In this document: one piece after another, positions 1-64,000 of the stretch
How the letters are laid out: each line of letters begins with the position of its first letter
Position numbering within the stretch: the stretch's first letter is position 1
Assembly (NCBI GenBank): GCA_050692055.1
Contig: JBOGTC010000075.1
Location: forward strand, 4,438 to 68,437
Origin: Candidatus Limnocylindria bacterium
GTDB taxonomy: Bacteria > Chloroflexota > Limnocylindria > QHBO01
Direction: 5' to 3'
Length of the DNA: 64,000 bases
Program-made: the position numbers and the translations under genes
Notes under the pieces: model-generated
Told to the model about the DNA's origin: nothing
Seen by the model: only the letters and a program-made list of their open reading frames with translations
The model's database searches: none

Positions 1-597
1 GGCCCCGTCCAGGTGCGCCGACTCCATCAGGTCGCGCGGCAGCTGGGCGATGAAGTTGTAGAGCAGGAAGATGGCGAGCGGCAGGCCGAATCCCGCGTGC
101 GCCAGCCATGTGCCGAGGAAGGTGCCGGACAGGTCGAGCTCGGTGTACAGGCGCAGGAGCGGGATGAGCGACATCTGCAGCGGCACGACCAGCAGGCCGA
201 TGACCAGCGCGAAGAGCAGGCCGCGACCCGGGAAGCGCATCCAGGCGAAGGCATACGCGGCGAAGGCGGCCATGGTGATGGGGATGGCGGTGGCTGGAAT
301 GGTGACGATCAGCGAGTTGAGGAACGCCTCGGCCATCCCATCGGCGCCCAGCACCGAGGCGTAGTTGCCCACCGTCCACTGCGCGGACTCGAACGGGTGA
401 AGCACCGCCTCCCACCAGCCGCTGGAGCGGATCGCGTTCGGCTCGCGCAGCGAGCTCACCAGCAGGCCCACCGTGGGCAACGACCAGATGACCACGATGA
501 GCACCACTGCCACGCGCAGGGGCGCCCCCTGCACGAGGCGCTCCCATCGCGAGCGCGACACGCGGGACGGTTGGAGCGTCGTGGCCGGGGCTGTCAC
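1..597 (-). CDS. Carbohydrate ABC transporter permease (MalG-like), 3' part; gene continues beyond window start
   Basis: My translation of the minus strand gives VTAPATTLQPSRVSRSRWERLVQGAPLRVAVVLIVVIWSLPTVGLL...NYASVLGADGMAEAFLNSLIVTIPATAIPITMAAFAAYAFAWMRFPGRGLLFALVIGLLVVPLQMSLIPLL, a typical inner-membrane permease. GTG start at 597 overlaps the upstream permease stop (GTGA). Not in ORF track because it runs off the window. Confidence 0.55.
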   Translation of the reverse strand, partial: MTAPATTLQPSRVSRSRWERLVQGAPLRVAVVLIVVIWSLPTVGLLVSSLREPNAIRSSGWWEAVLHPFESAQWTVGNYASVLGADGMAEAFLNSLIVTIPATAIPITMAAFAAYAFAWMRFPGRGLLFALVIGLLVVPLQMSLIPLLRLYTELDLSGTFLGTWLAHAGFGLPLAIFLLYNFIAQLPRDLMESAHLDGA

Positions 598-1802
598 GAG
601 TTGATCCCCTGCCGCCGCAGGTTGCGGACGTTGATGTACATGATCGGGATCACGGCCACGAACAGGACCACCGCCAGCGCCGAGGCGTGGCCGAAGTTCC
701 GGAAGCGGAAGAACTCGGTGAACATGCGGTTGGCGATGACATCGGTCTCGAACCGTCCACCGGTGATGACGAAGACGATGTCGAACACCTTGAGGACCAC
801 GATGGCGATCGTGGTCGCCACGGTCAGGATCGAGCCGCGAATCATGGGCACCACGACGCGGAAGAAGAGCTGCCGCTCGCTGGCACCGTCACAGCGGGCG
901 GCCTCGATGACCTCCGACGGCAGCCCCTTGATGGCCGCCGACAGGATGACCATGGCGAAGCCGGTCTGCAGCCAGACCATGATCAGGATCAGGGCAAAGG
1001 TATTGAGCGGTGGCTGCTGCATCCAGGCCACCGGCTCATTGCCGATCGCGGTCCAGCCCGCGTTCAGGATGCCAATCTGCGGCTGGCCGGGCGGCTGCCA
1101 CGCGTAGACGAAACGCCAGATGACGGCCGCGCCCACCATGCTGATGGCGAGCGGCAGGAAGATGAATGTCTTCGCCAGCGCCTCGCGCTTCACGCGGTCG
1201 ACAAGCGTAGCGATGAGGAGGCCGAGCGCAACGCTGCCACCCGTCGCCAGCACGAGCCACAGGACGTTGTTGCGGATCGCGATGAGCATGTCGCCGTCCG
1301 AGAAGACGAACCCGAAGTTCTCGGCCGCGCCGGCACCCTCGGTCAGGCTGGTGATGATGGTGCTCGTGGTGGGGAAGACGAGATACACGCCCACCATCAA
1401 CAGCGCAGGACCGATGAAGATCCAGGGCAGGACCCGGCTACGCCAGCTCGAGCCCAGCCGTTCGACCGCGGCATTGGCGCCGATATAGACGAGCCACACG
1501 CCGCCCACGCCCATCGCCAGGGCGACCGCCGCCAGCATGAGCTTCGAGGTGAGGGTCGGGATGCCGAGGGCGCGGATTGCATCCGCCTCGGCGTCGAGGC
1601 CGATCAGGTCGTAGAGGCCGATGAGAAGCCGCGTCGGTCCCTGTGGATCGGCCAGGAAGCCGACGCTCCACCACATCGCCGCCAGGGCGGCGATGCCGCC
1701 GAGCGGGGCGGCCAGCCTCCGCGCGATGCTCTTCGCCGAGGCACGCTGGGTGACGAGAGGCGCGGCTGCTGCTGTGCTCATCGGCTGCTCATGTTGAGGC
1801 AC
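594..1802 (-). CDS. Carbohydrate ABC transporter permease (MalF/UgpA-like)
   Basis: 402-aa ORF with multiple TM helices and the EAA-like segment (GLPSEVIEAARCDGASERQLFFRVVVPMIRGSI) characteristic of binding-protein-dependent permeases. Follows the solute-binding-protein gene on the same strand. Confidence 0.8.
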   Translation of the reverse strand: MPQHEQPMSTAAAAPLVTQRASAKSIARRLAAPLGGIAALAAMWWSVGFLADPQGPTRLLIGLYDLIGLDAEADAIRALGIPTLTSKLMLAAVALAMGVGGVWLVYIGANAAVERLGSSWRSRVLPWIFIGPALLMVGVYLVFPTTSTIITSLTEGAGAAENFGFVFSDGDMLIAIRNNVLWLVLATGGSVALGLLIATLVDRVKREALAKTFIFLPLAISMVGAAVIWRFVYAWQPPGQPQIGILNAGWTAIGNEPVAWMQQPPLNTFALILIMVWLQTGFAMVILSAAIKGLPSEVIEAARCDGASERQLFFRVVVPMIRGSILTVATTIAIVVLKVFDIVFVITGGRFETDVIANRMFTEFFRFRNFGHASALAVVLFVAVIPIMYINVRNLRRQGINS

Positions 1803-1839
1803 GGGGGCGGGTCATCGCGACCCGCCCCCGTGCCGAGCG

Positions 1840-3252
1840 TCACTCGGCGGGCCAGCTGGCCTCGATCTCGGCAAAGACCTCCTCCGTGCCCTCGCCGTTG
1901 GCGGCGACCCACTCGACCATCCCCGTCCAGAACGTGCCCGCGCCGACCTCGGCCGGCATGGTGTCCGAGGCGTCGAAGCGGAGCGCATCGGCGTTGGCCA
2001 GGATCTCCGCCAGGCCCGACGAGGGATAGGTGCTGTACCACTCCTGCGGCACCTGGTTGTTCGGCGAGACGAACCCGCCGACCTCGATCCAGTGCTGCGC
2101 CGCCTCCGGCGTGGCCAGGAACTGCATCACGGCCCGAACCTCGGGCCGGTCGTCGAAGGCCACGAACATGTCGCCGCCGCCGAGGACCGGACGTCCGAAC
2201 TCCTCATCGATGGGTGGCAGGTAGAAGAACGAGCTGTCCTCTCCGGGGGTGAAGAGCGGCGTCGGCGGATCGGTCGACTCGTCGGCCGGCCAGAAGGCCG
2301 GGATCCAGGCCGCCTGCTTGTGCATGAAGCAGTCGGGGCCGCCATCCGCGAACATCGGGTTCTGGGTGTCGCCCACGAACGTGGCGTTGATCGCCGTGTT
2401 GCCGCCGAAGACGTACTCGGGGTTGAACCAGATCTCGCTCATGAGCTCGGCGGCGTTGAGCACGGCCGGATCATCGAACGGGATCTCGTGGCTCACCCAG
2501 GCATCGTACGTCTCCAGTGGCGCCGTGCGGAGCAGGATGTCCTCGATCCAGTCGGTCGCCACCCAGCCGGTGGCGTCACCGTGCTCCATGCTCACGCACC
2601 AGGGCGTGCCGCCATCGGCCACGATCTGGTCCGAGAGCGCGATGAGGTCGTCCCACGTCTCCGGGATTTCGTAGCCGGCCTCCTCGAAGGCGGCGTTCGG
2701 ATACCACACGATCGACTTGAGGTCGGTCTTGTAGTACAGGCCGTACAGGTTGCCGTCGACGGATGCCAGGTCGAGGAACGACTGGATGTAGTCCGCCTGC
2801 AGCGCTTCCATGTCCATGAACTCGCTCAGGTTGACGAGATGGCCGTCGGCCTGGAACGAGCGCATCAGCCCGGGCTGCGCGATCTGCGCGATGTCGGGCG
2901 CATCGCCGCCTTCCACCCGGACGTTGAGGACCGTCTCGTAGTCGGTTATGCCCTCGTACGCGACGTCGATGCCGGTGCGCTCGGCGAAACCGGCCAGGTT
3001 GCCCTCGAAGTTATCGGCCTCGGCCTCGACCCACTGGGCCAGGATCGCCACCGTGGTCCCCTCGAACTCTCCGGCTTCGGCGCGCTCGAGCTCCGTGCCC
3101 GTCGCCGCGGCCGTCTCGTCGGGTGCCTCAGTGGGGCTGCCCGGCTCAGGTTCGCCGGCGTCGGTGGGTGCGGTGCCCTGGTTGGCGCATGCGGCCAGGA
3201 CGAGCACGAGGACCCACGCCATGGCGAGGAATCTACGGGTTCGCATCTGCAT
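1840..3252 (-). CDS. Extracellular solute-binding protein (family 1) of sugar ABC transporter; lipoprotein
   Basis: ORF 1840..3333 trimmed to internal ATG (MQMRTRRFLAMAWVLVLVLAAC, lipoprotein signal with Cys) preceded by GAAGGGA RBS. Remainder matches sugar-binding SBP fold. Confidence 0.8.
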   Translation of the reverse strand: MQMRTRRFLAMAWVLVLVLAACANQGTAPTDAGEPEPGSPTEAPDETAAATGTELERAEAGEFEGTTVAILAQWVEAEADNFEGNLAGFAERTGIDVAYEGITDYETVLNVRVEGGDAPDIAQIAQPGLMRSFQADGHLVNLSEFMDMEALQADYIQSFLDLASVDGNLYGLYYKTDLKSIVWYPNAAFEEAGYEIPETWDDLIALSDQIVADGGTPWCVSMEHGDATGWVATDWIEDILLRTAPLETYDAWVSHEIPFDDPAVLNAAELMSEIWFNPEYVFGGNTAINATFVGDTQNPMFADGGPDCFMHKQAAWIPAFWPADESTDPPTPLFTPGEDSSFFYLPPIDEEFGRPVLGGGDMFVAFDDRPEVRAVMQFLATPEAAQHWIEVGGFVSPNNQVPQEWYSTYPSSGLAEILANADALRFDASDTMPAEVGAGTFWTGMVEWVAANGEGTEEVFAEIEASWPAE

Positions 3253-3335
3253 GTCCCTTCCTTCGTGTTGCTTTCGTCTTGCTCGGGGCGCGCCTGCGGG
3301 CGCGCCGGGTTTCGCAGGGCCGATGGGCGACATGG

Positions 3336-4316
3336 TCAGCGCGTCCCCACCTCCCTCCCGGGCTCGGCAAGGCCGGCACCGATGCCACGGCGGGCGACGG
3401 CGGCAGCCCCCAGCGCTCCGACCGGCCGCGCGTCGTCGAGGATCTCGATCGCGTCATGCGCGATGGCGCGATGCACGAGGGGCGAAGCCACGCGCTCCCG
3501 CTCGATGGCGGCCATGAGCGGATCCCGGAATGGGCGGCCAGCGCGCGAGACGCCGCCCCCGATGACGATTCGCGGGACGCCGAATCCCAGTGCCAGGCCG
3601 CGTACCGCCCGCGCGAGGTGACCGGCCGCTCGCTCAGCGATCTCGGTCGCGAGGGAGTCCCCGGCTGCAGCGGCCCGATACACCTCCGCCGTTTCCGGCG
3701 TCGATCTCATCGAGCTGCGCCGGCCCTCGGCCATTGCTTCGCGAGCCGCCCGCGCGACAGCGGGCCCCGACGCCACGGCCTCCAGGCAGCCGTCCAGGCC
3801 GCACACGCACCGGGGTCCCGCGGCGTCGGCCACGGTATGACCGATCTCACCGGCGAGACCGTCGGCGCCGCGGATGACGATCCCGTTCACCACGACGCCG
3901 GCGGAGATGCCGGTGCCGACGCTCAGATAGGCCAGGTACGGGCCGTGGCCGGTGGCGTGCAGCCAGGCCACGACGGCGCGCGCATCGTGCTCGACGAAGC
4001 ACGGGACGCCAACCGCGGCGGCCACCAGCGCTCCGATCGCCAGCTCGCCTGCCCCGAGGTTGACGGCCAGGCGGATGACGCCCGAGTCGGCGTCCACCTG
4101 GCCGGGCACGACCACCCCGAGGGCGGCCAGCGAGCCTGCCTCGCCGTGAGCCTCGACGAGCAGCGAGCGGGCGAGAGCCACGACCTGAACGTCGAGCGCC
4201 TCGCCGTTGAGCTGCTGCTCGCCCATTGCGCGAACCGCGTTCGTCTCGGCGTCCAGCGCCGCACCGGCGACCTTCGAGCCGCCGACGTCGATGCCCACGA
4301 TGAGGCGATCCGTCAT
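3336..4316 (-). CDS. ROK family sugar kinase (glucokinase-like)
   Basis: MTDRLIVGIDVGGSKV... with ROK signatures, including a Cys cluster CVCGLDGCLE. Start chosen at internal ATG (4316) that forms an ATGA overlap with the upstream regulator stop. The N-terminal 150 aa of the track ORF is Arg-rich and non-protein-like. Confidence 0.75.
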   Translation of the reverse strand: MTDRLIVGIDVGGSKVAGAALDAETNAVRAMGEQQLNGEALDVQVVALARSLLVEAHGEAGSLAALGVVVPGQVDADSGVIRLAVNLGAGELAIGALVAAAVGVPCFVEHDARAVVAWLHATGHGPYLAYLSVGTGISAGVVVNGIVIRGADGLAGEIGHTVADAAGPRCVCGLDGCLEAVASGPAVARAAREAMAEGRRSSMRSTPETAEVYRAAAAGDSLATEIAERAAGHLARAVRGLALGFGVPRIVIGGGVSRAGRPFRDPLMAAIERERVASPLVHRAIAHDAIEILDDARPVGALGAAAVARRGIGAGLAEPGREVGTR

Positions 4317-5515
4317 CGCGCCGGCGCCAGTCCGAGCTCTCGTGTCATCAGCAGCGCTGCCGCCCCGAGCAGGACGAGGTCCGACCCCAGGCGGCCGACC
4401 TCGATACGCGTCGCGTCGGCCAGCAGCGCCAGCGCGCTCCGGTGCGCCTCCCGCCGGACCGCCGTGAGCCACGGATCGCCGAAGCGCGTCATCTCGCCGA
4501 CCAGCACCACGTGCCGCACGCTCAGGGTCCCGATCAGGGATCCGATCGTGCGACCGAGGTGCCTCGCTCCGTCGAGAACGACCTCGCGCGCCAGGTCGTC
4601 TCCGGCCTCGAAGGCATGCTTCACGTCGGCAAGGTCGATCCCGTCCGTGGTGGAGGATCGGTGGAGCATCGACTCCGGCGCGTGCGGGGCCAGCTCGCGC
4701 GCGCGGAGGACGACCGCCCGCGTCGAGGCGAGCGTCTCGAGGCATCCGACGCTGCCGCATCGGCACGGCCGATAGTTGTCCGCGATCGCCGAATGTCCGA
4801 TCTCGCCGGCGCCTGACCCTTCGCCCTGGTAGAGATGGCCGTTGAGGACGAGCCCGGCACCGATGCCGCGACCGACCTTGACCACCACCATGCTCTCCGA
4901 GGGCTCATGCCCGCCGAACGTGTGCTCGCCCAGTGCGGCCGCGTGCGAATCGTTGGCGACGTACACCGGCAGCTGCCAGCGTTGACGAAGGCGCTCGCCC
5001 AGCGCGAGGTCGCGCCAATCCAGGTTCACCGCCCAGCGCACGGTTCCGCTCGCGGTGTCGATCAGCCCGGGTGTGCCGATGCCGATACCGAGCATCGGCT
5101 GCCGCGGCGACTTGAGCAGCTTCTCGATCAGCGTGTCGAGCCGTGCGAGGGCCTGGTCTCCGTCTCGACCGTCCAGCGGAAGCTCGACGCGCCCGCGGAT
5201 CTCGCCCCGCAGGTTCACGATGGCGCCGGTCAGCAGGCTGTCGCCCACCTCGATTCCGATCAGGTGGCGCGCCTCGTCGGGAACGCGCAGGAGGATCGGC
5301 GCCTTGCCGCCGGTCGACTGTCCGGGCCCGATCTCCTCGGTCAGCCCTGACTCGAGCAGGCCTTCCACGACGTCGGAGATGGTGGTCCGGGTCAGTCCCG
5401 TACGGCGTGCGATCTCGGCTCGGCTGATGGGACTGTCGTCGAAGATCGTCCTGAGCACGAGCCGCTGGTTGATGAGCCGCGTCTGCCGGTTCGTGGCCTT
5501 CTGCAGGGCTGGCAT
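4313..5515 (-). CDS. ROK family transcriptional regulator (NagC/XylR-like; N-terminal wHTH + ROK sugar-binding domain)
   Basis: 400 aa. N-terminal HTH segment (ISRAEIARRTGLTRTTISDVVEGL), then ROK domain with zinc motif CRCGSVGCLE. First gene of the sugar operon. Confidence 0.75.
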   Translation of the reverse strand: MPALQKATNRQTRLINQRLVLRTIFDDSPISRAEIARRTGLTRTTISDVVEGLLESGLTEEIGPGQSTGGKAPILLRVPDEARHLIGIEVGDSLLTGAIVNLRGEIRGRVELPLDGRDGDQALARLDTLIEKLLKSPRQPMLGIGIGTPGLIDTASGTVRWAVNLDWRDLALGERLRQRWQLPVYVANDSHAAALGEHTFGGHEPSESMVVVKVGRGIGAGLVLNGHLYQGEGSGAGEIGHSAIADNYRPCRCGSVGCLETLASTRAVVLRARELAPHAPESMLHRSSTTDGIDLADVKHAFEAGDDLAREVVLDGARHLGRTIGSLIGTLSVRHVVLVGEMTRFGDPWLTAVRREAHRSALALLADATRIEVGRLGSDLVLLGAAALLMTRELGLAPAR

Positions 5516-5531
5516 GGTGCTCGGGCAACCC

Positions 5532-5596
5532 CTTTGTTCAGACTACTGACAAAGTACGCTCCGAGCATACCCTCTTTGTCAAGTGTCCTGACAAAG
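5532..5596. promoter_or_regulatory. Two tandem 23-bp inverted-repeat operator candidates (CTTTGT-N11-ACAAAG) in the promoter region of the ROK regulator operon
   Basis: Seen directly: cTTTGTtcagactactgACAAAG (5532-5554) and CTTTGTCAagtgtccTGACAAAG (5574-5596), 17-80 bp upstream of the ROK regulator start codon. Confidence 0.5.
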
Positions 5597-5986
5597 GCGC
5601 GGCGGCCGGGCGGCCCAGGTTGATTCCCCGGCCCAGCTGGCTCGCCCTGGCCCGCGCAAACGAAGCGCGCAGTCGACGGGGCGAAGTCATCTGACCGGTC
5701 AAATGCTGTCCTGGTGCGCGTTAGCCGCAACTTGCCCGCGCCGGAACGGCCTGCGCCGCCCCAATTCGTGCTCAGCCGCGCTTGCATCCGCCGCCGCGGG
5801 TGTCGAGCGGCCGGCTAACGCGCGTGACACGCGCACTTGACCGGGAGAAGTTACGCGGCCGATCAACCGCCGTCCTGGTCCGCGCCAGGCCGAAGGGCGC
5901 TACCATTGCCCAGCCCGCGTGCGCGCTCCTCCTGGCACCCCCAGCGAACGCGGCCGATCGTTCGAGCGCACTTCAGGAAACCTTCG

Positions 5987-6277
5987 ATGACCGATGCGCT
6001 CGGTGCCATCGCAGCCTCATGGGGCGTGCTGATGGCCATCTCGCCTCTCCTGCAGATCCGCCGCATGCTCGCGCGGCGGTCGTCGTCCGACGTCTCGCTG
6101 GGCTACCTGGCGGTGCTCGAGATCGGCTTCACGCTGTGGATCGCGTACGGTATCGCCCTGGGCAATGCCGCCCTGATCGTTCCGAACACGGTCGCCTTCG
6201 TCATCGGCCTCGCGACCATCCTGGTGACGCTCCGATTCCGCGCCGGGCCGGCCGCCATGACCGAGCCCAGCCGCTGA
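5987..6277 (+). CDS. SemiSWEET / PQ-loop (MtN3-saliva-like) 3-TM sugar transporter
   Basis: Internal ATG of ORF 5837..6277 gives a 96-aa protein with three TM helices and an SPLLQIRRM PQ-loop-like motif. The upstream 50 aa of the ORF is low-complexity. Confidence 0.55.
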   Translation: MTDALGAIAASWGVLMAISPLLQIRRMLARRSSSDVSLGYLAVLEIGFTLWIAYGIALGNAALIVPNTVAFVIGLATILVTLRFRAGPAAMTEPSR

Positions 6278-6283
6278 CGCGTG

Positions 6284-6510
6284 CCGCGGGCGCCGCTGGA
6301 TCACGCGGAGACCGCCTGCTCGCAGCACTGCTCGCCCACTGCAACGTATCCGAGGTCTAAGGCCGCTTCGAGTCTCCAGGCAGACCAGATATCGGGTCAA
6401 TGTTCCGTACGCGACGCATTGGCGCTATGTGCCGCGGCTGTGCCCGCGCTCAGCTCGGGTAAGTGGCATCAGCCGCGCATTAGTGGCATCTGGCGGGCTG
6501 GTCAGCCGGA
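6284..6510. repeat. Copy A of a ~230-bp duplicated intergenic element (second copy at 11757-11990), possible structured ncRNA
   Basis: Direct alignment of the two regions shows about 80-85% identity over ~230 bp with small indels (a 3-nt and a 1-nt). Conserved blocks: cacgcGGAGACcgcctgctcg, tatccgaggtc, cgaGTCTCCaggca, atatcgggtcaatg, cgcgacgcattg, cccgcgctcagctcgg, gcatcagccgcgcatt, gtggcatctg, ggtcagccgg. Both copies begin within ~10 nt of a + strand stop codon. Confidence 0.6.
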
Positions 6511-6831
6511 GCGTGTGTGCTCATCGGCTCCGCACTGCGGCAGGTTCTCGACGTGGCTGTCCGGCGCGGCGTCCGAGGCTGAGCGGATGGTCACCGTCCC
6601 GCAGAGGGGGCAGACGAAGGGCAGGACCGATGACGAGAGCCCGCTGGTGGCGCTTGCCGTGTGGAAACGCTCTCCCGCGCGGACGGCGGTGACGAAGCTC
6701 ACCACGCTCCATCGCTCCGTTTCGCCGTCCGCCTCCGTGGTGTGCAGCGCCACCACGTGCGTGTGGTCGGGCGCCCGCGGCACAGTGCCCCGCTCGACGC
6801 AGACCACCCTGTGACTTGCGGCGTACTCCAC
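6502..6831 (-). CDS. Hypothetical Cys-containing small protein (possible zinc-ribbon)
   Basis: Part of ORF 6502..6972. GTG at 6831 is preceded by GAGGAGGA RBS. Product VEYAASHRVVCVERG...VLPFVCPLCGTVTI...PQCGADEH. Codon third-position GC is high, consistent with coding. No recognisable family. Confidence 0.3.
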   Translation of the reverse strand: MEYAASHRVVCVERGTVPRAPDHTHVVALHTTEADGETERWSVVSFVTAVRAGERFHTASATSGLSSSVLPFVCPLCGTVTIRSASDAAPDSHVENLPQCGADEHTRSG

Positions 6832-6894
6832 GAAACCGTCCTCCTCGACAAAGCCTCGGGCGCACAGCCACCCCTCGCTGCTGCGTGATAATAG

Positions 6895-6924
6895 TTGAAT
6901 AGAGAGGGCGCGCTCCGCTAGGAT
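6895..6924 (+). promoter_or_regulatory. Sigma70-like promoter candidate (TTGAAT-N18-TAGGAT) for the 38-aa peptide gene
   Basis: Seen in sequence within an unusually AT-rich patch (gataatagTTGAATagagagggcgcgctccgcTAGGATcgcg). It lies ~45 nt upstream of an AAAGGAGC RBS. Confidence 0.4.
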
Positions 6925-6971
6925 CGCGTTCTCGGGTGGGGACCGATGCGCCCGGCGAGCGGAAAGGAGCA

Positions 6972-7088
6972 ATGCTCATGACTCGCCTCCGCTCGACCCT
7001 GACCTCTCTGGGCCTCTCACTGATGTTGCTGCTTATGAACGTCGCCATCCTATTGGCGAGCGAAAGCAAGCCCCCGTTCCCGAAGTAG
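6972..7088 (+). CDS. 38-aa pre-peptide (signal-peptide-like hydrophobic N-terminus plus polar C-terminal tail), candidate secreted signalling pro-peptide or small membrane toxin
   Basis: ATG with strong RBS (GGAAAGGAGCaATG). Translation MLMTRLRSTLTSLGLSLMLLLMNVAILLASESKPPFPK then TAG. Located 65 bp beyond the 3' end of the convergent XRE-TPR regulator. Local GC is lower than surroundings. Confidence 0.35.
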   Translation: MLMTRLRSTLTSLGLSLMLLLMNVAILLASESKPPFPK

Positions 7089-7152
7089 AAGAGCTCTAAG
7101 TCCGCTAACTCAGTCCGACGCGGCTCGCCAGTGCCCGGTCTCCGCCTCGACG

Positions 7153-8442
7153 CTAGCGCCCCAACGCCTCCGCGTATAGCCGATTCGCCGCGGCGAACTC
7201 GCCTTGGGCAGTGAGGAGATCGGCCCATTCGGCGAGCACTTGACGTACTCGTTGCGCTGGGCCTCTCTCGCGGAGAATCGAAGCCGCAGCGGCAAATGAC
7301 TTTCCAGCGTCATCAAAGGCGCCGCGTTCGCGGGCGATGCGAGCACGGGTCACGAGCGCGCGCGCCTGAGCCACGTGCGATCCGCCGCTTTCCGCAGCAT
7401 CGATAACCTCGCTGATGAGCCGCTCGGCTGTGGCACCATCACCAGCAGCCCACGCAATCCTCGCCTTCGTCTCCAGGATCTCAGAAAGAACGTGCGCGTC
7501 GTCGTGCGCGTTGGCGATCGCCTCCGCGTACTTCACCTGCTCTTGGGCTTTGGACGTGTTGCCCAGCTCGAGATACGTGAGGGCAAGATTATTAGCAAGC
7601 GCGGCATGCTCCACGCTCGACTCGATCGCCCGATACAGCGCGAAGCTCTGCATTCCAGTACGGAGCGCACGCTCGTAATCACCCGACATGTGATGCTGCA
7701 GCGCCAGCCCCGAGAGGAAGGCAGCCTGCTGCTTCAGGCTGAGCCCATCGGTCAGCGAGCGCGCCTCCTCCATGTAGCTCAATGCGCGCTCAGGGTTCCC
7801 ATCCCAAGCCTCGACATTCGCAACTGCGGTCAGTAGGCGGAAGCGGAAGTCGGGCGCGACATTGAGGCCGCCCCGTTCCGCGTCGAGAAGCTCCTGGAGC
7901 AGGCTGCGCGCTTCGGCGGGGTTGTCCTGCCGATAGTGCGCGAAGGCGAGCCAGTACTTCGACCAGGCAGCATCGGTCGCCAGGTCCATCCGAGAGAACG
8001 CTTCTGCCGCCTCCGCAGCGGGACCGATGGCCTCCGATCCCCGATCCAGCCGGCACAGCGCCTCGGCCATGCCACGCAGCAGCTCGGCTCGAACGCGCCC
8101 CACGGGATTCGCATCAAGCAGCAGCTGGTACCGATCGAGCGCCTCCTGCCAGCGTCCGGCAGCCAGCGCCAGGTCGGCTTCGAGACGCGCGGAGGCGGGC
8201 TGCTCCACGTCCAGGAAGTCGCGCGGTGAGAGACCAAGACGCTCGGCAAGGAACGAGAGCGCGGCCATCGATGGCTTTGCGTGCCCCAGCTCGAGCGCGC
8301 TGATGTAGGCGCTCGTGTAGCGGCCCGCGGCGAGTTCTGCCTGGGTCAAGCCGGCTTGACGGCGTGCGTTGCGGATGCGGGTGCCGACGCGCTCAGCGAG
8401 CGCCCGGTTGTCGACCACCAGCACGTGCCGTCTCTTCCGCAC
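7153..8442 (-). CDS. XRE-family HTH + tetratricopeptide-repeat transcriptional regulator (RRNPP/Rgg-like architecture)
   Basis: 429 aa. N-terminal HTH_XRE (RIRNARRQAGLTQAELAAGRYTSAYISALELGHAKPSMAALSFLAERLGLS), then ~350 aa of TPR-like helical repeats. Confidence 0.75.
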   Translation of the reverse strand: MRKRRHVLVVDNRALAERVGTRIRNARRQAGLTQAELAAGRYTSAYISALELGHAKPSMAALSFLAERLGLSPRDFLDVEQPASARLEADLALAAGRWQEALDRYQLLLDANPVGRVRAELLRGMAEALCRLDRGSEAIGPAAEAAEAFSRMDLATDAAWSKYWLAFAHYRQDNPAEARSLLQELLDAERGGLNVAPDFRFRLLTAVANVEAWDGNPERALSYMEEARSLTDGLSLKQQAAFLSGLALQHHMSGDYERALRTGMQSFALYRAIESSVEHAALANNLALTYLELGNTSKAQEQVKYAEAIANAHDDAHVLSEILETKARIAWAAGDGATAERLISEVIDAAESGGSHVAQARALVTRARIARERGAFDDAGKSFAAAASILRERGPAQRVRQVLAEWADLLTAQGEFAAANRLYAEALGR

Positions 8443-8512
8443 GGCGACAGGGTACTCCAGCCCAAGTACGGTTTGAATGCCCCATTCCGCAGCAGGAGCG
8501 GAGGAATTCTGG

Positions 8513-9628
8513 CTACGGCCCGAAGCGGACCACCACCAGTCGATCGGCAGCCGATTCGGCGCCCCACACCTCGCCCTCGCGGCCCAGCAGCTGCCGCACC
8601 TGGGCCGGCGTGCTCTCGTGCGCCAGCGACATGAACGTCTCGGTCTGCGGATCGAAGCGGACCATGGCGTTGGCGCCGAAGTCGGTCACCCAGACCGCGT
8701 CGGTCTCGTCGACGTAGACGGCGTACGGCATCGGCGAGTCGCCCGGCAGCGGCCATTCGCGCCAGGACTCGTCACTAGGGTCGTACATCGCCAGGAGCCC
8801 GGCATCCCACTCGGTCACCCACAGCCGACCGTCAGAATCTGGCCAGACGCGGCGCGCTCCCCCGCCGGGGGTCGGCGTCTCGATCACGTCCACCGCGCCG
8901 GTCTCGGTGTCAATGGCACCCAGGTAGCTTCCTGCCAGCGCGCTGAAGTACACGTCGCCGTCCGGCGTGGTCGAGATGCCGTACGGCCCTCCGCCGTCCG
9001 GCGCATCGTAGATGGCAATCTCGCCGGTCTCCGGGTCGAGGCTGCCGTAGATGCCAGCCTGCCCCGTGAACCACAGGATCCCCTCGTCATCGAACGTCGC
9101 GGTGTTCAGATTGGCGTTCGGCGGCGCATCCGCCGGCAGCCGGTGGACGGTCACCGCCTCGGTCTCCGGGTCGACGGTGACGATCGCATTCAGGCCGCCG
9201 TCCGTGATCCACGGCGACCCATCGGGGCCCACGATCACGCCGTGCGGCTGCGATTCGGCGCCGAGCGGAATCTCGCGCACCTCGCCGTTCTGGGGGTCCA
9301 GCCAGCCTAGCCGCCCGGTCTGCTGCGCCACGTACCAGACGCCACCGTCGGTCGCCGGCGCCACGTCGTGCGGCCGCGAACCGGCCGGAACGGCGAATGA
9401 CTCCATCCTGAGCTCGTGCTCCGCCTCGGGCTCCGGACTGGCCGATGGGGTGGCCGACGCCGTCGGGGACGGGCTCTCGCTGGGCGCGGCCGAGGGCGTG
9501 GCTGCGCTCGGCAGCGGCGACCGGGGCACGACCGGCGGCGACGGTTCGGAGGCGGTGCAGGCGGCGAGCACGCCGAGCAGGCACGCGACCAGGCCGGGGG
9601 CGCTGATCGGGCGATGTGCTGGTGCCAT
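8513..9628 (-). CDS. Vgb-family (virginiamycin B lyase-like) beta-propeller lipoprotein
   Basis: 371 aa. Lipoprotein signal (LVACLLGVLAAC), Pro/Ser-rich linker, then repeated propeller blades (GPDGSPWITD, GILWFTGQAG, GDVYFSALAG, GRLWVTEWDAG, DAVWVTDFGAN) typical of Vgb/SMP-30-like streptogramin lyase family. Confidence 0.65.
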   Translation of the reverse strand: MAPAHRPISAPGLVACLLGVLAACTASEPSPPVVPRSPLPSAATPSAAPSESPSPTASATPSASPEPEAEHELRMESFAVPAGSRPHDVAPATDGGVWYVAQQTGRLGWLDPQNGEVREIPLGAESQPHGVIVGPDGSPWITDGGLNAIVTVDPETEAVTVHRLPADAPPNANLNTATFDDEGILWFTGQAGIYGSLDPETGEIAIYDAPDGGGPYGISTTPDGDVYFSALAGSYLGAIDTETGAVDVIETPTPGGGARRVWPDSDGRLWVTEWDAGLLAMYDPSDESWREWPLPGDSPMPYAVYVDETDAVWVTDFGANAMVRFDPQTETFMSLAHESTPAQVRQLLGREGEVWGAESAADRLVVVRFGP

Positions 9629-9731
9629 GCGCCCAGTTTCTCACCCGAACGCCAGCACGTCATGAAGCCACGTGGGGGTTGGCGGCGCCCGTGTGACGTG
9701 CAAGACTGACGCCCCTTTGCGAAGGAGCAGC

Positions 9732-11756
9732 ATGCACGACGACGGGCAGGCGGGTCCCCTCAGCCCCTCGACGATGCGGGCAATGGCGAGCTCGCCGTTT
9801 CCACCCATCGCCGAGTACGGCTTCCTGTCCGACTGCGAGACGACCGCGCTCGTCGCGCCGGGCGGAAACGTCGAGTGGCTCTGCCTGCCGCGCATGGACT
9901 CACCGAGTGTTTTCGGCTCCATCCTCGATCGCGATGCCGGCGGATTCCGGTTCGGCCCGGCCGACGTGACGGTCCCCGCAGATCGACGCTACCTGCCCGG
10001 AACAATGGTGCTCGAGACGAGCTGGGGCACGCCGCAGGGCTGGATCATCGTCCGCGATGTGCTGCTCGTCGGTCCGTGGCAGCATGAGAAGCAGCGCTCG
10101 AAGTCCCACCTGCGCGCTCCGACGGACTACGACGCCGAGCACATCCTGCTGCGCACGGTGCGGTGCGTGAACGGGGAGATGCAGCTCGTCCTCGACTGCG
10201 AGCCGGTCTTCGACTACGGACGCACGCTCGGACACTGGGAGTACACCGAATCCGGCTATTACCAGGGCGCCTGCCGCGCCGATGGCGACCAGCCGCCGCT
10301 GACGCTGACCAGCGACATCCGGATCGGGTTCGAGGGCCCGCGCGCCATCGGTCGCACGCTCATCAAGGAAGGCGAGACACGGTTCTGCGCATTGTCGTGG
10401 GGATCGCGCGAGCCGCCGCGGACCTCCGACGAGGCCTACGGGCGCCTGGTCTGGACGGCCCACCACTGGCAGCACTGGCTGGCGCGCGGTCGCTTCCCGG
10501 ACCATCCCTGGCGGTCGTACCTGGAGCGGTCGGCGCTGACGCTGCGCGGCCTCACCTACGAGCCCAGCGGGGCCATCATCGCCGCCGCCACGACCTCCCT
10601 GCCGGAAACGCCGGGCGGCGAGCGCAACTGGGACTATCGCTACAGCTGGATTCGCGACTCGACCTTCGCGCTGTGGGGCCTCTACATCCTCGGCTTCGAC
10701 TGGGAGGCGAACGACTTCCTGTACTTCATCGCCGACATGGCCAGCGGCGAGGAGGACCTGCAGGTCATGTACGGCATCGGCGGCGAGCGCGTCCTGACCG
10801 AGCGCATCCTTGACCACCTCAGCGGGTACGAGGGTGCCCGTCCAGTCCGCATCGGCAACGGCGCCTACAACCAGCGGCAGCACGACGTCTGGGGCGCGGT
10901 GCTCGACTCGGTGTACCTGCACACCAAGTCGCGCGACCACCTCGACGAGCGCATCTGGCCGATGCTGGTGCGCCAGGTCGAGGCCGCCCTCACCCACTGG
11001 CGTGAGCCCGACCGCGGGCTGTGGGAGGTGCGTGCTGAGCCGAAGCACTTCACCAGCTCCAAGCTCATGTGCTGGGTCGCCGCGGATCGCGGCGCCGCGC
11101 TTGCTCGCCTGCGCAACGATGATGAGCGCGCCGAACGATGGGCCGTCGCCGCAGACGAGATCCGCGACGACATCTGCGCCAATGCGCTCGACCGGCGAGG
11201 CGTGTTCACGCAGCATTACGAGACCGATGCGCTCGATGCATCGGTCCTGCTCATGCCGCTCGTGCGCTTCCTGCCCCCCGACGACGAGCGCATCCGTCGC
11301 ACGGTGCTGACCATCGCCGAAGAGCTGACGGTCGACGGGCTGGTGCTGCGCTACCGGACGCAGGAGACGGACGATGGGCTCCGCGGTGAGGAAGGCAGCT
11401 TCACGATCTGCTCGTTCTGGCTCGTCTCGGCGCTGGTGGAGATCGGCGAGGTGGAGCGGGCACGCCAGCTGGGCGAGAAGCTGCTCTCCTACGCCAGCCC
11501 GCTCGGGCTGTACGGGGAGGAGATCGATCCGCACAGCGGCCGCCACCTCGGCAACTTCCCGCAGGCCTTCACGCACCTGGCGCTGATCAACGCCATCATG
11601 CATCTCATCCACGCCGAGGGCCGAGGCAGCGCGGCGGAACCCAGCCCGGCCGACGAGATGTCCGAGCGCAGCGCCGCCCGGGCCGCACCCGACACTTCGG
11701 GAAATGGCCGCGGCAAACTACCGCAGCCGACCTCATCGCATTCAGCTGACGACTGA
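9732..11756 (+). CDS. Glycoside hydrolase family 15 (glucoamylase/glucodextranase/trehalase-like)
   Basis: ORF 9672..11756 trimmed to ATG at 9732, preceded by GAAGGAGC RBS. IAEYGFLSDCETTALVAPGGNVEWLCLPRMDSP N-terminal motif and (alpha/alpha)6 catalytic region typical of GH15. Confidence 0.8.
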   Translation: MHDDGQAGPLSPSTMRAMASSPFPPIAEYGFLSDCETTALVAPGGNVEWLCLPRMDSPSVFGSILDRDAGGFRFGPADVTVPADRRYLPGTMVLETSWGTPQGWIIVRDVLLVGPWQHEKQRSKSHLRAPTDYDAEHILLRTVRCVNGEMQLVLDCEPVFDYGRTLGHWEYTESGYYQGACRADGDQPPLTLTSDIRIGFEGPRAIGRTLIKEGETRFCALSWGSREPPRTSDEAYGRLVWTAHHWQHWLARGRFPDHPWRSYLERSALTLRGLTYEPSGAIIAAATTSLPETPGGERNWDYRYSWIRDSTFALWGLYILGFDWEANDFLYFIADMASGEEDLQVMYGIGGERVLTERILDHLSGYEGARPVRIGNGAYNQRQHDVWGAVLDSVYLHTKSRDHLDERIWPMLVRQVEAALTHWREPDRGLWEVRAEPKHFTSSKLMCWVAADRGAALARLRNDDERAERWAVAADEIRDDICANALDRRGVFTQHYETDALDASVLLMPLVRFLPPDDERIRRTVLTIAEELTVDGLVLRYRTQETDDGLRGEEGSFTICSFWLVSALVEIGEVERARQLGEKLLSYASPLGLYGEEIDPHSGRHLGNFPQAFTHLALINAIMHLIHAEGRGSAAEPSPADEMSERSAARAAPDTSGNGRGKLPQPTSSHSADD

Positions 11757-11990
11757 CGTCCTGTGGGGCGCCGCTCGATCACGTCACGCGGAGACCGCCT
11801 GCTCGTATCAATGCTCGCCCCCTGCAACTTATCCGAGGTCGAAGGGCGCCTCGAGTCTCCAGGCACTGCTCATATCGGGTCAATGCCCCGTGCGCGACGC
11901 ATTGACCCCGGCTGCCGCGGCCTGTTCCCGCGCTCAGCTCGGTTAAGTTGCATCAGCCGCGCATTGGTGGCATCTGCCGGGCTCGGTCAG
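11757..11990. repeat. Copy B of the ~230-bp duplicated element (see 6284-6510)
   Basis: Aligned by eye to copy A. Begins right after the GH15 stop codon. Confidence 0.6.
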
Positions 11991-12204
11991 CCGGCAGCGT
12001 GGCTCAGCGCGCCGCCAGCCCCGGGTGCTGATGCTCTTAGATCGGGCCGATCCGGGCCGCCACCCTTCGGCATATGAGAGCCGGTGTCTCCTTCTGCCCT
12101 GACCGGCACGCCCCCACCGAAAGGGCCATCGCCATGCGCGGCCGATCGCTGGATAGTGCACGCTGTCCGTTCCAATCGCGTCCATAGCCGCGAGGCCCGA
12201 GCTC

Positions 12205-13128
12205 GTGCCATCTCAATCCCGACCGCTGTACGGCGGCCAGGCGCTCGTCGAGGGCGTCCTCATCCGCAACGCAGACCGCTGGGCCGTGGCCCTGCGCCGG
12301 CCTGACGGCGAGATCCACGCGTACGCGGGAGATCTTCCGACCGTGAGCGGCCTCTGGACGAGGCCGTTCCTGCGCGGGCTCCGCGGCCTGGGCGTTCAGT
12401 TCCGGGTTGGGATGCGTGCGCTGGTGGAATCGTCGACCATGGCCAGCGCCGGTGAGATACGGCCGCTGCCGAGGCTCGCCATGGCGTCGATGGTCGCCAC
12501 CAGCGTGGTGATCGGCCTCCTCATCTTCACCGCGCTGCCGCTGATCCTCACCGCACGGGATGCGAGCGTCGAGCCGACGGTCGCCCAACGGCTCTCCGAA
12601 GGCATGGTCAAGACCGGGCTGCTGGCGGTCTACGTGATCGGTATCACGCGCGTGCCCAGCTATCGGCGCATCTTCAGCTACCACGGCGCGGAGCACATGG
12701 CGGTCGCCTGCGCCGAAGCGGACAGGCCGATGACGATCGAGAACGTGGCCTCCTTCAGCCCCGCCCACCCTCGCTGCGGCACCGGCTTCATCGTCATCCT
12801 CGCGACCGTCGACACCTTCGTGCTCGGCGTCCTTCCGCGGTTCGGTGAGGCATTCGACCTGGCGCTGCGTATCGGCTTCCTGCCGATCACGGCGGCGATC
12901 GCGTACGAGCTGCTGCGCTGGGGCTCGCGGCAGCGAGGCGTCGGCTTTGGGCTCAATCGGTTCGGGCTGCTCAGCCAGCGCCTGACCACCGCCCATCCGG
13001 ATCGCGGGCAGATCGAGGTGGCGATCGCCGCGCTCGAGCTGTGCCGGGCACCGGCAAGGGCCGGCACCAGCGGGGAGGCCGTCAGCGCCGCGCCGTCGGA
13101 GCCCGCAACGCAGTTGGCGCAGGTCTAG
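12205..13128 (+). CDS. DUF1385 (YqhQ-like) family membrane-associated metal-dependent protein
   Basis: 307 aa. LYGGQALVEGVLIRNADRWAVALRRPDGEI N-terminus and HGAEHMAV motif match the DUF1385 family. Confidence 0.65.
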   Translation: MPSQSRPLYGGQALVEGVLIRNADRWAVALRRPDGEIHAYAGDLPTVSGLWTRPFLRGLRGLGVQFRVGMRALVESSTMASAGEIRPLPRLAMASMVATSVVIGLLIFTALPLILTARDASVEPTVAQRLSEGMVKTGLLAVYVIGITRVPSYRRIFSYHGAEHMAVACAEADRPMTIENVASFSPAHPRCGTGFIVILATVDTFVLGVLPRFGEAFDLALRIGFLPITAAIAYELLRWGSRQRGVGFGLNRFGLLSQRLTTAHPDRGQIEVAIAALELCRAPARAGTSGEAVSAAPSEPATQLAQV

Positions 13129-14279
13129 GGGGAGCGAGCGCCGAAGCCGCCTGCTGCCGCTTGGCGGATCGATCCCTCCCGCTTCCGGCGCGCGCGCACC
13201 ACGAGATAGGCGTGCATCAGTTCGCGCACGTCGTCCTCGTGCAGGTCGTCATCGTTGAGGAGCGCCGCTTCGACGCGTCGGGTGGGCAGGATCGGCAGGT
13301 CCGAAAGCCGATCGAAGTAGTCGGCCGCATCGTCGACGTTGGCCACCTCGCGCAGCGCATGGGCGAGCTTGGCCGCGGTCGCCAGCGTCGGTGTCCGGTC
13401 GCCTGTCAGCAGGCGCGATATGGTCGAGTGATCCACCCCGGACAGGGCGGCGAGCTGACGCTGGGTCATCCGCCGCTCACGTAGCCGGCGTCGCAGCCAG
13501 ATGTTGAAGACGATGGCGCCGGCCCAGCCACCCCCCGCCCGCCCGAACTCGACTGCCACCGCCACTCCCGAGACGACCTTGGAGCCGGCGACGACGATCG
13601 CGACCTCCGGCGAGACCGGATCGATGCGCACCATCGGTGGTGGAACCCAATCCAGCGAGAGACCGATCTGCGAGTCCTCGGCTTCGGCCACCTCTACCGC
13701 TTCGGCCTCCGGCGAAGGCTCAGGCAGCGGCGCGGGCTCGGGCTCCGGGGCTTCGGCGGCGGCCGGCGGCGGCGAGGAAGAGAGGCTCGAAGGGGCGACA
13801 AGCCCGCTGGACGTGGACTGAGCCGGCAGCGGCTCGCTCGCCGACTCCTCCGAGGTCTCGGGCCGCGGGGCCGTCGGCGTTGGGGCTTCAGCCGAAGTTG
13901 AGTCGTCGGAAGATGCCACCGGGTCGGCTGCCAGCTCATCATCGACCACCAGGTCCGCCGGCTCGGCGCTCGGCGACGGCTCGGTCGAGGGCGACGGCTC
14001 GGTCGAGGGCGACGGCTCGGTCGATGGCTCTGGCGTTGGCGAGGCCGACGACTCCGGCTCCGGCGAGGCCGATGGCTCGGATTCCGGGGACGCCGACGGA
14101 TCGCCGGGGGGCTGAAGCTCCGGGGTTACCTCAACCTCACCAGGGGTAGTGGCCGCCGCCGCGGGTGCGAAAGCGATGCCCAGCGACAGGGCGAGCGCCC
14201 CGGCGACGGCCATCCGCCGCATGGCGCCCAAGGTTCGGAACGGGCGGATGGATGTCAGAGGAATCGAGTCGCGGTGCAA
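13125..14279 (-). CDS. Long ORF: signal peptide + Pro/Ser/Glu-rich repeat region + TM segment + C-terminal XRE-family HTH. Alternatively only the C-terminal 115 aa (start ATG 13469) is a stand-alone XRE HTH regulator
   Basis: ORF track 384 aa. HTH part MTQRQLAALSGVDHSTISRLLTGDRTPTLATAAKLAHAL. Upstream in-frame part has MRRMAVAGALALSLGIAFAPAAAA signal-like segment, 18-bp tandem DNA repeats (EPSPST x3), and a hydrophobic stretch followed by RRRLRERR. No stop separates the parts. Confidence 0.4.
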   Translation of the reverse strand: MHRDSIPLTSIRPFRTLGAMRRMAVAGALALSLGIAFAPAAAATTPGEVEVTPELQPPGDPSASPESEPSASPEPESSASPTPEPSTEPSPSTEPSPSTEPSPSAEPADLVVDDELAADPVASSDDSTSAEAPTPTAPRPETSEESASEPLPAQSTSSGLVAPSSLSSSPPPAAAEAPEPEPAPLPEPSPEAEAVEVAEAEDSQIGLSLDWVPPPMVRIDPVSPEVAIVVAGSKVVSGVAVAVEFGRAGGGWAGAIVFNIWLRRRLRERRMTQRQLAALSGVDHSTISRLLTGDRTPTLATAAKLAHALREVANVDDAADYFDRLSDLPILPTRRVEAALLNDDDLHEDDVRELMHAYLVVRARRKREGSIRQAAAGGFGARSP

Positions 14280-14463
14280 CGCAGGAGCCCCATGTCGAGC
14301 CGATCGGAGCGGGTACGGGAGTGGCGCCCATCATCCCACAGATGCGCCGGCCTGCCTAGCCACATGTCGCGACGAAAAGGCCATGCCGGTCCTGCCCGCT
14401 TCCCATTGACAGCGGACCTGGACCAGCGGCTAGGCTGCCGTGACGTTGCGGGTGGGACCCGAC

Positions 14464-14958
14464 ATGAAGCTGTCATCGCTTTTCCACGCGGACCCCGAGC
14501 AGGACGTTGCCGAGCCGGCCGCGCCTCCGTTGGAGCCGATCCGCCTCCTCTTTCCCGATGCCCAGCTCTCCGGCTGGGTCCAGCCCAACGGCGAGCGCGT
14601 CACCGACATGCTCCAGCACGGAGGTCCGCTCCGGTTTCTGCCGGCGGGAGCACGCCCCGACGCGTGGGAGCTCATGGAACCCGCGGATCTGCAGGTCGTG
14701 GTACCACCACCGCACGTCAGCCTGCCGGAGCGCCGCGTGCACCGCCAGCGTCACGAGGTCTTCGTCCGCATCGGCTCCTACGTCGTCACCGGGACGGCCC
14801 ACCTGTTGCCGGGCGAGGAGAACGATCCGTACCTGCGCGCCTCGCGGCAGTACCTGCCGATCACCGATGCGATCCTGTCCGTAGAGGGATATACGCCCGA
14901 AGTCCTGGAGACGGTGATCGTGAACCTGAAGCGCGTGGACGAGTTCGAGGTGATCTAG
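14464..14958 (+). CDS. Hypothetical protein
   Basis: ORF 14440..14958 trimmed to MKLSSLFHADPEQD. A TTGACA-N19-TAGGCT promoter-like element lies at ~14398-14430. No family recognised. Confidence 0.4.
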   Translation: MKLSSLFHADPEQDVAEPAAPPLEPIRLLFPDAQLSGWVQPNGERVTDMLQHGGPLRFLPAGARPDAWELMEPADLQVVVPPPHVSLPERRVHRQRHEVFVRIGSYVVTGTAHLLPGEENDPYLRASRQYLPITDAILSVEGYTPEVLETVIVNLKRVDEFEVI

Positions 14959-14961
14959 GCT

Positions 14962-15348
14962 CTACCCCGGGCGCCTCATGCTCTCGGGCGCCGGCTCCCA
15001 CAGCTCGAAGCGGTTACCCTCGGGATCGGTGGCCCATCCGAAGCGCCCCACGCCCTCCATCGTCTCCAGCTGGTCGTCGACGGCCACCCCGGCGCCACGA
15101 AGCTGGGTCAGCATCGCATCCAGGTCGCGGACGCGAAAGTTGAGCATCCACTGCTGCTCGGGGCGGCCGAAGTAATCGGTATCGACGTCGAACGGTGCGA
15201 ACACGGTGGGGCCCTCCTCCTGCCACCATGTCTCGTCACTCTCCTCGGCCATGGGGTTGATGCCGAGGTGCTCCCAGTACCAGCGGGAGAGGCCTGGCGG
15301 ATCCTTTGCGCGGAGGAACGCTCCGCCGATGCCGGTGACTCGTTCCAT
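14962..15348 (-). CDS. VOC (glyoxalase/bleomycin-resistance/dioxygenase) family protein
   Basis: 128 aa. FRVRDLDAMLTQLRGAGVAV...ATDPEGNRFELWE typical of the VOC fold. Confidence 0.65.
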   Translation of the reverse strand: MERVTGIGGAFLRAKDPPGLSRWYWEHLGINPMAEESDETWWQEEGPTVFAPFDVDTDYFGRPEQQWMLNFRVRDLDAMLTQLRGAGVAVDDQLETMEGVGRFGWATDPEGNRFELWEPAPESMRRPG

Positions 15349-15392
15349 TGGTTACAGATTAGCAGTGGACCACCCTTGCGCCGGGGTGTCGA

Positions 15393-15572
15393 TCAGAAGG
15401 TCGTTCGCCTGCTCGGCGCTCGGCCCAGCGCCATGAAGCTCACGGTCGCGATCAACGCGATCGCCAGGATGCCCAGGCCGATGAAGGCCGGCGACAGCGC
15501 GAAGCTGGCCGCGATCATGAGGTGGATGCCGATCGCGATGATGGTCCCCGCGAGATAGCTGGCTGCCCGCAT
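15393..15572 (-). CDS. Small 2-TM membrane protein (59 aa), hypothetical
   Basis: Internal ATG of ORF 15393..15638 with GGAGA upstream. MRAASYLAGTIIAIGIHLMIAASFALSPAFIGLGILAIALIATVSFMAL. Competes with an overlapping + strand ORF. Confidence 0.3.
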   Translation of the reverse strand: MRAASYLAGTIIAIGIHLMIAASFALSPAFIGLGILAIALIATVSFMALGRAPSRRTTF

Positions 15573-15744
15573 CGGTTCATCTCCAGGCTGGGAAGGTTTG
15601 GTGCGAACAGCGTCGCTCGACGGCGATGCCCGGCGCATCGTGCGATTGGGCCACGCCCGCTACGTCATTCGTCCCGCTGGTTGCGCGCGATTCGCTAGGC
15701 TGTACGGCGGGCAAGCCCTGTCACACGAAACGGAGGAGTCTGGC

Positions 15745-16173
15745 ATGAGCTTCGATGTCCTGGGTGAGCTGAACTGGCTCGCCGTGATCGTGGGAGCACT
15801 CATCTACTTCGCGCTCGGTGCGCTGTGGTACTCGCCCATCCTGTTGGGCAGGCAGTGGCAGCGATCGATCGGCTGGGACCCGGAGAAGGCGCCTCCGGAG
15901 ATGAATCCCTTGACCTACGTCGTCCCGCTGCTCGCGTACCTTGTGATGGCGGTGGCGATCGGCCTGCTTGCCGCGTCGACCGGCACCGACGAGATCGGCG
16001 AGGGCGTGACGCTGGGGGTCGTGGTCGCCATCGGTCTGTCGCTGATGCACACGCTGGTCGACGCGACGTTCGATCCGAACAAGCCGCATCCGTGGGTGTG
16101 GTTCTGGATCAACGGCACGTACCACGCGATCGGCCTGATGATCGTGGCTATCGTCGTCTCGATCTGGCGCTGA
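15745..16173 (+). CDS. DUF1761-like integral membrane protein
   Basis: ATG at 15745 after GGAGGAG RBS. 142 aa with four TM helices (MSFDVLGELNWLAVIVGALIYFALGALWYSPILLGRQW...). Confidence 0.5.
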   Translation: MSFDVLGELNWLAVIVGALIYFALGALWYSPILLGRQWQRSIGWDPEKAPPEMNPLTYVVPLLAYLVMAVAIGLLAASTGTDEIGEGVTLGVVVAIGLSLMHTLVDATFDPNKPHPWVWFWINGTYHAIGLMIVAIVVSIWR

Positions 16174-16225
16174 CGCCTATCGGCTCAGTCGTCCTCGCAG
16201 CATCCGAGCATCACTCGCACGCCGA

Positions 16226-16693
16226 CTAGCGTGGCCTGCGCGACAGCTCGTCGACCCACGCCTCCAGGCGGGGAAGGTGCTCGGCGTAGTGCTCCGGTCC
16301 CGCCTTGCGCACCCAGTACGAGGCAGCGGGGGTGATCTCGGGCAGCTGGGCCCAGGCCCGCATCAGCTCGCCGTGGGCGGCGGCCGCCTGGAGATGGACC
16401 GTCTCGAGCGGGATGTCGCGCATGGCCGCGAGAAAGCGCTCGTTCTCCGCGTCGACGTCAATCTCGCCCTCGCGGTAGGTGCCGGCCGCGATCTGGCGCA
16501 GCATCGTCGCGCCGCGGGCCATCCAGGTCCCGATGTGGGCGACCGCGTCCTTGGCGGTCCAGCCCTCCTCGAAGTACCCGGGCTGCTCGGCAGCCTCGGG
16601 CGTGATGCGGTCGATCACGCCGTGCAGACGGTTCCAGGCCTCCGTCTCACCGGGCAGCTCCCGCTCTTCGGTCCGCATGTCCTGTGTCATCAA
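16226..16693 (-). CDS. DinB/YfiT-like or ClbS/DfsB-like four-helix-bundle protein
   Basis: 155 aa. WTAKDAVAHIGTWMARGATML resembles DUF1706/ClbS and DinB_2 families. Assignment by memory only. Confidence 0.45.
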   Translation of the reverse strand: MMTQDMRTEERELPGETEAWNRLHGVIDRITPEAAEQPGYFEEGWTAKDAVAHIGTWMARGATMLRQIAAGTYREGEIDVDAENERFLAAMRDIPLETVHLQAAAAHGELMRAWAQLPEITPAASYWVRKAGPEHYAEHLPRLEAWVDELSRRPR

Positions 16694-16735
16694 CCGATGG
16701 TATCCCTCACTGCAAATCCGCAGGTCTCAGCGCTC

Positions 16736-17431
16736 TCAGGCATCGGCGGACCAGATGGCGCGGTCGTGACCAAAGGCCACGCGATCGGGTCTGAGATCGA
16801 GAAGCCGTGGCAGCCACTCCGGCGTGCTCGGCGCGTCCGGGTAGCCTTCGCGCCGCAACTCCAGGGCGGTGACGGCACGGCCGAACGAGGATGCATCGCG
16901 GAAGCACTGGCCGGCCAGGAGCAGCCGGCCGGCATCGGTCTCGATGGCGACGCTCTGGTGGCCGGGCGAATGGCCCGGCGTCGGCACGACGCGGATGCCG
17001 GGGAGCGGCTCATGCTCCCCATCGCGCTCGTCGTATCGGCCGCCGTCCAGATCGAGCGCCTCGGGGATCGAGTAGTCGGGACCGCGGGCGGCGACAAGCT
17101 CTGCGGGCTGCACAAGGATACGGGCATCCGGGACGTGGACGTTGCCGCCGGCGTGATCGGCGTGCAGGTGGCAGTTGATGACGAGCTCGACCTGGTCGGG
17201 GCTGACACCGAGCCCGCCAAGGGCCTTGGCGATGGGGGTGCGGACGAACTTGAGCTCCTCGACATCGGCCTCCGGCAGGTTGTCGGCGATCCCGGTGTCG
17301 ACGAGGATCGTTGCCTCGGGATGGCGGACCAGCCAGGCGTTCACCACCACCCGCTCGCCCGGCGCGTAGGACTCCGGCGCCAGGAAGCCGCCGAGGTGCA
17401 TGCGGGTGACGACGGACTGCATGGCGATCAT
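16736..17431 (-). CDS. MBL-fold metallo-hydrolase (lactonase-like)
   Basis: HLHADHAGG (HxHxDH) motif, TPGHSPGH, FGHD. Start at MIAMQSVV, whose ATG overlaps the stop of the upstream DedA gene (ATGA). Confidence 0.7.
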   Translation of the reverse strand: MIAMQSVVTRMHLGGFLAPESYAPGERVVVNAWLVRHPEATILVDTGIADNLPEADVEELKFVRTPIAKALGGLGVSPDQVELVINCHLHADHAGGNVHVPDARILVQPAELVAARGPDYSIPEALDLDGGRYDERDGEHEPLPGIRVVPTPGHSPGHQSVAIETDAGRLLLAGQCFRDASSFGRAVTALELRREGYPDAPSTPEWLPRLLDLRPDRVAFGHDRAIWSADA

Positions 17432-18099
17432 TCTGCGCGGAAGCGGGCCACGGTCACGGCCAGGCATGCCGGGCATGCGGCATCGGCCCACTCCGCGTAC
17501 GGACGCGTGCCGTCGTGCCGCGCCCGTTTCGCTTGGGGCAGGGCGGCCCACGCGATGGCGCCCAGGATCGCCAGCACCGCCACGGCCGCGATCACGAGAC
17601 CGATCCCGCCCGCGCTCGCAATCAGCTCGGTGGCCGACGCGCCGAGGACGTAGCCCAGCGCGAAGTGGCCAGCCACGAAGACACCGTTGCCGGCGACCAG
17701 GCCGGCCAGGAAGGTGGCGTACGGAATGGCGGCCACGCCGGCCGCGGCGATGGCCGCGATGCGGATGCCCGGCGTCATCCGCGCCAGCGCCACCCCGCGC
17801 GCGCCCGACCGGCGCAGCCGCACCGCAAGCACTTCGACGCGAGCCTCCCCCACGCCGATACGGGCCAGCCCCGCCAACAGCGGACCCCGAAAGATGCGGC
17901 GCGCGAGGAGGAACTGGACGCTGCCCCCTACATAGCCGACCGCCAGGATCACGGCCAGGGCTGCAACCGCCAGCGGCGGGTCGCCCGCGAGCGCCACCCC
18001 CGCGCCGATCACGAGGAGGTCGCCTGGAACCGGGATTGGAACGCCGGCCTCCTTGACGAGCAGGAGCGCCGCGAGCCCGCCGATCGCCACTGCGTCCAC
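17428..18099 (-). CDS. DedA/VTT-domain (SNARE-associated) membrane protein
   Basis: GTG start (V144 of the track ORF) after GGAGCGGGG. VDAVAIGGLAALLLVKEAGVPIPVPGDLLVIGAGVALAG matches the DedA N-terminal signature. The upstream 143 aa of the ORF is Arg/Pro-rich noise. Confidence 0.55.
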   Translation of the reverse strand: MDAVAIGGLAALLLVKEAGVPIPVPGDLLVIGAGVALAGDPPLAVAALAVILAVGYVGGSVQFLLARRIFRGPLLAGLARIGVGEARVEVLAVRLRRSGARGVALARMTPGIRIAAIAAAGVAAIPYATFLAGLVAGNGVFVAGHFALGYVLGASATELIASAGGIGLVIAAVAVLAILGAIAWAALPQAKRARHDGTRPYAEWADAACPACLAVTVARFRAE

Positions 18100-18118
18100 C
18101 GGTTTGGCCCCGCTCCGT

Positions 18119-18715
18119 TCAGCCCGTGGCCCGAGCGCGGTCGAGCCCGCCCTTGAGGCTTCGGTACGCGGCGCGCAGCAGCTGGGCGACCTTGGGCCAG
18201 TAGGTCTGTCCGCGCCCGGCCGGCCCATCGGGGTCGGCATTCGCACCGCGGTCTCGGATCTCCGCGGCCAGGCCGCGAAGTCTGCCGGCCTCGGCCACGA
18301 CGGCATCGGGCACACCGTAGAGCGCGCTGTACAGCGCGATGATCGCCTCGCCGGCGGCCGCCCCCGCGGTCTCCCCGATCTCTCGGCGTACGACCCACCA
18401 TCGCAGCTCGCGGCGCGCGACCTCGCCGACGCGATCTGCCTCGACACCCAGGGCCTGATAGCCGCGCTCGATGTCGGGCAGGGATCGATCGTAGTCGCCG
18501 GTCGACCTGCCGAACCGGGACGCGGCACGGGCCAGCCAGAATGCGGCCGCCACGGCCTGCGGCCACCCGGCGCGCGCCTGCTCGCGGTTCACCAGGACGA
18601 GGAGAGCGAAGAGACGTGCCGGCTGCCTGCGGTAGTAGGCCTTCCACGCGCGCAGCTCCATCCGGGCGAGACGATCCGGTTCGAAGTCGCGCCCCCACTC
18701 GGCAGCAGGCGCCAT
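18119..18715 (-). CDS. Hypothetical protein
   Basis: 198-aa ORF with balanced composition. No family recognised. Confidence 0.4.
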   Translation of the reverse strand: MAPAAEWGRDFEPDRLARMELRAWKAYYRRQPARLFALLVLVNREQARAGWPQAVAAAFWLARAASRFGRSTGDYDRSLPDIERGYQALGVEADRVGEVARRELRWWVVRREIGETAGAAAGEAIIALYSALYGVPDAVVAEAGRLRGLAAEIRDRGANADPDGPAGRGQTYWPKVAQLLRAAYRSLKGGLDRARATG

Positions 18716-18818
18716 GCGCGGATTATCAGAGCAAGGTCAACGGTCGGCATATCCGAAGCCGCGCGGGTGATTCTGGACGCTATGCCGCAGAGGAGTGTTG
18801 GGGCGAGCGCTACGCAAA

Positions 18819-18870
18819 GCCGCCGAAGTCGCCGCCGCCGAAGTCGCCGCCGCCGCCGAAGTCGCCGCCA
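18819..18870. repeat. Tandem 15-bp repeat (GCCGAAGTCGCCGCC x3), intergenic
   Basis: Seen directly: gccgaagtcgccgccgccgaagtcgccgccgccgccgaagtcgccgcc. Confidence 0.6.
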
Positions 18871-18974
18871 TAGTCGCCTGCGTCGACGTCACCGCCGGGA
18901 TCGCCCTCGGCCGACCCGGCGTCGCCAGCTTCGGCATCGGCTCCGGAGTTGTCCTCGTATCTGAGCGGTCGCAT

Positions 18975-19907
18975 CTACGGTGAGCTGACGGCCCGCGCCG
19001 ACTCCACGACGAATTGGGCACGACACGCGAGCACCGACGCCTCCGGAGCGTCGCCGAAGGTGCAGCTCTGGGCCGCTGGATGATCGAATCGGCCGGTCAC
19101 TTCCACCGACTGGCCGCGGGCCGGCATCACGACGCCGGATGCCGGATCGATCGCCAGCACAAGGCCCGGGCCGAAGAAGCCGGTGGCGGGGTCCAGCACG
19201 ATGTGCTCATAGCCGAGGTTGCAGCCGATCCACGAGAGCTCGGACGGCACGTCAGGGCAGGCGCCACCCAGTCCCGCATCCTCGGGGATCTCCGGGTAGT
19301 AGCCCGCGACCGCGTGATCCGTTCCGCCGTAGCAAGCAAGATACGTGTACGTCTGGACCGAGTACACGAAGTCATCCGTCAGCCCTGCGCTCGGCCATGG
19401 CGGGCAGTCGGGCTGGGTGGGCACCAGCCAAGAGTCACCATCGGCACCATCCGTCGCAGCCCAGCCGAACCAGGTCGGACACGCGAAGGGGTCGGTCTCG
19501 ATCGGCGTGGTGCAGCCCGATGCCTGCGGCAGGCCGAGCCCGCTCAGCAGGTACCAGTCATACCCGTCGGCGGAAACCGGTCCGCTCACCACGAATGAGC
19601 TGCTTCCGATTGCCAGCGTGCCGAGGGACTGGCCGGCGAGGCCCGGCTCCTCCCGAAGTCGCAGACCCTCGACGGTCGTCTGGGCCAACCCATCCACCGC
19701 AAGGGGGACCGGTGCGGCTGCTGGGCTCTCCGATGGCTCCGCCGACGGCAGTGCGCTCGCCGATGGCGACGGCTCCGGACTGGACGAAGCCGGCGCCTCC
19801 GTGGACGGCGGTGGAGGCGATGGCTCGCTGTCTGGAGAGTCCGCGGCCGGGACCGCGGCACAGCCGGCCAGCAGTGCAATCAGCAGGATCGAGATGCCTC
19901 GGGACAT
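18975..19907 (-). CDS. Secreted lipoprotein with Pro/Ser-rich linker and Cys-rich C-terminal domain, hypothetical
   Basis: MSRGISILLIALLAGCAAV lipobox. 10 Cys in the C-terminal domain suggest disulfides. Confidence 0.5.
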   Translation of the reverse strand: MSRGISILLIALLAGCAAVPAADSPDSEPSPPPPSTEAPASSSPEPSPSASALPSAEPSESPAAAPVPLAVDGLAQTTVEGLRLREEPGLAGQSLGTLAIGSSSFVVSGPVSADGYDWYLLSGLGLPQASGCTTPIETDPFACPTWFGWAATDGADGDSWLVPTQPDCPPWPSAGLTDDFVYSVQTYTYLACYGGTDHAVAGYYPEIPEDAGLGGACPDVPSELSWIGCNLGYEHIVLDPATGFFGPGLVLAIDPASGVVMPARGQSVEVTGRFDHPAAQSCTFGDAPEASVLACRAQFVVESARAVSSP

Positions 19908-20118
19908 GAAACGATTCCCTTGCGAAATAGAGATGGGCGCACACTAGCAGCGAACACTGCGGTGGCAATGCGGTACCGGCTCCTCGGCTGGTGGAGCGGT
20001 CTTACGCTGGCGATTCCCAGGCGATCGCGGCGACCTCGACAGCCTCGGTGAGCCCCTTGAGCCTCAAGGTCTGGCGACCCTTGACCGAGATCGCGTCAAG
20101 CCGGACTACGATGGGAGC

Positions 20119-21033
20119 ATGCCAGCGCCGGCCCGGGCCGACCGGATCTCCCTCGCGACCTTCGCGGCGATCGCGCTGATCGGCGGCGGCAACGCGGTCG
20201 GCGTGGCCATCGCCGTCGATGAGCTCGATCCCGTCTGGGCCGCCGGGTTGCGCTTCCTCACGGCGGGCGCGGTGTTCGCGCTGATCCTGCTCGTCATGCG
20301 CATCCCGATTCCGCGCGGCAAGGCGCTCATCGGCTCCGCCATCTACGGGCTGCTCGGATTCTCCGCCGCGTTCGCGCTTCTGTCGTGGGGCCTGCAGGAA
20401 ACGCCGGCCGGCACCGCCCAGACGATCATCGCCCTCGTACCGCTGCTGACGCTGTTCCTGGCGGTGGGGCACGGGCTCGAGCGCTTCAGCTTTCAGGCGG
20501 TCATCGGCGCCCTCCTGGCATTCGGCGGCCTGGTCTACCTGGTTGCCGACAGGATCGCCGTGGACGTGCCGCCGATCTCGATGCTGGCGGTTGTCGGCGG
20601 CGCGGCATTCCTGGCCGAGTCCGGTGTCGTGCTCAAGCTCACGCCGCGCACGCACCCGGTGGCCACCAACGCTGTGGGCATGCTCGCCGGGGCGGTGGTA
20701 CTGCTGGTGCTGTCGGCGGCCATCGGCGACGAATGGATCCTACCGTCGCAAGCGGACACGTGGGCGGCCATGGTCTTCCTGGTCGTCGGCGGCTCGCTCG
20801 CCGTGTTCGGCCTGTTCGTGTTCCTGCTGGGCCGATGGCAGGCCTCGTCGGTCTCGTACGTCCTGCTCGTCATGCCGCTGGCGACGATCGTGTACTCGGC
20901 GATCCTGACCGGAGAGCCGATCACGCCGGCCCTCTTCATCGGCGGCGCGATCATCCTCGGTGGAGTCTACATCGGCGCCCTGGCGCCCCGCCGCCGGGCC
21001 ATGGCCTCCGAGGACGCGGCCACCTCATCCTGA
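20119..21033 (+). CDS. EamA/DMT-family transporter
   Basis: 304 aa, ten TM helices, duplicated EamA halves. Confidence 0.75.
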   Translation: MPAPARADRISLATFAAIALIGGGNAVGVAIAVDELDPVWAAGLRFLTAGAVFALILLVMRIPIPRGKALIGSAIYGLLGFSAAFALLSWGLQETPAGTAQTIIALVPLLTLFLAVGHGLERFSFQAVIGALLAFGGLVYLVADRIAVDVPPISMLAVVGGAAFLAESGVVLKLTPRTHPVATNAVGMLAGAVVLLVLSAAIGDEWILPSQADTWAAMVFLVVGGSLAVFGLFVFLLGRWQASSVSYVLLVMPLATIVYSAILTGEPITPALFIGGAIILGGVYIGALAPRRRAMASEDAATSS

Positions 21034-21268
21034 GCGGCCGTCGGCCCACGGCGCGCGGGCGGCACGAGCGGGCCGGCAGCCTTCAGGGTCCGTCGGCTAC
21101 CGATCGACCTGCGCGCGCGAGCTTCTCGACTGGGCACCTGGACGGTAGGCCACCGGCCGTGGCGGTGCGATACTGTCTGGATCGTCGCACGTGGCAGAGC
21201 CCAGCACGTACGCGACGCCGCCTATGCCGGTGTGGCTCCCGAGTCGTTCCGCAGGAGGTCCCAGTCAG

Positions 21269-22339
21269 ATGGACGTTCGACGCATCCAGGCTTCCACCCA
21301 CCACAGGCCCTTCGGCGGCGGCGCACTCGCGCTCGTCACGAGCGTCGTGCTGCTCCTGAGCGCATGCGGAGGCGCAGCGACGCCCGCCGGCGAAGACGGC
21401 GGCGATGACGTCCTCACCGTAGTTGGCGCCTACGCCACGCAGATCGAGGAGCCATGGGACGGCGTGATCCACACGGCCCTCGAGGCCGAGGTGGCCGCCG
21501 GCCGGATCGAGTACAGCTTCGTCGACGACATCGGCTACGCCGGCGACATGGAGCGCGTCCTGCGCGAGACTGCCGAGCAGGACCAGCCCGACATCATCTT
21601 CGGGGACGCGTTCGGCAACGAGGAGGCCGCCCGCGCGGTGGCCGCCGACTATCCCGACATCGCCTTCGTCTTCGGCTCGGGTGGCGGACCCGCCGAGCCG
21701 AACTTCTCGGTCTTCGACAACTGGATCCACGAGCCGGCGTACCTGGCCGGCATGATCGCCGGCGGCGTCACCGAGTCGAACATCCTGGGCGTCGTGGGCG
21801 GCTACCCCGTGCCGGAGGTCAACCGAATCACGAACGCCTTCATCGCCGGTGCGCAGGAGACGAACCCCGACGTCGAGGTGCTGGTCACGTTCCTCAACAG
21901 CTGGTTCGATCCGGCGGCGGCCAAGGAGGCGGCGCTGGCCCAGGTCGGCGCGGGCGCCGACGTGCTCTTCGCCGAGCGCTTCGGGGTCATCGAGGCGGCC
22001 CAGGAGAACGACCTCGTCGCCATCGGCAACATGAGCGACCAGGAGGAGCTGGCGCCCGGCCACGTGGCGACGAGCGTGACCTGGAACATGACCCCCACCG
22101 TGGAGTACGTGATCGACCAGGTCATCGCGGGCTCGTACACCGCCCAGGACCTCAAGGACTTCTCGATGGTCGCCAAGGGCGGGGCCGCGCTGGCACCCAT
22201 CAACGTCGACGTGCCGGGCGGCATCCCGGACGACCTGGCCGCCCAGGTCTCGGCCCGCGAGGCGGAGATCAACGCCGGCACGTTCCGCGTCGACATCAAC
22301 GAGGCCACGCCCCCGGGCTCGACGATCCCAGACGCTTAG
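21269..22339 (+). CDS. BMP-family (PnrA/Med-like) nucleoside ABC transporter substrate-binding lipoprotein
   Basis: Internal ATG after AGGAGG. MDVRRIQASTHHRPFGGGALALVTSVVLLLSACGG lipoprotein signal. Remainder typical of the basic membrane lipoprotein family. Confidence 0.8.
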   Translation: MDVRRIQASTHHRPFGGGALALVTSVVLLLSACGGAATPAGEDGGDDVLTVVGAYATQIEEPWDGVIHTALEAEVAAGRIEYSFVDDIGYAGDMERVLRETAEQDQPDIIFGDAFGNEEAARAVAADYPDIAFVFGSGGGPAEPNFSVFDNWIHEPAYLAGMIAGGVTESNILGVVGGYPVPEVNRITNAFIAGAQETNPDVEVLVTFLNSWFDPAAAKEAALAQVGAGADVLFAERFGVIEAAQENDLVAIGNMSDQEELAPGHVATSVTWNMTPTVEYVIDQVIAGSYTAQDLKDFSMVAKGGAALAPINVDVPGGIPDDLAAQVSAREAEINAGTFRVDINEATPPGSTIPDA

Positions 22340-22352
22340 CCACGGCCCGCGC

Positions 22353-23861
22353 GTGATCGACAGCGCGCCGGCCCTGGAGCTGCGCGGCATCACCAAGCGG
22401 TTCGGGGACCTCGTCGCCAACGACGCCATCGACTTCGACATCCGCGGCGGCGAGGTCCACGCCCTGCTCGGGGAGAACGGGGCGGGCAAGACGACCGTCA
22501 TGCGCATCGCCTACGGGCTGACGCAGGCGGACGCGGGCGAGATCCTGGTGGGCGGCCGGCCCCTCGCTGTCAGATCGCCGCGCGACGCGATCACCGCAGG
22601 CATCGGCATGGTCACGCAGCACTTTGCGCTGGTGCGGCCGATGACGGTGGCGGAGAACCTGGCCCTCGGTCGCTCAGGCGGCCTGCGGCTGGACCGGGGG
22701 GAGGCTCGGCGGCGCGCCGCACGCGCCTCGGAGCGCTTCGGGATCCGCGTCGATCCAGCGGCCCGCGTGGAGGATCTGTCGGTCGGACAACAGCAGCGCG
22801 TCGAGATCCTGAAGGCGCGGTCGCGCGACTGCCGGATCCTCATCCTCGACGAGCCTACCGCGGTCCTGGTGCCGGGCGAGGTCGAGGCGCTGTTCGCCAC
22901 CCTGCGCTCCCTGGTCGCCGGCGGGCTGTCGGTCGTGTTCATCAGCCACAAGCTCGGCGAGGTGCGCGCCATCAGCGACCGCGTAAGCGTGCTCCGTCGC
23001 GGCGAGCTGATCGGGACAGTCGACGGCGGGACCGATGAGCGCGAGCTCGCGCGGATGATGGTCGGGCGGCCCACCTTCGGCGTCGAACGACCGACCGACG
23101 CCCCCGGCCCGTCCGGCGAGCCCATGCTCCGCATCCGCGGGTTGCACGTCGCCGGACCGCATGGGCTTTCGGCCCTGTCCGACGTGTCGCTCGACGTTCG
23201 CGGCGGCGAGGTCCTGGGGGTGGCCGGCGTCTCCGGCAACGGCCAGAGCGAGCTGGTGGAGGTCCTCTCCGGCATGCGGCGACCCACAGCGGGATCGGTC
23301 TCCGTTGGCGACGTCGAGCTGGCGGGGGTCGATCCCGGACGGATGACAGCTGCGCGCGTGGGTCGGATCCCGGAGGACAGGCATGCCAGCCTGGTCGGTG
23401 ACCTCTCGGTCGCGTACAACCTGGTGCTGGAGCACCTGGACGAGTTCCGGCGCGACGGGCGCATCGACGAGCGGAGGATCCACGATCACGCCGCCGATCT
23501 GATCGCGCGCTTCGACATCCGTGCGCGTCCGGACGACCGGGTTGCCACGCTGTCCGGCGGCAACATCCAGAAGGTGCTCCTGGCGCGCGTCCTTTCGCGC
23601 GACCCGCGGGTGCTGGTGGTATCGCAGCCGACGCGCGGCCTGGACGTCGGGGCGACCGAATACGTGCGCTCACAGCTCCTCGCGCGCCGGCGGGACGGGG
23701 CCGCCATCCTCCTCGTCTCGGAGGACCTCGATGAGCTGCTCGCCCTGGCCGATCGGCTGATCGTCGTCTACGAGGGCCGGATCGTGGGCGAGATGGCCGG
23801 AGCCGATGCGGACCTCGAGCGCCTGGGGATGCTCATGGCGGGCCGCGGCAGGGCCGCCTGA
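22353..23861 (+). CDS. ABC transporter ATP-binding protein with duplicated ATPase domains
   Basis: Walker A GENGAGKTT, signature LSVGQQQRVEIL, second domain LSGGNIQKVLLAR. Confidence 0.85.
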   Translation: MIDSAPALELRGITKRFGDLVANDAIDFDIRGGEVHALLGENGAGKTTVMRIAYGLTQADAGEILVGGRPLAVRSPRDAITAGIGMVTQHFALVRPMTVAENLALGRSGGLRLDRGEARRRAARASERFGIRVDPAARVEDLSVGQQQRVEILKARSRDCRILILDEPTAVLVPGEVEALFATLRSLVAGGLSVVFISHKLGEVRAISDRVSVLRRGELIGTVDGGTDERELARMMVGRPTFGVERPTDAPGPSGEPMLRIRGLHVAGPHGLSALSDVSLDVRGGEVLGVAGVSGNGQSELVEVLSGMRRPTAGSVSVGDVELAGVDPGRMTAARVGRIPEDRHASLVGDLSVAYNLVLEHLDEFRRDGRIDERRIHDHAADLIARFDIRARPDDRVATLSGGNIQKVLLARVLSRDPRVLVVSQPTRGLDVGATEYVRSQLLARRRDGAAILLVSEDLDELLALADRLIVVYEGRIVGEMAGADADLERLGMLMAGRGRAA

Positions 23862-24952
23862 TGCGGATCTCGCCCTGGTCGACGCCGGTCCTCGTCGTCG
23901 CCGCCGTCCTCATCACGTTCGCCATCACGGCCGGCCCCATCATCCTCGCCGGCGCGAACCCGATCGAGGCCTACGGCGCGTACCTCGTCGCGCCGCTGAC
24001 CTCGCAGTTCACCCTGCTCGAGGTCCTCGTCACCGCCACGCCCATCATGCTGACGGGGGCGGCCGTGGCGATCGCGTTCCGGGCCGGGTACTGGAACATC
24101 GGCGCCGAGGGACAGCTGCTGCTTGGCGCGATTGCTGCGGCCGGCATCGGCACCCTCGTCGGCGGCCTGCCGCCGATCGTGGCGCTGCCGATCATGATCG
24201 CCGGCGGTGCGCTGGCCGGCGGCGTGTGGGCGCTCGTGCCGGCACTGCTGCGGGTGCGCTTCGGGATCGACGAGGTGGTCACGACCCTGCTCCTCAACCC
24301 GGTGGCGCTGCTGCTCGTCAACGGCCTGCTCCACGGGCCGTGGCGCGACCCGGCCACCGGCTTTCCCGAGTCGCCGCGGATCGCCGCCGCGGCCGAGTTC
24401 CCGGCGCTCATCGATCGATCGCGCCTGCACCTCGGCTTCCTGCTGGCGCTGGTCGTGATCGGAGTCGCGTGGTACGTGCTCGCCCGCACCCCCACCGGCC
24501 TGCGGCTGCGGGCTGCCGGGCTGAGCCCACACGGCGCCCGCTTCGCGGGCATCAACGTCTCCCGCACGCTCCTGGGGGCCGCGCTCGTCAGCGGCGCCAT
24601 CGCCGGCATCGCCGGCGTGAGCGAGGTGGCCGGCATCCAGAACCGGCTGACCGGCGGCCTCTCGCCCGGCTACGGCTACACCGGGATCGTGGTCGCCACG
24701 CTCGGGGCCCTCACCATGCCCGGGGTGGCGCTGGCCGGCCTCTTCCTGGGCGACCTCGCCGTCGGCGCCAGCTCGGCCGCCCGGTCGCTGGGCATCCCGT
24801 CGCAGCTCGGCGCCGTGGTGCAGGGGGTCCTGCTCCTCACCACCGTCGCCCTGCTCGCCGTGCGGCGCCATCGGGCCAGTGCCAGGCGTATCGAGGGTGG
24901 GGACGCGGGCTCGGTCACCGGCGACGTCGCCGCTGAGGGGCGGCCCGGATGA
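23861..24952 (+). CDS. ABC transporter permease (nucleoside/sugar type)
   Basis: Start overlaps ATPase stop (ATGA). Polytopic membrane protein. Confidence 0.8.
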   Translation: MRISPWSTPVLVVAAVLITFAITAGPIILAGANPIEAYGAYLVAPLTSQFTLLEVLVTATPIMLTGAAVAIAFRAGYWNIGAEGQLLLGAIAAAGIGTLVGGLPPIVALPIMIAGGALAGGVWALVPALLRVRFGIDEVVTTLLLNPVALLLVNGLLHGPWRDPATGFPESPRIAAAAEFPALIDRSRLHLGFLLALVVIGVAWYVLARTPTGLRLRAAGLSPHGARFAGINVSRTLLGAALVSGAIAGIAGVSEVAGIQNRLTGGLSPGYGYTGIVVATLGALTMPGVALAGLFLGDLAVGASSAARSLGIPSQLGAVVQGVLLLTTVALLAVRRHRASARRIEGGDAGSVTGDVAAEGRPG

Positions 24953-25863
24953 CGTTCCTCGTCGATCTGCTCGCCGCCACGCTGCGCAACGCCACGCCGC
25001 TCGTGTACGGCACCGTGGGCGAGACCTATGCCGAGCGCAGCGGGGTCCTCAACCTGGGCATCGAGGGCACGATGTACGCCGGCGCGTTCGCAGGCTTCGC
25101 CACGGCCTGGGTCACCGGATCGCCGCTCCTCGGCCTCCTGGCGGCCATCGTCGTGGGCCTCGGTGCCGGCGCGATCATGAGCCTGCTGACGGTGACCTTC
25201 GGCGCGAACCAGCACGTCTCGGGGATCGGCCTGACCATCGGCCTCATCGGTCTCTCGGAGTTTGCGAACCGGCTGATCTTCCAGGGCGGCGAGCTGCAGC
25301 GCATCGAGCCAATGCCGATCGTCAACCCGCTCGGCGGCCTTGGCGAGATCGGCGCGGTCTTCGACCAGTACGCGCTGACCTGGATCGCGTTCGGAGTGAT
25401 CGTGCCCGCCGCTTGGTGGGTCCTCCAGCGCTCGAGTTTCGGCCTCGAGATCCGGGCCGTGGGCGAGAACCCCGAGGCCGCGGATGCGGCCGGGGTCAAC
25501 GTCGCCCGCACGCGCTACCTGGCGCTCATGATCGGCGGCGCGCTGATGGCCATCGGCGGCGCCTTCTTCACGCTCGCCCTGCTGGGCAGCTTCACGCTCG
25601 ACATCATCGCCGGCCGCGGGTGGGTCTGCGTGGCGCTCGTCATCTTCGGGCGCTGGCGCATCGGTCGCGGTGTCATCGGCGCGCTGCTCTTCTCGCTCAT
25701 CTTCTCGCTCCAGTTCCGGCTACGCATCCTGCCCGGCTTCGGCGAGCTGCCCTTCGAGCTGCTGCTGGCGCTCCCCTACCTCGTCGTCATCGGCGCCCTG
25801 GCCCTCTCCGGCCGCAACGTCGCGTACCCCGGCGCCTACCTCAAGCCGTATCGGCGCAGCTGA
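24949..25863 (+). CDS. ABC transporter permease (second subunit)
   Basis: Start overlaps previous stop. Polytopic membrane protein. Confidence 0.8.
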   Translation: MTFLVDLLAATLRNATPLVYGTVGETYAERSGVLNLGIEGTMYAGAFAGFATAWVTGSPLLGLLAAIVVGLGAGAIMSLLTVTFGANQHVSGIGLTIGLIGLSEFANRLIFQGGELQRIEPMPIVNPLGGLGEIGAVFDQYALTWIAFGVIVPAAWWVLQRSSFGLEIRAVGENPEAADAAGVNVARTRYLALMIGGALMAIGGAFFTLALLGSFTLDIIAGRGWVCVALVIFGRWRIGRGVIGALLFSLIFSLQFRLRILPGFGELPFELLLALPYLVVIGALALSGRNVAYPGAYLKPYRRS

Positions 25864-25879
25864 CCCACAAGGAGGACCG

Positions 25880-26341
25880 ATGGGGACCGATGATCGCGAC
25901 CGCAAGGGCCTGCAGTGCGCCATCGAGCAGGCCAAGATCGGCCGATCGGAGGGTGGCGTGCCGATCGGCGGCGCGCTGGTCGCCGATGACGGCACCGTCC
26001 TCGGCGTCGGCCGCAACCGACGGGTGCAGCAGGGCAGCGCGATCCGCCACGGCGAGACCGATGCGCTCGAGAACGCCGGACGCCTGCCGGCGTCCGTCTA
26101 CCGCCGCGCCACGATGTACACGACCCTGTCGCCGTGCGACATGTGCACCGGCGCGATCCTGCTCTACGGCATCCCGCGCGTGGTGCTGGGCGAGAACCGG
26201 ACCTTCGTGGGCGGCGAGGACTACCTGCGTTCCCGTGGTGTCGAGGTCGTCAACCTCGACTCGGAGGAGTGCGTCGCGCTCATGAACGAGTTCATCGCCG
26301 CTCATCCCGAGATCTGGAACGAGGACATCGGCGAGGAATAG
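25880..26341 (+). CDS. CDA-family nucleoside/nucleobase deaminase (cytosine/guanine deaminase-like)
   Basis: ATG after AAGGAGG. HGETDALENA (H[AC]E) and TLSPCDMCTGAI (PCxxC) zinc motifs of cytidine/deoxycytidylate deaminase fold. Last gene of the nucleoside ABC operon. Confidence 0.7.
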   Translation: MGTDDRDRKGLQCAIEQAKIGRSEGGVPIGGALVADDGTVLGVGRNRRVQQGSAIRHGETDALENAGRLPASVYRRATMYTTLSPCDMCTGAILLYGIPRVVLGENRTFVGGEDYLRSRGVEVVNLDSEECVALMNEFIAAHPEIWNEDIGEE

Positions 26342-26455
26342 TTCAGTCCATCGGGGCCGACTCCCCGTTCTTGCGCCCCGTGCACGTAACTCCGAAGGAG
26401 CGCGCGATTCGGGCCTCTGCTTGATCGTTTCGACGTTGGATTCGAGCGTGGGAGA

Positions 26456-27163
26456 ATGGCAAACGACGTGGCCCTCAGTACGACCGCCGTTGGCGCCCTG
26501 GTCGCATCGATCGGCCTGGGGATGATCAGCAACCTGCTCTTCCTGGCGGCGTTTCAGTTCCGCATCGATTGGTTCCTCGAGCCGGCACAGATCATTGGCG
26601 CCGGCGCGACCTCGGCGGAGCTGCTGCGATGGGCGTCGACCCTAGACCTGCTCGGCTACTACCTCGCGAGCGCCGTCCTCGCCTACGTGCTGTGGCGCGT
26701 GCTGAGACCGCGGAATCCGCTGCTCGCCGACCTCTCAGCCATGGCCGCCTTCGGCTACGCGCTCGCCGGTGGCACCGGAGCAGCGGTCCTGGCGATGGTT
26801 GGGCCGATGCTGATGCATGACTACGCGGCGGCAGCTCCCGCCCAGCAGGCGGTGATCGCCGGCGAGCTCAAGATCCTCTTCGAGGTGGTTTGGCGATCGA
26901 TCTGGCAGTTCCTGGACGGCATCCTCGTGGCGGCATGGTGGCTTGGAATCGGGTTGCTCGTGCGCCCTGACCAACCCGGGCTCTCGCGGCTGTCGCTGGT
27001 TCTCTCGGCAGCGGCCGCCATCGGTGTCGTCTTCAATGTTCTCGGCCTGGGCATCGCCCGTGATGCGTTGCTCGGCGTGGTCTTCACGCTGTGGACGGCC
27101 TGGTGGATCTGGCTGCTGATGCTGTTCCTGCGTCGACGAGCGCCCTTCCAGGCCTCGCCATGA
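26456..27163 (+). CDS. Hypothetical polytopic membrane protein
   Basis: 235 aa, ~6 TM helices, GGGAGA RBS. Confidence 0.5.
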   Translation: MANDVALSTTAVGALVASIGLGMISNLLFLAAFQFRIDWFLEPAQIIGAGATSAELLRWASTLDLLGYYLASAVLAYVLWRVLRPRNPLLADLSAMAAFGYALAGGTGAAVLAMVGPMLMHDYAAAAPAQQAVIAGELKILFEVVWRSIWQFLDGILVAAWWLGIGLLVRPDQPGLSRLSLVLSAAAAIGVVFNVLGLGIARDALLGVVFTLWTAWWIWLLMLFLRRRAPFQASP

Positions 27164-28107
27164 GATCCTCGGACGATCAAGCGGTCATCGACTGGCTCCT
27201 CGACTCCGAGGAGCCGGCCATCCGCCGCCTGGTGCGCCGCGACCTGCTCGACGAGCCCGCCGACGACGGGGCCGAGCTTCTCGACGGACGCATCATCCGA
27301 GCCCTTCTCGACGGCCAGCAGCCGGACGGCGGCTTCGGAGGCCACCCGTACAACAAGTGGGGCGGGGCGCACTGGCGGCTCGTCTCGCTCGTCGAGCTCG
27401 GCATCCCGGCCGGCGATCGGGCGCTGGCCGCGGTCGAGACGGTGCTCGCCTGGCTCACGGGCACCTCGCACCGCCGCAACGTTCCGGTCATCGAAGGGCT
27501 GGCGCGCCGATGCGGCTCACAGGAGGGCAACGCGCTGGCCGTTGCCTGCCGGCTCGGCATGGCCGACGACCCGCGAGTTCGGCTGCTGGCCACCTCGCTC
27601 ATCGGCTGGCAGTGGCCGGACGGCGGCTGGAACTGCGATCGTCGGCCGGACGCGCATCGGTCCTCCTTTCACGAGACCCATCCGCCCGTCTGGGGGCTGC
27701 ACGAGTACGCTCTCGCCACCGGAGACGGCGCTGCCGCGGAGGCAGCGCGGCGCGCCGCCGAGCTCCTGCTCGAGCACCGGCTCTTCAAGGCGCTGTCGAC
27801 GGGCGAGCCGATCCACCGCGAATGGATGACGCTGCACTGGCCGCCGTACTGGCACTACGACGTGCTTCAGGGGCTCATCCTCCTCGCTCGCATGGGCCTC
27901 GCGGGCGACCCGCGAACGGCGGACGCACTGGACCTGCTACGGCGACGACGGCAGCCGGACGGCCGCTGGCGGGCGAGCACGCGCTGGTGGAGGCCGCCGG
28001 GCGGCACGCGGGCCGCCGAGGCCGTCGACTGGCGTACCGACGACGCCGGGGACCGGATGGTCACCCTTCGAGCCCTCACCGTACTGCGCGCGGCCCGATC
28101 CGAATAA
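27160..28107 (+). CDS. Prenyltransferase/squalene-oxidase-repeat (terpenoid cyclase-like alpha/alpha toroid) protein
   Basis: ATG overlapping previous stop (ATGA). Repeated QxxDGGW/F motifs (QQPDGGFGG, QWPDGGWNC, RQPDGRWRA). Confidence 0.5.
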   Translation: MRSSDDQAVIDWLLDSEEPAIRRLVRRDLLDEPADDGAELLDGRIIRALLDGQQPDGGFGGHPYNKWGGAHWRLVSLVELGIPAGDRALAAVETVLAWLTGTSHRRNVPVIEGLARRCGSQEGNALAVACRLGMADDPRVRLLATSLIGWQWPDGGWNCDRRPDAHRSSFHETHPPVWGLHEYALATGDGAAAEAARRAAELLLEHRLFKALSTGEPIHREWMTLHWPPYWHYDVLQGLILLARMGLAGDPRTADALDLLRRRRQPDGRWRASTRWWRPPGGTRAAEAVDWRTDDAGDRMVTLRALTVLRAARSE

Positions 28108-28210
28108 AGGAGCGGGACAGGCGCCAACCGTGCGCTGACCGCATGCATCGGGTTGGGGATGAACCAGCAACCCCGCCAACTGCCGCCGTTCGCTGTCGGA
28201 TCAGGTCACC

Positions 28211-28684
28211 TCAGCCGAGGGGCTTGACCACCATCAGGAACACGATGAGGGCGATGGTGCCCTGGAGCGTCCAGGCTCCCAGGCGGGCGCGCCCATCGGC
28301 CACGACCGCGGCGAGCTCCGGGGAGGCGGCGCCGTCCGGACTGGCGGCGGCGGCCTGCTCCAGGCGGGCCACCCACGGATCAGTGATCGTGATACCGATG
28401 GCGACGGCGGCCACGAAGGCGACGTAGGCGGCGATCAGCCATGGCCGCAGAAGGTCGATCTGCCCGGTCAGCGCGGCGATGAACCCGAACACCACGCCGG
28501 CGAGGAAGAGGCCGGTCGCCATCGGTCCGGAGAGCGGCTTCACCTTCTCGACCGTGACGCGAATCGCGCGAACGTCACCCGTCTGGGCGACGCGGCGCAT
28601 GACCATCTCGCCGCTCAGCGCCAGCGCAACGGCGAAGAACATCGATACGACATGAGGGTACTTGAAGGCGACGAAGGCATCCAT
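28211..28684 (-). CDS. DUF2269-like membrane protein
   Basis: 157 aa, 4 TM helices. Confidence 0.5.
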   Translation of the reverse strand: MDAFVAFKYPHVVSMFFAVALALSGEMVMRRVAQTGDVRAIRVTVEKVKPLSGPMATGLFLAGVVFGFIAALTGQIDLLRPWLIAAYVAFVAAVAIGITITDPWVARLEQAAAASPDGAASPELAAVVADGRARLGAWTLQGTIALIVFLMVVKPLG

Positions 28685-29304
28685 CAGTGCACGCGTCCTC
28701 TCGACAGTAGTGTGGGATTGGTCGGTCCGGCGGGTTCGCCGGCGAGGAAGCGGGCGACCTCGGACGCCGCCCGCGGGACGTCCATTCCGGCATCGCGCAG
28801 CGACCGCCAGGATCCGAACGAGGTGAGCGCCGTTCCGATGGCGACCGAAGCAGCGTCGGCTCGCATCTCGAGGGCCTCCGCGACGAGCGCGCGATGACGG
28901 GCATCCACGTCGCGCAACCAGGCGTCGACTTCAGGTAGGGTCCGACGGTCGACCTGCAGGTGCTCCCAGCCCGATGCCATCTGGTCCCACCAGCTGAACA
29001 GCGCCTCGGCCACACGACGGACTCGCTCGACACGGTCGCGGGCGCCGATGAGCACGGCATCGGTCGGCATCGGATAGAGGTGATCGCTCAGCTGGCCGCA
29101 GGCCCGGATGAGATCACCCATCCGCGGAAAGTGGCTCAGCACCGTGGCCGGCGAGACTCCGGCCCGGCCCGCGACATCCCGCGCGCTCGTGCGCGTGATG
29201 CCGCGCTCGTTGTGGAGGGTCAAGGTCGCCTCCACGATCCGCCGCCGTGTGGCCGCAACCGTCTCAGCCCGCCGGCCGAGCCGGTACCGCCTCCGCCTCA
29301 CCAT
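28684..29304 (-). CDS. TetR/AcrR-family transcriptional regulator
   Basis: N-terminal TetR HTH (IVEATLTLHNERGITRTSARDVAGRAGVSPATVLSHF). Confidence 0.8.
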   Translation of the reverse strand: MVRRRRYRLGRRAETVAATRRRIVEATLTLHNERGITRTSARDVAGRAGVSPATVLSHFPRMGDLIRACGQLSDHLYPMPTDAVLIGARDRVERVRRVAEALFSWWDQMASGWEHLQVDRRTLPEVDAWLRDVDARHRALVAEALEMRADAASVAIGTALTSFGSWRSLRDAGMDVPRAASEVARFLAGEPAGPTNPTLLSRGRVH

Positions 29305-29308
29305 TTAG

Positions 29309-29325
29309 CTGAACGCATCGTTCAG
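29309..29325. promoter_or_regulatory. Perfect 17-bp palindrome CTGAACG-CAT-CGTTCAG immediately upstream of the TetR gene (candidate TetR operator)
   Basis: Seen directly 5 bp from the TetR start codon, in the divergent region towards the 29481 membrane-protein gene. Confidence 0.55.
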
Positions 29326-29480
29326 TCAATATACTAGAGGCGTCAATCCCGCAGGAGGATCAGCTCGGGCCCTCTTCTCGCCAGCCGTCCACGATGGATT
29401 CACATTTCCCGCTCAATGCAATCGCAGGCTGCGCTTCATCGGTCCGAGCGACGGACCCGGGAGATGAAAGGAGCTTGCAA

Positions 29481-29903
29481 GTGAGAGCGTTCTTCGGCGT
29501 GCTGGCCGCCCTGCTGCTGGTGGGGGTGCTCATCGGCATCGGTACCGCGATCTACAACCAGGGCGTGACGGCCGGCCTCACCGCGGCCGCGGCGTCAGGC
29601 GAAGCCGTAGCCGTGGACCGGTTCGCAGATCCGTACATCCACGGCCCGATCGGGTTCGGGGTGAGCCAGCTGGTCGCGCTGCTGTTCAGCGTCCTGTTGA
29701 TCGTGATCATCGTCGGGCTTGCCCGCGTGGCCTTCGGCGGCGGCCTACACGGCCCGCGGGGTCCCGGCGGCTGGGGCGATCGGCGCGATCGGATTGAGGA
29801 GTGGCATCGCGAGCTCCCATCGGCGCGAGGGCGGCGATGGCGAGCAGCGTCCGGCGGGCGCATGACCGCCGCTACGATGCCCGCACCATGGCCAAGGTCC
29901 TGA
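29481..29903 (+). CDS. Small membrane protein preceding two-component system, hypothetical
   Basis: GTG after AAAGGAGC. 2 TM helices. 3' end overlaps response-regulator start. Confidence 0.4.
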   Translation: MRAFFGVLAALLLVGVLIGIGTAIYNQGVTAGLTAAAASGEAVAVDRFADPYIHGPIGFGVSQLVALLFSVLLIVIIVGLARVAFGGGLHGPRGPGGWGDRRDRIEEWHRELPSARGRRWRAASGGRMTAATMPAPWPRS

Positions 29904-30562
29904 TCGTCGACGACGAGCCGAAGATCGTTCGGCTCGTCGCCGATTACTTCGAGGCGGCGGGCTTCGGCGTCGCGACCGCGCGCAGCGGCGACGAGGCGCT
30001 CATGCGCGTCCGGACCGACGCGCCCGATATCGTCGTCCTCGACCTCGGGCTGCCGGGCATCGACGGGCTCGATGTGACGCGGACGCTGCGCCGCAACGGC
30101 GAGCTGCCGATCATCATGCTCACCGCCCGCGACGACGAGACGGACCGGATCATCGGCCTCGAGCTCGGCGCGGACGACTACGTCACCAAGCCCTTCAGCC
30201 CGCGCGAGCTCGTGGCGCGTGTGCGTGCGGTCCTCCGCAGGCACGCCGCAACGGGCAAGGCCGACCTCGTCCGTGCGGGAGACCTCACCCTCGACCTGCC
30301 GCGCATGCGCGTGACGCGTGGGGACGAGCCAATCGAGCTGACCGCAACCGAGTTCGCGCTGCTGGCTGCGATGGCTCGCCAGCCCGGCCGGGTCTTCACC
30401 AGGTCGCAGCTGCTCGACGCGATCCACGGGGTCGCCTTCGAGTCGTACGAGCGCGCCATCGACGCCCATGTCAAGAACATCCGGCGCAAGCTCGAGCCGG
30501 ATCCCCACTCGCCGCGCTACCTGCTGACGGTGTACGGGGTCGGGTACCGCCTTGCCGATTGA
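29888..30562 (+). CDS. OmpR-family response regulator
   Basis: MAKVLIVDDEPKIVRLV receiver domain with conserved Asp, C-terminal winged-helix (YLLTVYGVGYRL). Confidence 0.85.
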   Translation: MAKVLIVDDEPKIVRLVADYFEAAGFGVATARSGDEALMRVRTDAPDIVVLDLGLPGIDGLDVTRTLRRNGELPIIMLTARDDETDRIIGLELGADDYVTKPFSPRELVARVRAVLRRHAATGKADLVRAGDLTLDLPRMRVTRGDEPIELTATEFALLAAMARQPGRVFTRSQLLDAIHGVAFESYERAIDAHVKNIRRKLEPDPHSPRYLLTVYGVGYRLAD

Positions 30563-31754
30563 GGGCGAATCGCAACCGCGCCCGTCCAAGCCGCGACGTT
30601 CATCGCGGCACCGCGGCGGATGGCACCCACCGGATCCCCTGGCCCCCCGCCCACGGCCGCCCTGGTGGCCGCGCAACGAGGCGTGGCCGCCCCGCGACCA
30701 CGACGCGTGGCGCGGCGTGAGCCGCCGCTTCGTGCGCCGCATGGTCGGTTTCGCGGTGATGTTCCTCATCGTCATGTCGATCGTCATCGTCGGGGTCGCT
30801 CTGCTGGTCGGGACGATCCTTCGACAGGACATCGTCTCGTCGATCCTCCCCGCGATCGCGATCCTGATCGGACTCTTCATCGTGACCCGCATCGGTCGCG
30901 GACTCCGCGGCGCGGCGGCGCCGCTGGGCGACCTGATCGAGGCATCGGCAAAGGTCGAGGCCGGTGAGGTCGGCGCGCGGGTAGATGTGCGCGGCCCACG
31001 CGAGATCCGCGCCCTGGCGCGCGCGTTCAACGCCATGAGCGCCCGCCTGGCAGTGGACACCGACCAGCGCCGGCGCTTCCTCGCCGACGTGAGCCACGAG
31101 CTGCGAACGCCGCTCACCGTCATCCAGGGCAGCGTTGAGGGAATGCTCGACGGCCTCTATCCGGCGGACCGGCCTCGGCTCGAGCGCCTTCTCGCGGAGA
31201 CGCACCATCTCGAGCGGCTGATCGACGACCTGCGCACCCTCTCCCTGACCGATGCGGGCGCCCTCGAGCTCCACCGGGACGTCGTCGATGTCGGCGCGCT
31301 GGCGGCCGATGTCGTGGCCGGGTTCCAGCCGCAGGCCGCAGCCGAGGGCGTGATCCTCAGCGCTGAAACGGCCGGCGTGCCATCGCTCTCGCTCGACGCG
31401 CGGCGCGTGCGCCAGGTCATCGGCAACCTGCTCTCGAACGCGCTACGGCATACCGACACCGGCGGCAAGGTCACGGTCCGTGTGCGGCGCCTCGGCGACG
31501 CGGTCGAGCTGGAGGTGGCCGATACCGGAGCCGGCATGGATGCGGAGTCGGCCGCCCGCGCCTTCGATCGCTTCTGGCGGTCCGGCGACACGGCTGGCGC
31601 GGGGCTCGGCCTGGCAATCGTGCGGGACCTGATGCGCGCCCACGGCGGCGAGGTGACGCTCGAGAGCGCGCCCGGAGCCGGCACCGTCGTCCGCTGTCGC
31701 TTCCCGCTGTCGAGCGAGTCCGCATCGGCGCAGGAAGGCGATCCCGCCGGCTGA
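30552..31754 (+). CDS. Sensor histidine kinase (HisKA + HATPase_c)
   Basis: TM helices, HAMP-like region, H-box LADVSHELRTPLT, G-boxes. Start uncertain (TTG at 30552 or downstream Met). Confidence 0.8.
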   Translation: MPIEGESQPRPSKPRRSSRHRGGWHPPDPLAPRPRPPWWPRNEAWPPRDHDAWRGVSRRFVRRMVGFAVMFLIVMSIVIVGVALLVGTILRQDIVSSILPAIAILIGLFIVTRIGRGLRGAAAPLGDLIEASAKVEAGEVGARVDVRGPREIRALARAFNAMSARLAVDTDQRRRFLADVSHELRTPLTVIQGSVEGMLDGLYPADRPRLERLLAETHHLERLIDDLRTLSLTDAGALELHRDVVDVGALAADVVAGFQPQAAAEGVILSAETAGVPSLSLDARRVRQVIGNLLSNALRHTDTGGKVTVRVRRLGDAVELEVADTGAGMDAESAARAFDRFWRSGDTAGAGLGLAIVRDLMRAHGGEVTLESAPGAGTVVRCRFPLSSESASAQEGDPAG

Positions 31755-31844
31755 GGACCTCGTCAGCCGTCCATCACAGATGCACAATTCGCGCTCATTT
31801 GGTGTCCACGCTGGCTCCAATTCCGCCGCATCACGAGGAGCACG

Positions 31845-31990
31845 ATGAGAGCGATCGTCCAGCCCGGCTACGACTCGCCCGACGTCATCGAGCTTCGCGA
31901 GATCGACAAGCCGCCCGTCGGCCCAACGACGTGACGGTGCGGGTACGCACGGCGTCGATCAACCGCGCCGACCTCGACTACTACGCACCT
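31845..31990 (+). pseudogene. Remnant of an MDR-family (zinc-type alcohol dehydrogenase/quinone oxidoreductase) gene: N-terminal ~48 codons with a 1-nt frameshift
   Basis: ATG after GAGGAG. MRAIVQPGYDSPDVIELREIDKPPVGP then, after a -1 shift, NDVTVRVRTASINRADLDYY. Clear paralogy to the N-terminus of the intact gene at 36472 (MKAIVRDRYGSPDVVEVHEVDKPVLGADDVLVRVRASSLNAADLDFVYG). No further homology. The aminotransferase gene starts at 32025. Confidence 0.55.
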
Positions 31991-32024
31991 TGCCGGATCA
32001 GCGCCGATCAACGATGCTCGCCGC

Positions 32025-33218
32025 ATGACGACCTCCGCGCCCCTCTCGCAGCGCATTCGCGACAGCATCGCCCCGTTCCTGACGTTCTTCGGCGGACCCT
32101 TCGATCAGCTGAACAAGCAGCCGGACGTGGCGAACTTCGCGGTCGGCAACCCGCAGGAGATGCCGCTCGCCGCGTACGTCGAGACGCTGCAGCGGTACGT
32201 CGTCCCGCAGGACAAGGACTGGTTCGCCTACAAGTTGTCCGAGCCGGCATCGCAGCGCACCGTCGCCGCCTCCTTGAGCGAGCGGACCGGCCTGGCATGG
32301 GATCCGGAGGACGTGGCGATGACGAACGGGGGCTTCGCCGCGCTCGCCGTCTCGCTGCGTGCGCTCGTCCGACCGGGCGACGAGGTGCTCTTCCTCTCGC
32401 CGCCATGGTTCTTCTACGAGATATTGATCCTCGTCGCCGGCGGCGAACCCGTCCGCCTCAAGCTCGAACCGCCCGCCTTCGACCTCGACGTCGACCGCAT
32501 CGCGGCAGCCATCACGCCGCGGACCCGCGTCGTCCTCGTGAACAGCCCGCACAACCCCACCGGACGCGTCTTCACGCAGGAGTCCTTCGATGCCCTCGCA
32601 TCGGCGCTGACCGATGTCTCCGGTCGCATCGGCCATCCGATCTGGCTCCTGTCGGACGAGCCGTACAACCGCATCGTCTTCGACGGACGCGCCGCGCGCA
32701 GTCCCGCGGAGGTCTACCCGCACACCGTGATCACCTACTCGTACGGGAAGCAGCTGCTGGCGCCGGGCATGCGCATCGGCTACATCGCCGTGCCGCCCAC
32801 CTGCCCCGAGCGTGCCGAGCTGCGCGACGCGTTCTTCGTGCAGCAGATCGCGACCGGCTACTCGTGGCCGAACGCGCTGCTCCAGCACGCCCTGGCCGAT
32901 CTCGAGCAGCTGTCCGTCGACATCGGGGCGCTCCAGCGACGCCGGGACCGCCTGGTGCCGGCGCTGCGCGAGATGGGCTACGAGGCCTCGATGCCGGAGG
33001 GCACCTTCTACACCATGGCCCGCTCCCCCATCGACGACGACATTGCCTTCGCCGATGTCCTCGCGCGCCACCGCGTGCTCGTCCTCCCGGGCACGATCGT
33101 GGAGGTGCCAGGCTGGTTCCGGGTCAGCCTCACCGCTTCGGATGAGATGGTCGAAGCCGGCATCCCCCGCTTCGCCGCCGCCCGCCGGCAGGTGGCCGGG
33201 ACGGCCCCGCGTGCGTGA
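32025..33218 (+). CDS. Class I/II pyridoxal-phosphate-dependent aminotransferase
   Basis: 397 aa. NSPHNPTG, YGKQLLAPGMRIGY (Lys) motifs. Confidence 0.8.
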   Translation: MTTSAPLSQRIRDSIAPFLTFFGGPFDQLNKQPDVANFAVGNPQEMPLAAYVETLQRYVVPQDKDWFAYKLSEPASQRTVAASLSERTGLAWDPEDVAMTNGGFAALAVSLRALVRPGDEVLFLSPPWFFYEILILVAGGEPVRLKLEPPAFDLDVDRIAAAITPRTRVVLVNSPHNPTGRVFTQESFDALASALTDVSGRIGHPIWLLSDEPYNRIVFDGRAARSPAEVYPHTVITYSYGKQLLAPGMRIGYIAVPPTCPERAELRDAFFVQQIATGYSWPNALLQHALADLEQLSVDIGALQRRRDRLVPALREMGYEASMPEGTFYTMARSPIDDDIAFADVLARHRVLVLPGTIVEVPGWFRVSLTASDEMVEAGIPRFAAARRQVAGTAPRA

Positions 33219-33228
33219 GCTCGACGGC

Positions 33229-33579
33229 ATGCGGATCATCGGGCCGGCCGACGGCGAGGCCAGCCCCGGCCCCAGATCGACGCTGCGAGAGCTGATCTCG
33301 GCGCGCGATACGGCGGGGCGATGGAGGCTCGGCGAGGTGACCTCCGACCCCGACGAGAGCGTCGCCACGCACTTCCACCCGGGCGAGCCGGAGGCGCTCA
33401 TCGTGCTCGAGGGCGAGTCGGAGCTGCACGGCGCGCAGGGGGTGGCGCACCTTGGACCCGGTGACGTGGTCTTCATTCCGCCCGACACCGAGCACGGACT
33501 GCGGACGCCCGAGGGCGGCCGGTGGCTTGCGCTGTGGCCCATCGGCGAACGAGTACCCGGGACGCGGTACACCGGCTGA
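33229..33579 (+). CDS. Cupin-domain protein
   Basis: Part of ORF 32812..33579. HFHPGEPEALIVLEGESELHG...GDVVFIPPDTEHGL cupin motifs. Start ATG 33229 or GTG 33211. Confidence 0.55.
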   Translation: MRIIGPADGEASPGPRSTLRELISARDTAGRWRLGEVTSDPDESVATHFHPGEPEALIVLEGESELHGAQGVAHLGPGDVVFIPPDTEHGLRTPEGGRWLALWPIGERVPGTRYTG

Positions 33580-33721
33580 GCCGCCGCAGACTTCGATCGA
33601 CCAGCCGCCCATCACCCAACCGGATCGCGGAGAACCGAGGGGCCTCGCCAGGAGCAGTTCTTCCCCGATGGCGTAAAGTCGATAACGTCCAATACCCGAG
33701 GAGACCGCGACATGGGCGACA

Positions 33722-33799
33722 AGGGACCTGGCTCGAAGAGCAAGGACAAGAAGAAGAAGGGCGCCAAGTCCGGCAACAAGAAGAAGTAGCGCGCTCGGC
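33722..33799 (+). CDS. 25-aa Lys-rich micro-ORF (MGDKGPGSKSKDKKKKGAKSGNKKK)
   Basis: ATG after GAGGAG RBS in an AT-richer intergenic patch. Very basic, ribosomal-protein-like composition. Below ORF-track size cutoff. Confidence 0.25.
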
Positions 33800-33806
33800 C
33801 GGTCAG

Positions 33807-34544
33807 CTAGATTGCCGGCTTCTCCCAGACCGATACGTGCCCGCGGCTGTCGCTGGTAAACGGCTCGCGTTTCCAGCCTGACCAACGCTCGCGCAACCGC
33901 ATGCCGGCGAGCTCAGCCATCAGGTCGAGCTCTGCGGGCCACGCGTAGCGGAAGGGAATCGAGCTGCGCTCGAGTCGTCCGTCGACGACTTCGAAGTGAT
34001 GTGAGGTCAGGCCCTGCGTCGCGACGTCGTACTCATCGATCCCCCACCGGGTCTCGCTGACGTGGAAGGCCTGGAACGTCTCGCCCGGTGGAAGGCGCTG
34101 GAGATCGGGCACGCCGACCTCGATGACGAAGCAGCCGCCGGGCTCGAGGTGCGCCGCCACGTTGCAGAAGCACGCGACCTGGGCGTCCTGCGTCGTCAGG
34201 TTCATGATGGTGTTGAAGACCAGGTAGGCGACCGAGAACGGGCCGTCAACCTTCGTCGTCGCGAAGTCGCCGATCGTCACGCTGATCTCCTCAGCACCTG
34301 GCTTCGCGCGCAGCCGCTCGACCATCGCCTTCGACAGGTCGATCCCGTGCACCGGCACCCCACGCCGCGCGAGCGGAAGCGCGATGCGGCCCGTCCCGAT
34401 CCCGAGCTCGAGCGCGCGTCCGCTTCCGGCAAGCTCTACGAGGAAGTCGACGACCGGCTCCACCACGGCCGGATCGAACATCTCCGCAGAGGTTTCGTCA
34501 TACCTCGCGGCGACGCGCTCACCGAAGTAGCCGTCGTCATCCAC
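33807..34544 (-). CDS. Class I SAM-dependent methyltransferase
   Basis: LELGIGTGRIALPLARRG motif I, 245 aa. Confidence 0.8.
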   Translation of the reverse strand: MDDDGYFGERVAARYDETSAEMFDPAVVEPVVDFLVELAGSGRALELGIGTGRIALPLARRGVPVHGIDLSKAMVERLRAKPGAEEISVTIGDFATTKVDGPFSVAYLVFNTIMNLTTQDAQVACFCNVAAHLEPGGCFVIEVGVPDLQRLPPGETFQAFHVSETRWGIDEYDVATQGLTSHHFEVVDGRLERSSIPFRYAWPAELDLMAELAGMRLRERWSGWKREPFTSDSRGHVSVWEKPAI

Positions 34545-34626
34545 GGGTTGAGTCTATCGCCACGTCGCGTCACGCTTCGACATGGCCCGTTGTGCGGGAT
34601 CGTCACTGCGGCGATACTGCGCGAGC

Positions 34627-35127
34627 ATGGAGATCCGCGACCTGCTTCCCGGGATCATCGGCTCATTCGTAGGCGTGACCGGCTGGCTCATGGTCGGCCT
34701 CTACATCCAGCGCCGCCAGTTCATGCGGCAGGCACGCAACGCGGCCAAGGCTGTCTACTTCGAGCCTGACGTCAATCTCGCGGCGATTACCGTCGCGCGT
34801 GATCACGGCCTCTTCGCCGATCTCGACCGCTCCTCGTTCGAGCGCCTCCTGCCGGAGCTGGCCACGCTCCTCGCGGCAGGCGACCTGAAGACGGTCGTCG
34901 ACGCCTACATGACCCACGCCGGCTACCGGCAGCTGGCCTCGCGCGAGGATCTTCCCCCCGACGTTCGTCGGGTGGCGCTCACCGCGTTCGTCAACGCGCA
35001 TGGGTGGGCGCTCGCGACCCTGCGCTCGTGCGCCTTTACCGACCGCGAGGTGCGCGCGATTCCCGCGCAGGATGAGGCGGATGCGCACCCCTCCGGCCGC
35101 GATGCGGCCGCGAGGGGGAGACCGTGA
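34627..35127 (+). CDS. Hypothetical protein (one N-terminal TM)
   Basis: Internal ATG of ORF 34582..35127. No family recognised. Confidence 0.35.
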   Translation: MEIRDLLPGIIGSFVGVTGWLMVGLYIQRRQFMRQARNAAKAVYFEPDVNLAAITVARDHGLFADLDRSSFERLLPELATLLAAGDLKTVVDAYMTHAGYRQLASREDLPPDVRRVALTAFVNAHGWALATLRSCAFTDREVRAIPAQDEADAHPSGRDAAARGRP

Positions 35128-35561
35128 CCGATGTCGACCATCGGCTGCTGCTGACGGGCCTCGCCGGAGTCATCAACCGCCATGACTGGGCTGGTTTGAC
35201 CGACTACTTCCACCCGGATGCCATCCTGGAGTATCCGCAGTCCAAGGAGCGATTTCGTGGCCTGGGCAACATTCGGGCACAGTTCGAGAACTACCCCGGC
35301 CTGGAGCCCGGCTCGTCCGAGCTCGACGAGGTCATCGGCGGCACAACCTACGCCTTGACGCAGATGTACACGGTCATCGGCATCGAGGGCAGCGGCGACC
35401 GCGGGACCGCCATCATCCGCGTCGGCTACCCGGATGGCAGCCGATGGTGGGCCGTCAACATCTACGAGGTGCGCGACGGACGCATCGCTCGTTCGCGAAC
35501 TTTCTTCGCGCCCGAGTTCGAGCCGCCCGACTGGCGCGCCCCGTTCCGCGACGAAGGCTAG
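35124..35561 (+). CDS. NTF2-like/SnoaL-like (ketosteroid isomerase fold) protein
   Basis: 145 aa. GTG start overlapping upstream stop. Confidence 0.55.
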   Translation: MTDVDHRLLLTGLAGVINRHDWAGLTDYFHPDAILEYPQSKERFRGLGNIRAQFENYPGLEPGSSELDEVIGGTTYALTQMYTVIGIEGSGDRGTAIIRVGYPDGSRWWAVNIYEVRDGRIARSRTFFAPEFEPPDWRAPFRDEG

Positions 35562-35663
35562 GCACCGTCGAGCGACGCGGTCACGGTCACGGAGCCGGCA
35601 TCGAATAGGGCGTGGAGACGCCAGCGGTGAGAGTCGACCGACCCGGATCGAGGAGGAGCCGCG

Positions 35664-36467
35664 GTGGAACCGATCGAGCGGCCGACGCCGACGGAGGCAG
35701 ACGAGCGCTGGGCACAGATGCTCCTCGACAATCCGCGAGGACGACGCAATCGCCGATTCCATCGTCGGATCCCGAGCCCACCGCGATGCAGGCTGTGCGC
35801 TGCTCCTTTCGGCATCCCGGGTGGGCTGGTCATGCCCATCCTCGGCCACGGGCGGTGGTCGAAGAATCCCAAGTACTGCGCCGGCTGCTTTCGGATGCTG
35901 GAGCGGAACCACGGCGGCGCGGAGATAGCGTGCTCGCTCCTCTTCGCCGATGTGCGCGGCTCGACACGGCTCGCGGAGCGAATGAGCCCGCGGGAGTTCA
36001 ACCGTCTCATGGGTCGCTTCCACGACATGGCGTTCGATGTCCTGGTCGACCACGACGCGTTCGTCGACAAGTTCGTGGGCGACGAGATCATCGGGATCTT
36101 CGTCCCGGCCATGGCCGGCGCCTCCCACGGGCACAAGGCCATCGAAGCGGCGCGCGATCTTCTGCGGCGGACGTCCGGGACGGATCCGTCGAAGCCATGG
36201 ATGCCCATCGGCATCGGCGTGAGCACGGGCGTGGCGTATGTCGGTTCGGTCGGCCAGGGGCCGGATACCAACCTGACCGCCATGGGCGATCTCGTGAACA
36301 CGACCGCTCGTCTCGCATCGGCTGCCGCCGCCGGCGAAGTCCTCGTCATGGTGTCATCGGAGACGCGCGATCTGCTCGACGGCCTCGAGCGCCGAACGCT
36401 GGCGTTGAAGGGAAAGAGCACACCCACCGAGGTTGCCGTGATCACGTCCACGGGAAAGGAGCGATGA
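35664..36467 (+). CDS. Class III adenylate/guanylate cyclase domain protein with N-terminal Cys4 zinc-ribbon-like segment
   Basis: GTG after GGAGGAG. CRLC...CAGC then LLFADVRGSTRL...FVGDEIIGIF cyclase homology domain. Confidence 0.7.
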   Translation: MEPIERPTPTEADERWAQMLLDNPRGRRNRRFHRRIPSPPRCRLCAAPFGIPGGLVMPILGHGRWSKNPKYCAGCFRMLERNHGGAEIACSLLFADVRGSTRLAERMSPREFNRLMGRFHDMAFDVLVDHDAFVDKFVGDEIIGIFVPAMAGASHGHKAIEAARDLLRRTSGTDPSKPWMPIGIGVSTGVAYVGSVGQGPDTNLTAMGDLVNTTARLASAAAAGEVLVMVSSETRDLLDGLERRTLALKGKSTPTEVAVITSTGKER

Positions 36468-36471
36468 CGGT

Positions 36472-37446
36472 GTGAAAGCGATCGTCCGCGACCGGTATGG
36501 CTCGCCCGACGTCGTCGAGGTCCACGAGGTCGACAAGCCGGTCCTCGGAGCCGACGACGTGCTGGTGCGTGTGCGCGCGTCATCCCTCAATGCGGCTGAC
36601 CTCGACTTCGTCTACGGCCGGCCGTGGGCCGCGCGCATCGGGATCGGGTTGCGCGCGCCGAGGCAGCGCGTCCTGGGCGTTGACGTTGCCGGCGAGGTCG
36701 AGGCGGTCGGCGGCAACGTGACGGAGCTCAAGCCCGGCGACGCGGTGTTCGGCGACATGTACGAGTTCGGCCAGGGGGCATTCGCCGAGTACGTATCGGC
36801 GCCGGCGCGAGCGTTCGCCCCGAAGCCGGACGGGATGACGTTCGAGGTTGCCGCGACCCTCCCGCACGCCGCCATCCTGGCCCTCCAGGGACTGCGCGGC
36901 GGCAGGTCGATCCAGGCCGGGCACCGCGTCCTGGTCAACGGCGCGTCGGGAAACGTTGGTCCATTCGCCGTGCAGATCGCGAAGACCCGCGGAGCGGAGG
37001 TGACCGGCGTCTGCAGCACCGACAAGATGGAGCTGGTGCGCTCGATCGGCGCGGACCACGTCATTGATTACACCCGCGAGGACTTCACCCGAAACGGGCA
37101 ACGGTACGACTTCATCCTCGACGTGATCGCGCGTCACTCGATCTTCGACTACCGGCGTTCACTGGCTCCCGGAGGACGCTACGTATGTGTCGGCGGCACA
37201 GGCGGCCGGCTGCTCCAGGTCCTGATCCTTGGAGCGCTCCTGTCGCTGACCGACAGCAGAAAGCTGGCTCTCATGGTGTGGTGGAAGCCGTTCAAGAGGG
37301 AAGACGTGGCAACCCTGGTCGAGCTCATCGAGGCGGGCCAGGTCACACCCGTCATCGATCGGATCTTTCCGCTGAGCCAGGTCCCCGAGGCGCTCCGGTA
37401 TCTGGACGACGGCCACGCCAGGGGAAAGGTCCTCATCACCATGTGA
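36472..37446 (+). CDS. MDR-superfamily NAD(P)H quinone oxidoreductase/zinc-type alcohol dehydrogenase
   Basis: GTG after AAAGGAGC. GxGxxG (VNGASGNVGPFAVQIA). 324 aa. Confidence 0.8.
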   Translation: MKAIVRDRYGSPDVVEVHEVDKPVLGADDVLVRVRASSLNAADLDFVYGRPWAARIGIGLRAPRQRVLGVDVAGEVEAVGGNVTELKPGDAVFGDMYEFGQGAFAEYVSAPARAFAPKPDGMTFEVAATLPHAAILALQGLRGGRSIQAGHRVLVNGASGNVGPFAVQIAKTRGAEVTGVCSTDKMELVRSIGADHVIDYTREDFTRNGQRYDFILDVIARHSIFDYRRSLAPGGRYVCVGGTGGRLLQVLILGALLSLTDSRKLALMVWWKPFKREDVATLVELIEAGQVTPVIDRIFPLSQVPEALRYLDDGHARGKVLITM

Positions 37447-37456
37447 GGCGATGCCG

Positions 37457-37972
37457 CTAGCCCTCGTGAGGGTCGCCCCGGAAGAAGCGGGGTGCGCTGA
37501 CGAGGAGGGCCGCGGCGCTCAGCACGGCGAGGATCGGGCCGGAGATCATCGGTGGAGGTGGAGGCTGATCGGGCTCCACGCCGGCGACGAGGTAGAAGAC
37601 CAGCGCGCCAGCTGCCCACAGCGGCAGGACCCACATCGCCCACCACGCCCAGCGCTGGTTACGGCGGAAGGCAAACACCAGGATGGCCGTCGCCAGAAGA
37701 CCGATGCCGACCAGGCTGAAGCCGTTCGCACGCGTGAAGAAGTCAAAGAGCCGATATCCGGCAGCGCCCTCCGCCTCGATCTCCTCCGGCGTCAGGCCGG
37801 TCAGGGCCATCGGGATGGCGCGATCGGCAGCCGGGCCGACGACGACGTCCGTCACACCGAACGTCACCAGGAGAAGGGCGAACAGCAGGAGGACCCACCA
37901 TGCGTGGCGTTCGAGCCATCTCAAGAGCTGACACCTCCGGTACGGAAAGGGTGGCCGGGATTCGGCCAGCAT
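37457..37972 (-). CDS. Hypothetical membrane protein
   Basis: 4 TM helices. Probable TTG start after GGAGGTG. Confidence 0.4.
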   Translation of the reverse strand: MLAESRPPFPYRRCQLLRWLERHAWWVLLLFALLLVTFGVTDVVVGPAADRAIPMALTGLTPEEIEAEGAAGYRLFDFFTRANGFSLVGIGLLATAILVFAFRRNQRWAWWAMWVLPLWAAGALVFYLVAGVEPDQPPPPPMISGPILAVLSAAALLVSAPRFFRGDPHEG

Positions 37973-38011
37973 AGGGCGCGGTGTCGGCCGCGGAAGAGGA
38001 CTGATGCGTCA

Positions 38012-38464
38012 CTACCTGAAAGTGATCCTCGACGTGCCGTGCTCCTTCATCCACTTGGCGACGGCGCGTGGACCGGCACCCGACAGCCACGCGCCCTCGA
38101 CGAAACCGGCCAGCTCGTCCCGGCTCAGTTCGCCAATCCGCGAACCACGGAGCAGCACCGACGGGTGGCCGTCGAAGTGGGATGTCGTGAAGAACGGCAG
38201 GGACGCATCGGCCAGGATGGCTTCCTTCTCGAGCTCCGATGCCACCCAGAACACGATGACGTCGGTGTATCGCTCGCCCGTGTCGGGGTCGACCGCGTCC
38301 GGACGCGGGTTACGGAAGAACAGGAAGCTGCGACGGCTGACCTGGTAGACCGTCGGGCCACCGCCGGCCAGGGTCACGCCCGGCAGTGCACGCGCGATCT
38401 CGTGGATGTCGTCCACGGTCGCTGGACGCAAACCATCGGCGGCAGTCGCTCGGCGTCGGCCCAT
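38012..38464 (-). CDS. MmcQ/YjbR-family DNA-binding protein
   Basis: 150 aa. Resembles YjbR/MmcQ family (memory-based). Confidence 0.5.
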   Translation of the reverse strand: MGRRRATAADGLRPATVDDIHEIARALPGVTLAGGGPTVYQVSRRSFLFFRNPRPDAVDPDTGERYTDVIVFWVASELEKEAILADASLPFFTTSHFDGHPSVLLRGSRIGELSRDELAGFVEGAWLSGAGPRAVAKWMKEHGTSRITFR

Positions 38465-38499
38465 GCATGGATGCTACCAACCGACGTACGCTGTGCCGC

Positions 38500-39171
38500 A
38501 TGACCGATGCGCTGCGGGTGATCCTCGAGATCGGCACGAAGGGTCGCCGGGTCGTGGCGGCCGCGACCGACTGGCCTGGCCTCGATCGCTGGGGGAAGAC
38601 CGAGGACGACGCGCTGGAGAAGCTGTCGGGGTACCTCCCGCGCTACGCGGGCGTCGCCGTGCGGGCCGGCCTCGCGGACGCGTTCGAGCGCCAGCGCACG
38701 ATCGAGGTGATCGAGCAGTATCCCGGATCGAGCTCGACCGACTTCTGGGGCATCGCCCACGTGCCGTCGGAGACCGAGCGCGAGGTGCTGTCAGCGGCCG
38801 ACCTGGATCGACGGCTCGAGCTGCTGCAAGCCTGCTGGGCCCACTTCGACGACGTGGCCGCCCGCGTGTCCGAGGGCCTGGCGCCCGGCCCGCGGGGAGG
38901 CGGATGGACTCGCGACGAGATCATTCGCCACGTGTACGCGAACGAACCGGAGCAGTTCTCGCGCAAGGTCGAGGTCAGGACGCCGAAGGAGGTCGTGCTC
39001 ACCCAAGAGGGCCTCGCGACGCATCGGCAGGAATACACCGATGCCATCCGCGCCTACAACGCCGAGGGCAAGCCGGCGCGGACCTGGCCGATCCAGTTCC
39101 TGGTGCGCCGCACCGCTCACCACGTCATGGATCATGCCTGGGAACTGGAGGACCGGGACCTCACATCCTGA
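38500..39171 (+). CDS. DinB-like/HicB-like domain protein, hypothetical
   Basis: Internal ATG of ORF 38386..39171. No firm family. Confidence 0.45.
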   Translation: MTDALRVILEIGTKGRRVVAAATDWPGLDRWGKTEDDALEKLSGYLPRYAGVAVRAGLADAFERQRTIEVIEQYPGSSSTDFWGIAHVPSETEREVLSAADLDRRLELLQACWAHFDDVAARVSEGLAPGPRGGGWTRDEIIRHVYANEPEQFSRKVEVRTPKEVVLTQEGLATHRQEYTDAIRAYNAEGKPARTWPIQFLVRRTAHHVMDHAWELEDRDLTS

Positions 39172-39538
39172 GCCGACAATCAAGTACTGGTGCTGGAGGT
39201 GATGGCGGTGCGGTCGCCGTGCCATCTTCCCGCCTCCTGGGTGACCCAGCTCACACAGTGGCTCCCATGTCAAGCCGCGGGGCTGATCTCCGCGGGCATC
39301 GAGCACGCAGCGTTCGCTCAGCGGTGACGGCGCATCGGCGATCGAGCCGACCGACGGATCAACCCTCGTCGTACTCGAGAACAGATGAGTCATGGTCGCG
39401 AACCCTTCCGCCACACGGCTACCACTCGGCCGCCGATCGTATCAACGACCACCTCGATGACCCGATCGCCGAAGTGGTAGCGAGTGCGGATCTCGCGGGC
39501 AACATCGTGGTTGCCGCTCAGTAGACGGGACGCGGGCG

Positions 39539-40186
39539 TCAGAAGTTGGGCGGCGTAATCGCCGAGACGATCTCGGCCGGCTCATCGCCCACCGCACGCG
39601 CCTTGTGCGGCAGCCCCGAGTCGTAGTAGATGGAGTCGCCCTCGTTCAGCTCGTAGTCGACGTCCCCGACGGTCATCATCACCCGGCCGCTCAGAACCAG
39701 CGCGCACTCCTCGCCCTCATGGGCCATGGCGGCGCTGTCCAGTCCGGGCTTGAGGCGCACGATGATCATCTCGATCTTGCGGCGAAGATCCGGCGACACA
39801 AGCTCATAGGAGACCGGTGCCCCCGGCGGCCGGATCACCTTGCGTGAATCCTTGCGCACCACCATGCCATTCGCTTCAGGACCGGTGAACAGCAGGAAGA
39901 CCGGCACCTCCAGGGCAGCCGCGATGGAGCGGAGCACCATCAGCGACGGATATGCCACGCCGCGCTCCACGCCGCTCAGGAAGCTCCGCGTGATTCCGAC
40001 GCGCGCGGCCAAGCCGGTCAGCGTCAAACCGCGCTCCGTGCGCAGCGTTCGTATCCGCCGACCAAGCTGATCGTCTCGCTCAACCGGCGGCGACTTCGGT
40101 TCGCGCCGTGGAGCATCCCGGCCAGACACACGACGGGCTGCCGATCGGTTGGGAGAAGACGTTTTGCCTGACTGGCGCGTCGACAT
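39539..40186 (-). CDS. XRE-family HTH + cupin-domain transcriptional regulator
   Basis: LGRRIRTLRTERGLTLTGLAARVGITRSFLSGVERG HTH, C-terminal cupin (EGEECALVLSGRVMMTVGDVDYELNEGDSIYYDSGLPH). Disordered N-terminus. Confidence 0.7.
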   Translation of the reverse strand: MSTRQSGKTSSPNRSAARRVSGRDAPRREPKSPPVERDDQLGRRIRTLRTERGLTLTGLAARVGITRSFLSGVERGVAYPSLMVLRSIAAALEVPVFLLFTGPEANGMVVRKDSRKVIRPPGAPVSYELVSPDLRRKIEMIIVRLKPGLDSAAMAHEGEECALVLSGRVMMTVGDVDYELNEGDSIYYDSGLPHKARAVGDEPAEIVSAITPPNF

Positions 40187-40196
40187 GGCTATTGAG

Positions 40197-41228
40197 TCAG
40201 CGGGGGCCGATAGCGGCGGGTGTTACCTCGACACCGTACTTCTTCTTGAGGTACGGCAGCACCTCCTTGCGGCACACGTCAGCCACGAGGAACGGATCCG
40301 GGCTCATGTCCGCCCAGATCAGGTGGTTGCATCCCGCGTCGATGAAGCGCTCGAACTGCGCGATGATCTCCTCCCCGGAAGAGGCGATACAGAACGCGGC
40401 CCGCATCGCCTCATCGCGGACGAGAAGCGCCCGCTGCTCGATGATCCGCGGGTCCTCGATGTACGCGTATGCCTCCGGGATGAGCAGGCCACCGTAGACC
40501 CGTGCGCCGTCGAGGGCACGCTCCGTGTTCGGGTGGTATGACGTGCTCACCCAGGCCGTCCTGAAGCGGCTCTCATCGGTTCGGCCCGACTCGCTTCGCC
40601 CGTCGTCGAACGCGGGCTGCATGACGTTCTGGTGGACGTCCGGTGGGATTCCCACAGAGACGTAGCCATCGGTCATCAGACCCGCATTGCGCGCCATCTT
40701 CGGCCCACCTGCGGCACAGATGATCGAGATGTCGGTGGTCGGCTTCTGGTACAGGTAGAAGAACGATCTGAAGTACTTCCCCTTGTGGCGGAAGTAGTCC
40801 GGTTCCGCCCAGCAGCGCTTGATCAGCTCGATCCCTTCCAGCAGCCGCTCGATCCGTTCACGAAGCGGCGGCCAGAAGCCGGTCGTGGTCTTCTCGTTCA
40901 TCGCCTCGCCCGTGCCCACGCCGAGCGCCACGCGCCCGGGGTAGAGGAGCTCCAACGTGGCGATCTCGATGGCGACATCGACCGGATGGTGGCGGATCCC
41001 GATGGGCGGCAGCACCATCGGTCCCACAATTGCTCGCTCGGTGTTGGCCAGGAAGGCGGTGAGCGTTGCCCAGATGCCGGCCGAGTGGCCGGAGCTATGC
41101 TGCCAGGGAAGCGTGTGATCGCCCTCCCAGATGTAGTCGAAGCCCGCCTCCTCCAGGTCGCGGACGCGTCGCACGTTGTCGCGCACGTCGTGACAGAGGC
41201 ACTCCGGCGAGATGCCGAACGTGATCAC
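40197..41228 (-). CDS. LLM-class (luciferase-like) flavin/F420-dependent oxidoreductase
   Basis: GTG start overlapping upstream stop (GTGA). TIM-barrel LLM signatures. The N-terminal 99 aa of the track ORF overlaps the ester-cyclase gene in another frame. Confidence 0.75.
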   Translation of the reverse strand: MITFGISPECLCHDVRDNVRRVRDLEEAGFDYIWEGDHTLPWQHSSGHSAGIWATLTAFLANTERAIVGPMVLPPIGIRHHPVDVAIEIATLELLYPGRVALGVGTGEAMNEKTTTGFWPPLRERIERLLEGIELIKRCWAEPDYFRHKGKYFRSFFYLYQKPTTDISIICAAGGPKMARNAGLMTDGYVSVGIPPDVHQNVMQPAFDDGRSESGRTDESRFRTAWVSTSYHPNTERALDGARVYGGLLIPEAYAYIEDPRIIEQRALLVRDEAMRAAFCIASSGEEIIAQFERFIDAGCNHLIWADMSPDPFLVADVCRKEVLPYLKKKYGVEVTPAAIGPR

Positions 41229-41641
41229 TGCGCGGCCGCGGAGAGCGGAAGGCCGAGCTGCCCGAACAGGGAGGCCGAGTCGTAGTAGACGGTCTCGCGC
41301 GTGAACAGCTCGCCGTTGTGCTCGTAGACCGATACGGCCGGGATGCGGAAGGCCCTGCCGGTGGGTGGATGCTCCAGGAACGTGCCGGTGTGCGTGCCCA
41401 GCAGGTCGTACTCGGCGACCACCAGACGGCCCTCCGAAATCACGCGCCCGATTTCGATTCGCAGGTCCGGGAACCCACGGTAGAAGATGGCCATGAACTC
41501 GCGCATCTCCTCCTTGCCGTGACACGGCGTCGTGGACACATCGTGGAAGAACACGTCATCGGTGTAGTAGTCCAGCACCGCCTGGAGGTCGCCGCGGCTG
41601 AGATCCTCGATCTCGTTACGGACAAGCTGCGCTGCGTCCAC
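41225..41641 (-). CDS. Ester cyclase/SnoaL-like polyketide cyclase family protein
   Basis: GTG after GAGGAGG. YYTDDVFFHD...MREFMAIFYRGFPDLRIEIGRVISEGRLVVAEYDLLGTHTG...PPTGRAFRIPAVSVYEHNGELFTRETVYYDSASLFGQLG matches the ester-cyclase consensus. Confidence 0.65.
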   Translation of the reverse strand: MDAAQLVRNEIEDLSRGDLQAVLDYYTDDVFFHDVSTTPCHGKEEMREFMAIFYRGFPDLRIEIGRVISEGRLVVAEYDLLGTHTGTFLEHPPTGRAFRIPAVSVYEHNGELFTRETVYYDSASLFGQLGLPLSAAAQ

Positions 41642-42557
41642 CGCCGGCCTCCTCTGTGCTGAGACCCAGGAGCCGTGCCGCTGCCCCACCGAAGAAGCTA
41701 TCGACGTCCTCCTGGGTGATGAATGGCTCGATCTCGTGGCGCTCCGTGTAGGCCGCCACCTTGCCGAACTGCTCCTGGCCGGTCTGGAACGGCACATAGG
41801 GATAGTCGGAGCCCCACAGCAAACGGTTCATCACACCCAGCTTCTTGGCCCATGACCAGATCTGCGCCACCCGCCAGACGGGCGCGGACTCCGCCCAGAA
41901 GGCGAAGTCCCCGTAGACCTGGCGGTACTTCGCGATGAAGTGCAGGGCCTCCTCGGCCCAGTGAAAGCCGGTGTGGCCGATGATCAGCTTGAGGTCCGGG
42001 AAGTCGATCATCACGTCCTCGAGGTAGAGCGGATGGTCGTACTCGAGCATCTTCCCCTTGGGGAGCATGCTCCACCCGGTGTGGACCAGGACGGGGACGT
42101 TCGTCGCCTGCGCGGCCTCGTAGAGGGGCCAGATACGCCGATCATGCACGCCGACGTAGTTGTAGGACGGCAGCATCTTCAGTCCCCTGAGCCCCTGCTT
42201 CTGAACGCCGCGCTCGAACCGCTTGACCTCCTCGGGCCCGCCCAACGGATCGGCCGTGTAGAAGCCGATCAGCCGGTCAGGATAGGCCTCTACCATGGAC
42301 TGCACATACTCGCCCGCATTCGGGTCATAAGCGTTCCACGGGATATACCCGACGCCGAGTACCACCGCCTTGTCGATCCCACACTCATCCATGTCGGCGA
42401 TGAGCCGCTCGGGCGGCACGCAGAAGTCCTCGGCGCGCCACGGCTTGCCGGTGTGCCAGCAGGTCTGCCCCTCGAACATATCGACGTAGAACTGCCCGAG
42501 CTCGGGGGGAAAGTCGACCCCGAACCGCATCATGTGAGTGTGGGTGTTGATGATCAT
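41616..42557 (-). CDS. Amidohydrolase-2 family metal-dependent hydrolase (TIM barrel)
   Basis: ATG (MIINTHTHMM) after AGGAG. HxH at N-terminus, later HTGW, HTGFHWAEE, GSDYPY motifs. Confidence 0.7.
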   Translation of the reverse strand: MIINTHTHMMRFGVDFPPELGQFYVDMFEGQTCWHTGKPWRAEDFCVPPERLIADMDECGIDKAVVLGVGYIPWNAYDPNAGEYVQSMVEAYPDRLIGFYTADPLGGPEEVKRFERGVQKQGLRGLKMLPSYNYVGVHDRRIWPLYEAAQATNVPVLVHTGWSMLPKGKMLEYDHPLYLEDVMIDFPDLKLIIGHTGFHWAEEALHFIAKYRQVYGDFAFWAESAPVWRVAQIWSWAKKLGVMNRLLWGSDYPYVPFQTGQEQFGKVAAYTERHEIEPFITQEDVDSFFGGAAARLLGLSTEEAGGGRSAACP

Positions 42558-42567
42558 TCGGCTGCTC

Positions 42568-44223
42568 CTATGCGTCGGATGCTCCGCGACGGAGAACGTT
42601 GCCGGCGCGAAGCTGTGAGTCGACGGCCCCGTGGCGCACCACGATGTCGCCGTTGACCAGGACGTACTCGATGCCGGCCGGCGAAGCGGACGGCTCCTGG
42701 TAGGTCGTGCGGTCGGCGACCGTATCCGCATCGAACACCACCACGTCCGCGGCGTAGCCGTCCTCGATGCGGCCCCTGGAGCGAAGTCCCATGCGCTGGG
42801 CCGGCAGTGAGGTCATCTTCCGGACGGCCTCCTCGAGGCTGAAGAGGCCCGTATCTCGAGCGAAGTGTCCCAGGACCCTCGGAAATGCCCCGTATGCCGC
42901 GGGATGCGGCACTCCTCGCCCGGTGAGAATCGCATCCGTCTCGATCGACGCCCACGGATGCTGCAGCAGCTTCCGCAGCCCCGAGTCGTCCTCGAGGTCA
43001 CCGGAGACGCCGATGTACAGTGCCATGGCGTGCCCGTTCTCCTCGAGGACGATATCGGCCGCGACGTCGAAGGCATCGGTCCCGCGCTCCTCCGCGATCT
43101 GAGGCAGCGACTTGCCTTCGAGGTTCTTGTTTTCCGCTGATTCGACCCAGAGCAGGCTGATGTTGTCCCAGCCCGTTGCCTCGCACAGGTTGTGCGGCCA
43201 GGCGCCCGGGATCCAGCACGGCCAGCCTGGAATGTCCTCGTCGATCGAGCGCCGTATGCGTTGCCGCTGAGCCGGATCGCGGAGCCGTGCCAACAGGGCG
43301 TCGACGCCACCGGACAGCGCCCAGGGTGGAAAGATGGCCAGCAGCGTGGTATTTGCCGCGACGTACGGAATGACGTCGAAGCCGGTGTCAACGCCGCGCT
43401 CGTGAGCGCGCTCGTGCAGCTCAATGATCGCGTCGATCTTCGGCCAGTGCGGCTTGCCGAACGCCTCGATGTGGGAGTGCTGGCAGGTCACGCCGTTCAC
43501 CTCTCCGACCCGGATCACCTCCTTCGTAGCCGAGAGCAGCGTCTCACTCGAGCCGCGAATGTGGCTGGTGTAGATGCCGTCGTACCGCTTCAGGCCTGCG
43601 GCCAACGCTTCGATCTCCTCGGGCGGAGCGAAGATTCCTGGCGCGTAGAGGAGACCGCTGGAGAGTCCGAACGCGCCCTCCTCGAGCGATCGCTCGAGGT
43701 TGCTCTTCATCCGTTCCTGCTCGTCGGGCTCGAGGAATCGACCCTGGAACCCGACCTCGTGTATGCGCAGGGCCCCATGGGCGACAAGCGGCACGACGTT
43801 CAGCGCCACGCCTCGCTCGTCCAGGTAGCCCAGATACTCGCCGAACGAGCTCCAGGAGCTCGGGAGGTCGGGCCCACGGAGGAAGGCCGTGTAGCTCGCC
43901 AGCTCGCCCGCCGTCTCGGGGTTCACCGGTGCCGGCGAGTACCCGCAGTTGCCGGAGACGATCGTGGTGATCCCCTGGCCCAGGAACGGGGCGAGGATCT
44001 CGCCGTGCTCCTCCACGGGAACCAGGAAATCACTGTGCGAGTGGATATCGATGAACCCCGGGGCCACGACCGACCCCGCGACGTCGAGCCGTTCCGCGGC
44101 ATCAGCGGACCCCAGGTCGCCGATCGCCGCGATGCGGCCATTCGAGACTCCGACATCCGCGGCAACGGACGGCCCGCCCGTCCCATCGACGAGCCGACCG
44201 CCTTGAATCACCAGGTCGAGCAT
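42568..44223 (-). CDS. N-acyl-D-amino-acid deacylase (D-aminoacylase) family amidohydrolase
   Basis: 551 aa. PGFIDIHSHSD, SGNCGYSP and other D-aminoacylase signatures. Confidence 0.8.
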   Translation of the reverse strand: MLDLVIQGGRLVDGTGGPSVAADVGVSNGRIAAIGDLGSADAAERLDVAGSVVAPGFIDIHSHSDFLVPVEEHGEILAPFLGQGITTIVSGNCGYSPAPVNPETAGELASYTAFLRGPDLPSSWSSFGEYLGYLDERGVALNVVPLVAHGALRIHEVGFQGRFLEPDEQERMKSNLERSLEEGAFGLSSGLLYAPGIFAPPEEIEALAAGLKRYDGIYTSHIRGSSETLLSATKEVIRVGEVNGVTCQHSHIEAFGKPHWPKIDAIIELHERAHERGVDTGFDVIPYVAANTTLLAIFPPWALSGGVDALLARLRDPAQRQRIRRSIDEDIPGWPCWIPGAWPHNLCEATGWDNISLLWVESAENKNLEGKSLPQIAEERGTDAFDVAADIVLEENGHAMALYIGVSGDLEDDSGLRKLLQHPWASIETDAILTGRGVPHPAAYGAFPRVLGHFARDTGLFSLEEAVRKMTSLPAQRMGLRSRGRIEDGYAADVVVFDADTVADRTTYQEPSASPAGIEYVLVNGDIVVRHGAVDSQLRAGNVLRRGASDA

Positions 44224-44262
44224 CGCTCCGCCTCACTGCCTATTCGGTCTGGTAGCGGGAAG

Positions 44263-45675
44263 TCACATGCCTGGGTTGTCCTCGAGGAACTGGTCGATCT
44301 CGCCCTGCGCGCGTTGATGCTCCCCTTCGACATCTGCACCGTGCAGCGCCGCCGAGACGGCTGCCTCCACGATCTCCGAGATGCGCTGGTAGCCGGCACG
44401 CGTCCCGTACCGTTGGTTGTTGATGTCTTCCTGTGCCTGGTCGAACGTGACATCCACGATCTCCCGGTCGGCCTCGGGAATCGACGAGTCGTCATACGGG
44501 GACGTGAACGATGGATAGCCGCTCTCGTCCGCGGGGTCAAAGGCGTGGAGCTCTTCACGGCGGGTCAGCAGACCCAGCTGGGTCTCTGCGTTGGCGTAGT
44601 GCTTTACCAGCTCCAGGGCGAGCTCCTTGCGCGGGCTTGTCTGGGGAATGGCGAAGCACTCGCCCACCGACTGGCCACCGGATCGGGGCAGGTCACCGCC
44701 CTTGCCCGGGATAATGGCAACCCGCACTGGATCGTCACCCAACACCGAAAGGTTTGGGTCGCGCGCCTGGTACCACAGGTGCTGGTAGTCGATCATCATC
44801 GCCGCATCGCCCGCCATGAAGACCTTCTTCGCCTCCACGTCGTAGATCCCCCATGGCGACTCGATGCTGTCCGCCGGCATGAAGGGCAGCAGGTCGATCA
44901 TGTCCTGCGTGGCCTGCATGGCCTCCGGGGTGTCGAAGTTGACGCTGCCATCGTCGCCGTAGAACTCGCCGCCGTTGAGGTGCAGCCAGACGCACCACTT
45001 CGGGAAGAGGTACAACGGCGCCCAGCCGTCGACGTAGCCGAACTGTGAGTTGGCCGTGAACTCTTGGGCCGCCGCCACGAATTCGTCGTACGTGGTGGGA
45101 ATGGCGATCCCCGCATCCTCGAACTTCTGCCGGTTGCAGAAGAGGACGTAGGTGTAGATGTTGCTCGGGCCGCCGTACCAGACGCCGCTGCTCGACTGCG
45201 CCGCCTCAATCGCCTCCCATCGCAGCTGCGACTCATCTGGCTGCTCGTAGCCGCTGATCTCGGTCAGTGGGGTGAGGAACTGCTCGTACTGATCCACCCA
45301 GGCGCGCCAGAGGTAGACGACGTCCCATGACTCGCCGCCGGCCTCGAAGGCTGGCGTGAGGACGGACGGCAATGGCCCGAAGGCTTCCCGAGTGAACTCG
45401 ACCGTTGCGTTGTGCTGCTGCTCGAACTCCGGTGTGATCATCGCGTAGTAGCCGGTGTGGTTTGCGAGCAGCACCCTCAGAGTGGTCGGCGGCCCCGCGG
45501 CTGTGCCGGTCGGGGATGCGGTCGTGGTGACACCGCAGGCGGCCAGGAGGGGACCAAGGCCCATGACCCCCACAACGCCTCCCCCAAGCTGGGCGCCGCG
45601 CTTGAGGAAACGACGGCGCGAGTACCGTGTCACGAGGGAACGCTGCCAGGGAGCACGCGGATCCTGTTCGTTCAT
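44263..45675 (-). CDS. ABC transporter substrate-binding protein (family 1) with Tat signal/lipobox
   Basis: SRRRFLKRGAQLGGGVVGVMGLGPLLAAC twin-arginine signal. Confidence 0.8.
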   Translation of the reverse strand: MNEQDPRAPWQRSLVTRYSRRRFLKRGAQLGGGVVGVMGLGPLLAACGVTTTASPTGTAAGPPTTLRVLLANHTGYYAMITPEFEQQHNATVEFTREAFGPLPSVLTPAFEAGGESWDVVYLWRAWVDQYEQFLTPLTEISGYEQPDESQLRWEAIEAAQSSSGVWYGGPSNIYTYVLFCNRQKFEDAGIAIPTTYDEFVAAAQEFTANSQFGYVDGWAPLYLFPKWCVWLHLNGGEFYGDDGSVNFDTPEAMQATQDMIDLLPFMPADSIESPWGIYDVEAKKVFMAGDAAMMIDYQHLWYQARDPNLSVLGDDPVRVAIIPGKGGDLPRSGGQSVGECFAIPQTSPRKELALELVKHYANAETQLGLLTRREELHAFDPADESGYPSFTSPYDDSSIPEADREIVDVTFDQAQEDINNQRYGTRAGYQRISEIVEAAVSAALHGADVEGEHQRAQGEIDQFLEDNPGM

Positions 45676-45728
45676 CCTTTTCTCTCCTCCGAAATCTGGC
45701 CGATGTGGACTGCGAGCGACCCTTGTCC

Positions 45729-46730
45729 TTACTTCATTGCCCCCTCCCCAATCCCACGAATCAGGTAGCGCTGCATGCCGAGCGCGAGGACCAGTACCGG
45801 GATCGAGGCGATCAGCCCAGCCGCGGACAGCTGCGGCTCGATCCGGTTGATCGGGTCCATGAGATTGACGATGCTGGGCGCGAGCATCGGCGTGCTGCTT
45901 ACCGACAGCACTCGGGATACGAGGAGCTCATTCCACGACAGGACAAACGCAAAGACGGCGGTTGTCGCGACGCTCGGCACGGTCAGGGGCAGGACCACGC
46001 GCCGGAGCGCGTCGAAGCGGCCCGCCCCATCGATCCGTGCCGCATGCTCGATCTCCGGTTCGACGCCCTCGAAGGCGCTGACGAGCAGCCACGTGACCAG
46101 CGGCGTGATCAGCGCCATGTGGCCCAGGATCATCCCCGGCAGCGTGTCGACCAATCCCACCGTCCGAAAGATCGCCACCAGTGGAACGAGCAGCGCAATG
46201 CCGGGAAGCATGTAGATCACCATCACGCTGGTGTAGACCGCCCGTCTCCCGGGGAACCGGAGTGATGCGATGGCATAGGCGCCGAGCAGCGCGATCAGGG
46301 TGGTCAGGGTTGCCGCCGTGGTCGACACGAGGAGGCTGTTTCGAAGCCCCGCCGACAGGTAGGCGATGTTGAAGAGACGTGCGTACTGGTCGAGGTTGGG
46401 TTGGGGTGGAATGGCATGCGGGCCGCTCAGAAGATCAACCGGGCGCTGCAGCGAGCCGAGGACTACCACGACGACGAACGGGACGGCGATGATGAGGAAG
46501 ACGAGGACGGCCAGCGTCGCCGCCACGACTCGGGACCCCATCCCGATGTGAAGCCCGTTGAGGCCCCGCCACACCAATGTCAGTCCGACCGCGGTCCCCA
46601 CGATCCAGGCCCAGAACGGAAACGGCCAATCGAAGACCAGCAGGCTCAGCTCGAGGACAGCGACGACGACGATGATCAACCCACCGGCCCAGGCGATCAG
46701 GCGCGAACGGCGACCGTCCGGTTGGCTCAT
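45729..46730 (-). CDS. ABC transporter permease (MalG-like)
   Basis: ATG overlapping upstream stop (ATGA). EAA loop HAARIDGAGRFDALRRVVLP. Confidence 0.8.
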   Translation of the reverse strand: MSQPDGRRSRLIAWAGGLIIVVVAVLELSLLVFDWPFPFWAWIVGTAVGLTLVWRGLNGLHIGMGSRVVAATLAVLVFLIIAVPFVVVVVLGSLQRPVDLLSGPHAIPPQPNLDQYARLFNIAYLSAGLRNSLLVSTTAATLTTLIALLGAYAIASLRFPGRRAVYTSVMVIYMLPGIALLVPLVAIFRTVGLVDTLPGMILGHMALITPLVTWLLVSAFEGVEPEIEHAARIDGAGRFDALRRVVLPLTVPSVATTAVFAFVLSWNELLVSRVLSVSSTPMLAPSIVNLMDPINRIEPQLSAAGLIASIPVLVLALGMQRYLIRGIGEGAMK

Positions 46731-47653
46731 GACAATCTCAGCGACCGGCCGCCGCGGGTGAGCACCAACCCGAACAGGACGATGATTCCCGCCACCACGT
46801 AGGCCAGCACCGCCCCGTAGCCCAGGTTCGTGTGCTCGAAGCTCGTCTTGAATGCGTAGAAGTACAGGTTGTAGGTCGAATAGGCGCCGGGGCCGCCACC
46901 GGTGAGGGCGAAGATGAGATCGAACAGCTGGACCGTGACAAGGAGCTGGACGATGAGCGCCACACCGATCGTGGGCAGGAGGAACGGAAGGATCACGTAG
47001 CGGAAGCGGCGCCAACTGTTCGCGCCGTCGATCTGCGCCGCGTGCACGGTCTCGCGCGGGAGGTACTGCAGGCTCACCAGGAAGATCAGGGCGAGCAGTG
47101 GGAACGTCTTCCAGACGTGGATTCCAACCAATGTGTAGAGGGTCCCGGGCACGCCGCTGAAGAACGACGGGGCCGTCTCCATCACACCCAGCTGCTGCAG
47201 CCAGGGTCCGAGCAGGCCACGGCGACCGTCAAGGAACCACTGGAACATCGCCGCCACCACGACCGGCGGCAGCGCCCACGGGATCAGCAGGCTTGCCCGG
47301 ACGAGCGTGCGGCCCGGGAACTGCTGGTTGAGGGCCAGCGCCACGCCCATGCCGATTGCGACGCCCAGCACGCACGAGGGAACGACGTACATCACGGTCT
47401 GTACCAGCGACTGGGCGAAGAGCGGATCGGCGGCCAGCCGCGCCCAGTTCGCAAGGCCCACCCACTCTCGCTGGCCTGCAGACCCCGCGGTCAGAGTGAG
47501 GGATATCGAGAACAGCAGCGGGTACAGGATCAGCGCCACGACCAACAGGACCGTCGGCGCCAGGAACATGCCGGCATAGGCATGGTTCTCCCGGCGGATC
47601 GGCAACCGGCTGATCCAGCTGCCTCGTCGCGCCGCCATCTCTGCGCCGCTCAT
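46727..47653 (-). CDS. ABC transporter permease (MalF-like)
   Basis: ATG overlapping ATPase stop (ATGA). EAA loop HAAQIDGANSWRRFRYVILP. Confidence 0.8.
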   Translation of the reverse strand: MSGAEMAARRGSWISRLPIRRENHAYAGMFLAPTVLLVVALILYPLLFSISLTLTAGSAGQREWVGLANWARLAADPLFAQSLVQTVMYVVPSCVLGVAIGMGVALALNQQFPGRTLVRASLLIPWALPPVVVAAMFQWFLDGRRGLLGPWLQQLGVMETAPSFFSGVPGTLYTLVGIHVWKTFPLLALIFLVSLQYLPRETVHAAQIDGANSWRRFRYVILPFLLPTIGVALIVQLLVTVQLFDLIFALTGGGPGAYSTYNLYFYAFKTSFEHTNLGYGAVLAYVVAGIIVLFGLVLTRGGRSLRLS

Positions 47654-48795
47654 GTCGTTCGCACTGGCTCGTCGGCGGGTGTGCGCCCTTCGGCCCACAC
47701 GCCCTCCAGCCGCCGCTCGCTGCTCGGGTCGAAGAAGTGGAGGGAGCCAACGGCAAAGCGGAGCACGACCGGATCGCCGCGCTGCAGCTGTGCGCCGTCC
47801 TCGGCGAGCGCTCGGATCGACCAGCCATCCAGGTCCGCTGTCACGTAGCTATGGGGCGGCACCACCTCAGTGAGAGTCACGGTGGCGTGCAGGCCGGGGC
47901 CAGGGCCGTCAGCCGCGCGAGCCAGCACTGATTCGGGGCGGAAGCCAATCAGCACCGTGCCGTCCGGCGGGCGAAATCCGGGGGCTCGCGACCCGAGATC
48001 GATCTCGATCCCGTTGTCACCACGTACGACGACGGCGCCTGAGTCGTCCCAGACGACCCCGGTGAGGAAGTTCATCGGCAGCCTGCCGAGGAAGGAGGCC
48101 ACGAAGCGGTCCGCGGGTCGGTTGTAGACGAGATGCGGCGTATCGGTCTGGTGGATGTGGCCGGCGGCCATCACCACGACCTCGTCCCCCATCGCCGAGG
48201 CGTCGTCCTGGTCGTGAGTGACGTAGATGAACGTCGCCTTGAGAGCCGCGTGGATCCGCTTCAGCTCCTCGCGGGTCTGCATGCGGAGGTTCGCGTCCAG
48301 GTTGCTGATTGGCTCGTCGAGCAGGAACACCTTCGGCTCGCGCACGATCGCGCGCCCCAGGGCGACGCGCTGGCGCTCGCCGCCGCTCAGCTGTCTCGGA
48401 TGCCGGTCCAGCGTCGGGCCGATGCCCAGCATTGCCGCGACCTCATCGACACGGCGATACCGCTCCGGTCGCGACATGCCGCGCAGCTGGAGAGGAAAGG
48501 CGATGTTGTCCCGCGCGCTCATGTTCGGATACAGGGCGTATGACTGGAAGACCATCGCCACGTCCCGACGCTCGGGGGTGACGTTGGTGACGTCAACGCC
48601 GTCGAACAGGATCCGGCCCGAGGTCACCTCCTCGATACCGGCAAGCAGCTTGAGGATGGTGCTCTTGCCCGAACCGGACGGCCCCAGGACGCAGGTGAAG
48701 AGACCGTCCTTGAAGATCAACGAGGTCTCCTGGAGCGCGTCAGCGCTCAGGCCGCGATAACGCTTGACAACACGATCCAGCCGTACCTCAGCCAC
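47650..48795 (-). CDS. ABC transporter ATP-binding protein (MalK/UgpC-type with C-terminal TOBE-like domain)
   Basis: GTG after GGAGGAG. Walker A GPSGSGKST, LSGGERQRVALGRA signature. Confidence 0.8.
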   Translation of the reverse strand: MAEVRLDRVVKRYRGLSADALQETSLIFKDGLFTCVLGPSGSGKSTILKLLAGIEEVTSGRILFDGVDVTNVTPERRDVAMVFQSYALYPNMSARDNIAFPLQLRGMSRPERYRRVDEVAAMLGIGPTLDRHPRQLSGGERQRVALGRAIVREPKVFLLDEPISNLDANLRMQTREELKRIHAALKATFIYVTHDQDDASAMGDEVVVMAAGHIHQTDTPHLVYNRPADRFVASFLGRLPMNFLTGVVWDDSGAVVVRGDNGIEIDLGSRAPGFRPPDGTVLIGFRPESVLARAADGPGPGLHATVTLTEVVPPHSYVTADLDGWSIRALAEDGAQLQRGDPVVLRFAVGSLHFFDPSSERRLEGVWAEGRTPADEPVRTT

Positions 48796-50221
48796 CGGCT
48801 CCTCCGGTCGCCGTCGCGACCGCGCCCCGGTCGCGGCTCGCAGTGAGTTGAGCCCACTCCTTCTGAACGCGTTCGGGACCGACGTGCAGGTCTTCGGAGA
48901 GGTACTGGACCTCGAAGTCCTCCAGGGCCCGGTGGCCTGCACGCACGGCAATCCGTCGGAGATAGGAGCGGCGCAGGAGGTCCAGGTCGACCTCCGTGAG
49001 ACCCATCTCCTCGACTCCACGAGGGATGACGATTCGCCGGCCGGGAAGGTCCGCGTCGCGCGTGCCCGTGGTCACCTCGATGCCCAGCTGACGAGCCAGG
49101 GTCAGCTGCGCGGTCGGATGCTTGCCGGCTCCGGTGTACTCGGTCTCCTGGACGACGATGATCTCGTCCTCGCCGTACTCACGCGCCAGAACCATGGCCG
49201 CGGCGAGCGACGTGTTTCCCGCCGGTCCGCGTTCGAGTCCCTCGAGATCGGCGAGTAGCTGCGTCGCGTAGAACACCTCGCCCTGCGTGACGGTCACGTA
49301 CCGATCCAGGTAGCGCAGCCCGCGGGCGGCGTTGCGCGGGACGTCCACGCGATCCGGGTCCACGCTGAAGGGAAAACCGAATCCCGTGTGCCCGGTCGTG
49401 AAGGACTTCCGGTTGAAGTGCCTATCGCTCGCCATGTGCAGGCCGGTCAGATCGACGCTTGCCCCGATGACGATCGTGCCGGCCGCCCCGGCGCTCCGCA
49501 GCCCACGCGCGGTTCCCGTGACATTCCCACCGCCCGAGTGCGTGATCACCGCGGCCGCCGGCGCACGGCCAAAGCGCTGCTGGCATTCGGTGCCGATCTC
49601 GTGGCCGAGCGTCTCAATGCCCAAAGTGGCGTACGGCGTGTAGAGGCTTGCGTTGAAGTAGCCGGTCTCCTCCAGCAGGCGTAGCTGGATGTAGAAGAGC
49701 TCGGGCCCAACCGTGAGCTGCCAGACCTCGGCCCCGTAGGCCTCGCATGCCCGGGTCTTCTCCAGGACCTCGGGCTGGCCGCGACCCTGTGAGTCAAAGA
49801 CCTCTTGGAGGATGAGCGCCCTGAGCCCGTAGATCGCGGCCTGCGAAGCCACGGCGGCTCCGTAGTTCCCGGATGTCGCGGCGATGACTCCCTCGAATCC
49901 GCCCTCGGCGGCCTGCGCCAGGCACAGCGAGGCGCGTCGCGCCTTGAAGCTGCCGGCGGCGTTGGCGGCCTCGTCCTTCACGACGATCCGGGCGCCATGT
50001 CCGGCCGGCGAGGATCGCCTTACCAGCTCGCTGATGCGGCTGAGCTCCCAGAGCGGCGTATCCCCCACCTTGTGGGCGGCCTGGATCCGGCGCACGTCCT
50101 CGATGGCGTATGGCGGGCTCGTGGCCAGGCCCTCGTAGTCGAAGGCGATGCCGCCGGGCTGTTCGTACCGCGCGTAGTCGATACCGGCTGAACGCCGCAT
50201 GATCTCGCCCCGGCGAGCCAT
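48788..50221 (-). CDS. PLP-dependent tryptophan-synthase-beta-fold enzyme, OrtB-like (2-amino-4-ketopentanoate thiolase beta subunit homologue)
   Basis: Internal ATG of ORF 48788..50506. Fold-type II PLP enzyme features. Immediately follows the OrtA-like gene. Assignment from recalled family features, not a search. Confidence 0.5.
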   Translation of the reverse strand: MARRGEIMRRSAGIDYARYEQPGGIAFDYEGLATSPPYAIEDVRRIQAAHKVGDTPLWELSRISELVRRSSPAGHGARIVVKDEAANAAGSFKARRASLCLAQAAEGGFEGVIAATSGNYGAAVASQAAIYGLRALILQEVFDSQGRGQPEVLEKTRACEAYGAEVWQLTVGPELFYIQLRLLEETGYFNASLYTPYATLGIETLGHEIGTECQQRFGRAPAAAVITHSGGGNVTGTARGLRSAGAAGTIVIGASVDLTGLHMASDRHFNRKSFTTGHTGFGFPFSVDPDRVDVPRNAARGLRYLDRYVTVTQGEVFYATQLLADLEGLERGPAGNTSLAAAMVLAREYGEDEIIVVQETEYTGAGKHPTAQLTLARQLGIEVTTGTRDADLPGRRIVIPRGVEEMGLTEVDLDLLRRSYLRRIAVRAGHRALEDFEVQYLSEDLHVGPERVQKEWAQLTASRDRGAVATATGGAGG

Positions 50222-50243
50222 GATGGCCTCGTATGAGGACCGA

Positions 50244-50603
50244 TCAGCGCTCACCGCGAGGTGGCCCTTCGAGGGAATGGCGGGCTTCCCGGCCCAGCGC
50301 GAGAAGCTCCGGGATAGGGTTGCCAAAGTCGGCGGAGTTGCGCGGATTGACCGCGGTGAGGCGCCCGCTGACCTGGCGTCCGGCGAGCGTACGGATTGTC
50401 GCTTCGGCGTCCATCGATGCATCGGCAAGCAGAAAGCCGCGGATACGGGCCAGGAAGTCAACTGCGGCCGTATCGGCCGGAATATTGGGTGCGCGTTCGC
50501 CGGCACGGAGGACGATCTGCTGGACCTCGACCCACGACCCGGCCGGGACGCGGTCGCCCTCGGCTGGTGGCATCTGAGAATCCAACGACCCCTCCGAATC
50601 CAT
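50244..50603 (-). CDS. OrtA-like small subunit (2-amino-4-ketopentanoate thiolase alpha subunit homologue)
   Basis: 119 aa. VQQIVLRAGERAPNIPADT...VNPRNSADFGNPIPELLALG resembles OrtA (memory-based). Confidence 0.5.
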   Translation of the reverse strand: MDSEGSLDSQMPPAEGDRVPAGSWVEVQQIVLRAGERAPNIPADTAAVDFLARIRGFLLADASMDAEATIRTLAGRQVSGRLTAVNPRNSADFGNPIPELLALGREARHSLEGPPRGER

Positions 50604-50703
50604 TCCGTTCGGTCGTTCTGGGTGTCACGTACGATATCGCGCTCGTGGCTCTTGCGTCAACGCATACAGTACAAGCTGAGAAGCGCACGGAGGACAGATT
50701 CAA

Positions 50704-52071
50704 GTGTCGGCAGTGGCGCAGAACCAGGCCCTGGCGTCCCTTTCTGAAGAGCTCCGAGGGCCACTCGTCCTTCCCGGCAGTGACGGTTACGAGGCCGCCA
50801 GGCTGGTGTTCAACGGGATGATCGACCGCCGGCCCGAGCTGATCGCCCAGTGCCGCGGGGCCTCCGACGTCAAGGCGGTGATCGACTACGCGCGCGCTCA
50901 TGATCTCCCCGTCGCGGTCCGCGGCGGCGGCCACAACGTGGCGGGCCACGGGACATGCGACGGCGGCGTGCTCATCGACTTCTCGGGCATGCGCACCGTG
51001 CGCGTGGATGCGCATTCGAACACGGTTCGCGCCGATCCAGGCTGCAACTGGGTCGACTTCGACGTCGAGAACGCCGTTCACGGCCTCGCAACGACGGGCG
51101 GGACGGTCGGCAGCACCGGCATCGCGGGGCTGACTCTCGGGGGCGGCCTGGGATTCCTGATGGGGTCGTACGGGCTGACCTGCGACAATCTCGTTTCCGC
51201 CGACCTGGTCACGGCATCGGGGGAGGTCCTGACGGTCAGCGAGCGAGACAATGCGGATCTCTTCTGGGGCATCCGCGGAGGCGGCGGCAACTTCGGCGTG
51301 GCGACCTCCTTCGAGTACCAACTGCACCCGGTCGGCACGCTGCTCGCCGGACTCGTGCTGTACGCGGAGGACGTTGCCCGCCAGGCGCTCGAGCTGTTCC
51401 GCGAGGTCTGTTCGACGGCGCCCGACGAGCTCTCGTGCGCATTCGTCATGCTGACGCTGCCTGACGGGCCGAAGGTGGCCGCCATCGCCGCCTGCTACAA
51501 CGGCCCGATCCCCGATGGTGAGCGCCTGGTGGAGCCGCTTCGCACGCTTGGACCGCCGGTGGATGACGGCATCCGACCGATGCGCTACCCCGAGGTACAG
51601 CGCATCTTCGCGGAGATCCCGTTCGGGCTGCACAACTACTGGAAGGGCCACTTCCTCCGCGAGATGACCGATGACGTCGTGAGCGCCACGATGGAGGCAT
51701 TCGACACGATGACCTCCGAGCATTCGGCCATCCTGATCGAGGCCCCGCACGGAGCCGTGGGCCGCGTCCTCGCCGACGCCACCGCCTTCGGGCAGCGTGA
51801 TGCTCGCTTCAACGCAAGCGCGCTCGCAATCTGGGAGCCCTCAGAGGATCCGGACCGCCATGTCGAATGGAGCCGCACCTACGCCGACGCCATCGCTCCG
51901 TTTGCCAGCGGTGGCTACTTCAACTATCTGGGCCACGACGCATCCGCGGACGACGTCGCGGCCGCGTTCGGCCAGGAGCGCTTCAAGCGCCTGGTGAACC
52001 TGAAGACGAAATACGACCCGACCAACATGTTCCGGTTCAACCAGAACATCCGGCCGGCGACGGCAGGATGA
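50704..52071 (+). CDS. FAD-binding (VAO/BBE-type) oxidoreductase
   Basis: VAVRGGGHNVAGHG FAD-binding PCMH motif. 455 aa. Confidence 0.75.
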   Translation: MSAVAQNQALASLSEELRGPLVLPGSDGYEAARLVFNGMIDRRPELIAQCRGASDVKAVIDYARAHDLPVAVRGGGHNVAGHGTCDGGVLIDFSGMRTVRVDAHSNTVRADPGCNWVDFDVENAVHGLATTGGTVGSTGIAGLTLGGGLGFLMGSYGLTCDNLVSADLVTASGEVLTVSERDNADLFWGIRGGGGNFGVATSFEYQLHPVGTLLAGLVLYAEDVARQALELFREVCSTAPDELSCAFVMLTLPDGPKVAAIAACYNGPIPDGERLVEPLRTLGPPVDDGIRPMRYPEVQRIFAEIPFGLHNYWKGHFLREMTDDVVSATMEAFDTMTSEHSAILIEAPHGAVGRVLADATAFGQRDARFNASALAIWEPSEDPDRHVEWSRTYADAIAPFASGGYFNYLGHDASADDVAAAFGQERFKRLVNLKTKYDPTNMFRFNQNIRPATAG

Positions 52072-52173
52072 GGTTCGGCCTCCACCTGCCGAACTTCGGC
52101 CCGGCCGGGGATCCTGCGGTCCTCGCAGCGGTACGTTCTCGACAGCGACTGGGGTGAGGTTCAGCCCCGTCGT

Positions 52174-53205
52174 TCAGCTACGCGGCGTCACCAACGGAAG
52201 CACCTCCTCGGCGAGGATGCGACGCGACTCTGCGGCGACGGCTGGATCCAGCCCTGGGAAATGGGCGCGAGCGACGTAGGTCCCGTGCTCGCTGAGTACC
52301 CCGGCGTACTCCAGGATTCGCTCCGTCACCTCCTCGGGCGTACCGGTGATCACCTGTCCGCGCAGCCGCTCGTCGTCCTGCGCAGACATCGCCGGCGGCC
52401 GCCTCCGCTCGCGTGACCCGCGCGCCGTGGCCATGTCGGCGTACTTCCAGCTCATGTACCAGGCGGCATCGCGCACGCGCTCCCAAGCGTCGCCGTCGCG
52501 CCAGGCGAAAGTGGGCCGATAAAGGTTGGCGGTGATCGCGTCCGGGTCACGGCCGGCCGCCAGCGCCTCCTCTTGGACCCACGACATGCGCCGCGCGAGC
52601 CCGTCGGGCGATGCGGGCCCGGCAAAGTAGCCGTCCGCCAGGCGACCCACGCGTCGGACGGCGGGCTCGGCACCCGCGCCGAGCCAGATCGGCGGCCCGC
52701 CGGCCCGTGCCGGCTTGGGCGTCACGTGGAGCCCGTCGTAGCGATAATGCCGTTCGTCGCCCGTGACGAGGCCGTCCGACCAGGCCTGTCGCAGCACCGC
52801 CAAATGGCCCTCGAGCCGGGAGCCGCGCTCGCGCATCGGTACGCCGAAGGCGTCGAACTCCTCCTCCCGCCAGCCGATCCCGAGCCCGAGGATGAGGCGC
52901 CCGCCGGAGATGAGGTCGACCGTCGCGGCGTCCTCCGCCAGATGAAGCGGATCAAACATCGGGGCCAGGAGCACCCCGGTCCCGAGCCGGATGCGCGAGG
53001 TCCGGGCCGCGATGGCGGCGAGCAGCGGCAGCTGCGAGGGCATGTAGCCGTCGTCGACGAAGTGGTGCTCACTGGTCCAGACCGAGTCGAACCCGGCCGC
53101 CTCGACCTCCACGGCCATCTCGATCGCCTCGCGGTAGAGCTCCACATCGGTGCGCGGGTCGTCCGGGTGGTGCTGCGCCGTCAGGTAGCCGTAGCCGAGT
53201 CGCAT
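52174..53205 (-). CDS. LLM-class flavin/F420-dependent oxidoreductase
   Basis: 343 aa luciferase-like TIM barrel (ILGLGIGWREEEF). Confidence 0.8.
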   Translation of the reverse strand: MRLGYGYLTAQHHPDDPRTDVELYREAIEMAVEVEAAGFDSVWTSEHHFVDDGYMPSQLPLLAAIAARTSRIRLGTGVLLAPMFDPLHLAEDAATVDLISGGRLILGLGIGWREEEFDAFGVPMRERGSRLEGHLAVLRQAWSDGLVTGDERHYRYDGLHVTPKPARAGGPPIWLGAGAEPAVRRVGRLADGYFAGPASPDGLARRMSWVQEEALAAGRDPDAITANLYRPTFAWRDGDAWERVRDAAWYMSWKYADMATARGSRERRRPPAMSAQDDERLRGQVITGTPEEVTERILEYAGVLSEHGTYVARAHFPGLDPAVAAESRRILAEEVLPLVTPRS

Positions 53206-53244
53206 CTCAACAGACTACCCGGCTCGACTGGCGCCGAGCATCCG

Positions 53245-54654
53245 GTGGCATGGCATGTAGCGGACGATGACCGACTCGACTATCTTCGGCGCACCGGCCC
53301 GAGCGACGACGAGGCCACGACAACGGAGATCCAGGCAGTCCTCGAGATCGACCCGGCGAGCGCCCGGGTCCACGAGCACGGCTGGCAGTCGTGGACGCCG
53401 GCGTCGACCTACGGAGTGAATGAGCGCCCGCATCGGCGTCGCACCGACCGGAACGCGGTCATGCACACCCACGGTGGATCAATGCCCCCGCGCGGCTTCA
53501 GCGCAGCCGGCCTCCTGGCCGTCGATCCAGGTAACGGAGCGCCGATCCACGTCTTCGCCGCCCGCGATGGTCGCCGTGCGGTCCCGACGACCAGCGCCGA
53601 GCGCTCCGGCGACCGGCTCGTCGTCCGCGCAGACGGTCCCGTCGACCACCTCGAGGATGCCGGGCCGGGCGGAATTGAGGGCGCGCTCGCGCGCTGGTCG
53701 GACAACGTGGTGGCCGGCATGCAGCTGCCTCCGCCGCGGCCGGCGCCGACCGCCTGGTGCTCGTGGTACCACTACTTCACAGAGGTGACCGAGGCCGACA
53801 TCGACGAGAACCTGGCGGCGATGGAGGAGCTCGACCTGCCGATCGAGGTCGTCCAGCTCGACGACGGCTACCAGGCCGAGGTGGGCGACTGGGTGACGCT
53901 CTCGGATCGATTCGCCTCGCTCGAGGCGATGGCGCGTCGCATCCACGCCTCCGGGCGTCGAGCCGGGATCTGGATCGCGCCCTTCCTCGTGGGCGAGCGG
54001 TCGGAGCTCGCTCGGCGCCATCCCGACTGGCTCGTGCAGAGCGGCACCGGACCAACAGATGCCGGCTGGAACTGGGACGAGGACCTGGCGGCGCTCGACG
54101 TCACGCACCCGGCGGCCGCCGCGTATCTTGCCGACGTACTCGGGACCATGCGCGGCTGGGGCTTCGATTTCTTCAAGGTGGACTTCGTCTACGCCGGCGC
54201 GCTCGACGGCCAACGCAACCAACCGATCGACGGCCTCGAAGCGTACCGCATCGGCATGGAGCTGATCCGAGAGGCGATCGGCGACGCCTACCTGCTCGGC
54301 TGCGGCGCGCCGATCCTGCCGAGCATCGGTCTCGTCGACGCCATGCGCGTCAGCCCCGACACGGCCCCGACCTACGAGCCCAGCGACGGGAGCCTGTCCG
54401 AGCCGGAGGTCAGCCTCGCAATCGTCACCGGTGTCGCGCGCGCCTTCCAGCACGGCCGCTTCTGGATCAACGACGCCGACTGCCTCATCGTGCGGCCCGA
54501 GGTCGAGCGCCGCGAGGAATGGGCGGACCACGTCGGCCGCTACAGCGGCCTCCGAAGCTCAAGCGACCGCCTGCGCTCACTCGATGCCTGGGGCCTCGAG
54601 ACGACCCGCCGCCTCCTGTCCGAACCGCCACCGCCAAGATTCGTCGACAGCTGA
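53245..54654 (+). CDS. Glycoside hydrolase, GH36/GH27-clan alpha-galactosidase-like
   Basis: CSWYHYF, QLDDGYQ, FFKVDFVYAG, GCGAPILPS motifs. GTG start at 53245 is tentative. The upstream part of the track ORF is antisense to the LLM gene. Confidence 0.6.
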   Translation: MAWHVADDDRLDYLRRTGPSDDEATTTEIQAVLEIDPASARVHEHGWQSWTPASTYGVNERPHRRRTDRNAVMHTHGGSMPPRGFSAAGLLAVDPGNGAPIHVFAARDGRRAVPTTSAERSGDRLVVRADGPVDHLEDAGPGGIEGALARWSDNVVAGMQLPPPRPAPTAWCSWYHYFTEVTEADIDENLAAMEELDLPIEVVQLDDGYQAEVGDWVTLSDRFASLEAMARRIHASGRRAGIWIAPFLVGERSELARRHPDWLVQSGTGPTDAGWNWDEDLAALDVTHPAAAAYLADVLGTMRGWGFDFFKVDFVYAGALDGQRNQPIDGLEAYRIGMELIREAIGDAYLLGCGAPILPSIGLVDAMRVSPDTAPTYEPSDGSLSEPEVSLAIVTGVARAFQHGRFWINDADCLIVRPEVERREEWADHVGRYSGLRSSSDRLRSLDAWGLETTRRLLSEPPPPRFVDS

Positions 54655-54710
54655 GCAGTCCGCAGGTCCCCCATGCGACGCGGGGGGCAACGCGCACCAC
54701 TCGACCGTGT

Positions 54711-55040
54711 TCAGTCGTCAGCTCTCTTGCCGAACCGGCCGCCTGATCGCTTCCGGAGCCGGCTGATGCGTCGCTGGATGTCATGGCGCCTCGTTTCGGT
54801 CTCATCGCGATCGAGACCGATGACTTCCAGCTCGCCGTCGCGCATCCTCACGAGCACGACCGATCCCTCCTCGACGCCGGCCGGCAGTCGATCGAGCGGG
54901 ACGTGATGCTCGATCTCGTCATCGCCGACGAGTACGACCGCCAGCCCGTCGGTCAGGCGATCGACCACACCGCGCAGCGGATCATCAGCCGACACAGGCG
55001 ACCCCCTGGGCCTTGATGTCCGCCAAACGCGCGGAGGCAA
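54711..55040 (-). CDS. DUF3006-like small protein
   Basis: 109 aa. Start uncertain. Confidence 0.4.
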   Translation of the reverse strand: MPPRVWRTSRPRGSPVSADDPLRGVVDRLTDGLAVVLVGDDEIEHHVPLDRLPAGVEEGSVVLVRMRDGELEVIGLDRDETETRRHDIQRRISRLRKRSGGRFGKRADD

Positions 55041-56514
55041 TGCCGTTCACGCGGTCCAGGTCATCGACGGATCCGAACGGCCGCAGTGACGGAATCTCTG
55101 CGGCACGTACTGGTCCGATGTGGATGATCAGCTGCAGCTGCTCGTACGTCGCGGAGTTGATGTCCACCTGACCCGGGGCGCAGCCGCCCGTGACGGGTGG
55201 TGGCGGCGGAGGGGCGGCGATCGGCACCGGCGTGACGACCTGCGCCGGTGGCGTGCTGATCACCGGCGCTGACCGGGAGGTGGCAACGCTGTAGGTGGTC
55301 CCGTCGGTCCGGACGATGACCGTGCCATGCGTCGGCGTGCCGTAGATATCGATGCCTGCGCCCGCGAGCCTCGTGACCACCTCGTCGTGCGGGTGCCCGT
55401 ACTGATTGCCGGCGCTCGCCGAGTAGACCGCGACCTGGGGCCGCACCGCGGCCAGGAACTCCGCACTGGTCGAGGTGTTCGATCCGTGGTGGCCGACCTG
55501 GTAGACCGTCGAGGCCAAGCCGGAACCGTGACGCGAGACGATGGCAGCCTCGACATCGGCCTCGGCGTCTCCGGTGAAGAGGAAGGAGACCGAGCCGTAT
55601 GACACGCGAAGCGTGAGCATGTCGGTGTCGATATCACCGCTCAGGCTCGCCGGATGCAGGACTTGGACCGTGAGCGAGCCCACCGTGGTCGTCTGTCCGG
55701 CGCGTGGCTCCTCGTAGGCCGCGTCCGAGCGCTCGATCGCGGAGAGCGCCCGCGAGAACGTCTGCGTGGTGTGCGACGTTCCGGGCATCCAGACCTCTGC
55801 CACCGCGAGGCTGTCCAGCACGCTGTCCAGCTGGCCGATGTGGTCGGCATGCCCGTGGGTGATCGCCACGACGTCGAGCTCGGTCACGCCGGCGGCGGTC
55901 AGCAGCGGGACGACGTCATTGCGATCATGCCGTCCGGCGTCTATGAGCAGCGTCGCGTCGGGAGCCACCAGGAGCGTCGCATCGCCCTGCCCAACGTCCA
56001 GGAAGTGCACGACGAGCTCGCCGCTGGTAGCCGTTACCGCCTCGCTCGGCTCAGATTCCGAAGGCGCGGGCGAAGGCGTGATAGTGGCACGAGGAGTGGG
56101 TGCCGCGGTCGGCTTCGAAGTCGGCGTAGGCGAAGAGAAGGATTGGCTCGGGCTCGAGGACTGGGACGGCTCAGTGAGTGCAGGAGCGGAGTGCGCCGGG
56201 GCCGACGCCGATTGGTCAGACGGGGCCCTGATTCCGTAGCTAGCGACGGCGAGCGGCAGGGAGATTGCCAGCAGCAGCAGCGCTGCAAAGCGCAGCGGCG
56301 TGGCGCGCAGTGCAAACGGCACGAACCCGAGGAACGGATGACGGAGCAGTCGATCGACGACTGCCGGTCGTCGCCATGCCACCAGGAGGACGCCGACCGC
56401 CGCGAGGAGCAAGAGCGGGCCGATCAAGACGAGCACCGCCAACCCGACCATCAGGCCGATGACGAGGCCTGTCCGGGCAAGCGGCGACGACGGTAGGCGC
56501 GGGAGACGAGCCAC
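54985..56514 (-). CDS. Membrane-anchored ComEC/Rec2-type MBL-fold hydrolase fused to C-terminal ComEA-like helix-hairpin-helix DNA-binding domain
   Basis: Two N-terminal TM helices, Pro/Ser/Thr-rich linker, MBL motifs (HFLDVGQGDA, ITHGHADHIG, GHHGS), then DINSATYEQLQLIIHIGPVRAAEI...VNGIASARLADIKAQG (helix-hairpin-helix). Confidence 0.65.
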   Translation of the reverse strand: MARLPRLPSSPLARTGLVIGLMVGLAVLVLIGPLLLLAAVGVLLVAWRRPAVVDRLLRHPFLGFVPFALRATPLRFAALLLLAISLPLAVASYGIRAPSDQSASAPAHSAPALTEPSQSSSPSQSFSSPTPTSKPTAAPTPRATITPSPAPSESEPSEAVTATSGELVVHFLDVGQGDATLLVAPDATLLIDAGRHDRNDVVPLLTAAGVTELDVVAITHGHADHIGQLDSVLDSLAVAEVWMPGTSHTTQTFSRALSAIERSDAAYEEPRAGQTTTVGSLTVQVLHPASLSGDIDTDMLTLRVSYGSVSFLFTGDAEADVEAAIVSRHGSGLASTVYQVGHHGSNTSTSAEFLAAVRPQVAVYSASAGNQYGHPHDEVVTRLAGAGIDIYGTPTHGTVIVRTDGTTYSVATSRSAPVISTPPAQVVTPVPIAAPPPPPPVTGGCAPGQVDINSATYEQLQLIIHIGPVRAAEIPSLRPFGSVDDLDRVNGIASARLADIKAQGVACVG

Positions 56515-56589
56515 GGAACCAATCTGAGGCTGGCTCGTGACAGCTTGTATGGCGCAATAGTCAGTGCGATCGTCCGGGCCGATCCGAGG

Positions 56590-57516
56590 TCAGCCGCGAA
56601 ACAGCGTGTCGCCGTGCCACTCGAGGTACTCGGCCGAGGGCGGCGGAGCCGGGGGCAACGGCGAACGGACCGATGCACCCTCGAGGGCGTAGTAGTCGCG
56701 GCCGTTCTCGAACTCCTCGCGGATCCGGCGGCTGACGCGCAGCTCCAGCGACGGCGTGACTGTCACGTAGCCGGCGTCGAACAAGGCGTGGAGGTCCTTG
56801 CGCAGCAGGATCCCGTTCTCGAGCCGATGCGGACCGAGCTCGGCATACGGGCGGATGTGGGCGGCGTCGAGCACCGGCAGCGTCCGCTCACCGGTGACGG
56901 CGCATCTGCGCTGATAGGCGTCGGTCACGAGCAGGCGGAAGGCGCCTTGGCCAAGCCGACGCTGCATCAGCATCGGCGCCCCGTACCGATCCTCTGCGAT
57001 CGCGTGATCGGCCGGAACCCGGTTGGCCAGCGCCAGCTGCACCCGGCTCCACAGGAGCGCCCCCTCACCGATGTCGCTGTCGAACGTCTTGCCCTGCACG
57101 ATGTTCGGCGCCCAGTCGGCAGGCGGCGCGATCCAATCGGCCTGGTCGAGGAAGAACGGCTCGACCAGTACCAGGCAGCCGACCTGGTCGGCGTGGATGT
57201 CAATCTTCGTGCGCCGATATCGGCCGATGCGCGCAACCATCTCCTCGAAGCTGCCCGCGCCGTTCTCGATCCCGAACGTGTCCCACGTCATCCGCACCGG
57301 CAGCGCCGAGTAATGCGCGAAGAACCCACCGCCCACGATCCAGCCACCGTGCGACGCATGGAGCTTGAAGAGGAAGAGCGCGCCAGGCTCCAGCGTCACC
57401 GGCGGCCGCCCGGCGCTCGGCTGCCAGAAGTTGACCTCCGACAGCTCCGGCCTGGCCGAGAGAAACCGGAACCAGTCGTAGTCGGTGATTCCGACCCAGT
57501 AACGCATGGCCCTCAA
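56590..57516 (-). CDS. HNH endonuclease with ~150-aa N-terminal uncharacterised domain (candidate modification-dependent/Type IV restriction endonuclease)
   Basis: C-terminal HNH motif CAVTGERTLPVLDAAHIRPYAELGPHRLENGILLRKDLHALFD. N-terminal domain (MRYWVGITDYDWFRFL...GGWIVGGGFFAHYS) not assigned. Confidence 0.6.
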   Translation of the reverse strand: MRAMRYWVGITDYDWFRFLSARPELSEVNFWQPSAGRPPVTLEPGALFLFKLHASHGGWIVGGGFFAHYSALPVRMTWDTFGIENGAGSFEEMVARIGRYRRTKIDIHADQVGCLVLVEPFFLDQADWIAPPADWAPNIVQGKTFDSDIGEGALLWSRVQLALANRVPADHAIAEDRYGAPMLMQRRLGQGAFRLLVTDAYQRRCAVTGERTLPVLDAAHIRPYAELGPHRLENGILLRKDLHALFDAGYVTVTPSLELRVSRRIREEFENGRDYYALEGASVRSPLPPAPPPSAEYLEWHGDTLFRG

Positions 57517-57542
57517 GTATCAGTGAATTTGCCTCGACACCG

Positions 57543-58109
57543 ATGGTAGCCTTGCCGCCAAGCAAGCCACCAATGCCTTGCTCGAGGGGACCAATGCACG
57601 AGCTGCCCGATAGACCATTCGCCCGATACGCCAACGGCGGAGCGGAGCTGCTCGGCATCCCGGCGTGGGGTGACGGGACGGCTCGCGCAGGGTACGGCCG
57701 ACCTGTCTTCGCCGAATGCGGATACCAGTGCGTGTACTGCAGCTTCGACATGGGCGCGCCGTACGAGAACTGGCTGAACCTGTCTGTCGACCACGTCGTC
57801 CCGGAGCACCTCGTGAAGGCCGCCTGGCCGCGCGAGTGGGTGCTCGACCGGATCAACCTGGTCACGTGCTGCCGAGCGTGCAACGAGTTCCTGAATGGCT
57901 ATCGCGTGATCGACCCGACGCCGCCTGCCACCTTCGCCGGCTTCATCGCCGTTCGTGACCGAGTCTTCGACGAGAAGCTGGCTCACGCCCTGAAGCGGCA
58001 CGCCGTCGAACGCGAGCGGTATGTCGCGGGTCGACCTGCCGGCCCGACCGACGTCCAGGAGCAGGTCGCCGAACATGACGTCCAACGCGTACGAGCTGTC
58101 TATGGGTAG
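57543..58109 (+). CDS. HNH endonuclease (McrA-like zinc-finger HNH)
   Basis: CGYQCVYCSFDM...SVDHVVPEHLV...LVTCCRACNEF. Confidence 0.6.
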   Translation: MVALPPSKPPMPCSRGPMHELPDRPFARYANGGAELLGIPAWGDGTARAGYGRPVFAECGYQCVYCSFDMGAPYENWLNLSVDHVVPEHLVKAAWPREWVLDRINLVTCCRACNEFLNGYRVIDPTPPATFAGFIAVRDRVFDEKLAHALKRHAVERERYVAGRPAGPTDVQEQVAEHDVQRVRAVYG

Positions 58110-58199
58110 CTTCACCGAAGAGTCCGGCAAGTGAGTGGGGCCGGGCGACCCTGCGACGACGCGCCGCAGGTACCACGAGCCGGATCGCGCGGATGAGTC

Positions 58200-59051
58200 A
58201 TGGCTAGACCAGCGACGATCCGCATCTTCCTGGCGGATGGAACTCCTGAAGGCCTGCGGATCATTGAGAAGTCACTCTGGACCGGTCGCGGGTTCGACTT
58301 TGCGCGCGCGGAGTGGACGAGGGTTCGGTCGAGGGACGATTTTGCTAAGCCAGGCGTGTACGTGCTCTCCGGGCCGGCCGATGACGGAACCACGATCATC
58401 TACGTCGGAGAGGCGGATGAGCTGCGATCCCGCCTCAACCTCCACCACGGCTCGCTCGACTTCTGGACACGAGCGATCGCATTCGTCAGCAAGGACGAGA
58501 ACCTGAACAAGGCTGGCGTCAAGTACCTGGAGTCGCGCCTTGTCGCGCTGGCAACCGATGCAAAGCGGGCGGCTTTGAAGAACGGAAACGTACCCGGCGC
58601 TCCGTTCATGTCGGAAGCCGACCGCGCCGAAGCGGAAGGCTTCCTGGAGGAGATGCTACCGATCTATCCCCTCATGGGCATCACGGCATTCGAGGTCGTT
58701 CAGGTCTCCGCTGCTGACCCTCAATCTGTCCGGCTGCATCTCAATCGCGCCGGAATCGTCGCCTATGGGCGGGATATCGCTGAGGGCTTTGTTGTCGAAG
58801 CAGGGTCAGCCGCGAGAAGCGGCGAAACCAAGGGCTTGCATCAATATGTCCGCACACTGAGATCAAAGCTGTTGGCGGACGGCGTCCTCGTCGCCGATGG
58901 CCCACAGCTCCGCGTCGCGTCCGACTACGTGTTCGGTTCACCCTCCACGGCCGCGGCCGTGATTCTCGGCAGCCCGGCAAACGGCCGGACCGAGTGGACC
59001 GACGAGCAAGGCCGCATGTTGAAGACGATCCAGGAGAAGGCGGCGGAATGA
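58200..59051 (+). CDS. GIY-YIG nuclease domain + DUF4357 protein
   Basis: GVYVLSGPADDGTTIIYVGEADELRSRLNLH (GIY-YIG-like) N-terminus and C-terminal region resembling DUF4357. Family assignment from memory. Confidence 0.55.
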   Translation: MARPATIRIFLADGTPEGLRIIEKSLWTGRGFDFARAEWTRVRSRDDFAKPGVYVLSGPADDGTTIIYVGEADELRSRLNLHHGSLDFWTRAIAFVSKDENLNKAGVKYLESRLVALATDAKRAALKNGNVPGAPFMSEADRAEAEGFLEEMLPIYPLMGITAFEVVQVSAADPQSVRLHLNRAGIVAYGRDIAEGFVVEAGSAARSGETKGLHQYVRTLRSKLLADGVLVADGPQLRVASDYVFGSPSTAAAVILGSPANGRTEWTDEQGRMLKTIQEKAAE

Positions 59052-59115
59052 TCACAACCCATCGGCATCTGCCGTACAGCTTCGAGCGCCCCCCGGAAGT
59101 CGGCGGTTGGCTAGC

Positions 59116-59823
59116 CGATGACGGAGCTGCAGACCAACGTCCTCTACTACGGCGACAACCTCGAGATCCTGCGCCGATACTCCCGGACGCCTCGGTCGAC
59201 CTGATCTACCTCGACGCGCCGTTCAACTCGAACCGCGACTGCTCGCCTTCGAGGACACCTGGCACTGGGGCCCATCGGCCGAGTCGACCTACCGATACCT
59301 GACGAACACGGTCCACCACCAGGGCCGCGTCCCGGACAAGGTCAGCACCATCATCGCGGCGCTGCGCTCAGGGATCGGCTCGAATCAGATGATGGCCTAC
59401 CTCGTCGAGATGGCCGTCCGGCTCGTCGAGCTCCATCGCGTCCTGAAGCCGACCGGCTCGCTCTACCTCCACTGCGACCCTACCGCAAGCCACTACCTAA
59501 AGCTCATTCTCGACGGCGTCTTCGGGCCGCTCAGCTTCCGCAACGAGATCAGCTGGAAGCGATTCAGTGGCAAGAACGATCCCAAGCGGTATGGCCGAAA
59601 TCACGACGTCATCCTCTTCTACAGCAGCCGGACGCATGATCGAGCGGATCACGCAGAAGGTGCGTCACGCAGATGGATACACCGAAATGGAAACACGCGT
59701 AGACCGGGATATCTTGGTGAAGCCGCGGAAGCGGAGGTCGCGACGCCAGAAGGGCACCTCACGATGAGGCTTCACGGCTGGAACAAGTGTGGAGCGGGAG
59801 GAGATCCGGTGTCCAGTTGGTAA
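59116..59823 (+). pseudogene. Degraded N4/N6 DNA methyltransferase (PF01555-type): two frameshifts, internal deletion, mutated DPPF motif, truncated C-terminus
   Basis: My three-frame reading: frame B MTELQTNVLYYGDNLEILRRY. After a -1 shift, LPDASVDLIYLDAPFNSNRD (DAPF instead of DPPF/Y). After a second break, AFEDTWHWG...MMAYLVEMAVRLVELHRVLKPTGSLYLHCDPTASHYLKLILDGVFGPLSFRNEISWKRFSGKNDPKRYGRNHDVILFYS, then non-homologous tail. Track shows it split into ORFs 58994..59302 and 59389..59823. Confidence 0.6.
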
Positions 59824-59848
59824 TGCCGATCGGCGAGGCAAGGACGAC

Positions 59849-60559
59849 TCAGGCGAGAGCACTAGCGCGGGTCGCTGATGTGAGGTACAGATCTCGGAGC
59901 CTATCTCGCAGTTCGATGCCGCCGTTGGTGATGCAGAGTCTGAGGTGCAGATCTTCCGGAAACTCGGCTACGTGACTCCCAGTCCGAGCCGGCCTGGCCA
60001 CATTCCTTGGCCACGTGCGCATGATCCGGTTAACGGCCGGCTGTATGGCAGGGTCCGAGAATGCAAGTCTTTCGAGCTGCAATAGGTACCACATCGACTC
60101 CAGGTTTCGACTCGCCTCGACGGCCGCTTGCCATGGAGCCGCAAACAAGAGGGCACCGTAATCCATTAGATCGCAGAAGGCCTCGACGCAGTTGCGCGAA
60201 GTGACGCTCAGGTCCAGAAGGCTCGTCGTGTGAAAGAAGTCGTTTCTCCGCGTTCGCCGTATGCGCATCTCGGCCAACAGTGAGGCCACCTCAGTCGAAA
60301 CTTCTGGTCGCTTGGCGTCGATGGCTCCTTGGACATCGGCCTGCACCTCAGCGTAGTTCTTGAATCGCTCCCCGTTTCGCGTCGCCACTGCGTCACGCCA
60401 GTTGCGATCATCGGCGAGTAGGAAGAGCTTGGAGGTCAGCTCGGTGTAGTCATCGCAAAGGATGTAGGCGGTGCGGAGATACTGCCCGCCGGATCTTCCT
60501 GTGAAGTACACCTCAACGCCGGAGCAGATCTCGTCCACCAGATACTTGAGCTGGGTCAC
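59849..60559 (-). CDS. Hypothetical protein with HEPN-like Rx4H motif (RNDFFH), translationally coupled to hsdS; candidate abortive-infection/RNase effector
   Basis: 236 aa. ATG overlaps hsdS stop (ATGA). Lower GC than flanks. Rx4H is the minimal HEPN signature. No further assignment. Confidence 0.4.
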   Translation of the reverse strand: MTQLKYLVDEICSGVEVYFTGRSGGQYLRTAYILCDDYTELTSKLFLLADDRNWRDAVATRNGERFKNYAEVQADVQGAIDAKRPEVSTEVASLLAEMRIRRTRRNDFFHTTSLLDLSVTSRNCVEAFCDLMDYGALLFAAPWQAAVEASRNLESMWYLLQLERLAFSDPAIQPAVNRIMRTWPRNVARPARTGSHVAEFPEDLHLRLCITNGGIELRDRLRDLYLTSATRASALA

Positions 60560-61199
60560 GGGGCGGCTCTAGCTTCGAGGGCAGACAAGAACGTTTGGCG
60601 GGCCTCTTGCCACTCCACGTATGCCTCCGCCATCAAGCGTGCAGCCTCTTGCCTGCGCGCATCGACGCCAGAGGCGATGTCCTCCTGCATGGCGCGGGAT
60701 GGCAAGGGAATGTCCAACGAGCGCACGTCGGTTGCCGAGATCCGAGGGTGCGTGTTCCCGGTCATCATGTGCCGCGTCTGCGCGACGACGAGGGATGATC
60801 GCAGTACCGCGGCGAGATAGCGGCCTGACACGTGGCTCCCCGGTCGGATCCGCAGAACGGCGAACTCCGGGGAGCAGACCCCGGGCTGGTCGGCGAGGTG
60901 CACCTTATTGAGGTAGGGGCGCAATCGACAGAAAAGGATGTCGCCCCGCTCAAAAGCAAGACCAGACGGGGGTACTGGCTCATCCCCTCCAGCGACGAGG
61001 TGCCCGGTCCCGGATTCGACGTTGGCCAAGCCGATGTATCGGGTGCTGTCCGAGGTGGTCGAAACCACGCGCACCAGGTCTGCGACTTCGACGAGTGGGA
61101 CGACGCGGACTCCTCGAGCGTGCGCAGAGCGCATGGACTCGACTGCTGTTAGTCGTTGGGGGTGGAAGAACGGCGCGTCGAGCCGGTTTGACCGTGCGA
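60556..61199 (-). pseudogene. hsdS: Type I restriction-modification specificity subunit HsdS, C-terminal half (TRD2 + C-terminal conserved helix), separated from its N-terminal half by IS insertion
   Basis: GVRVVPLVEVADLVRV...PEFAVLRIRPG...LDIPLPSRAMQEDIASGVDARRQEAARLMAEAYVEWQEAR typical of HsdS. Confidence 0.6.
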
Positions 61200-61204
61200 C
61201 TAGG

Positions 61205-62237
61205 TGTCGTTCCCACTTAGATCGTTGACAGACTGAGAGCCCTCGTGCTCGGTTTGGGGTTGTTGAAGCTCCACACCGAGGGAGGGCTCTCATGCTCCAT
61301 CGTACCGCCAAGCTGACGCCGTATGGGAGGCGGCTACTGGTCGAGCGGGTCCTGGTCGAGGGGTGGTCGCCGGCGATCGCGGCTGAAACGCTCGGCGTGA
61401 GCCGAGCCACCGCCTACAAGTGGCTGCGCCGCTACCGAGCCGAGGGCGTGGCCGGGCTCGAGGATCGCTCGGCACGACCGCAGCGCCGGCCACGTTCGCT
61501 GCCGGAGCGCGAGGTGCGCCGCATCCTCCGCCTTCGTCGTCGGCTGCGGGTCGGGCCGCACCGGCTCGGCCCGCTGCTCGGCCACCCGCGCTCGACGGTC
61601 TACGGCGTGCTGCGCCGTCATGGCGTGAGCCGCTTGGCCCACGCTGATCGTCTGACCGGCGTGCCGCTGCGCTACGTGCGCGAGCGGCCCGGAGAACTGA
61701 TCCACGTCGACGTCAAGCGGCTGGGTCGGGTACCCGACGGCGGTGGCCACCGCATGCTCGGCCCGGGCGCACGTCGCGACCGAGGCGCGGGGTACGACTA
61801 CCTGCACGTCGCCATCGACGACGCCACCCGGCTCGCTTTCATCGGCGTCCATGCCGACGAGCGGGCCGCCACCACGGTGCGCTTCCTGCGCGACGCGGTC
61901 GCCTTCTTCGCCGACCACGGCATCCGGGTCGAGCGGGTCATGACCGACAACGCCATGACCTACACCCAGTCGCGTCAGCTGGCAGCGCTGTTCGCGGCCT
62001 CAGGCATTCGCCACCTGCGCACCCGTCCGCGGCGGCCACAGACGAATGGCAAGGCCGAGCGTTTCATCGGCACCCTGCAGCGCGAGTGGGCCTACGCCCG
62101 TCTGTTCCGCTCGAACGCCGAACGCCTGGCGTCGCTGCCGCGCTGGCTCGAGACCTACAATCGACGGCGTCCCCATGCCGCGCTGGGTGGCCTCAGTCCG
62201 CTGACCGTGCTTGTCAACAAGCTCGGTGGGAACGACA
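61205..62237 (+). mobile_element. IS481-family insertion sequence (1033 bp) with ~27-bp imperfect terminal inverted repeats, flanked by CTAGG duplication
   Basis: Left end gTGTCGTTCCCACttagatcGTTGACA. Right end TGTCAACaagctcgGTGGGAACGACAg. Flanks aCTAGG|...|gCTAGG consistent with the NCTAGN 6-bp target duplication known for IS481. Confidence 0.75.
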
Positions 62238-62242
62238 GCTAG
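61292..62242 (+). CDS. IS481-family transposase (DDE, rve integrase core)
   Basis: 316 aa. N-terminal HTH, HVDVKRL...D...E rve-type catalytic core, IS481-typical LHRTAKLTPYGR N-terminus. Confidence 0.85.
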   Translation: MLHRTAKLTPYGRRLLVERVLVEGWSPAIAAETLGVSRATAYKWLRRYRAEGVAGLEDRSARPQRRPRSLPEREVRRILRLRRRLRVGPHRLGPLLGHPRSTVYGVLRRHGVSRLAHADRLTGVPLRYVRERPGELIHVDVKRLGRVPDGGGHRMLGPGARRDRGAGYDYLHVAIDDATRLAFIGVHADERAATTVRFLRDAVAFFADHGIRVERVMTDNAMTYTQSRQLAALFAASGIRHLRTRPRRPQTNGKAERFIGTLQREWAYARLFRSNAERLASLPRWLETYNRRRPHAALGGLSPLTVLVNKLGGNDS

Positions 62243-62243
62243 G

Positions 62244-62995
62244 CAGGCGGCCACGCGGTAGCCGCGCAGCCTGTGAGGCGGTGTGTCTATAACACCCAGG
62301 TGCGCGTCGACTAGATGGTCCACTTCGGTCATGACACGCGCTGCGATTGTCCGCTTGTCGTCACGCCGCAAGCGCGCGTCCCGATAGGCATCCGCGAGAC
62401 GGCGCTGTTCCGCCACGGATGGCAGCGGGACGACGAGCGAGCGCAGCTCCGACACATTGATGTTGGCCATCCCGGCTATTCGCCGGCTCACCAGACGAAG
62501 CTGCTCGCGTCCGCCCGTGTTGACGAAAGCCGAGAGATAGTCCGGCTCAGCCTTGGTTCGATCGACCTGCAGTCGAAGGAGATACGAGGCGAAGACCCAC
62601 TCACCATCAAGATCGAAGACGGCACTCTTCCCAACGAGCTCCTGAGAATTCGTCCGGTTCACGAGAACATCGCCCCGCGAGAGGACAAATCGCTCGAGGA
62701 CGGAATCGTCAATGCGAACGAACTTCACGTCCGAGACGTCCATGCCGTCGTCGCGAAGGTTATTCATACGAAGGATCGGAATGCCGGGTCTATGATTGCT
62801 GGCGCGCACGGAAAGCCCGTACTGAATGCGGTGAACCAGTGCTCCCAGTTCGAGGACCGGGAATCGCCACCTGTTGCGGCCGGCCGGAGTCCGCTGCGAT
62901 AACACGAATGCCGGATCAGCACGGGTGCGTAGAGAGCGGGCGGGAACACGGAAGGCGACCGGCTGACGTAGAGGACTACTAGCCGGCAACAGCAT
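62244..62995 (-). pseudogene. hsdS: HsdS N-terminal half (TRD1 + central conserved region), disrupted by the IS481 element
   Basis: RFPVLELGALVHRIQYGLSVRAS...VVPLPSVAEQRRLADAYRDARL typical of HsdS. 5' boundary uncertain. Confidence 0.55.
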
Positions 62996-64000
62996 GACCG
63001 TGGTAGAGATCGGCAATGGCCGGCAAGTCGTTGTCCGTCTCGCGGCCTGTAGCGTCGTACCCAACGAAGTCTGCGATGGCCATGAATACGTCCTCGTCCT
63101 CTTCCGCTCGCTCCGCCTCGTCGCGGCGCCGGACAAAGACGAAACTCGACTTCACGCCAGCCCCAAAATGCGAGAAGGCCGTAGCGGGCAGGCTCACAAC
63201 CGCGAGTACTTGGAAGCGCTCGAGAAGGAAGTCACGGACGTACTGGAGTGATGCATTCGTCAAGATTCCGTCCGGTAGGATGATTCCCGCGCGTCCTGTG
63301 CCCGGCTTCAGGAACTGCCACACCCGCTCGATGAAGAGCACCTCGGTCCGCTGTGATTTTCGCGGAGTGTCGCGCCCGGACTTGGACGGCATCCTGCCCA
63401 GTTCGAAAGTCGAGAGATGGGGTCGCTGCGCCAGGGTTACCTGGGCGCCAAAGGGAGGATTGGTGAGGATTAGGTCGAAGCGACCCGGCGAGAGACCGGG
63501 GTTCTTCTGCTGCAGCTGGCTGAGTGGAAGCAAGGCATCCGAACCAACTATGTTCGAGTGACCGTCGTCGTGAATGATCATGTTCATCTTCGCCACGCGG
63601 GTCAGCTCGTCGTTTATCTCGACCCCATATAGGTTGCGCGTCCCAAAGTCGTGCCAGTGCCGAAAATGCTGAGGCGTATCGGCTTGGTGGTACGCGTCCG
63701 CCTCTTTCCTCACCGCATCCAAGGCGTACAGCAGAAAGCCCCCTGAGCCACATGCTGGGTCCAAAACGATGTCATCGCTGGTTGGCTGCAGGATGTCGAT
63801 CGCGAACTGGATCAGGTCACGCGGCGTGAAGTACTGCCCGAAGTCGCCCTTGAAGAAGTTGTCGACGAACTGCTCGAATGCAACGCCTTTGATGTCCAGG
63901 TCCGTTTCCGATAGATTGACGCTCTCGAGGTGGGAGACGACGTTCCTCAGGGTTGCATCGTCGATCTTGATCGTATCGGTGAAGACGTCGGGTTCTCGCT
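62979..64000 (-). CDS. hsdM: Type I restriction-modification DNA methyltransferase subunit HsdM (3' part; gene continues past window end)
   Basis: NPPFG motif IV, LDPACGSGGFL motif I. My translation of 63765-64000 continues in frame (…FTPRDLIQFAIDILQPTSDDIVLDPACGSGG), so the track ORF start at 63764 is an artefact. Confidence 0.8.
   Translation of the reverse strand, partial: REPDVFTDTIKIDDATLRNVVSHLESVNLSETDLDIKGVAFEQFVDNFFKGDFGQYFTPRDLIQFAIDILQPTSDDIVLDPACGSGGFLLYALDAVRKEADAYHQADTPQHFRHWHDFGTRNLYGVEINDELTRVAKMNMIIHDDGHSNIVGSDALLPLSQLQQKNPGLSPGRFDLILTNPPFGAQVTLAQRPHLSTFELGRMPSKSGRDTPRKSQRTEVLFIERVWQFLKPGTGRAGIILPDGILTNASLQYVRDFLLERFQVLAVVSLPATAFSHFGAGVKSSFVFVRRRDEAERAEEDEDVFMAIADFVGYDATGRETDNDLPAIADLYHGHAVAG

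Follow-up and report, generated by a model that had tools for sequence, protein, structure and literature searches.

Candidate solitary Type IV restriction enzyme joining a predicted ASCH-like, PUA-superfamily reader domain to an HNH_2 nuclease in a Candidatus Limnocylindria bacterium

The larger of two divergent HNH genes in the window (the whole 64,000-nucleotide stretch of DNA analyzed here) probably encodes a solitary, NTP-independent Type IV, that is modification-dependent, restriction endonuclease of 305 aa. This assignment is supported because the N-terminal reader domain is predicted to have a PUA-superfamily fold, the HNH residues are invariant, and the best match in the PDB is VcaM4I, a known reader-HNH enzyme. 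The resemblance to Type IV enzymes that had been drawn in the initial annotation, a reader followed by HNH, is therefore borne out as an architecture, and the modification dependence of the protein is what we infer. Three characteristics of the PUA-reader plus HNH class of Lutz et al. 2019 were found, namely the (predicted) fold, an intact HNH domain and the lack of a linked methyltransferase. The searchable literature yielded no biochemical or genetic data for any member of the family.

Both HNH open reading frames were confirmed from the sequence to be where they had been annotated (Table 1). The maximal large ORF runs from 56590 to 57516 on the minus strand and would encode 308 aa from a TTG start, which is the length originally given; however, all homologues begin at a conserved ATG three codons inside this TTG (MRYW/MRFW), so that the gene itself encodes 305 aa. 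The protein is 100% identical to the NCBI protein P0001 ('HNH endonuclease, Candidatus Limnocylindria bacterium'), and 'HNH endonuclease' is the only label carried by its family of at least ~8,000 homologues. At least 7,993 homologues were found (7,993 of the 8,000 candidates scored), the best 120 being mostly full length, and they are spread at about 50% identity over Chloroflexota, Pseudomonadota, Acidobacteriota, Nitrospirota, Deinococcota and other phyla, a conservation that, judged from these comparisons, goes far beyond chance. In an alignment of 43 homologues the conservation spans the full length of the protein, and MRYWVGITDYDWF and GGWIVGGGFF both lie in invariant or near-invariant blocks. 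Members of the family are also found on plasmids, on prophages and on seven IMG/VR viral contigs; plasmid copies either neighbor a Type ISP R-M enzyme together with AbiE or are surrounded by integrases.

Table 1. Positions, in the window, of the candidate restriction endonuclease gene, its parts and its divergent neighbor
Feature	Positions	Strand	Basis
Reader/HNH_2 nuclease gene, 305 aa, candidate Type IV restriction endonuclease	56590..57507 (incl. stop codon)	-	ORF, NCBI model, homologues
N-terminal reader domain, residues 1-162, predicted PUA-superfamily pseudo-barrel, ASCH-like	57022..57507	-	AF2 model and Foldseek
Inter-domain linker, residues 163-183, variable length, low confidence	56959..57021	-	pLDDT and alignment
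Linker helix (RLGQGAFR motif) and HNH_2 beta-beta-alpha-metal core, residues 184-250	56758..56958	-	Pfam, VcaM4I alignment
Conserved C-terminal extension of the nuclease domain, residues 251-305 and stop, motifs NGRDYY and LEWH	56590..56757	-	Alignment, NCBIfam
Divergent intergenic region, 86 bp	57508..57593		DNA alignment: collinear with the upstream flank of the small HNH gene of relative L083
Neighbor outside the system: zinc-finger HNH(N) nuclease of 171 aa, stand-alone, with the motif CxxC...DH...N...CxxCN	57594..58109	+	NCBI P0121, motif residues

The canonical HNH motif that had been recognized in the large protein is well supported. Pfam HNH_2 (PF13391) matches residues 202-250 (E=3e-12), and C202, H217, N231, H240 and D244 are invariant in the 43 homologues, the catalytic His and Asn (H217 and N231) thus being intact. 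This region aligns with residues 184-273 of VcaM4I in such a way that H217, N231, H240 and D244 correspond to H224, N241, D250 and D254 of that enzyme, which have been validated by mutagenesis (PMC7897488). By this correspondence, H217 may serve as the general base and N231 in a structural role, with H240 and D244 as putative metal ligands. The C-terminal extension has its own invariant residues (N268, G269, R270, Y272, Y273, W297 and H298 in the 43 homologues) and aligns with a C-terminal portion, positions 151-284, of the NCBIfam profile PT-DNA_restrict. The nuclease half belongs to the HNH_2 subfamily used by VcaM4I, TagI and ScoMcrA. It is separated from the reader by the sole indel-rich region of the family alignment, in which pLDDT falls below 50 at residues 165-182 of the full-length model; the pTM of that model is 0.69 and its inter-domain arrangement is uncertain.

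The N-terminal domain had been described as unassigned, and in the sequence databases it is: Pfam, NCBIfam and PADLOC searches gave matches to the C-terminal half only and none over residues 1-162 (Pfam found nothing in residues 1-165), no PDB entry was matched by sequence with either the single sequence or an N-domain profile, and a Pfam search of 63 diverse members at E<=1 placed none of them in EVE, ASCH, YTH, SRA or PUA. The comparison with EVE, PUA, SRA, sulfur-binding and YTH profiles that had been proposed is thus negative by sequence, but the predicted structure points to the PUA superfamily. An AF2 model of the domain alone (pLDDT 91.8, pTM 0.86) has the element order beta1-alpha1-beta2-beta3-beta4-alpha2-alpha3-beta5-beta6-alpha4, and its top and significant Foldseek matches in the PDB are all PUA-superfamily proteins, among them AF2351, ZmASCH (TM 0.58-0.67), TTHA0113, SmMcrB-NTD, EVE 2eve, TRIP4 ASCH, YTH, THYN1 and YqfB. 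These matches are moderate (TM 0.5-0.67, 12-20% identity), and the viral structural matches are likewise ASCH or EVE proteins. By its modeled fold, then, the domain is a member of the PUA superfamily, nearest to ASCH and then to EVE and YTH, and the barrel is not that of a non-DNA-binding family. The superfamily is home to the SRA, EVE, YTH and ASCH modified-base readers, and base flipping and modification sensing are characteristic of it. The conserved signature of the domain is aromatic and polar (T8, D9, W12, E24, N26, F27, W28, P30, F47, K48, G59, W75, F78, N82 and G83).

Among the more specific identities considered for the reader, EVE, SRA and a sulfur-binding domain were rejected. EVE (PF01878) was matched by none of the 63 members at E<=1, the N-domain profile found no PDB sequence, and 2eve ranked only 13th by fold. 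SRA (SAD_SRA) gave no Pfam match and no SRA structure appeared in the top 50 Foldseek matches of the domain. For a sulfur-binding domain, the profile NF045808 matches the nuclease half only and scores far under its cut-off. ASCH (PF04266), also absent by sequence from the 63 members at E<=1, is the family to which the nearest fold neighbors belong. The domain is modular: alone it matches 2,379 cluster representatives (clusters at 50% identity), 54 of 63 representatives carry it in fusion with HNH_2, and it recurs at 42-48% identity over ~160 aa on two Mrr_cat PD-(D/E)XK nucleases (P0279 and P0328) and on a KAP NTPase (P0290).

Among characterized enzymes the closest is VcaM4I/TspA15I (EVE-HNH, PDB 6yex; PMC7897488, PMC6765204), which at 309 aa is nearly the same length and has the same order of a PUA-superfamily reader, a linker helix with the shared RxGQGxFR motif and an HNH_2 core with equivalent active-site positions. 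VcaM4I is the best PDB match both for the sequence of the C-terminal half (E=1e-11) and for the fold of the full-length model (E=2e-7), followed in the full-length Foldseek ranking by TagI and ScoMcrA. The two proteins differ in that VcaM4I reads 5mC/5hmC through an EVE domain, whereas the reader described here has no EVE sequence similarity and a fold nearer to ASCH, and in that one metal ligand is a canonical His (H240) rather than Asp250. TagI/ScoA3IV (SRA-HNH, PDB 6ghs) similarly joins a reader to a related HNH subfamily (sequence E=0.46, a weak match; whole-model Foldseek E=8e-4), but its reader is SRA, a domain not seen in the top 50 matches here, and of its CxxC zinc site the present family keeps only C202. 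ScoMcrA/SprMcrA (phosphorothioate SBD-HNH, NF045808, PDB 5zmm) has a homologous nuclease half (positions 151-284, E=1e-17) and 5zmm is matched by the full-length model; the SBD half, however, is unmatched, and the NF045808 score is 64.1 bits against a 180-bit cut-off. ScoA3V (Sco5330), a 6mA-stimulated nicking enzyme, has been described as a 'distantly PUA-related' domain plus HNH, the N-terminal domain weakly resembling PUA and clustering apart from EVE and SRA (PMC6765204). That description also fits the 305-aa protein, but close homologues of ScoA3V were reported only from Actinomycetales (PMC6765204) while the present family extends across many phyla, a distribution that argues against identity with ScoA3V in what is a comparison by description only.

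The nearest fold neighbors of the reader itself are ASCH proteins (ZmASCH 5guq, AF2351 2kku, TTHA0113 2dp9, TRIP4 ASCH and YqfB; best E 1e-4, highest TM 0.67), to which it is related by fold and not by sequence membership. These are stand-alone proteins or eukaryotic co-activator domains, and none is characterized as a restriction-nuclease sensor. Some of them, ZmASCH and YqfB, are enzymes of RNA or free nucleosides, an observation that counts against a reader role.

The surroundings of the gene are those of a restriction-modification island in decay. Of an N6_N4 methyltransferase only a remnant is left at 58994-59823, truncated and with a frameshift. An N6-adenine methylase gene on the minus strand, running from beyond 64000 to 62979, has a specificity gene that is interrupted by an IS481 element. 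Both of these methyltransferase systems, which lie no more than 6 kb away within the window, are inactivated while the nuclease ORF is intact, in agreement with the original remark that no intact methyltransferase is adjacent. In 80 loci encoding the large protein, no DNA methyltransferase family occurred in two or more of the 149 immediate neighbors. This lack of a recurrent methyltransferase matches the rule, reported for PUA-HNH enzymes, that they are rarely found near methyltransferases (PMC6765204). The large gene, on the edge of the island, is a candidate for a solitary Type IV nuclease. The recurrent neighbors in the 80 loci are other reader-HNH_2 fusions, SLFN-g3 helicases, MazG-like, ORF6N, Mrr, NERD and STAND/AAA genes. 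In 7 of the 80 a MazG-like gene is tightly linked and runs in the same direction (gap -27 to +21 bp), and 14 have a second, differently headed HNH_2 protein in their flanks; the N-terminal domain of this second family gave only spurious PDB sequence matches to peroxidases.

If the protein is a modification-dependent nuclease, the fold and the conserved Trp and Phe residues suggest that the reader would scan DNA and flip a modified base into an aromatic pocket. By analogy with VcaM4I, binding would then lift an auto-inhibition that reader and linker helix impose, and the HNH_2 domain, probably as a dimer, would cut the DNA near the modified site, with H217 as the presumed general base and H240 and D244 holding a single metal ion. 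The host would be spared because its own DNA lacks the target modification. The target might be an N6-modified adenine, an N4-modified cytosine or a hypermodified base of phage DNA.

Type IV enzymes are defense systems that are also used in the laboratory to map DNA modifications, and to our knowledge each new clade of Type IV readers has so far brought a new specificity. The reader described here constitutes a new clade within a known architecture. A role for ASCH domains in reading DNA modifications has been predicted since 2015-2016, and experimental proof of it is lacking (PMC11037411). It is a tentative suggestion, with the odds against it, that this ASCH-like reader may recognize a modification still lacking a known Type IV reader, such as N4-acyl or N4-methyl cytosine, N6-hypermodified adenine or deazapurine, and that in a sizeable minority of genomes it perhaps forms a module with the second HNH_2 protein or the MazG-like pyrophosphatase. 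If this were true, experiment would show for the first time that modified DNA is read by domains of the ASCH type, and the HNH_2/MazG-like module would attack modified phage DNA and the modified dNTP pool together. Family members are carried by cultured organisms (Mesorhizobium amorphae, WP_006205527.1, and Deinococcus plasmids), and the reader question is therefore directly testable.

A different trigger is conceivable, in which a modified mononucleotide set free during infection would occupy the PUA-like domain and the HNH domain would then degrade DNA indiscriminately as a form of abortive infection. There is a precedent in PUA-Cal-HAD, where a PUA-like domain of the PUA/ASCH clan senses free m6-dAMP and belongs to a family that is also fused to HNH and McrB effectors and rarely linked to MazG-like enzymes (2026 preprint, 10.64898/2026.01.15.699771). 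The parallel extends to the interchangeable effectors and to the MazG-like genes linked to homologues of the large protein in the 7 loci mentioned above. However, the PUA-Cal-HAD sensor drives dNTP depletion, whereas DNA cleavage is predicted here, and an hhalign comparison of the reader profile with the E. coli PUA-Cal PUA-like domain, a single-sequence template recovered via the published primer, gave a probability of 0.05% over 13 aligned columns, that is, no detectable profile similarity. Membership of the reader in that sensor family was rejected on this basis. The match of the whole architecture and the linker motif to the DNA-reading VcaM4I, together with Mrr-type fusions of the kind typical of DNA-targeting Type IV enzymes, also argues for a DNA target, and we regard the nucleotide trigger as unlikely. 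A second possibility is that the ASCH-like domain is itself catalytic or RNA-directed, as a ZmASCH-like ribonuclease or a YqfB-like N4-acyl-cytosine amidohydrolase, and that the protein acts in RNA or nucleoside metabolism or repair instead of restriction. Its best domain-level fold neighbors are indeed ASCH proteins, for which enzymatic roles alone have experimental support (PMC11037411), but the fusion of the domain to DNA nucleases (HNH_2 and Mrr_cat), its defense-island or mobile-element contexts and the lack of a Pfam ASCH match make this quite unlikely. It is a shade more doubtful still that the protein is a conventional HNH restriction nuclease blocked by modification, or a non-specific DNA-binding nuclease, with a protecting methyltransferase elsewhere. 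PADLOC reports a weak 'HNH Type II restriction enzyme' match in the C-terminal half (E=3.5e-7) and there are the two methyltransferase systems nearby; both, however, are inactivated beside an intact nuclease gene, no methyltransferase recurs next to homologues, and the reader comes from a base-flipping, modification-sensing superfamily.

The two divergent HNH genes had been presented as a pair, and a two-component nuclease system would be suggested by their adjacency in the window and by their linkage in one close relative, L083 (homologues 84.5% and 82.5% identical). The maximal ORF of the small protein (57543-58109, plus strand) would encode 188 aa, while the start at 57594, backed by the NCBI model P0121 and by homologues, gives 171 aa; the Pfam HNH match is under threshold (E=0.016) and PADLOC gives only weak PtuB/PDC-M01B-like matches, but C46, C49, D66, H67, N88, C93, C96 and N97 do not vary among 34 homologues, which marks the protein as an intact zinc-finger HNH(N) nuclease. 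The description of it as McrA-like holds for the HNH motif and not beyond, since an EcoKMcrA-like class requires an N-terminal modified-cytosine reader and we found only an HNH core with short flanks. The spacing of 26 bp between the genes also has to be corrected, as with the supported start codons of both it is 86 bp; this intergenic region showed neither a sigma-70-like promoter nor a terminator pattern, and an Rfam scan of the region gave no match. We were unable to detect the small HNH gene by tblastn in any of the 80 species-representative loci encoding the large protein, including L001-L003, whose large protein is 77-90% identical, nor was it tied to the downstream DUF4357/PDC-S14 gene in L082-L086. 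The two families are also very unequal, with 148 matches for the small protein against at least ~8,000 for the large one. These co-occurrence data effectively refute a two-component system, the least probable of the alternatives, and the outcome for annotation of the window is a solitary candidate Type IV nuclease with an unrelated HNH gene as an independent defense-island neighbor. Elsewhere, the small HNH gene adjoins an SLFN-g3 helicase or a CBASS-type HORMA/SAVED cluster. Even in L083 two further nuclease genes, NERD and a second HNH_2, stand between the large and small HNH genes, and the DNA alignment shows that the window differs from L083 by exactly this cassette.

Both divergent HNH open reading frames described in the initial annotation are present in the 56590-58109 region, but the 308 aa given for the larger one is reduced to 305 aa, and the gap between the genes widens from 26 bp to 86 bp once the supported starts of both are used. 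The shorter model of the large gene was adopted because 43 of 43 aligned homologues begin at M-R-[YF]-W, three codons past the TTG, and because the large protein matches NCBI model P0001 ("HNH endonuclease", Candidatus Limnocylindria bacterium) at 100% identity over 305 aa. The start of the small HNH gene is that of NCBI model P0121 and of the onset of conservation in its homologues. The host is a high-GC Chloroflexota (Limnocylindria) metagenome-assembled genome, and the same gene arrangement was found in a second assembly.

Features of the window and, where an L-number is given, of related genome loci
Feature	Position	Strand	Remarks
DUF3006 protein gene	54711-55040	-	next after the metallo-beta-lactamase-fold gene
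Metallo-beta-lactamase-fold gene	54985-56514	-	directly downstream of the large gene, 75-bp gap
Large ORF, maximal extent	56590-57516	-	308 aa, counted from TTG
Large gene, supported start	56590-57507	-	305 aa
Stretch collinear with L083	57470-57660		L083:3020-3100 and L083:4870-5070
Small ORF, maximal extent	57543-58109	+	188 aa
Small HNH gene, supported start	57594-58109	+	171 aa
DUF4357 protein gene	58200-59051	+	intact; strong PADLOC PDC-S14 match, E=4e-92
N6_N4 methyltransferase remnant	58994-59823	+	frameshifted, truncated
236-aa gene	59849-60559	-	no Pfam, NCBIfam or PADLOC match
Type I-like specificity (hsdS-like) gene	~60556-63136	-	split by IS481 element; pieces 60556-61188 and ~62254-63136
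IS481-family element	61189-62253		inserted in the specificity gene
IS481 inverted repeats	61189-61230 / 62212-62253		42 nt, imperfect
IS481 transposase	61292-62242	+
N6-adenine methylase gene	62979 (end) to beyond 64000	-	HSDR_N_2 + N6_Mtase + Eco57I, 610 aa
MazG-like genes	L020:7653-7997, L051:7654-8001, L058:8900-9289, L071:1890-2288, L072:1856-2200, L073:8930-9301, L076:8942-9307		neighbours of reader-HNH genes
Second HNH_2 family genes	L001:2859-3770, L003:6676-7572, L083:3057-3971

Pfam places HNH_2 (PF13391) at residues 202-250 of the large protein (E=3e-12) and finds no other domain, and among PDB sequences the family profile matches the HNH half of the EVE-HNH enzyme VcaM4I (6yex, E=1e-11) and, weakly, the SRA-HNH enzyme TagI. 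The active site was mapped by alignment to VcaM4I, in which mutagenesis assigned H224 as general base, N241 as a structural residue, and D250 and D254 as metal ligands (PMC7897488); the respective counterparts are H217, N231, H240 (the canonical His) and D244. Neither these four residues nor C202 vary among 43 homologues with identities down to 60%, and VcaM4I also has the RxGQGxFR helix ahead of the HNH core, so the nuclease is predicted to be active. NF045808, the NCBIfam model for phosphorothioate-dependent restriction, aligns by its C-terminal half alone (profile positions 151-284), over the nuclease half, and its 64 bits fall short of the cut-off of 180; the sulfur-binding domain that had been suggested for the N-terminus is therefore absent.

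The N-terminal domain, described earlier as unassigned, has no match in Pfam or NCBIfam over residues 1-165, and a profile of 22 N-domain sequences matched no PDB sequence at E<=10. The other readers proposed for it, EVE, PUA, SRA and YTH, were likewise without a Pfam match at E<=1 in 63 diverse family members, as was ASCH. The full-length model has per-block pLDDT mostly above 90 in this domain (lowest 81), and a domain-only model reached pLDDT 91.8 and pTM 0.86. Foldseek searches of the PDB with the full model returned VcaM4I at the top (E=2e-7), then AF2351, ZmASCH, TagI and the phosphorothioate-dependent ScoMcrA. With the reader alone the strongest matches were all PUA-superfamily proteins, and the list included AF2351 (E=1e-4), ZmASCH (TM 0.58-0.67), TTHA0113, EOLA1, EVE 2eve, TRIP4 ASCH, the Mmi1 and MRB1 YTH domains and THYN1 bound to 5mC DNA; the few unrelated structures all had E>0.1. 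Since these matches, and those in a viral structure library (again ASCH and EVE proteins), are ASCH, EVE, YTH and their kin, the reader is, on the predicted structure, a PUA-superfamily barrel, and the Type IV-like reader of the initial annotation is borne out at the level of fold. The fold is nearest to ASCH, yet the sequence forms a distinct clade. Its conserved signature is aromatic-rich (T8 D9 W12, E24 V25 N26 F27 W28 P30, F47 K48, G59, W75 F78 N82 G83) and would suit a base-binding pocket.

The large protein has nuclease subfamily and domain order in common with VcaM4I and TspA15I (EVE-HNH) and with TagI and ScoA3IV (SRA-HNH), and probably works like them. By sequence, however, its reader is neither EVE nor SRA nor a member of the PUA-Cal sensor group, it resembles ASCH in fold alone, and the protein does not belong to the sulfur-binding-domain enzymes. 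Identity with the ScoA3V group is argued against because ScoA3V is reported to be restricted to Actinomycetales (PMC6765204), a separation by reported distribution and not by sequence. No characterisation of the family was found in the literature. The reader is a new clade within the known reader + HNH architecture, and the interest of the family lies in its very large size and in a specificity that is directly testable in cultured carriers.

In our view the large protein is probably a solitary enzyme of Type IV, whose PUA-like reader would flip and pocket a modified base. Capture of the base would lift an auto-inhibition by the reader or linker, as in VcaM4I, and the HNH_2 domain, probably dimeric, would then cleave nearby DNA. 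The ASCH-like fold of the model may bring 6mA or N4-modified cytosine to mind as the target; the data do not favour either. The main rival, which we regard as unlikely, is that the PUA-like domain senses a free nucleotide and switches on the HNH. A 2026 preprint (10.64898/2026.01.15.699771) describes a PUA/ASCH-clan domain that switches on an effector upon sensing free m6-dAMP; the family of that sensor includes HNH fusions as well and has occasional links with MazG-like enzymes. However, the reader has no profile similarity to E. coli PUA-Cal, the sequence of which was recovered via a published primer, and the hhalign probability of 0.05% rejects membership of the PUA-Cal sensor family. The remaining alternatives rank below this one, and an enzymatic or RNA-directed ASCH role of the N-terminal domain, whose fold is closest to that group, is improbable.

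That the large protein is a conventional R-M nuclease is, if anything, more doubtful than such a role. When the nearest ORF on either side was taken from 80 species-representative loci encoding homologues, a Pfam scan of the resulting 149 proteins found no DNA methyltransferase family with at least two members. The neighbours included another HNH_2 protein (16 of 149), SLFN-g3/DUF2075 helicases (8), MazG-like proteins (7), several AAA/STAND NTPases, ORF6N (3), Mrr_cat (2) and NERD (2). The homologue of Mesorhizobium amorphae comes after a Type ISP R-M enzyme and an AbiE pair, and that of Deinococcus sp. NW-56 lies amid integrases and IS elements. The setting is that of a defence island or mobile element without a cognate methylase, like that reported for PUA-HNH enzymes (PMC6765204). 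The earlier statement that no intact methyltransferase adjoins the pair also holds, as the N6_N4 gene is a remnant and the specificity gene downstream of the N6-adenine methylase gene is disrupted; the decay of both methylase systems beside an intact nuclease fits a modification-dependent enzyme without proving one. A two-HNH system is the least credible of the alternatives and highly improbable: tblastn found the small HNH in none of the 80 loci, including L001-L003 with their 77-90% identical homologues, so the divergent pair does not stand as a unit.

The small HNH appears from its sequence to be an intact zinc-finger HNH(N) nuclease, with C46, C49, D66, H67, N88, C93, C96 and N97 invariant in 34 homologues; its Pfam HNH match is sub-threshold, and PADLOC gave weak PtuB/PDC-M01B-like matches and nothing stronger. 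Its family is far smaller (148 matches) and has other contexts: in L082 an SLFN-g3 helicase (3522-5944) follows the homologue, overlapping its stop codon by 4 bp, and in L084-L086 the homologue lies beside a HORMA/SAVED CBASS-type cluster. Absence from the 80 loci, family size and these contexts rule it out as a partner of the large protein. Both homologues occur, divergently, in L083 alone, at 84.5% (large) and 82.5% (small) identity, separated by a NERD/Zn-ribbon nuclease gene (311 aa) and a second HNH_2 gene (304 aa), which together with the large gene make up an overlapping array of three genes. DNA alignment shows the window to be collinear with L083 on both sides, with conserved intergenic sequence (CCTCAAGTATCAGTGAA...), minus exactly this two-gene cassette, with the junction at the large gene's start codon. 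That the two HNH genes adjoin in the window therefore reflects synteny with cassette loss or gain, not a conserved two-gene design. Several close homologues of the small HNH (P0133, P0136, P0139 and P0141-P0144, about 290-320 aa, also P0126 and P0138) carry extra regions beyond the nuclease core, either some 140 N-terminal aa or a C-terminal HTH_17 domain; the window protein is the bare core.

The reader is also reused. A search of 1.84 billion representatives with the N-domain alone (E<=1e-3) matched 2,379 clusters, and in 63 long representatives the partner was HNH_2 in 54, an Mrr_cat PD-(D/E)XK nuclease in two (P0279 and P0328, about 340 aa, 42-48% identity across the whole reader) and a KAP-family P-loop NTPase in one (P0290, 934 aa), so the sensor is combined with other effectors. 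Modification-dependent restriction enzymes have been described as exchanging one sensor among unrelated nuclease folds in this way (PMC6765204). At about 50% identity, full-length homologues are spread over Chloroflexota, Pseudomonadota, Acidobacteriota, Nitrospirota, Gemmatimonadota, Planctomycetota, Deinococcota and other groups. Plasmids of Deinococcus, Mesorhizobium and Bradyrhizobium carry full-length homologues too, as do seven IMG/VR viral contigs.

Two gene families absent from the window recur beside the homologues. A second HNH_2 family (~304 aa) lies within their flanks in 14 of 80 loci from several phyla (further loci are L005, L028, L029, L046, L054, L059, L066, L067, L069, L074, L075 and L078), mostly directly adjoining and co-directional, upstream or downstream; its N-terminal domain differs from the reader, matches no assigned domain and bears the motif YRGTDPxHPDNRGLRxAM..PLVYF. 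The two may form a tandem Type IV pair or a functional partnership. MazG-like (PF12643) proteins of ~120 aa are encoded co-directionally with the reader-HNH gene at gaps of -27 to +21 bp in 7 of 80 loci, which suggests that a nuclease for modified DNA and a nucleotide pyrophosphatase share an operon. The SLFN-g3/DUF2075 helicases (~640 aa) adjoin in 8 of 80 loci, including L006, L009, L017, L021, L046, L048 and L060, in variable orientation. The metallo-beta-lactamase-fold protein of the window, membrane-anchored and ComEC/ComEA-like with a C-terminal helix-hairpin-helix, adjoins a homologue in 0 of 80 loci.

GC3 is host-like in the large (0.88) and small (0.81) genes and falls to 0.70-0.75 from 58200 onward. 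In this right-hand part, the DUF4357 protein has a faintly UvrC/GIY-YIG-like N-terminus, and the N6_N4 remnant spans two reading frames, reads DAPF for DPPY/F and is missing its C-terminal part. The 236-aa ORF, which shares 4 bp with the end of the specificity gene, is likely a third gene of the R-M operon; its GC of 0.59 is the lowest in this region.

Follow-up and report, generated by a model that had tools for sequence, protein, structure and literature searches.

An intact GIY-YIG/DUF4357 nuclease gene beside a methyltransferase pseudogene in a decaying Chloroflexota defence island

Introduction

How does a nuclease gene persist intact beside a methyltransferase gene that has decayed? The question is posed by a locus in a metagenome-assembled genome (MAG) of a soil bacterium, Candidatus Limnocylindria (Chloroflexota), analysed here as a 64-kb stretch of DNA (the window, to which all coordinates refer), in which a gene for a GIY-YIG/DUF4357 nuclease is followed by the remains of a DNA methyltransferase gene. 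The initial annotation of the locus held that such nucleases usually partner a methyltransferase, and that survival of this one implied an enzyme that was inactive, modification-dependent or otherwise regulated.

RAMA domains have been predicted to discriminate N6-methyladenine (m6A, also written 6mA) and occur fused to URI/GIY-YIG, T5orf172, ParB and McrB; nuclease–RAMA fusions were mostly read as restriction enzymes of N6A-modifying restriction–modification (R-M) systems (Iyer et al, 2016, PMC4738411). GIY-YIG–RAMA fusions have also been named as candidate 6mA-dependent type IV enzymes (Helbrecht et al, 2024, PMC11037411), and restriction of 6mA DNA has been demonstrated for wH–GIY-YIG fusions. 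In the solved cases, CcrM and MPND, the contacts of RAMA with the DNA backbone are non-specific, and the predicted preference for 6mA was not borne out (PMC9963953). DUF4357 occurs as a fusion to the type IV enzymes GmrSD (PMC4619093, PMC5714182) and McrB homologues (PMC11090510). A literature search retrieved no experimental work on DUF4357, on the PADLOC family PDC-S14 or on GIY-YIG–RAMA proteins.

Results

The nuclease gene is uninterrupted and retains the family-invariant residues

The nuclease gene and the regions of its product are as follows.

58200..59051, + strand: GIY-YIG/DUF4357 nuclease gene, 283 aa, an uninterrupted ORF and member of PADLOC PDC-S14
58347..58589, + strand: GIY-YIG catalytic core (~aa 50-130), with GVYVL, IYVGEA, R78, H82, N103/K104, E111 and N128
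58713..59048, + strand: C-terminal alpha/beta domain (aa 172-283), containing DUF4357 (aa 221-274)

The initial annotation described this reading frame as intact, and it is: all 283 codons are uninterrupted, and the product is 100% identical to an NCBI 'GIY-YIG nuclease family protein' from a Ca. Limnocylindria MAG. The Pfam profile for DUF4357 (PF14267) is matched in full (aa 221-274, profile positions 1-54) with E = 6e-19 and 68.1 bits against a cut-off of 38.4 bits. The PADLOC PDC-S14 model PDLC04923 covers residues 1-282 of 283 (E = 4.2e-92), and PDLC04925 matches with E = 4.8e-87.

An alignment of 84 homologues showed that the core residues, Y54, Y68, G70, R78, E111 and N128 among them, are invariant or at least 90% conserved. 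The protein carries the paired signature expected of a GIY-YIG enzyme, GVYVL (Y54) and IYVGEA (Y68, G70), followed by R78, and the positions of the metal-binding glutamate and the downstream asparagine are taken by E111 (invariant) and N128 (at least 90% conserved). The spacing Y54-Y68-R78-E111-N128 resembles that of UvrC, Y19-Y29-R39-E76-N88; aligning the UvrC N-terminus to the core stretch with hhalign gave a probability of 80.5% (E = 1.3e-5). The Pfam GIY-YIG profile (PF01541) matched the window protein weakly (E = 0.15) and was found in 73 of the 84 homologues (best E = 1.9e-5), and a PDB profile search with the homologues returned only a marginal match, to UvrC chain 1yd6 (E = 1.2). AlphaFold2 predicted the core order strand-strand-helix-strand-helix, with a pLDDT of 92.5 for the nuclease model and of 95.9 for the C-terminal domain modelled separately.

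Comparison with the 90%-identical relative L083 yielded a dN/dS of 0.087 at a dS of 0.59. The protein departs from the family consensus at two of 94 conserved columns (N26L and L137M); N26 is more than 95% conserved in the family and is replaced by leucine in the window nuclease and its two nearest relatives. No family-invariant residue is lost. Judged from these sequence comparisons, the gene is selectively maintained under strong purifying selection which, together with the full retention of catalytic residues, speaks against an attenuated nuclease. The suggestion that the enzyme is inactive therefore finds no support.

The methyltransferase gene is a multi-lesion pseudogene

Downstream of the nuclease gene lie the following features.

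59052..59117: spacer of 66 nt from the nuclease stop codon to the methyltransferase ATG
59118..59180, + strand: pseudogene segment 1, original frame, MTELQTNVLYYGDNLEILRRY; ends at a 1-nt deletion, with 19/19 residues identical to relative L168
59181..59238, + strand: pseudogene segment 2, -1 frame, PDASVDLIYLDAPFNSNRD at 59183-59238; holds DAPF and ends at a 49-nt deletion
59239..59634, + strand: pseudogene segment 3, -2 frame, LLAFEDTWHWG ... LKPTGSLYLHCD ... FRNEISWKR ... HDVILFYS; the last homologous stretch
59635..59823, + strand: non-homologous read-through tail to a stop codon

The spacer is homologous to the sequence 3′ of the nuclease gene in L083, up to the poly-C run that ends that contig 50 nt 3′ of the gene, and homology to the methyltransferase relatives L168 and L169 begins only ~4-8 nt 5′ of the ATG at 59118. 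The initial annotation had read methyltransferase motifs in order across three frames with two frameshifts, a missing internal segment and a DPPF to DAPF change; all of this was recovered, and counting lesions by alignment to methyltransferase relatives, as it had proposed, gave four. They were mapped by DNA alignment to L169 and L168. The first is the deletion of one A between 59180 and 59181 (TAC-ATC to TAC-TCC), outside any homopolymer. The second is a C>G substitution at 59216, which turns the motif IV DPPF, present in 12/12 relatives inspected, into DAPF. The third is the loss of 49 nt after 59238, equal to 16 codons (YNVIFRDESGNxxDAQ) plus 1 nt and associated with a 2-nt CT microhomology; this single event explains both why a segment is missing and why the frame shifts a second time. 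The fourth is the end of homology at ~59622-59635, about residue 186-190 of ~546, with loss of the AdoMet-binding motifs. The C-terminal half had been reported gone; the C-terminal part is indeed absent, and against relatives of ~546 aa the loss is closer to two thirds.

Intact relatives of this length join N6_N4_Mtase to a C-terminal NA-iREase1/Mrr-like domain (PF01555 + PF22722). Their AdoMet motif (FxGxG; DPFCGCGT in relatives) sits in the second half of L168, and the missing C-terminal two thirds bears the motifs that match the solved CcrM, MboIIA and RsrI methyltransferases. PF01555 matches the remnant with E = 5e-10 at profile positions 27-107 of 221 only. Compared with the beta-class N6/N4 methyltransferases (CcrM, MboIIA, RsrI and EcoP15I Mod), the remnant retains the N-terminal region with motif IV, as well as the helical insertion (FEDTWHW, MAYLVEM, LKPTGSLYLHCD); unlike working members of the class, it has two frameshifting deletions and DAPF, and lacks motifs I-III and the C-terminal domain. 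With four lesions and the AdoMet-binding half gone, the remnant cannot methylate. The analysis thus confirms a multi-lesion pseudogene, of which the 5′ third is left, and not a working family member. Segment 3 is still 79-81% identical to P0123 and L168 (tblastn, E ~1e-66 to 1e-70), and the remnant is 91% identical to L169 at the nucleotide level, with a dN/dS of 0.036; the decay looks recent, and the surviving codons retain a signature of purifying selection. The read-through tail and 59389-59634 together form a 144-aa ORF that is called a gene in the MAG annotation.

Other origins of the broken frame were considered. A simple insertion splitting the gene was rejected in favour of deletion, as a tblastn search with the C-terminal half of L168 (L168_MTc) found no 3′ part in the window, in the longer locus L001 or in L002, an independent Logan assembly of run SRR27067773. 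Phase variation or programmed frameshifting was also rejected; neither indel lies at a homopolymer or simple repeat, and a 49-nt deletion is irreversible. The case that the initial annotation had singled out, an intact methyltransferase gene disguised by assembly or sequencing errors such as homopolymer indels, is barely credible: the source is a MAG and one-base indels are familiar errors, but neither indel lies in a homopolymer, one of them removes 49 nt, the motif IV substitution is independent of both, neither the window nor L001 contains the 3′ two thirds of the gene, and L002 is 100% identical over 58100-59900, both frameshifts included.

The surrounding defence island is decaying

The genes on either side comprise an HNH-like gene and a module of three R-M-like genes, designated M-S-X.

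57594..58109, + strand: HNH-like gene (CxxC...H...CxxCN), syntenic with the nuclease gene in L083
59849..60559, - strand: conserved 236-aa protein, the third gene (X) of the M-S-X module
60556..63000, - strand: specificity (S) subunit gene of the M-S-X module, split by IS481; S pieces at 60559-60948 and 62369-62959 (tblastn)
61189-61230 and 62212-62253: inverted-repeat arms of the IS481-family element in the S gene; transposase at 61292-62242, + strand (Pfam rve, LZ_Tnp_IS481)
62979..64000, - strand: 3′ part of an RM-type subunit (HSDR_N_2 + N6_Mtase + Eco57I), continuing past the window end

The HNH-like product is 87.5% identical to a 179-aa ORF of L083 and has weak PADLOC PtuB and PDC-M01B matches; DNA alignment showed that an extra A at 58072/58073 alters its last ~19 codons. 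The 236-aa X protein has 219 homologues, is 60% identical to L180_X and matched no Pfam family. The RM-type subunit, 610 aa long in L001, matches Pfam N6_Mtase (4e-25) and Eco57I and is 62% identical to its L180 counterpart (L180_M). The gene order M-S-X recurs in L178 and L180. In the window this minus-strand module is likewise dead, its S gene having been split by the IS481 element, which the initial annotation had overlooked. No hsdR was found in the 64-kb window. These observations show that the locus is a decaying defence island. On its own it represents routine defence-island erosion, and its worth is comparative.

The C-terminal domain is a putative DNA-binding or reader module

Pfam detected DUF4357 in 84/84 nuclease homologues. 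RAMA (PF18755) scored below threshold in the window protein (13.3 bits against a 35.2-bit cut-off, E = 0.083) and gave weak matches in 61 of the 84 (best E = 1.1e-4), and the PADLOC models DUF3780 and PDC-S57 matched the C-terminal domain alone. A Foldseek search of the PDB with this domain returned no significant match, and the solved RAMA domains of CcrM (6PBD) and MPND were not retrieved. We consider the domain probably a DNA-binding or reader module of RAMA-like character. Equating DUF4357 with RAMA is a weaker proposition, suggested by the sub-threshold Pfam matches and the same fusion partners, without a fold match.

The nuclease gene repeatedly outlives its restriction–modification partners

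The family was compared across about 170 related loci, 70 of which had at least 3 kb on both flanks and were used for neighbour counts; R-M neighbours were detected by tblastn with a limited query set, so these counts may be too low. Type I hsdM/hsdS/hsdR genes were present at 50 of the 70 well-flanked loci, and the remaining 20 (~30%) had neither a type I nor a beta-methyltransferase gene. A Pfam census of 121 ORFs neighbouring these 20 solo loci found no DNA methyltransferase among the 25 commonest families. Thus, a solo nuclease gene is not unusual.

Where partners exist, the arrangement differs from locus to locus: the nuclease gene may precede hsdM, sit between hsdS and hsdR, follow a beta-methyltransferase gene or stand alone. 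In many relatives, distant ones included, it is flanked by hsdS and hsdR within a type I operon, and the type I operons that contain it already hold a dedicated nuclease, HsdR. Its junctions with hsdM, hsdS or beta-methyltransferase genes are co-directional and overlapping; in relatives of 68-71% identity, an upstream beta-methyltransferase gene of the same family as the window remnant overlaps the nuclease start by 4 nt (GTGA/ATGA). A beta-methyltransferase as family-wide partner was rejected, however, since none lies within 6 kb at any of 80 reference-genome loci; none was found either at 80 metagenome loci outside the clade of at least 68% identity. The expectation that these nucleases accompany a methyltransferase therefore holds for the 50 type I loci and the 68-71% relatives, but the usual partner is a type I system and not a PF01555 enzyme. 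Moreover, a beta-methyltransferase partner lies upstream of the nuclease gene, and the window remnant instead lies downstream. This odd order is compatible with tandem duplication of a methyltransferase–nuclease unit followed by deletions.

The state seen in the window recurs. The nuclease gene is intact in L084, where the methyltransferase is reduced to its last 98 aa, and in L170, where ~14 nt of it are left; it is also intact beside a fragmented hsdR in L086 and beside an IS-split hsdS in Rhodococcus pGA1. These natural knock-outs support the implication of the initial annotation that the nuclease does not rely on the adjacent methyltransferase for host protection. A family that as a rule forms part of adenine-methylating R-M operons, in three gene orders, has repeatedly survived the destruction of its partners, with the nuclease under purifying selection. 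It is also large and crosses phyla: reference genomes hold at least 550 loci, and metagenomes more than 1,100 clusters.

Discussion

We lean, with guarded confidence, towards the view that the nuclease is a self-sufficient defence enzyme, possibly modification-sensing (type IV-like), rather than the methylation-checked half of a type II R-M pair. According to this model, the C-terminal domain would recruit the GIY-YIG domain to its target DNA. The favoured target would be foreign DNA bearing a modification that is absent from the host, possibly N6-methyladenine, and the action would be type IV-like, as the literature proposes for GIY-YIG–RAMA fusions. The nuclease would travel with adenine-methyltransferase and R-M modules as a complementary layer of defence, and the host chromosome would be spared without any need of those modules. 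If the nuclease is independent of them, decay of a neighbouring methyltransferase would be harmless and the nuclease would stay selected.

Independence from the methyltransferase is argued for by the intact nuclease genes beside truncated or lost partners in L084, L170, L086, pGA1 and the window. The 20 solo loci among 70, the presence of HsdR in the type I operons and the filing of PDC-S14 by PADLOC as a single-gene system point the same way. PDC-S14 is a computational candidate for single-gene defence, and the papers found list the family. The window nuclease has its full-length HMM match, two-domain architecture and defence-island setting in common with this family, and differs in sequence from its members only by N26L and L137M. 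Its context is unusual for PDC-S14, in that a beta-methyltransferase remnant lies downstream, whereas relatives have type I genes or an upstream beta-methyltransferase. Like the proposed GIY-YIG–RAMA type IV enzymes, it pairs GIY-YIG with a small domain known from R-M and type IV contexts and persists without a cognate methyltransferase. Its two-domain architecture and the solo occurrences fit a type IV enzyme; such enzymes are not typically linked in operons with adenine methyltransferases as often as this family is, and most relatives show such coupling, unlike DpnI-type enzymes.

This tight and often translationally coupled linkage counts against self-sufficiency: it would be expected if the nuclease belonged to a cognate R-M pair or were controlled by a partner. 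It is also awkward for an m6A-dependent enzyme, unless the sequence context recognised differs from that of the host's own methylation. Another methyltransferase of the same specificity may lie elsewhere in the genome, beyond the 64-kb window, which would likewise weaken the model. For the idea of a reader domain, the DUF4357 fusions to type IV enzymes, the predictions made for RAMA and the weak RAMA matches in 61 of 84 homologues are favourable, and the sub-threshold RAMA score of the window protein, the Foldseek result and the non-specific DNA binding of the solved RAMA domains are unfavourable. The natural knock-outs argue against restraint of the nuclease through methylation by its neighbour, and they give reason to test the PDC-S14 family as modification-sensing or autonomous defence enzymes.

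It seems unlikely that the locus is instead a type II R-M pair in decay, in which a methylation-sensitive nuclease would be tolerated through a methyltransferase of the same specificity elsewhere or through attenuation (e.g. by N26L). The overlap of methyltransferase stop and nuclease start in the 68-71% relatives is typical of an M-then-R operon, the reading of most nuclease–RAMA fusions by Iyer et al (2016, PMC4738411) agrees with it, and the replacement of the highly conserved N26 in the window protein and its two nearest relatives could mark an attenuated enzyme. However, the combination of intact nuclease and lost methyltransferase recurs independently at three loci (the window, L084 and L170), HsdR is already present in the type I operons to which most family members belong, and ~30% of loci lack an R-M neighbour. 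The low dN/dS and the complete set of catalytic residues also stand against attenuation. Furthermore, the window holds no adjacent intact methyltransferase, as a classical type II system would, and the remnant is downstream rather than in the coupled upstream position. Eco29kI and Hpy188I are GIY-YIG type II restriction enzymes that need their methyltransferase. The window nuclease belongs to the catalytic superfamily of these enzymes, and its close relatives, too, have a methyltransferase gene next door; unlike them, its family repeatedly survives methyltransferase loss, and its DUF4357 domain and N-terminal beta-subdomain have no counterpart in either enzyme. Neither was retrieved with the window nuclease by sequence or by Foldseek.

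A role as guardian similar to that of PrrC is improbable too. The PrrC anticodon nuclease lies in the EcoprrI type I locus, in the order prrA/hsdM - prrB/hsdS - prrC - prrD/hsdR. By analogy, the nuclease would be kept latent by the methyltransferase or type I complex and freed by phage anti-restriction, causing abortive infection, and the window copy would be an orphan that cannot be triggered or is otherwise controlled. Many relatives, distant ones included, do place this accessory nuclease gene in PrrC's slot between hsdS and hsdR, and the overlapping co-directional junctions suggest co-expression and perhaps complex formation. Yet an orphan should be toxic or useless, whereas the gene has been under strong purifying selection since the split from L083, and solo copies are common. 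In addition, a partner that may be hsdM downstream, hsdS upstream or a beta-methyltransferase upstream is hard to fit with one protein–protein latch. PrrC itself combines an ABC ATPase with a HEPN-like ACNase and acts on tRNA, unlike the window protein, which has a GIY-YIG fold and a likely DNA substrate. Nor is the gene placed inside a same-strand hsdM-hsdS-hsdR operon: unlike the PrrC locus, the window is without hsdR and without any sign of latency control, and its nearest R-M module, M-S-X, is on the opposite strand.

Very unlikely, finally, is a selfish mobile gene akin to a homing endonuclease that inserts in or next to R-M loci and persists by its own mobility: GIY-YIG is a classic homing-endonuclease fold and the position relative to R-M genes varies, but phages hardly ever carry the gene (three matches among 50,697 phage records, and 12 distant ones in 2.9 million viral contigs), family members are 45-60% identical across many phyla with operon-style overlaps, PADLOC candidate status shows enrichment in defence islands, and flanking repeats or target-site signatures were not seen.

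Returning to the self-sufficient, possibly modification-sensing enzyme, a bolder version, which we regard as doubtful, is that the DUF4357/RAMA-like domain reads adenine methylation and places the nuclease in dialogue with neighbouring methyltransferases. The enzyme might be 6mA-dependent and favour the inactivation of incompatible methyltransferases that arrive beside it, or it might be a sentinel that fires when an R-M partner is disabled. Were the nuclease such a reader of methylation, the nuclease itself would have brought about the pattern of dead methylase and live nuclease, which would then be no mere accident of island decay. In the 6mA-dependent case, epigenetic conflict would explain the broken beta-methyltransferase of the window together with several broken close homologues.

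The nuclease is intact and under purifying selection

Within a Candidatus Limnocylindria (Chloroflexota) metagenome-assembled genome, the nuclease lies in a defence island extending from about 56.6 kb to the end of the window, the remainder of which carries housekeeping genes. The island contains:

56590-57516 (-), 308-aa protein with a C-terminal HNH_2 domain, resembling phosphorothioate-dependent restriction enzymes
57594-58109 (+), small HNH-like gene just upstream of the nuclease
58200-59051 (+), GIY-YIG/DUF4357 nuclease, intact ORF
59118 to ~59634 (+), beta-methyltransferase remnant downstream of the nuclease
59849-64000 (-), three-gene R-M-like module, its specificity gene split by an IS481 element

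The same locus is found in GCA_975322505.1 and in the Logan assembly of SRR27067773, and NCBI lists the nuclease, at 100% identity, under the name 'GIY-YIG nuclease family protein'. As the initial annotation stated, its ORF is uninterrupted (283 aa). In an alignment of 84 sequences the protein retains all invariant residues and is off consensus at 2 of 94 columns conserved at 85% or more (N26L, L137M). Comparison with a 90%-identical orthologue (locus L083) gave a dS of 0.59 and a dN/dS of 0.087, indicating clear purifying selection. The initial annotation had proposed that a nuclease outliving its methyltransferase is inactive, modification-dependent or otherwise regulated; the sequence evidence speaks against inactivity, the only one of these branches so contradicted. 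Codon 26 (58275-58277) falls within the N-terminal motif EKSNWTGRG, where Asn26 is present in 96% of 83 homologues; the window protein shares its Leu with P0002 and P0003, its closest two relatives, which makes this a clade-specific change at a near-invariant site.

In the confident AlphaFold2 model of the nuclease (pLDDT 92.5), a short beta unit forms the N-terminus, the core runs strand-strand-helix-strand-helix and is predicted to bear Y54, Y68/G70, R78, E111 and N128, and an alpha/beta domain stands apart at the C-terminus. Pfam GIY-YIG matches were weak and consistent (73 of 84 homologues, best 1.9e-5; 0.15 for the window protein), a PDB search returned a marginal UvrC match, and hhalign to a UvrC N-terminus gave 80.5% probability. 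Together with the motifs, these matches point to membership of the GIY-YIG superfamily. The whole protein matches PDC-S14 in PADLOC, a single-gene defence candidate (E = 4e-92); the papers mentioning this family list it and report nothing beyond.

The C-terminal domain, modelled alone with a pLDDT of 95.9, scores above the Pfam threshold for DUF4357, and in 61 of 84 homologues it also weakly matches the RAMA model (PF18755). According to the literature, DUF4357 occurs in type IV enzymes of the GmrSD and McrB types as well as in GIY-YIG and T5orf172 nucleases (PMC4619093, PMC5714182, PMC11090510). RAMA shares these fusion partners and is predicted to discriminate N6-methyladenine (PMC4738411), and GIY-YIG-RAMA fusions have been put forward for testing as candidate 6mA-dependent type IV restriction enzymes (PMC11037411). 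The two solved RAMA domains (CcrM, MPND) contact the DNA backbone without base specificity, and the 6mA preference is unconfirmed (PMC9963953).

The adjacent methyltransferase appears to have decayed recently

Three-frame translation recovered every methyltransferase motif previously reported, and the lesion count that the initial annotation had suggested was obtained by DNA alignment of the remnant to two relatives (L169, L168), which mapped four: a 1-nt loss, a substitution, a 49-nt deletion and loss of the 3′ part. First, one A is lost between 59180 and 59181 (TAC-ATC-CCG to TAC-TCC-CGG). Second, C>G at 59216 converts motif IV from DPPF, present in 12 of 12 relatives inspected, to DAPF, the change already noted. 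Third, a 49-nt deletion with 2-nt microhomology (CT) lies just after 59238; because it removes 16 codons plus one base, the missing segment and second frameshift, both genuine, are a single event rather than two. Fourth, homology stops at about 59622-59635, roughly residue 186-190. Since the complete protein, as seen in L168, has ~546 aa (N6_N4_Mtase, then a C-terminal domain of NA-iREase1/Mrr-like type), the C-terminal loss amounts to about two thirds of the gene rather than the half first estimated. The lost part carries the AdoMet-binding region matching CcrM, MboIIA, RsrI and other solved enzymes, and tblastn with it found no match in the window or in the longer locus L001, so it was deleted rather than displaced.

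A sequencing artefact is very unlikely to explain the frameshifts, because inspection revealed no homopolymer at either indel and an independently produced assembly is identical across 1.8 kb. Comparison of the surviving codons with L169 shows 21 synonymous against 3 non-synonymous changes (dN/dS 0.036), which implies that the methyltransferase was functional through most of that divergence and that its decay is recent. Several of its closest database relatives are also broken: in L168 (6001-7643) the gene has a frameshift as well as an in-frame stop, and P0126, P0132 and P0133 appear to shift frame in their C-terminal tails. Erosion of this family thus seems to extend to several lineages of soil Chloroflexota.

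The nuclease persists beside damaged or lost partners

Relatives' loci were gathered from reference genomes (80), metagenomes (80) and exact-protein look-ups (a dozen), and their context was read from clustering of neighbouring ORFs, Pfam checks and a census. Of the 70 loci whose flanks both reach 3 kb or more, 50 contained hsdM, hsdS or hsdR. Distant relatives (45-55% identity) show the order hsdM-hsdS-nuclease-hsdR, annotated in Rhodococcus plasmid pGA1, and Chloroflexota relatives at 55-65% show nuclease-hsdM-hsdS-hsdR. In relatives at 68-71% (L172-L175, L084, L085) a beta-methyltransferase of the same family as the remnant, its C-terminus 76-88% identical to L168, precedes the nuclease with a 4-nt stop/start overlap. 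The family is usually embedded within type I R-M operons. The proposed association with a methyltransferase therefore holds, the usual partner being a type I system and not a PF01555 enzyme, which was found at none of the 160 loci outside the closest clade.

Where a PF01555 enzyme is the partner it lies upstream, whereas the window's remnant lies downstream. The upstream neighbour in both the window and L083 is the unrelated HNH-like gene (87.5% identical between them), and a different one is found upstream in each of the three methyltransferase relatives examined. The 90% orthologue is found on a single contig, L083, which breaks off in a poly-C run (L083 2819-2871 versus window 59052-59100) at the very position of GCGCCCCCCGG in the window (about 59088-59098), and this assembly break hides the downstream methyltransferase state of that lineage.

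Full-length nuclease ORFs accompany damaged partners repeatedly. Of the upstream methyltransferase, only the last 98 codons remain in L084 and ~14 nt of the 3′ end in L170; hsdR is in three fragments in locus L086, and IS elements interrupt hsdS in pGA1. In the window, neither the beta-methyltransferase nor the next module's S gene has survived. Moreover, no type I or beta-methyltransferase gene was detectable in 20 of the 70 well-flanked loci, and no DNA methyltransferase family was among the 25 most frequent in a Pfam census of the 121 ORFs neighbouring these 20, although single occurrences are possible. The comparative data indicate that the nuclease probably does not need the methyltransferase.

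The best-supported interpretation is a self-sufficient defence nuclease that travels with adenine-methylating R-M modules and is unchecked by their methylation, such that losing the adjacent methyltransferase costs nothing. The DUF4357/RAMA-like domain would steer the GIY-YIG domain to DNA that is foreign and perhaps adenine-modified, a type IV-like mechanism suggested solely by domain associations and literature proposals. Alternatively, the nuclease could belong to a classical R-M pair in which a methyltransferase encoded elsewhere makes good the loss, or could be a PrrC-like guardian now lacking its partner. A selfish endonuclease gene is much less likely, since the family's near-absence from phages argues against a homing-endonuclease life style. 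The nuclease belongs to a known, uncharacterised candidate family within an ordinary eroding defence island; interest is modest, and the repeated pattern of live nuclease and dead partner offers a clear experimental handle on this abundant family.

Other features of the island

The IS481 insertion in the downstream module comprises:

61189-62253, IS481-family element splitting the S gene, with transposase at 61292-62242 (+)
61189-61230 and 62212-62253, 42-nt imperfect inverted repeats
60559-60948 and 62369-62959 (-), S gene pieces flanking the element

The split S gene indicates that the second R-M system is also inactivated. The module is conserved without HsdR and recurs at L178 3723-7678 and L180 3700-7675. 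It encodes an RM-type subunit of about 610-620 aa (HSDR_N_2 nuclease-like N-terminus, N6_Mtase and Eco57I), an HsdS-like specificity subunit and a third protein of 225-236 aa. There is a 4-nt overlap between the S stop and the start of the third gene, whose product belongs to no Pfam family and has 219 homologues from different phyla. This M-S-X architecture recalls BcgI-like type IIB enzymes, the module's third component being unexplained.

In relatives 68-73% identical to the nuclease, a conserved convergent cluster follows it, encoding a 274-aa protein without a Pfam family, a ParB_N protein and a D12-class (Dam-like) adenine methyltransferase, a second adenine methyltransferase association of this clade:

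L084 2007-4619, L085 1137-3656, L172 963-3560 (-), ParB_N/D12 cluster
L173 923-3520, L170 2019-2660 (-), ParB_N/D12 cluster

The HNH_2 protein at 56590-57516 (-) has a sub-threshold NCBIfam match to 'phosphorothioated DNA-binding restriction endonuclease' (64 bits versus a 180-bit cut-off) and is probably another modification-dependent nuclease of the island. Compared with its L083 orthologue, the HNH-like gene has one A more at 58072/58073, in the independent assembly L002 too, and its last ~19 codons are replaced as a result; in the +1 frame, 58021-58134 can still be read as the L083-type C-terminus (…MTSNAYELS…). This is a third frameshift lesion, or a variant, within the island. Past the 3′ end of the window (L001 12496-16412), the island is followed by a ribonucleotide reductase gene that is split by an intein bearing a homing-endonuclease domain of the LAGLIDADG type (Pfam Intein_splicing, LAGLIDADG_3).

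What the first reader, a model, noticed from the sequence alone, without database searches (positions are those of the whole stretch)
59849..60559. Uncharacterised 236-aa protein with Rx4H (HEPN-type) motif, start-stop overlapped with hsdS
Genes wedged into Type I restriction-modification operons next to hsdS are classically abortive-infection effectors (for example PrrC and RloC anticodon nucleases). This ORF carries an RNDFFH motif matching the minimal HEPN RNase signature. It has lower GC than its surroundings and shares ATGA coupling with hsdS. It has no obvious similarity to known families by eye. It is a plausible novel restriction-modification-linked toxin/Abi module.
Basis: inference. 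Interest (0 to 1): 0.65.

Follow-up and report, generated by a model that had tools for sequence, protein, structure and literature searches.

The report
HEPN-like add-on to restriction enzymes
This 236-residue gene is real and belongs to an unannotated family with the fold and catalytic motif of HEPN RNA-cutting toxins; the family always sits directly after the DNA-specificity gene of a restriction system, so it is probably a back-up suicide or RNA-attack arm of that system.

Summary
The ORF (59849-60559, minus strand, 236 aa) is a real, strongly conserved gene. It has no match in Pfam, NCBIfam, PADLOC or PHROGs. More than 200 homologues exist, nearly all in uncultured bacteria from many phyla.

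R105, N106 and H110 of RNDFFH are invariant in 163 aligned homologues, as are D36 and K44 on helix 2. A confident AlphaFold model places the motif at the end of helix 3 of a four-helix bundle. Every PDB match with TM above 0.4 is a HEPN domain, although the Foldseek E-values are not significant.

The neighbouring system is not Type I. It is a BcgI/BsaXI-like Type IIB pair: a nuclease-methylase fusion plus an S subunit, with no HsdR. Here an IS481-family element has split the S gene.

Close relatives always lie in M-S-X operons, usually with an (A/G)TGA stop/start overlap. Remote relatives lie either in such operons or in genuine hsdM-hsdS-X-hsdR operons, the slot PrrC occupies. Four of six closely related M-S pairs lack X, so it is an optional add-on.

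Best reading: a new HEPN family acting as a PrrC/Ronin-like effector attached to the methylase-specificity core. The activity and the trigger are inferred, not shown.

The parts
59849..60559 (-). X: a 236-aa HEPN-like protein with a GTG start. Residues 1-140 form the HEPN-like bundle: helix 1 = 2-20; helix 2 = 28-50, carrying D36/D37/E40/K44; an insert made of a beta-hairpin (57-66) and a helix (69-83); helix 3 = 85-110, ending in R105-N-D-F-F-H110; helix 4 = 121-139. Residues 141-236 form a family-specific helical C-terminal domain.
   Evidence: ORF. 219 homologues. Invariant residues. AlphaFold models with pLDDT 92.5 and 95.3. HEPN fold matches.
60556..61203 (-). C-terminal part of the specificity (S) subunit gene (second target-recognition domain and conserved region). 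Its TGA stop overlaps the GTG start of X. The mechanical ORF 60556..61410 runs on into the insertion sequence.
   Evidence: Weak Methylase_S hit. tblastn to S of L003, residues 178-389. ORF restored after removing the IS in silico.
61204..62238 (+). IS481-family insertion sequence (1035 bp) splitting the S gene. Transposase ORF 61292..62242. Imperfect terminal inverted repeats. CTAG target duplication at 61200-61203 and 62239-62242.
   Evidence: LZ_Tnp_IS481, rve and rve_3 domains. Inverted repeat I1. Junction sequences. Deleting the IS plus one CTAG copy gives one continuous S reading frame.
62243..62995 (-). N-terminal part of the S gene (first target-recognition domain). The start codon is uncertain; the ATG at 62995 would overlap the end of M.
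   Evidence: tblastn to S of L003, residues 1-161. Reconstructed ORF. Sequence.
62979..64000 (-). 3' part (340 codons) of the M gene, which encodes a restriction-modification fusion. The full protein is 610 aa in the source contig: an N-terminal PD-(D/E)xK nuclease domain (HSDR_N_2) plus a gamma-class N6-adenine methylase (DPACGSGGF and NPPF motifs). It runs off the window end.
   Evidence: Translation. N6_Mtase and Eco57I hits. Full gene and domains in L004. Invariant nuclease motif in 12 orthologues. Best solved relative is RM.BsaXI.

Best explanation
X is the founding member seen here of an undescribed HEPN-fold family. It is an optional third component that attaches to restriction enzymes built on a methylase2-specificity1 core.

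Shown: it is a conserved gene. It has a HEPN-like four-helix bundle with an intact R-N-x3-H motif and a conserved acidic/lysine face on helix 2. It is always encoded directly after an S-subunit gene, usually with overlapping stop and start codons. It occurs with two different nuclease architectures: the Type IIB-like nuclease-methylase fusion and the classical Type I HsdR.

Inferred: X is made together with S and docks on the M2S core through its family-specific C-terminal domain. In that state it is held latent as a metal-independent RNase, probably acting as a dimer like other HEPN enzymes. When a phage disables or overwhelms the restriction complex (for example with a DNA mimic or an Stp-like peptide), X is released or activated. 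It then cuts tRNA, rRNA or mRNA, stops translation and aborts the infection. This is the logic of PrrC with EcoprrI and of RonA with HsdMS.

In this particular genome an IS481-family element has split the S gene, so the system is probably crippled even though X itself is intact.
For: Real and conserved: 219 homologues at E<=1e-3, 50-62% identical across Chloroflexota, Planctomycetota, Acidobacteriota, Armatimonadota, Verrucomicrobiota, Bacteroidota, cyanobacteria and others. The exhaustive search found 95 cluster representatives.

Catalytic signature: R105, N106 and H110 are invariant in 120 close and 43 diverse homologues, together with D36, K44 and W54; E40 and R101 are nearly invariant. The same D[DE]xxELxxK and R[RH]xxRNxF[FY]H signatures occur in the remote clade.

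Fold: pLDDT 92.5 (full length) and 95.3 (residues 1-140). The topology fits the published HEPN description: motif at the end of helix 3, acidic residue on helix 2, insert between helices 2 and 3. Foldseek of the N-terminal domain gave 2hsb HEPN (TM 0.59/0.64, rmsd 3.8, prob 0.87), HepT 6m6u (0.54/0.57), Csm6 5yjc and 6tug (0.50-0.58) and sacsin HEPN 3o10 (prob 0.77). No non-HEPN hit exceeded TM 0.35.

Linkage: in 18 close loci the only conserved genes are M, S and X; no HsdR or other fourth gene is conserved. An (A/G)TGA overlap is present in 14 of 15 evaluable loci. Remote relatives are true homologues (hhalign 99.8%, E 5.6e-28). They lie either in nuclease-methylase fusion-S-X operons or in hsdM-hsdS-X-hsdR operons.

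Optional add-on: of six M homologues 65-69% identical to the window's M, two have X and four do not. In one of those four a different pair of genes, including a weak TIR-like protein, fills the slot.

Precedents: PrrC is held inactive by EcoprrI and released by Stp (PMC3710099). RonA is sequestered by HsdMS and triggered by Ocr, ArdA or Aop1 (bioRxiv 10.1101/2023.04.06.535777).
Against: No biochemical or genetic data exist for any member; RNase activity, toxicity and the trigger are all inferred.

No sequence profile links X to any described HEPN family. One of 43 members hit HEPN_Cthe2314 at E=0.023, about what chance gives.

X has no ATPase or other obvious sensor domain of the kind that regulates PrrC.

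This genome tolerates an intact X next to a broken S gene. So free X is either not constitutively lethal or is not expressed here.

A few loci carry broken copies of X (L020, L021, L030, L055, L057).
Confidence: 0.5

Rival explanations
1. X is an integral, non-toxic subunit of the restriction enzyme. It would act as a helical adaptor that helps (RM)2S units assemble or activates DNA cleavage, much as BcgI needs higher-order A2B assemblies and BsaXI needs its extra helical 'knob' and 'paddle' elements.
For: Overlapping stop and start codons with S suggest co-translation and a fixed stoichiometry. X is about as conserved as M, while S varies. BcgI must recruit extra protomers to cut (PMC3592470). 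BsaXI needs additional helical elements for cleavage, and the 610-aa M here lacks them (PMC11997821).
Against: Four of six M-S pairs with 65-69% identical M have no X. X occurs with two unrelated nuclease arrangements, the fusion and HsdR. The invariant residues are those of an RNase active site (R, N, H plus an acidic residue), not a surface patch. Neither Foldseek search against the PDB (top 50 hits listed in each) returned BsaXI.
Confidence: 0.13
2. X is an RNase effector switched on directly by target recognition. When the M2S core binds unmethylated foreign DNA it activates X, so the system attacks DNA and RNA together rather than acting as a guard against anti-restriction proteins.
For: The fold, motif and linkage evidence is the same as for the best explanation. 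Activation rather than release would explain why X is tolerated next to a broken S gene in this genome.
Against: There is no precedent among M2S-based systems: PrrC and RonA are both released from inhibition. The nuclease motif of M is strictly conserved, so DNA cutting is already provided. Nothing in the sequence data separates this rival from the guard model.
Confidence: 0.15
3. X is a HEPN domain used for binding or regulation rather than as a toxin. For example it could be a nucleotide-binding or RNA-binding regulator, or an RNase that tunes the operon's own mRNA so that methylation precedes restriction after transfer to a new host.
For: Some HEPN domains are non-catalytic binding modules (PMC3710099). 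A fused nuclease-methylase cannot be timed by separate transcription, so a post-transcriptional control would be useful (inference only).
Against: Non-catalytic HEPN domains usually lose the R or H, whereas here both are invariant along with N106. Many close M-S pairs manage without X. X also sits in Type I operons, which have separate R genes.
Confidence: 0.07

Closest known systems
PrrC anticodon nuclease with the Type Ic system EcoprrI (and RloC)
   Same: Both carry a HEPN-type Rx4-6H nuclease domain and are encoded inside a restriction operon. Remote X relatives sit between hsdS and hsdR, the slot prrC occupies. PrrC is kept latent by the restriction complex and released when phage T4 Stp blocks it (PMC3710099). 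X is proposed to follow the same logic.
   Different: PrrC and RloC have a large N-terminal ABC-ATPase regulatory domain. X is 236 aa with no ATPase and no detectable sequence similarity to them. The window's partner is a Type IIB-like fusion enzyme without HsdR. The targets and trigger of X are unknown.
Ronin (RonA with HsdM-HsdS, no HsdR)
   Same: An effector gene is tightly linked to hsdS and hsdM in a locus lacking hsdR. The effector is sequestered by the M-S complex and set off by anti-restriction proteins.
   Different: RonA is a 61-aa predicted membrane peptide, whereas X is a soluble 236-aa HEPN-like protein. Ronin's M-S acts as a decoy. The M here keeps an intact nuclease motif and methylase motifs, so it is probably a working restriction enzyme.
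HEPN superfamily: HEPN-T (AF_0298, PDB 2hsb), HepT toxins of MNT-HEPN pairs (6m6u, 5yep), Csm6 HEPN domains
   Same: Four-helix up-down bundle, R-N-x3-H at the end of helix 3, a conserved acidic residue on helix 2 and an insert between helices 2 and 3. These are the best structural matches.
   Different: No sequence-profile match to any Pfam HEPN family. X has no partner nucleotidyltransferase or CARF domain. It has its own roughly 95-residue C-terminal helical domain with conserved WPRN and PEDLHLRLC motifs.
Restriction-linked stand-alone HEPN families predicted by Anantharaman et al. 2013 (solo AbiJ, ApeA, AbiU2, pEK499_p136 and others)
   Same: These are small HEPN proteins embedded in restriction-modification neighbourhoods and proposed as second-line RNA-targeting defence.
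   Different: X matches none of the Pfam models derived from those families. Its linkage is specifically to the S gene, with overlapping codons, and spans both Type I and Type IIB-like systems. I could not check that paper's supplementary lists for X relatives.
Type IIB restriction-modification enzymes BcgI and BsaXI (for the neighbouring M and S genes)
   Same: One polypeptide carries an N-terminal PD-(D/E)xK nuclease, a helical connector and a gamma-class N6-adenine methylase, alongside a separate two-domain S subunit. RM.BsaXI is the best solved relative of M (E 2.6e-39, against 8e-23 for Type I HsdM).
   Different: BcgI and BsaXI are two-gene systems. A subset of the family here has X as a third gene. 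M here lacks the BsaXI knob and paddle. Cutting on both sides of the site is untested.

Membership tests
HEPN superfamily | Conserved Rx4-6H motif with a polar residue (N, D or H) right after the arginine | tested here: met
   R105-N106-D-F-F-H110. R105, N106 and H110 are invariant in 120 close and 43 diverse homologues, and the motif is present in remote operon relatives.
HEPN superfamily | [quoted passage not shown] | tested here: met
   Models with pLDDT 92.5 and 95.3: helices 2-20, 28-50, 85-110 (ending at H110) and 121-139, with an insert at 57-83. The definition is taken from PMC3710099.
HEPN superfamily | Conserved acidic residue on helix 2 next to the motif | tested here: met
   D36 is invariant and E40 nearly invariant on helix 2, spaced i/i+4/i+8 with K44. 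Their proximity to the motif in 3D was not measured because no coordinates were available.
HEPN superfamily | Structural similarity to solved HEPN domains | tested here: inconclusive
HEPN superfamily | Metal-independent RNase activity, usually as a dimer with a composite active site | not testable with these tools
   Needs biochemistry. No multimer prediction tool was available.
Any already described HEPN family (Pfam HEPN models, NCBIfam, PADLOC, PHROGs) | Significant sequence-profile match | tested here: not met
   No hit at E<=0.1 for X. Among 43 diverse members there was a single HEPN_Cthe2314 hit at E=0.023, which is chance level. No PDB sequence hit.
PrrC/RloC anticodon nucleases | N-terminal ABC-type ATPase domain fused to the nuclease domain | tested here: not met
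   X is 236 aa with no ATPase family hit and is all-helical in the model.
PrrC/RloC anticodon nucleases | Gene embedded in a Type I operon beside hsdS (PrrC) | tested here: inconclusive
   Met for remote X relatives, which lie in hsdM-hsdS-X-hsdR operons. Not met for the window clade, where there is no hsdR and M is a nuclease-methylase fusion.
Type I restriction-modification (for the neighbouring genes) | Separate HsdR motor-nuclease subunit and an HsdM with the HsdM_N domain | tested here: not met
   No HsdR is conserved in 18 close loci. The source contig has a ribonucleotide reductase gene upstream of M. M carries HSDR_N_2, not HsdM_N.
Type IIB restriction-modification (BcgI/BsaXI-like, for the neighbouring genes) | Single polypeptide with an N-terminal PD-(D/E)xK nuclease and an N6-adenine methylase, plus a separate Type I-like S subunit | tested here: met
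   HSDR_N_2, N6_Mtase and Eco57I domains. Invariant PD..D..ECK motif. DPACGSGGF and NPPF motifs. Best solved relative is RM.BsaXI at E 2.6e-39. The S gene has two recognition domains once the IS is removed.
Type IIB restriction-modification (BcgI/BsaXI-like, for the neighbouring genes) | [quoted passage not shown] | not testable with these tools
   Needs enzyme assays.
Ronin | Small (about 61 aa) membrane-helix effector RonA linked to hsdM-hsdS without hsdR | tested here: not met
   X is a 236-aa soluble helical protein. Only the operon logic is similar.

The most novel reading that the evidence does not exclude
X defines a portable, ATPase-free HEPN RNase cassette recognisable by its coupling to the S gene. 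It docks on the shared methylase2-specificity1 core of both Type I and Type IIB restriction enzymes and adds an RNA-cutting suicide arm that fires when phage anti-restriction proteins hit that core. It would be the first such guard described for Type IIB enzymes. It would also suggest that the gene slot after S in these operons is a swappable effector position; one locus carries a TIR-like gene there instead.
Probability: 0.4. Interest if true: 0.65.

Novelty: new member of a known kind. Interest (0 to 1): 0.5.

Why it matters
Only two effectors that use the methylase-specificity core as a sensor have been studied experimentally: PrrC and RonA. A third, unrelated effector family would show that this guard strategy is a general design rather than a curiosity. 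This family occurs in many phyla and rides on two different restriction architectures.

It also gives a compact three-gene system that is easy to test. The questions are concrete: does a Type IIB enzyme carry an RNase partner, and do Ocr- or ArdA-type inhibitors set it off?

On the practical side, genome annotation and defence-system finders currently label these loci simply as Type I methylase plus S and miss the third gene entirely.

Tried and rejected
Searches that found nothing:
- Pfam, NCBIfam, PADLOC and PHROGs on X and on remote members gave no usable hit.
- Profile searches of PDB sequences with the close and the diverse alignments gave only noise.
- Foldseek of the full-length model against the PDB and against viral structures gave nothing meaningful. 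Only the isolated N-terminal domain gave HEPN matches.
- tblastn of X against the plasmid and phage collections found no match, so there are no annotated records to lean on.
- The promoter and terminator scan around X found nothing.
- Literature searches for HEPN with BcgI, Type IIB or hsdS found no description of this family.

Ideas considered and rejected:
- X corresponds to the extra C-terminal knob and paddle of BsaXI's longer subunit. There was no structural match.
- The locus is a MADS system. M and S hit mad2 and mad5 only as generic methylase and specificity similarity, far weaker than the Type I and Type II models, and X hits no mad model.
- X is a shadow ORF. The conservation rules this out.
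- A conserved fourth gene exists in the window clade. None was found.

Full report
**The observation.** The ORF at 59849..60559 on the minus strand encodes 236 residues from a GTG start. RNDFFH lies at residues 105-110 and is the only Rx4H in the protein. On its own the motif means little: 28% of shuffles of this protein contain an Rx4H, 63% an Rx4-6H and 1.1% an RNx3H. GC in the ORF (about 0.60) equals that of the rest of its operon and the adjacent defence genes (0.59-0.64). This whole island is lower than the backbone at 0.66-0.72, while the inserted IS is 0.71.

**A real, conserved, unannotated family.** X has no Pfam, NCBIfam or PHROGs hit, and only a meaningless PADLOC hit. The word-indexed search found 219 homologues. 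The best 120 are 50-62% identical and about 220-245 aa long. Where named at all they are called 'hypothetical protein', and they come from many phyla, almost all as metagenome-assembled genomes. The identical protein is recorded from a Candidatus Limnocylindria genome. The exhaustive search found 95 cluster representatives, reaching down to about 25% identity and including longer forms of 250-350 aa. There is no match in the plasmid or phage collections.

**Conserved residues.** In 120 close homologues, E10, E16, R22, D36, D37, E40, K44, W54, K67, R105, N106, F108, F109, H110, G194 and D203 are invariant. In a set of 43 spanning the whole family, D36, K44, W54, R105, N106 and H110 remain invariant, and E40, R101, F108 and F109 are nearly so.

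**Fold.** AlphaFold2 with the 120-sequence alignment gave pLDDT 92.5 and pTM 0.89. The protein is all-helical apart from one beta-hairpin. The published description of HEPN domains (PMC3710099, read) specifies:
- a four-helix up-down bundle;
- frequent inserts between helices 2 and 3;
- a conserved acidic residue on helix 2 near the motif.

The model fits every point. Helix 1 is 2-20. Helix 2 is 28-50 and carries D36, E40 and K44 on one face. The insert is a hairpin at 57-66 plus a helix at 69-83. Helix 3 is 85-110 and ends at H110. A loop spans 111-120, and helix 4 is 121-139.

**Fold searches.** Foldseek of the full model against the PDB found nothing; the best hit had E 0.28 and TM about 0.2. 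I then modelled residues 1-140 alone (pLDDT 95.3) and searched again. Every hit with TM above 0.4 was a HEPN domain:
- AF_0298, PDB 2hsb (TM 0.59/0.64, rmsd 3.8 Å, probability 0.87);
- HepT, 6m6u (0.54/0.57);
- Csm6, 5yjc and 6tug (0.50-0.58);
- sacsin HEPN, 3o10 (probability 0.77);
- 1wwp and 5yep.

**The neighbours are not a Type I system.** In the source contig (L004) the gene upstream of S encodes a 610-aa protein with HSDR_N_2, N6_Mtase and Eco57I domains. Beyond it lies a ribonucleotide reductase gene, with no HsdR. The window holds only the last 340 codons of this gene, including the DPACGSGGF and NPPF methylase motifs. Twelve orthologues share an invariant PD..D..ECK nuclease motif. 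The best solved relative is the Type IIB enzyme RM.BsaXI (E 2.6e-39, against 8e-23 for a Type I HsdM). The layout of nuclease, helical connector and methylase plus a separate S subunit is that of BcgI-type Type IIB enzymes (PMC3592470 and PMC11997821).

**The S gene is split here.** An IS481-family element occupies 61204..62238, with its transposase at 61292..62242. It has terminal inverted repeats and CTAG on both sides. Deleting the element and one CTAG copy in silico restores a single continuous S reading frame. The insertion therefore looks clean and recent, and the restriction system is probably crippled while X remains intact.

**Linkage in close relatives.** Eighteen loci carrying close X relatives were compared: 16 species genomes plus look-ups. 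The only genes conserved around X are M, S and X, in that order and on one strand. All 13 loci with enough upstream sequence have M, and no fourth gene is conserved. M is 58-67% identical between loci and X 44-61%, while S varies as specificity subunits do. The S stop and X start overlap as (A/G)TGA in 14 of 15 evaluable loci, and by one or four bases in the fifteenth. Two further loci have gaps of two to three bases.

**Linkage in remote relatives.** A metagenome scan with the remote clade returned 36 loci. This clade is a true homologue of the window clade: hhalign probability 99.8%, E 5.6e-28 over 205 columns. The loci fall into two operon types:
- Twelve have a 650-755-aa HSDR_N_2 plus N6_Mtase fusion, then S, then X.
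- The others are genuine Type I operons. HsdM (HsdM_N plus N6_Mtase) is followed by HsdS (Methylase_S), then X of 320-356 aa, then a roughly 990-aa HsdR (HSDR_N, SWI2/SNF2-ResIII and T1R_D3 domains).

Both types keep D[DE]xxELxxK and R[RH]xxRNxF[FY]H. The constant feature is therefore an S gene immediately upstream of X, whichever nuclease the system uses. In the Type I operons X occupies the slot that prrC occupies in EcoprrI.

**X is optional.** I searched for homologues of M (7933 at E<=1e-30). I then looked up six of them, 65-69% identical to the window's M and chosen without knowledge of X. Two loci have M-S-X (L064 and L067). Three have M-S, or an M-S fusion, with no trace of X by tblastn (L062 from Mycobacterium sp. 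IS-1556, L065 and L066). One (L068) has a different 113-aa ORF overlapping the S stop, followed by a weak TIR-like protein. A component missing from most of its closest chassis relatives is an accessory, not a core subunit.

**Mechanism.** The shown parts are the fold, the intact catalytic-type residues, the obligatory S linkage and the optional status. The rest is inference by analogy. PrrC is held latent by EcoprrI and freed when T4 Stp blocks the enzyme. RonA is sequestered by HsdMS and triggered by Ocr, ArdA or Aop1. DNA mimics and similar inhibitors act on the methylase-specificity core, and Type I and Type IIB enzymes share that core. This would explain why one effector family serves both. 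I therefore propose that X docks on the core through its own C-terminal domain and stays latent. It would become an active RNase when the core is disabled or overwhelmed, stopping translation.

**Rivals and open points.** The main rivals are an RNase activated directly by recognition of unmethylated DNA, an integral structural subunit, and a regulatory or binding role. The intact X beside a broken S in this genome shows that free X is either not constitutively lethal or not expressed. This mildly favours activation over simple release but does not decide the matter. Several loci carry broken X copies (L020, L021, L030, L055, L057).

**Novelty.** HEPN genes inside restriction operons were predicted as a class in 2013, and PrrC is a classic case, so the kind is known. 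This family is absent from every library searched and from the papers I could find. Its strict S coupling and its presence in Type IIB-like systems appear undescribed. I could not check the 2013 paper's supplementary lists. I rate it a new member of a known kind, of moderate interest.

Noticed in passing
window 61204-62238 (transposase 61292-62242, + strand): An IS481-family insertion sequence has landed at a CTAG inside the S gene, with CTAG duplicated on both sides. Removing it in silico restores one continuous S reading frame, so the insertion is clean and probably recent.
   Followed up: yes
window 58200-59051 (+): A 283-aa protein with a C-terminal DUF4357 domain gives a very strong match to the PADLOC candidate defence family PDC-S14 (E 4e-92). 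Weak UvrC N-terminal hits hint at a GIY-YIG-like nuclease. It lies next to the M-S-X operon, so this stretch is a small defence island.
   Followed up: partly
window 58994-59302 and 59389-59823 (+): Two ORFs in different frames carry pieces of an N4/N6 DNA methylase: a DAPF motif in the first and an N6_N4_Mtase hit covering only profile positions 27-107 of 221 in the second. It looks like a frameshifted, decaying methylase gene converging on the end of X.
   Followed up: partly
window 56590-57516 (-) and 57543-58109 (+): Two divergently arranged HNH-type proteins. The first matches HNH_2 and, below threshold, the phosphorothioated-DNA-binding restriction endonuclease model. The second has weak HNH and PtuB-like hits. 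These are more probable defence genes in the same island.
   Followed up: no
L027, L032, L037, L044 and others (for example L027 6526-13990): Remote relatives of X (320-356 aa, with a long insert after helix 2 and a C-terminal coiled-coil-like tail) sit between hsdS and hsdR of complete Type I operons.
   Followed up: yes
L068 7215-8531: In one close M-S relative the slot after S holds a 113-aa ORF whose start overlaps the S stop, followed by a 283-aa protein with a weak TIR_2 match (E 1.4e-4, below Pfam's cut-off). This may be an alternative effector in the same position.
   Followed up: partly
L062 3823-9197: In Mycobacterium sp. IS-1556 a close M-S pair without X lies directly beside phage capsid, cement and protease genes, as if carried on a prophage or satellite.
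   Followed up: no
L021 9080-10423; L020 2126-2717; L030, L055, L057: Several loci carry broken X genes. L021 has an insertion of about 550 bp between residues 100 and 98 of the two halves. L020, L030 and L055 have frameshifts. L057 has a truncation in an otherwise near-identical copy of L051.
   Followed up: no
L001 6717-8004; L012 8511-10004; L021 7787-9161; L065 6001-8502: In some relatives the S function is naturally encoded as two half-size genes, or as a half-S fused to M. Split S subunits may therefore be functional in this family, which bears on whether the IS-split S in the window is truly dead.
   Followed up: no
L004 1226-5425 (outside the window, upstream of M in the source contig): A 1399-aa ribonucleotide reductase gene carrying an intein with a LAGLIDADG endonuclease domain lies just beyond the M gene.
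   Followed up: no
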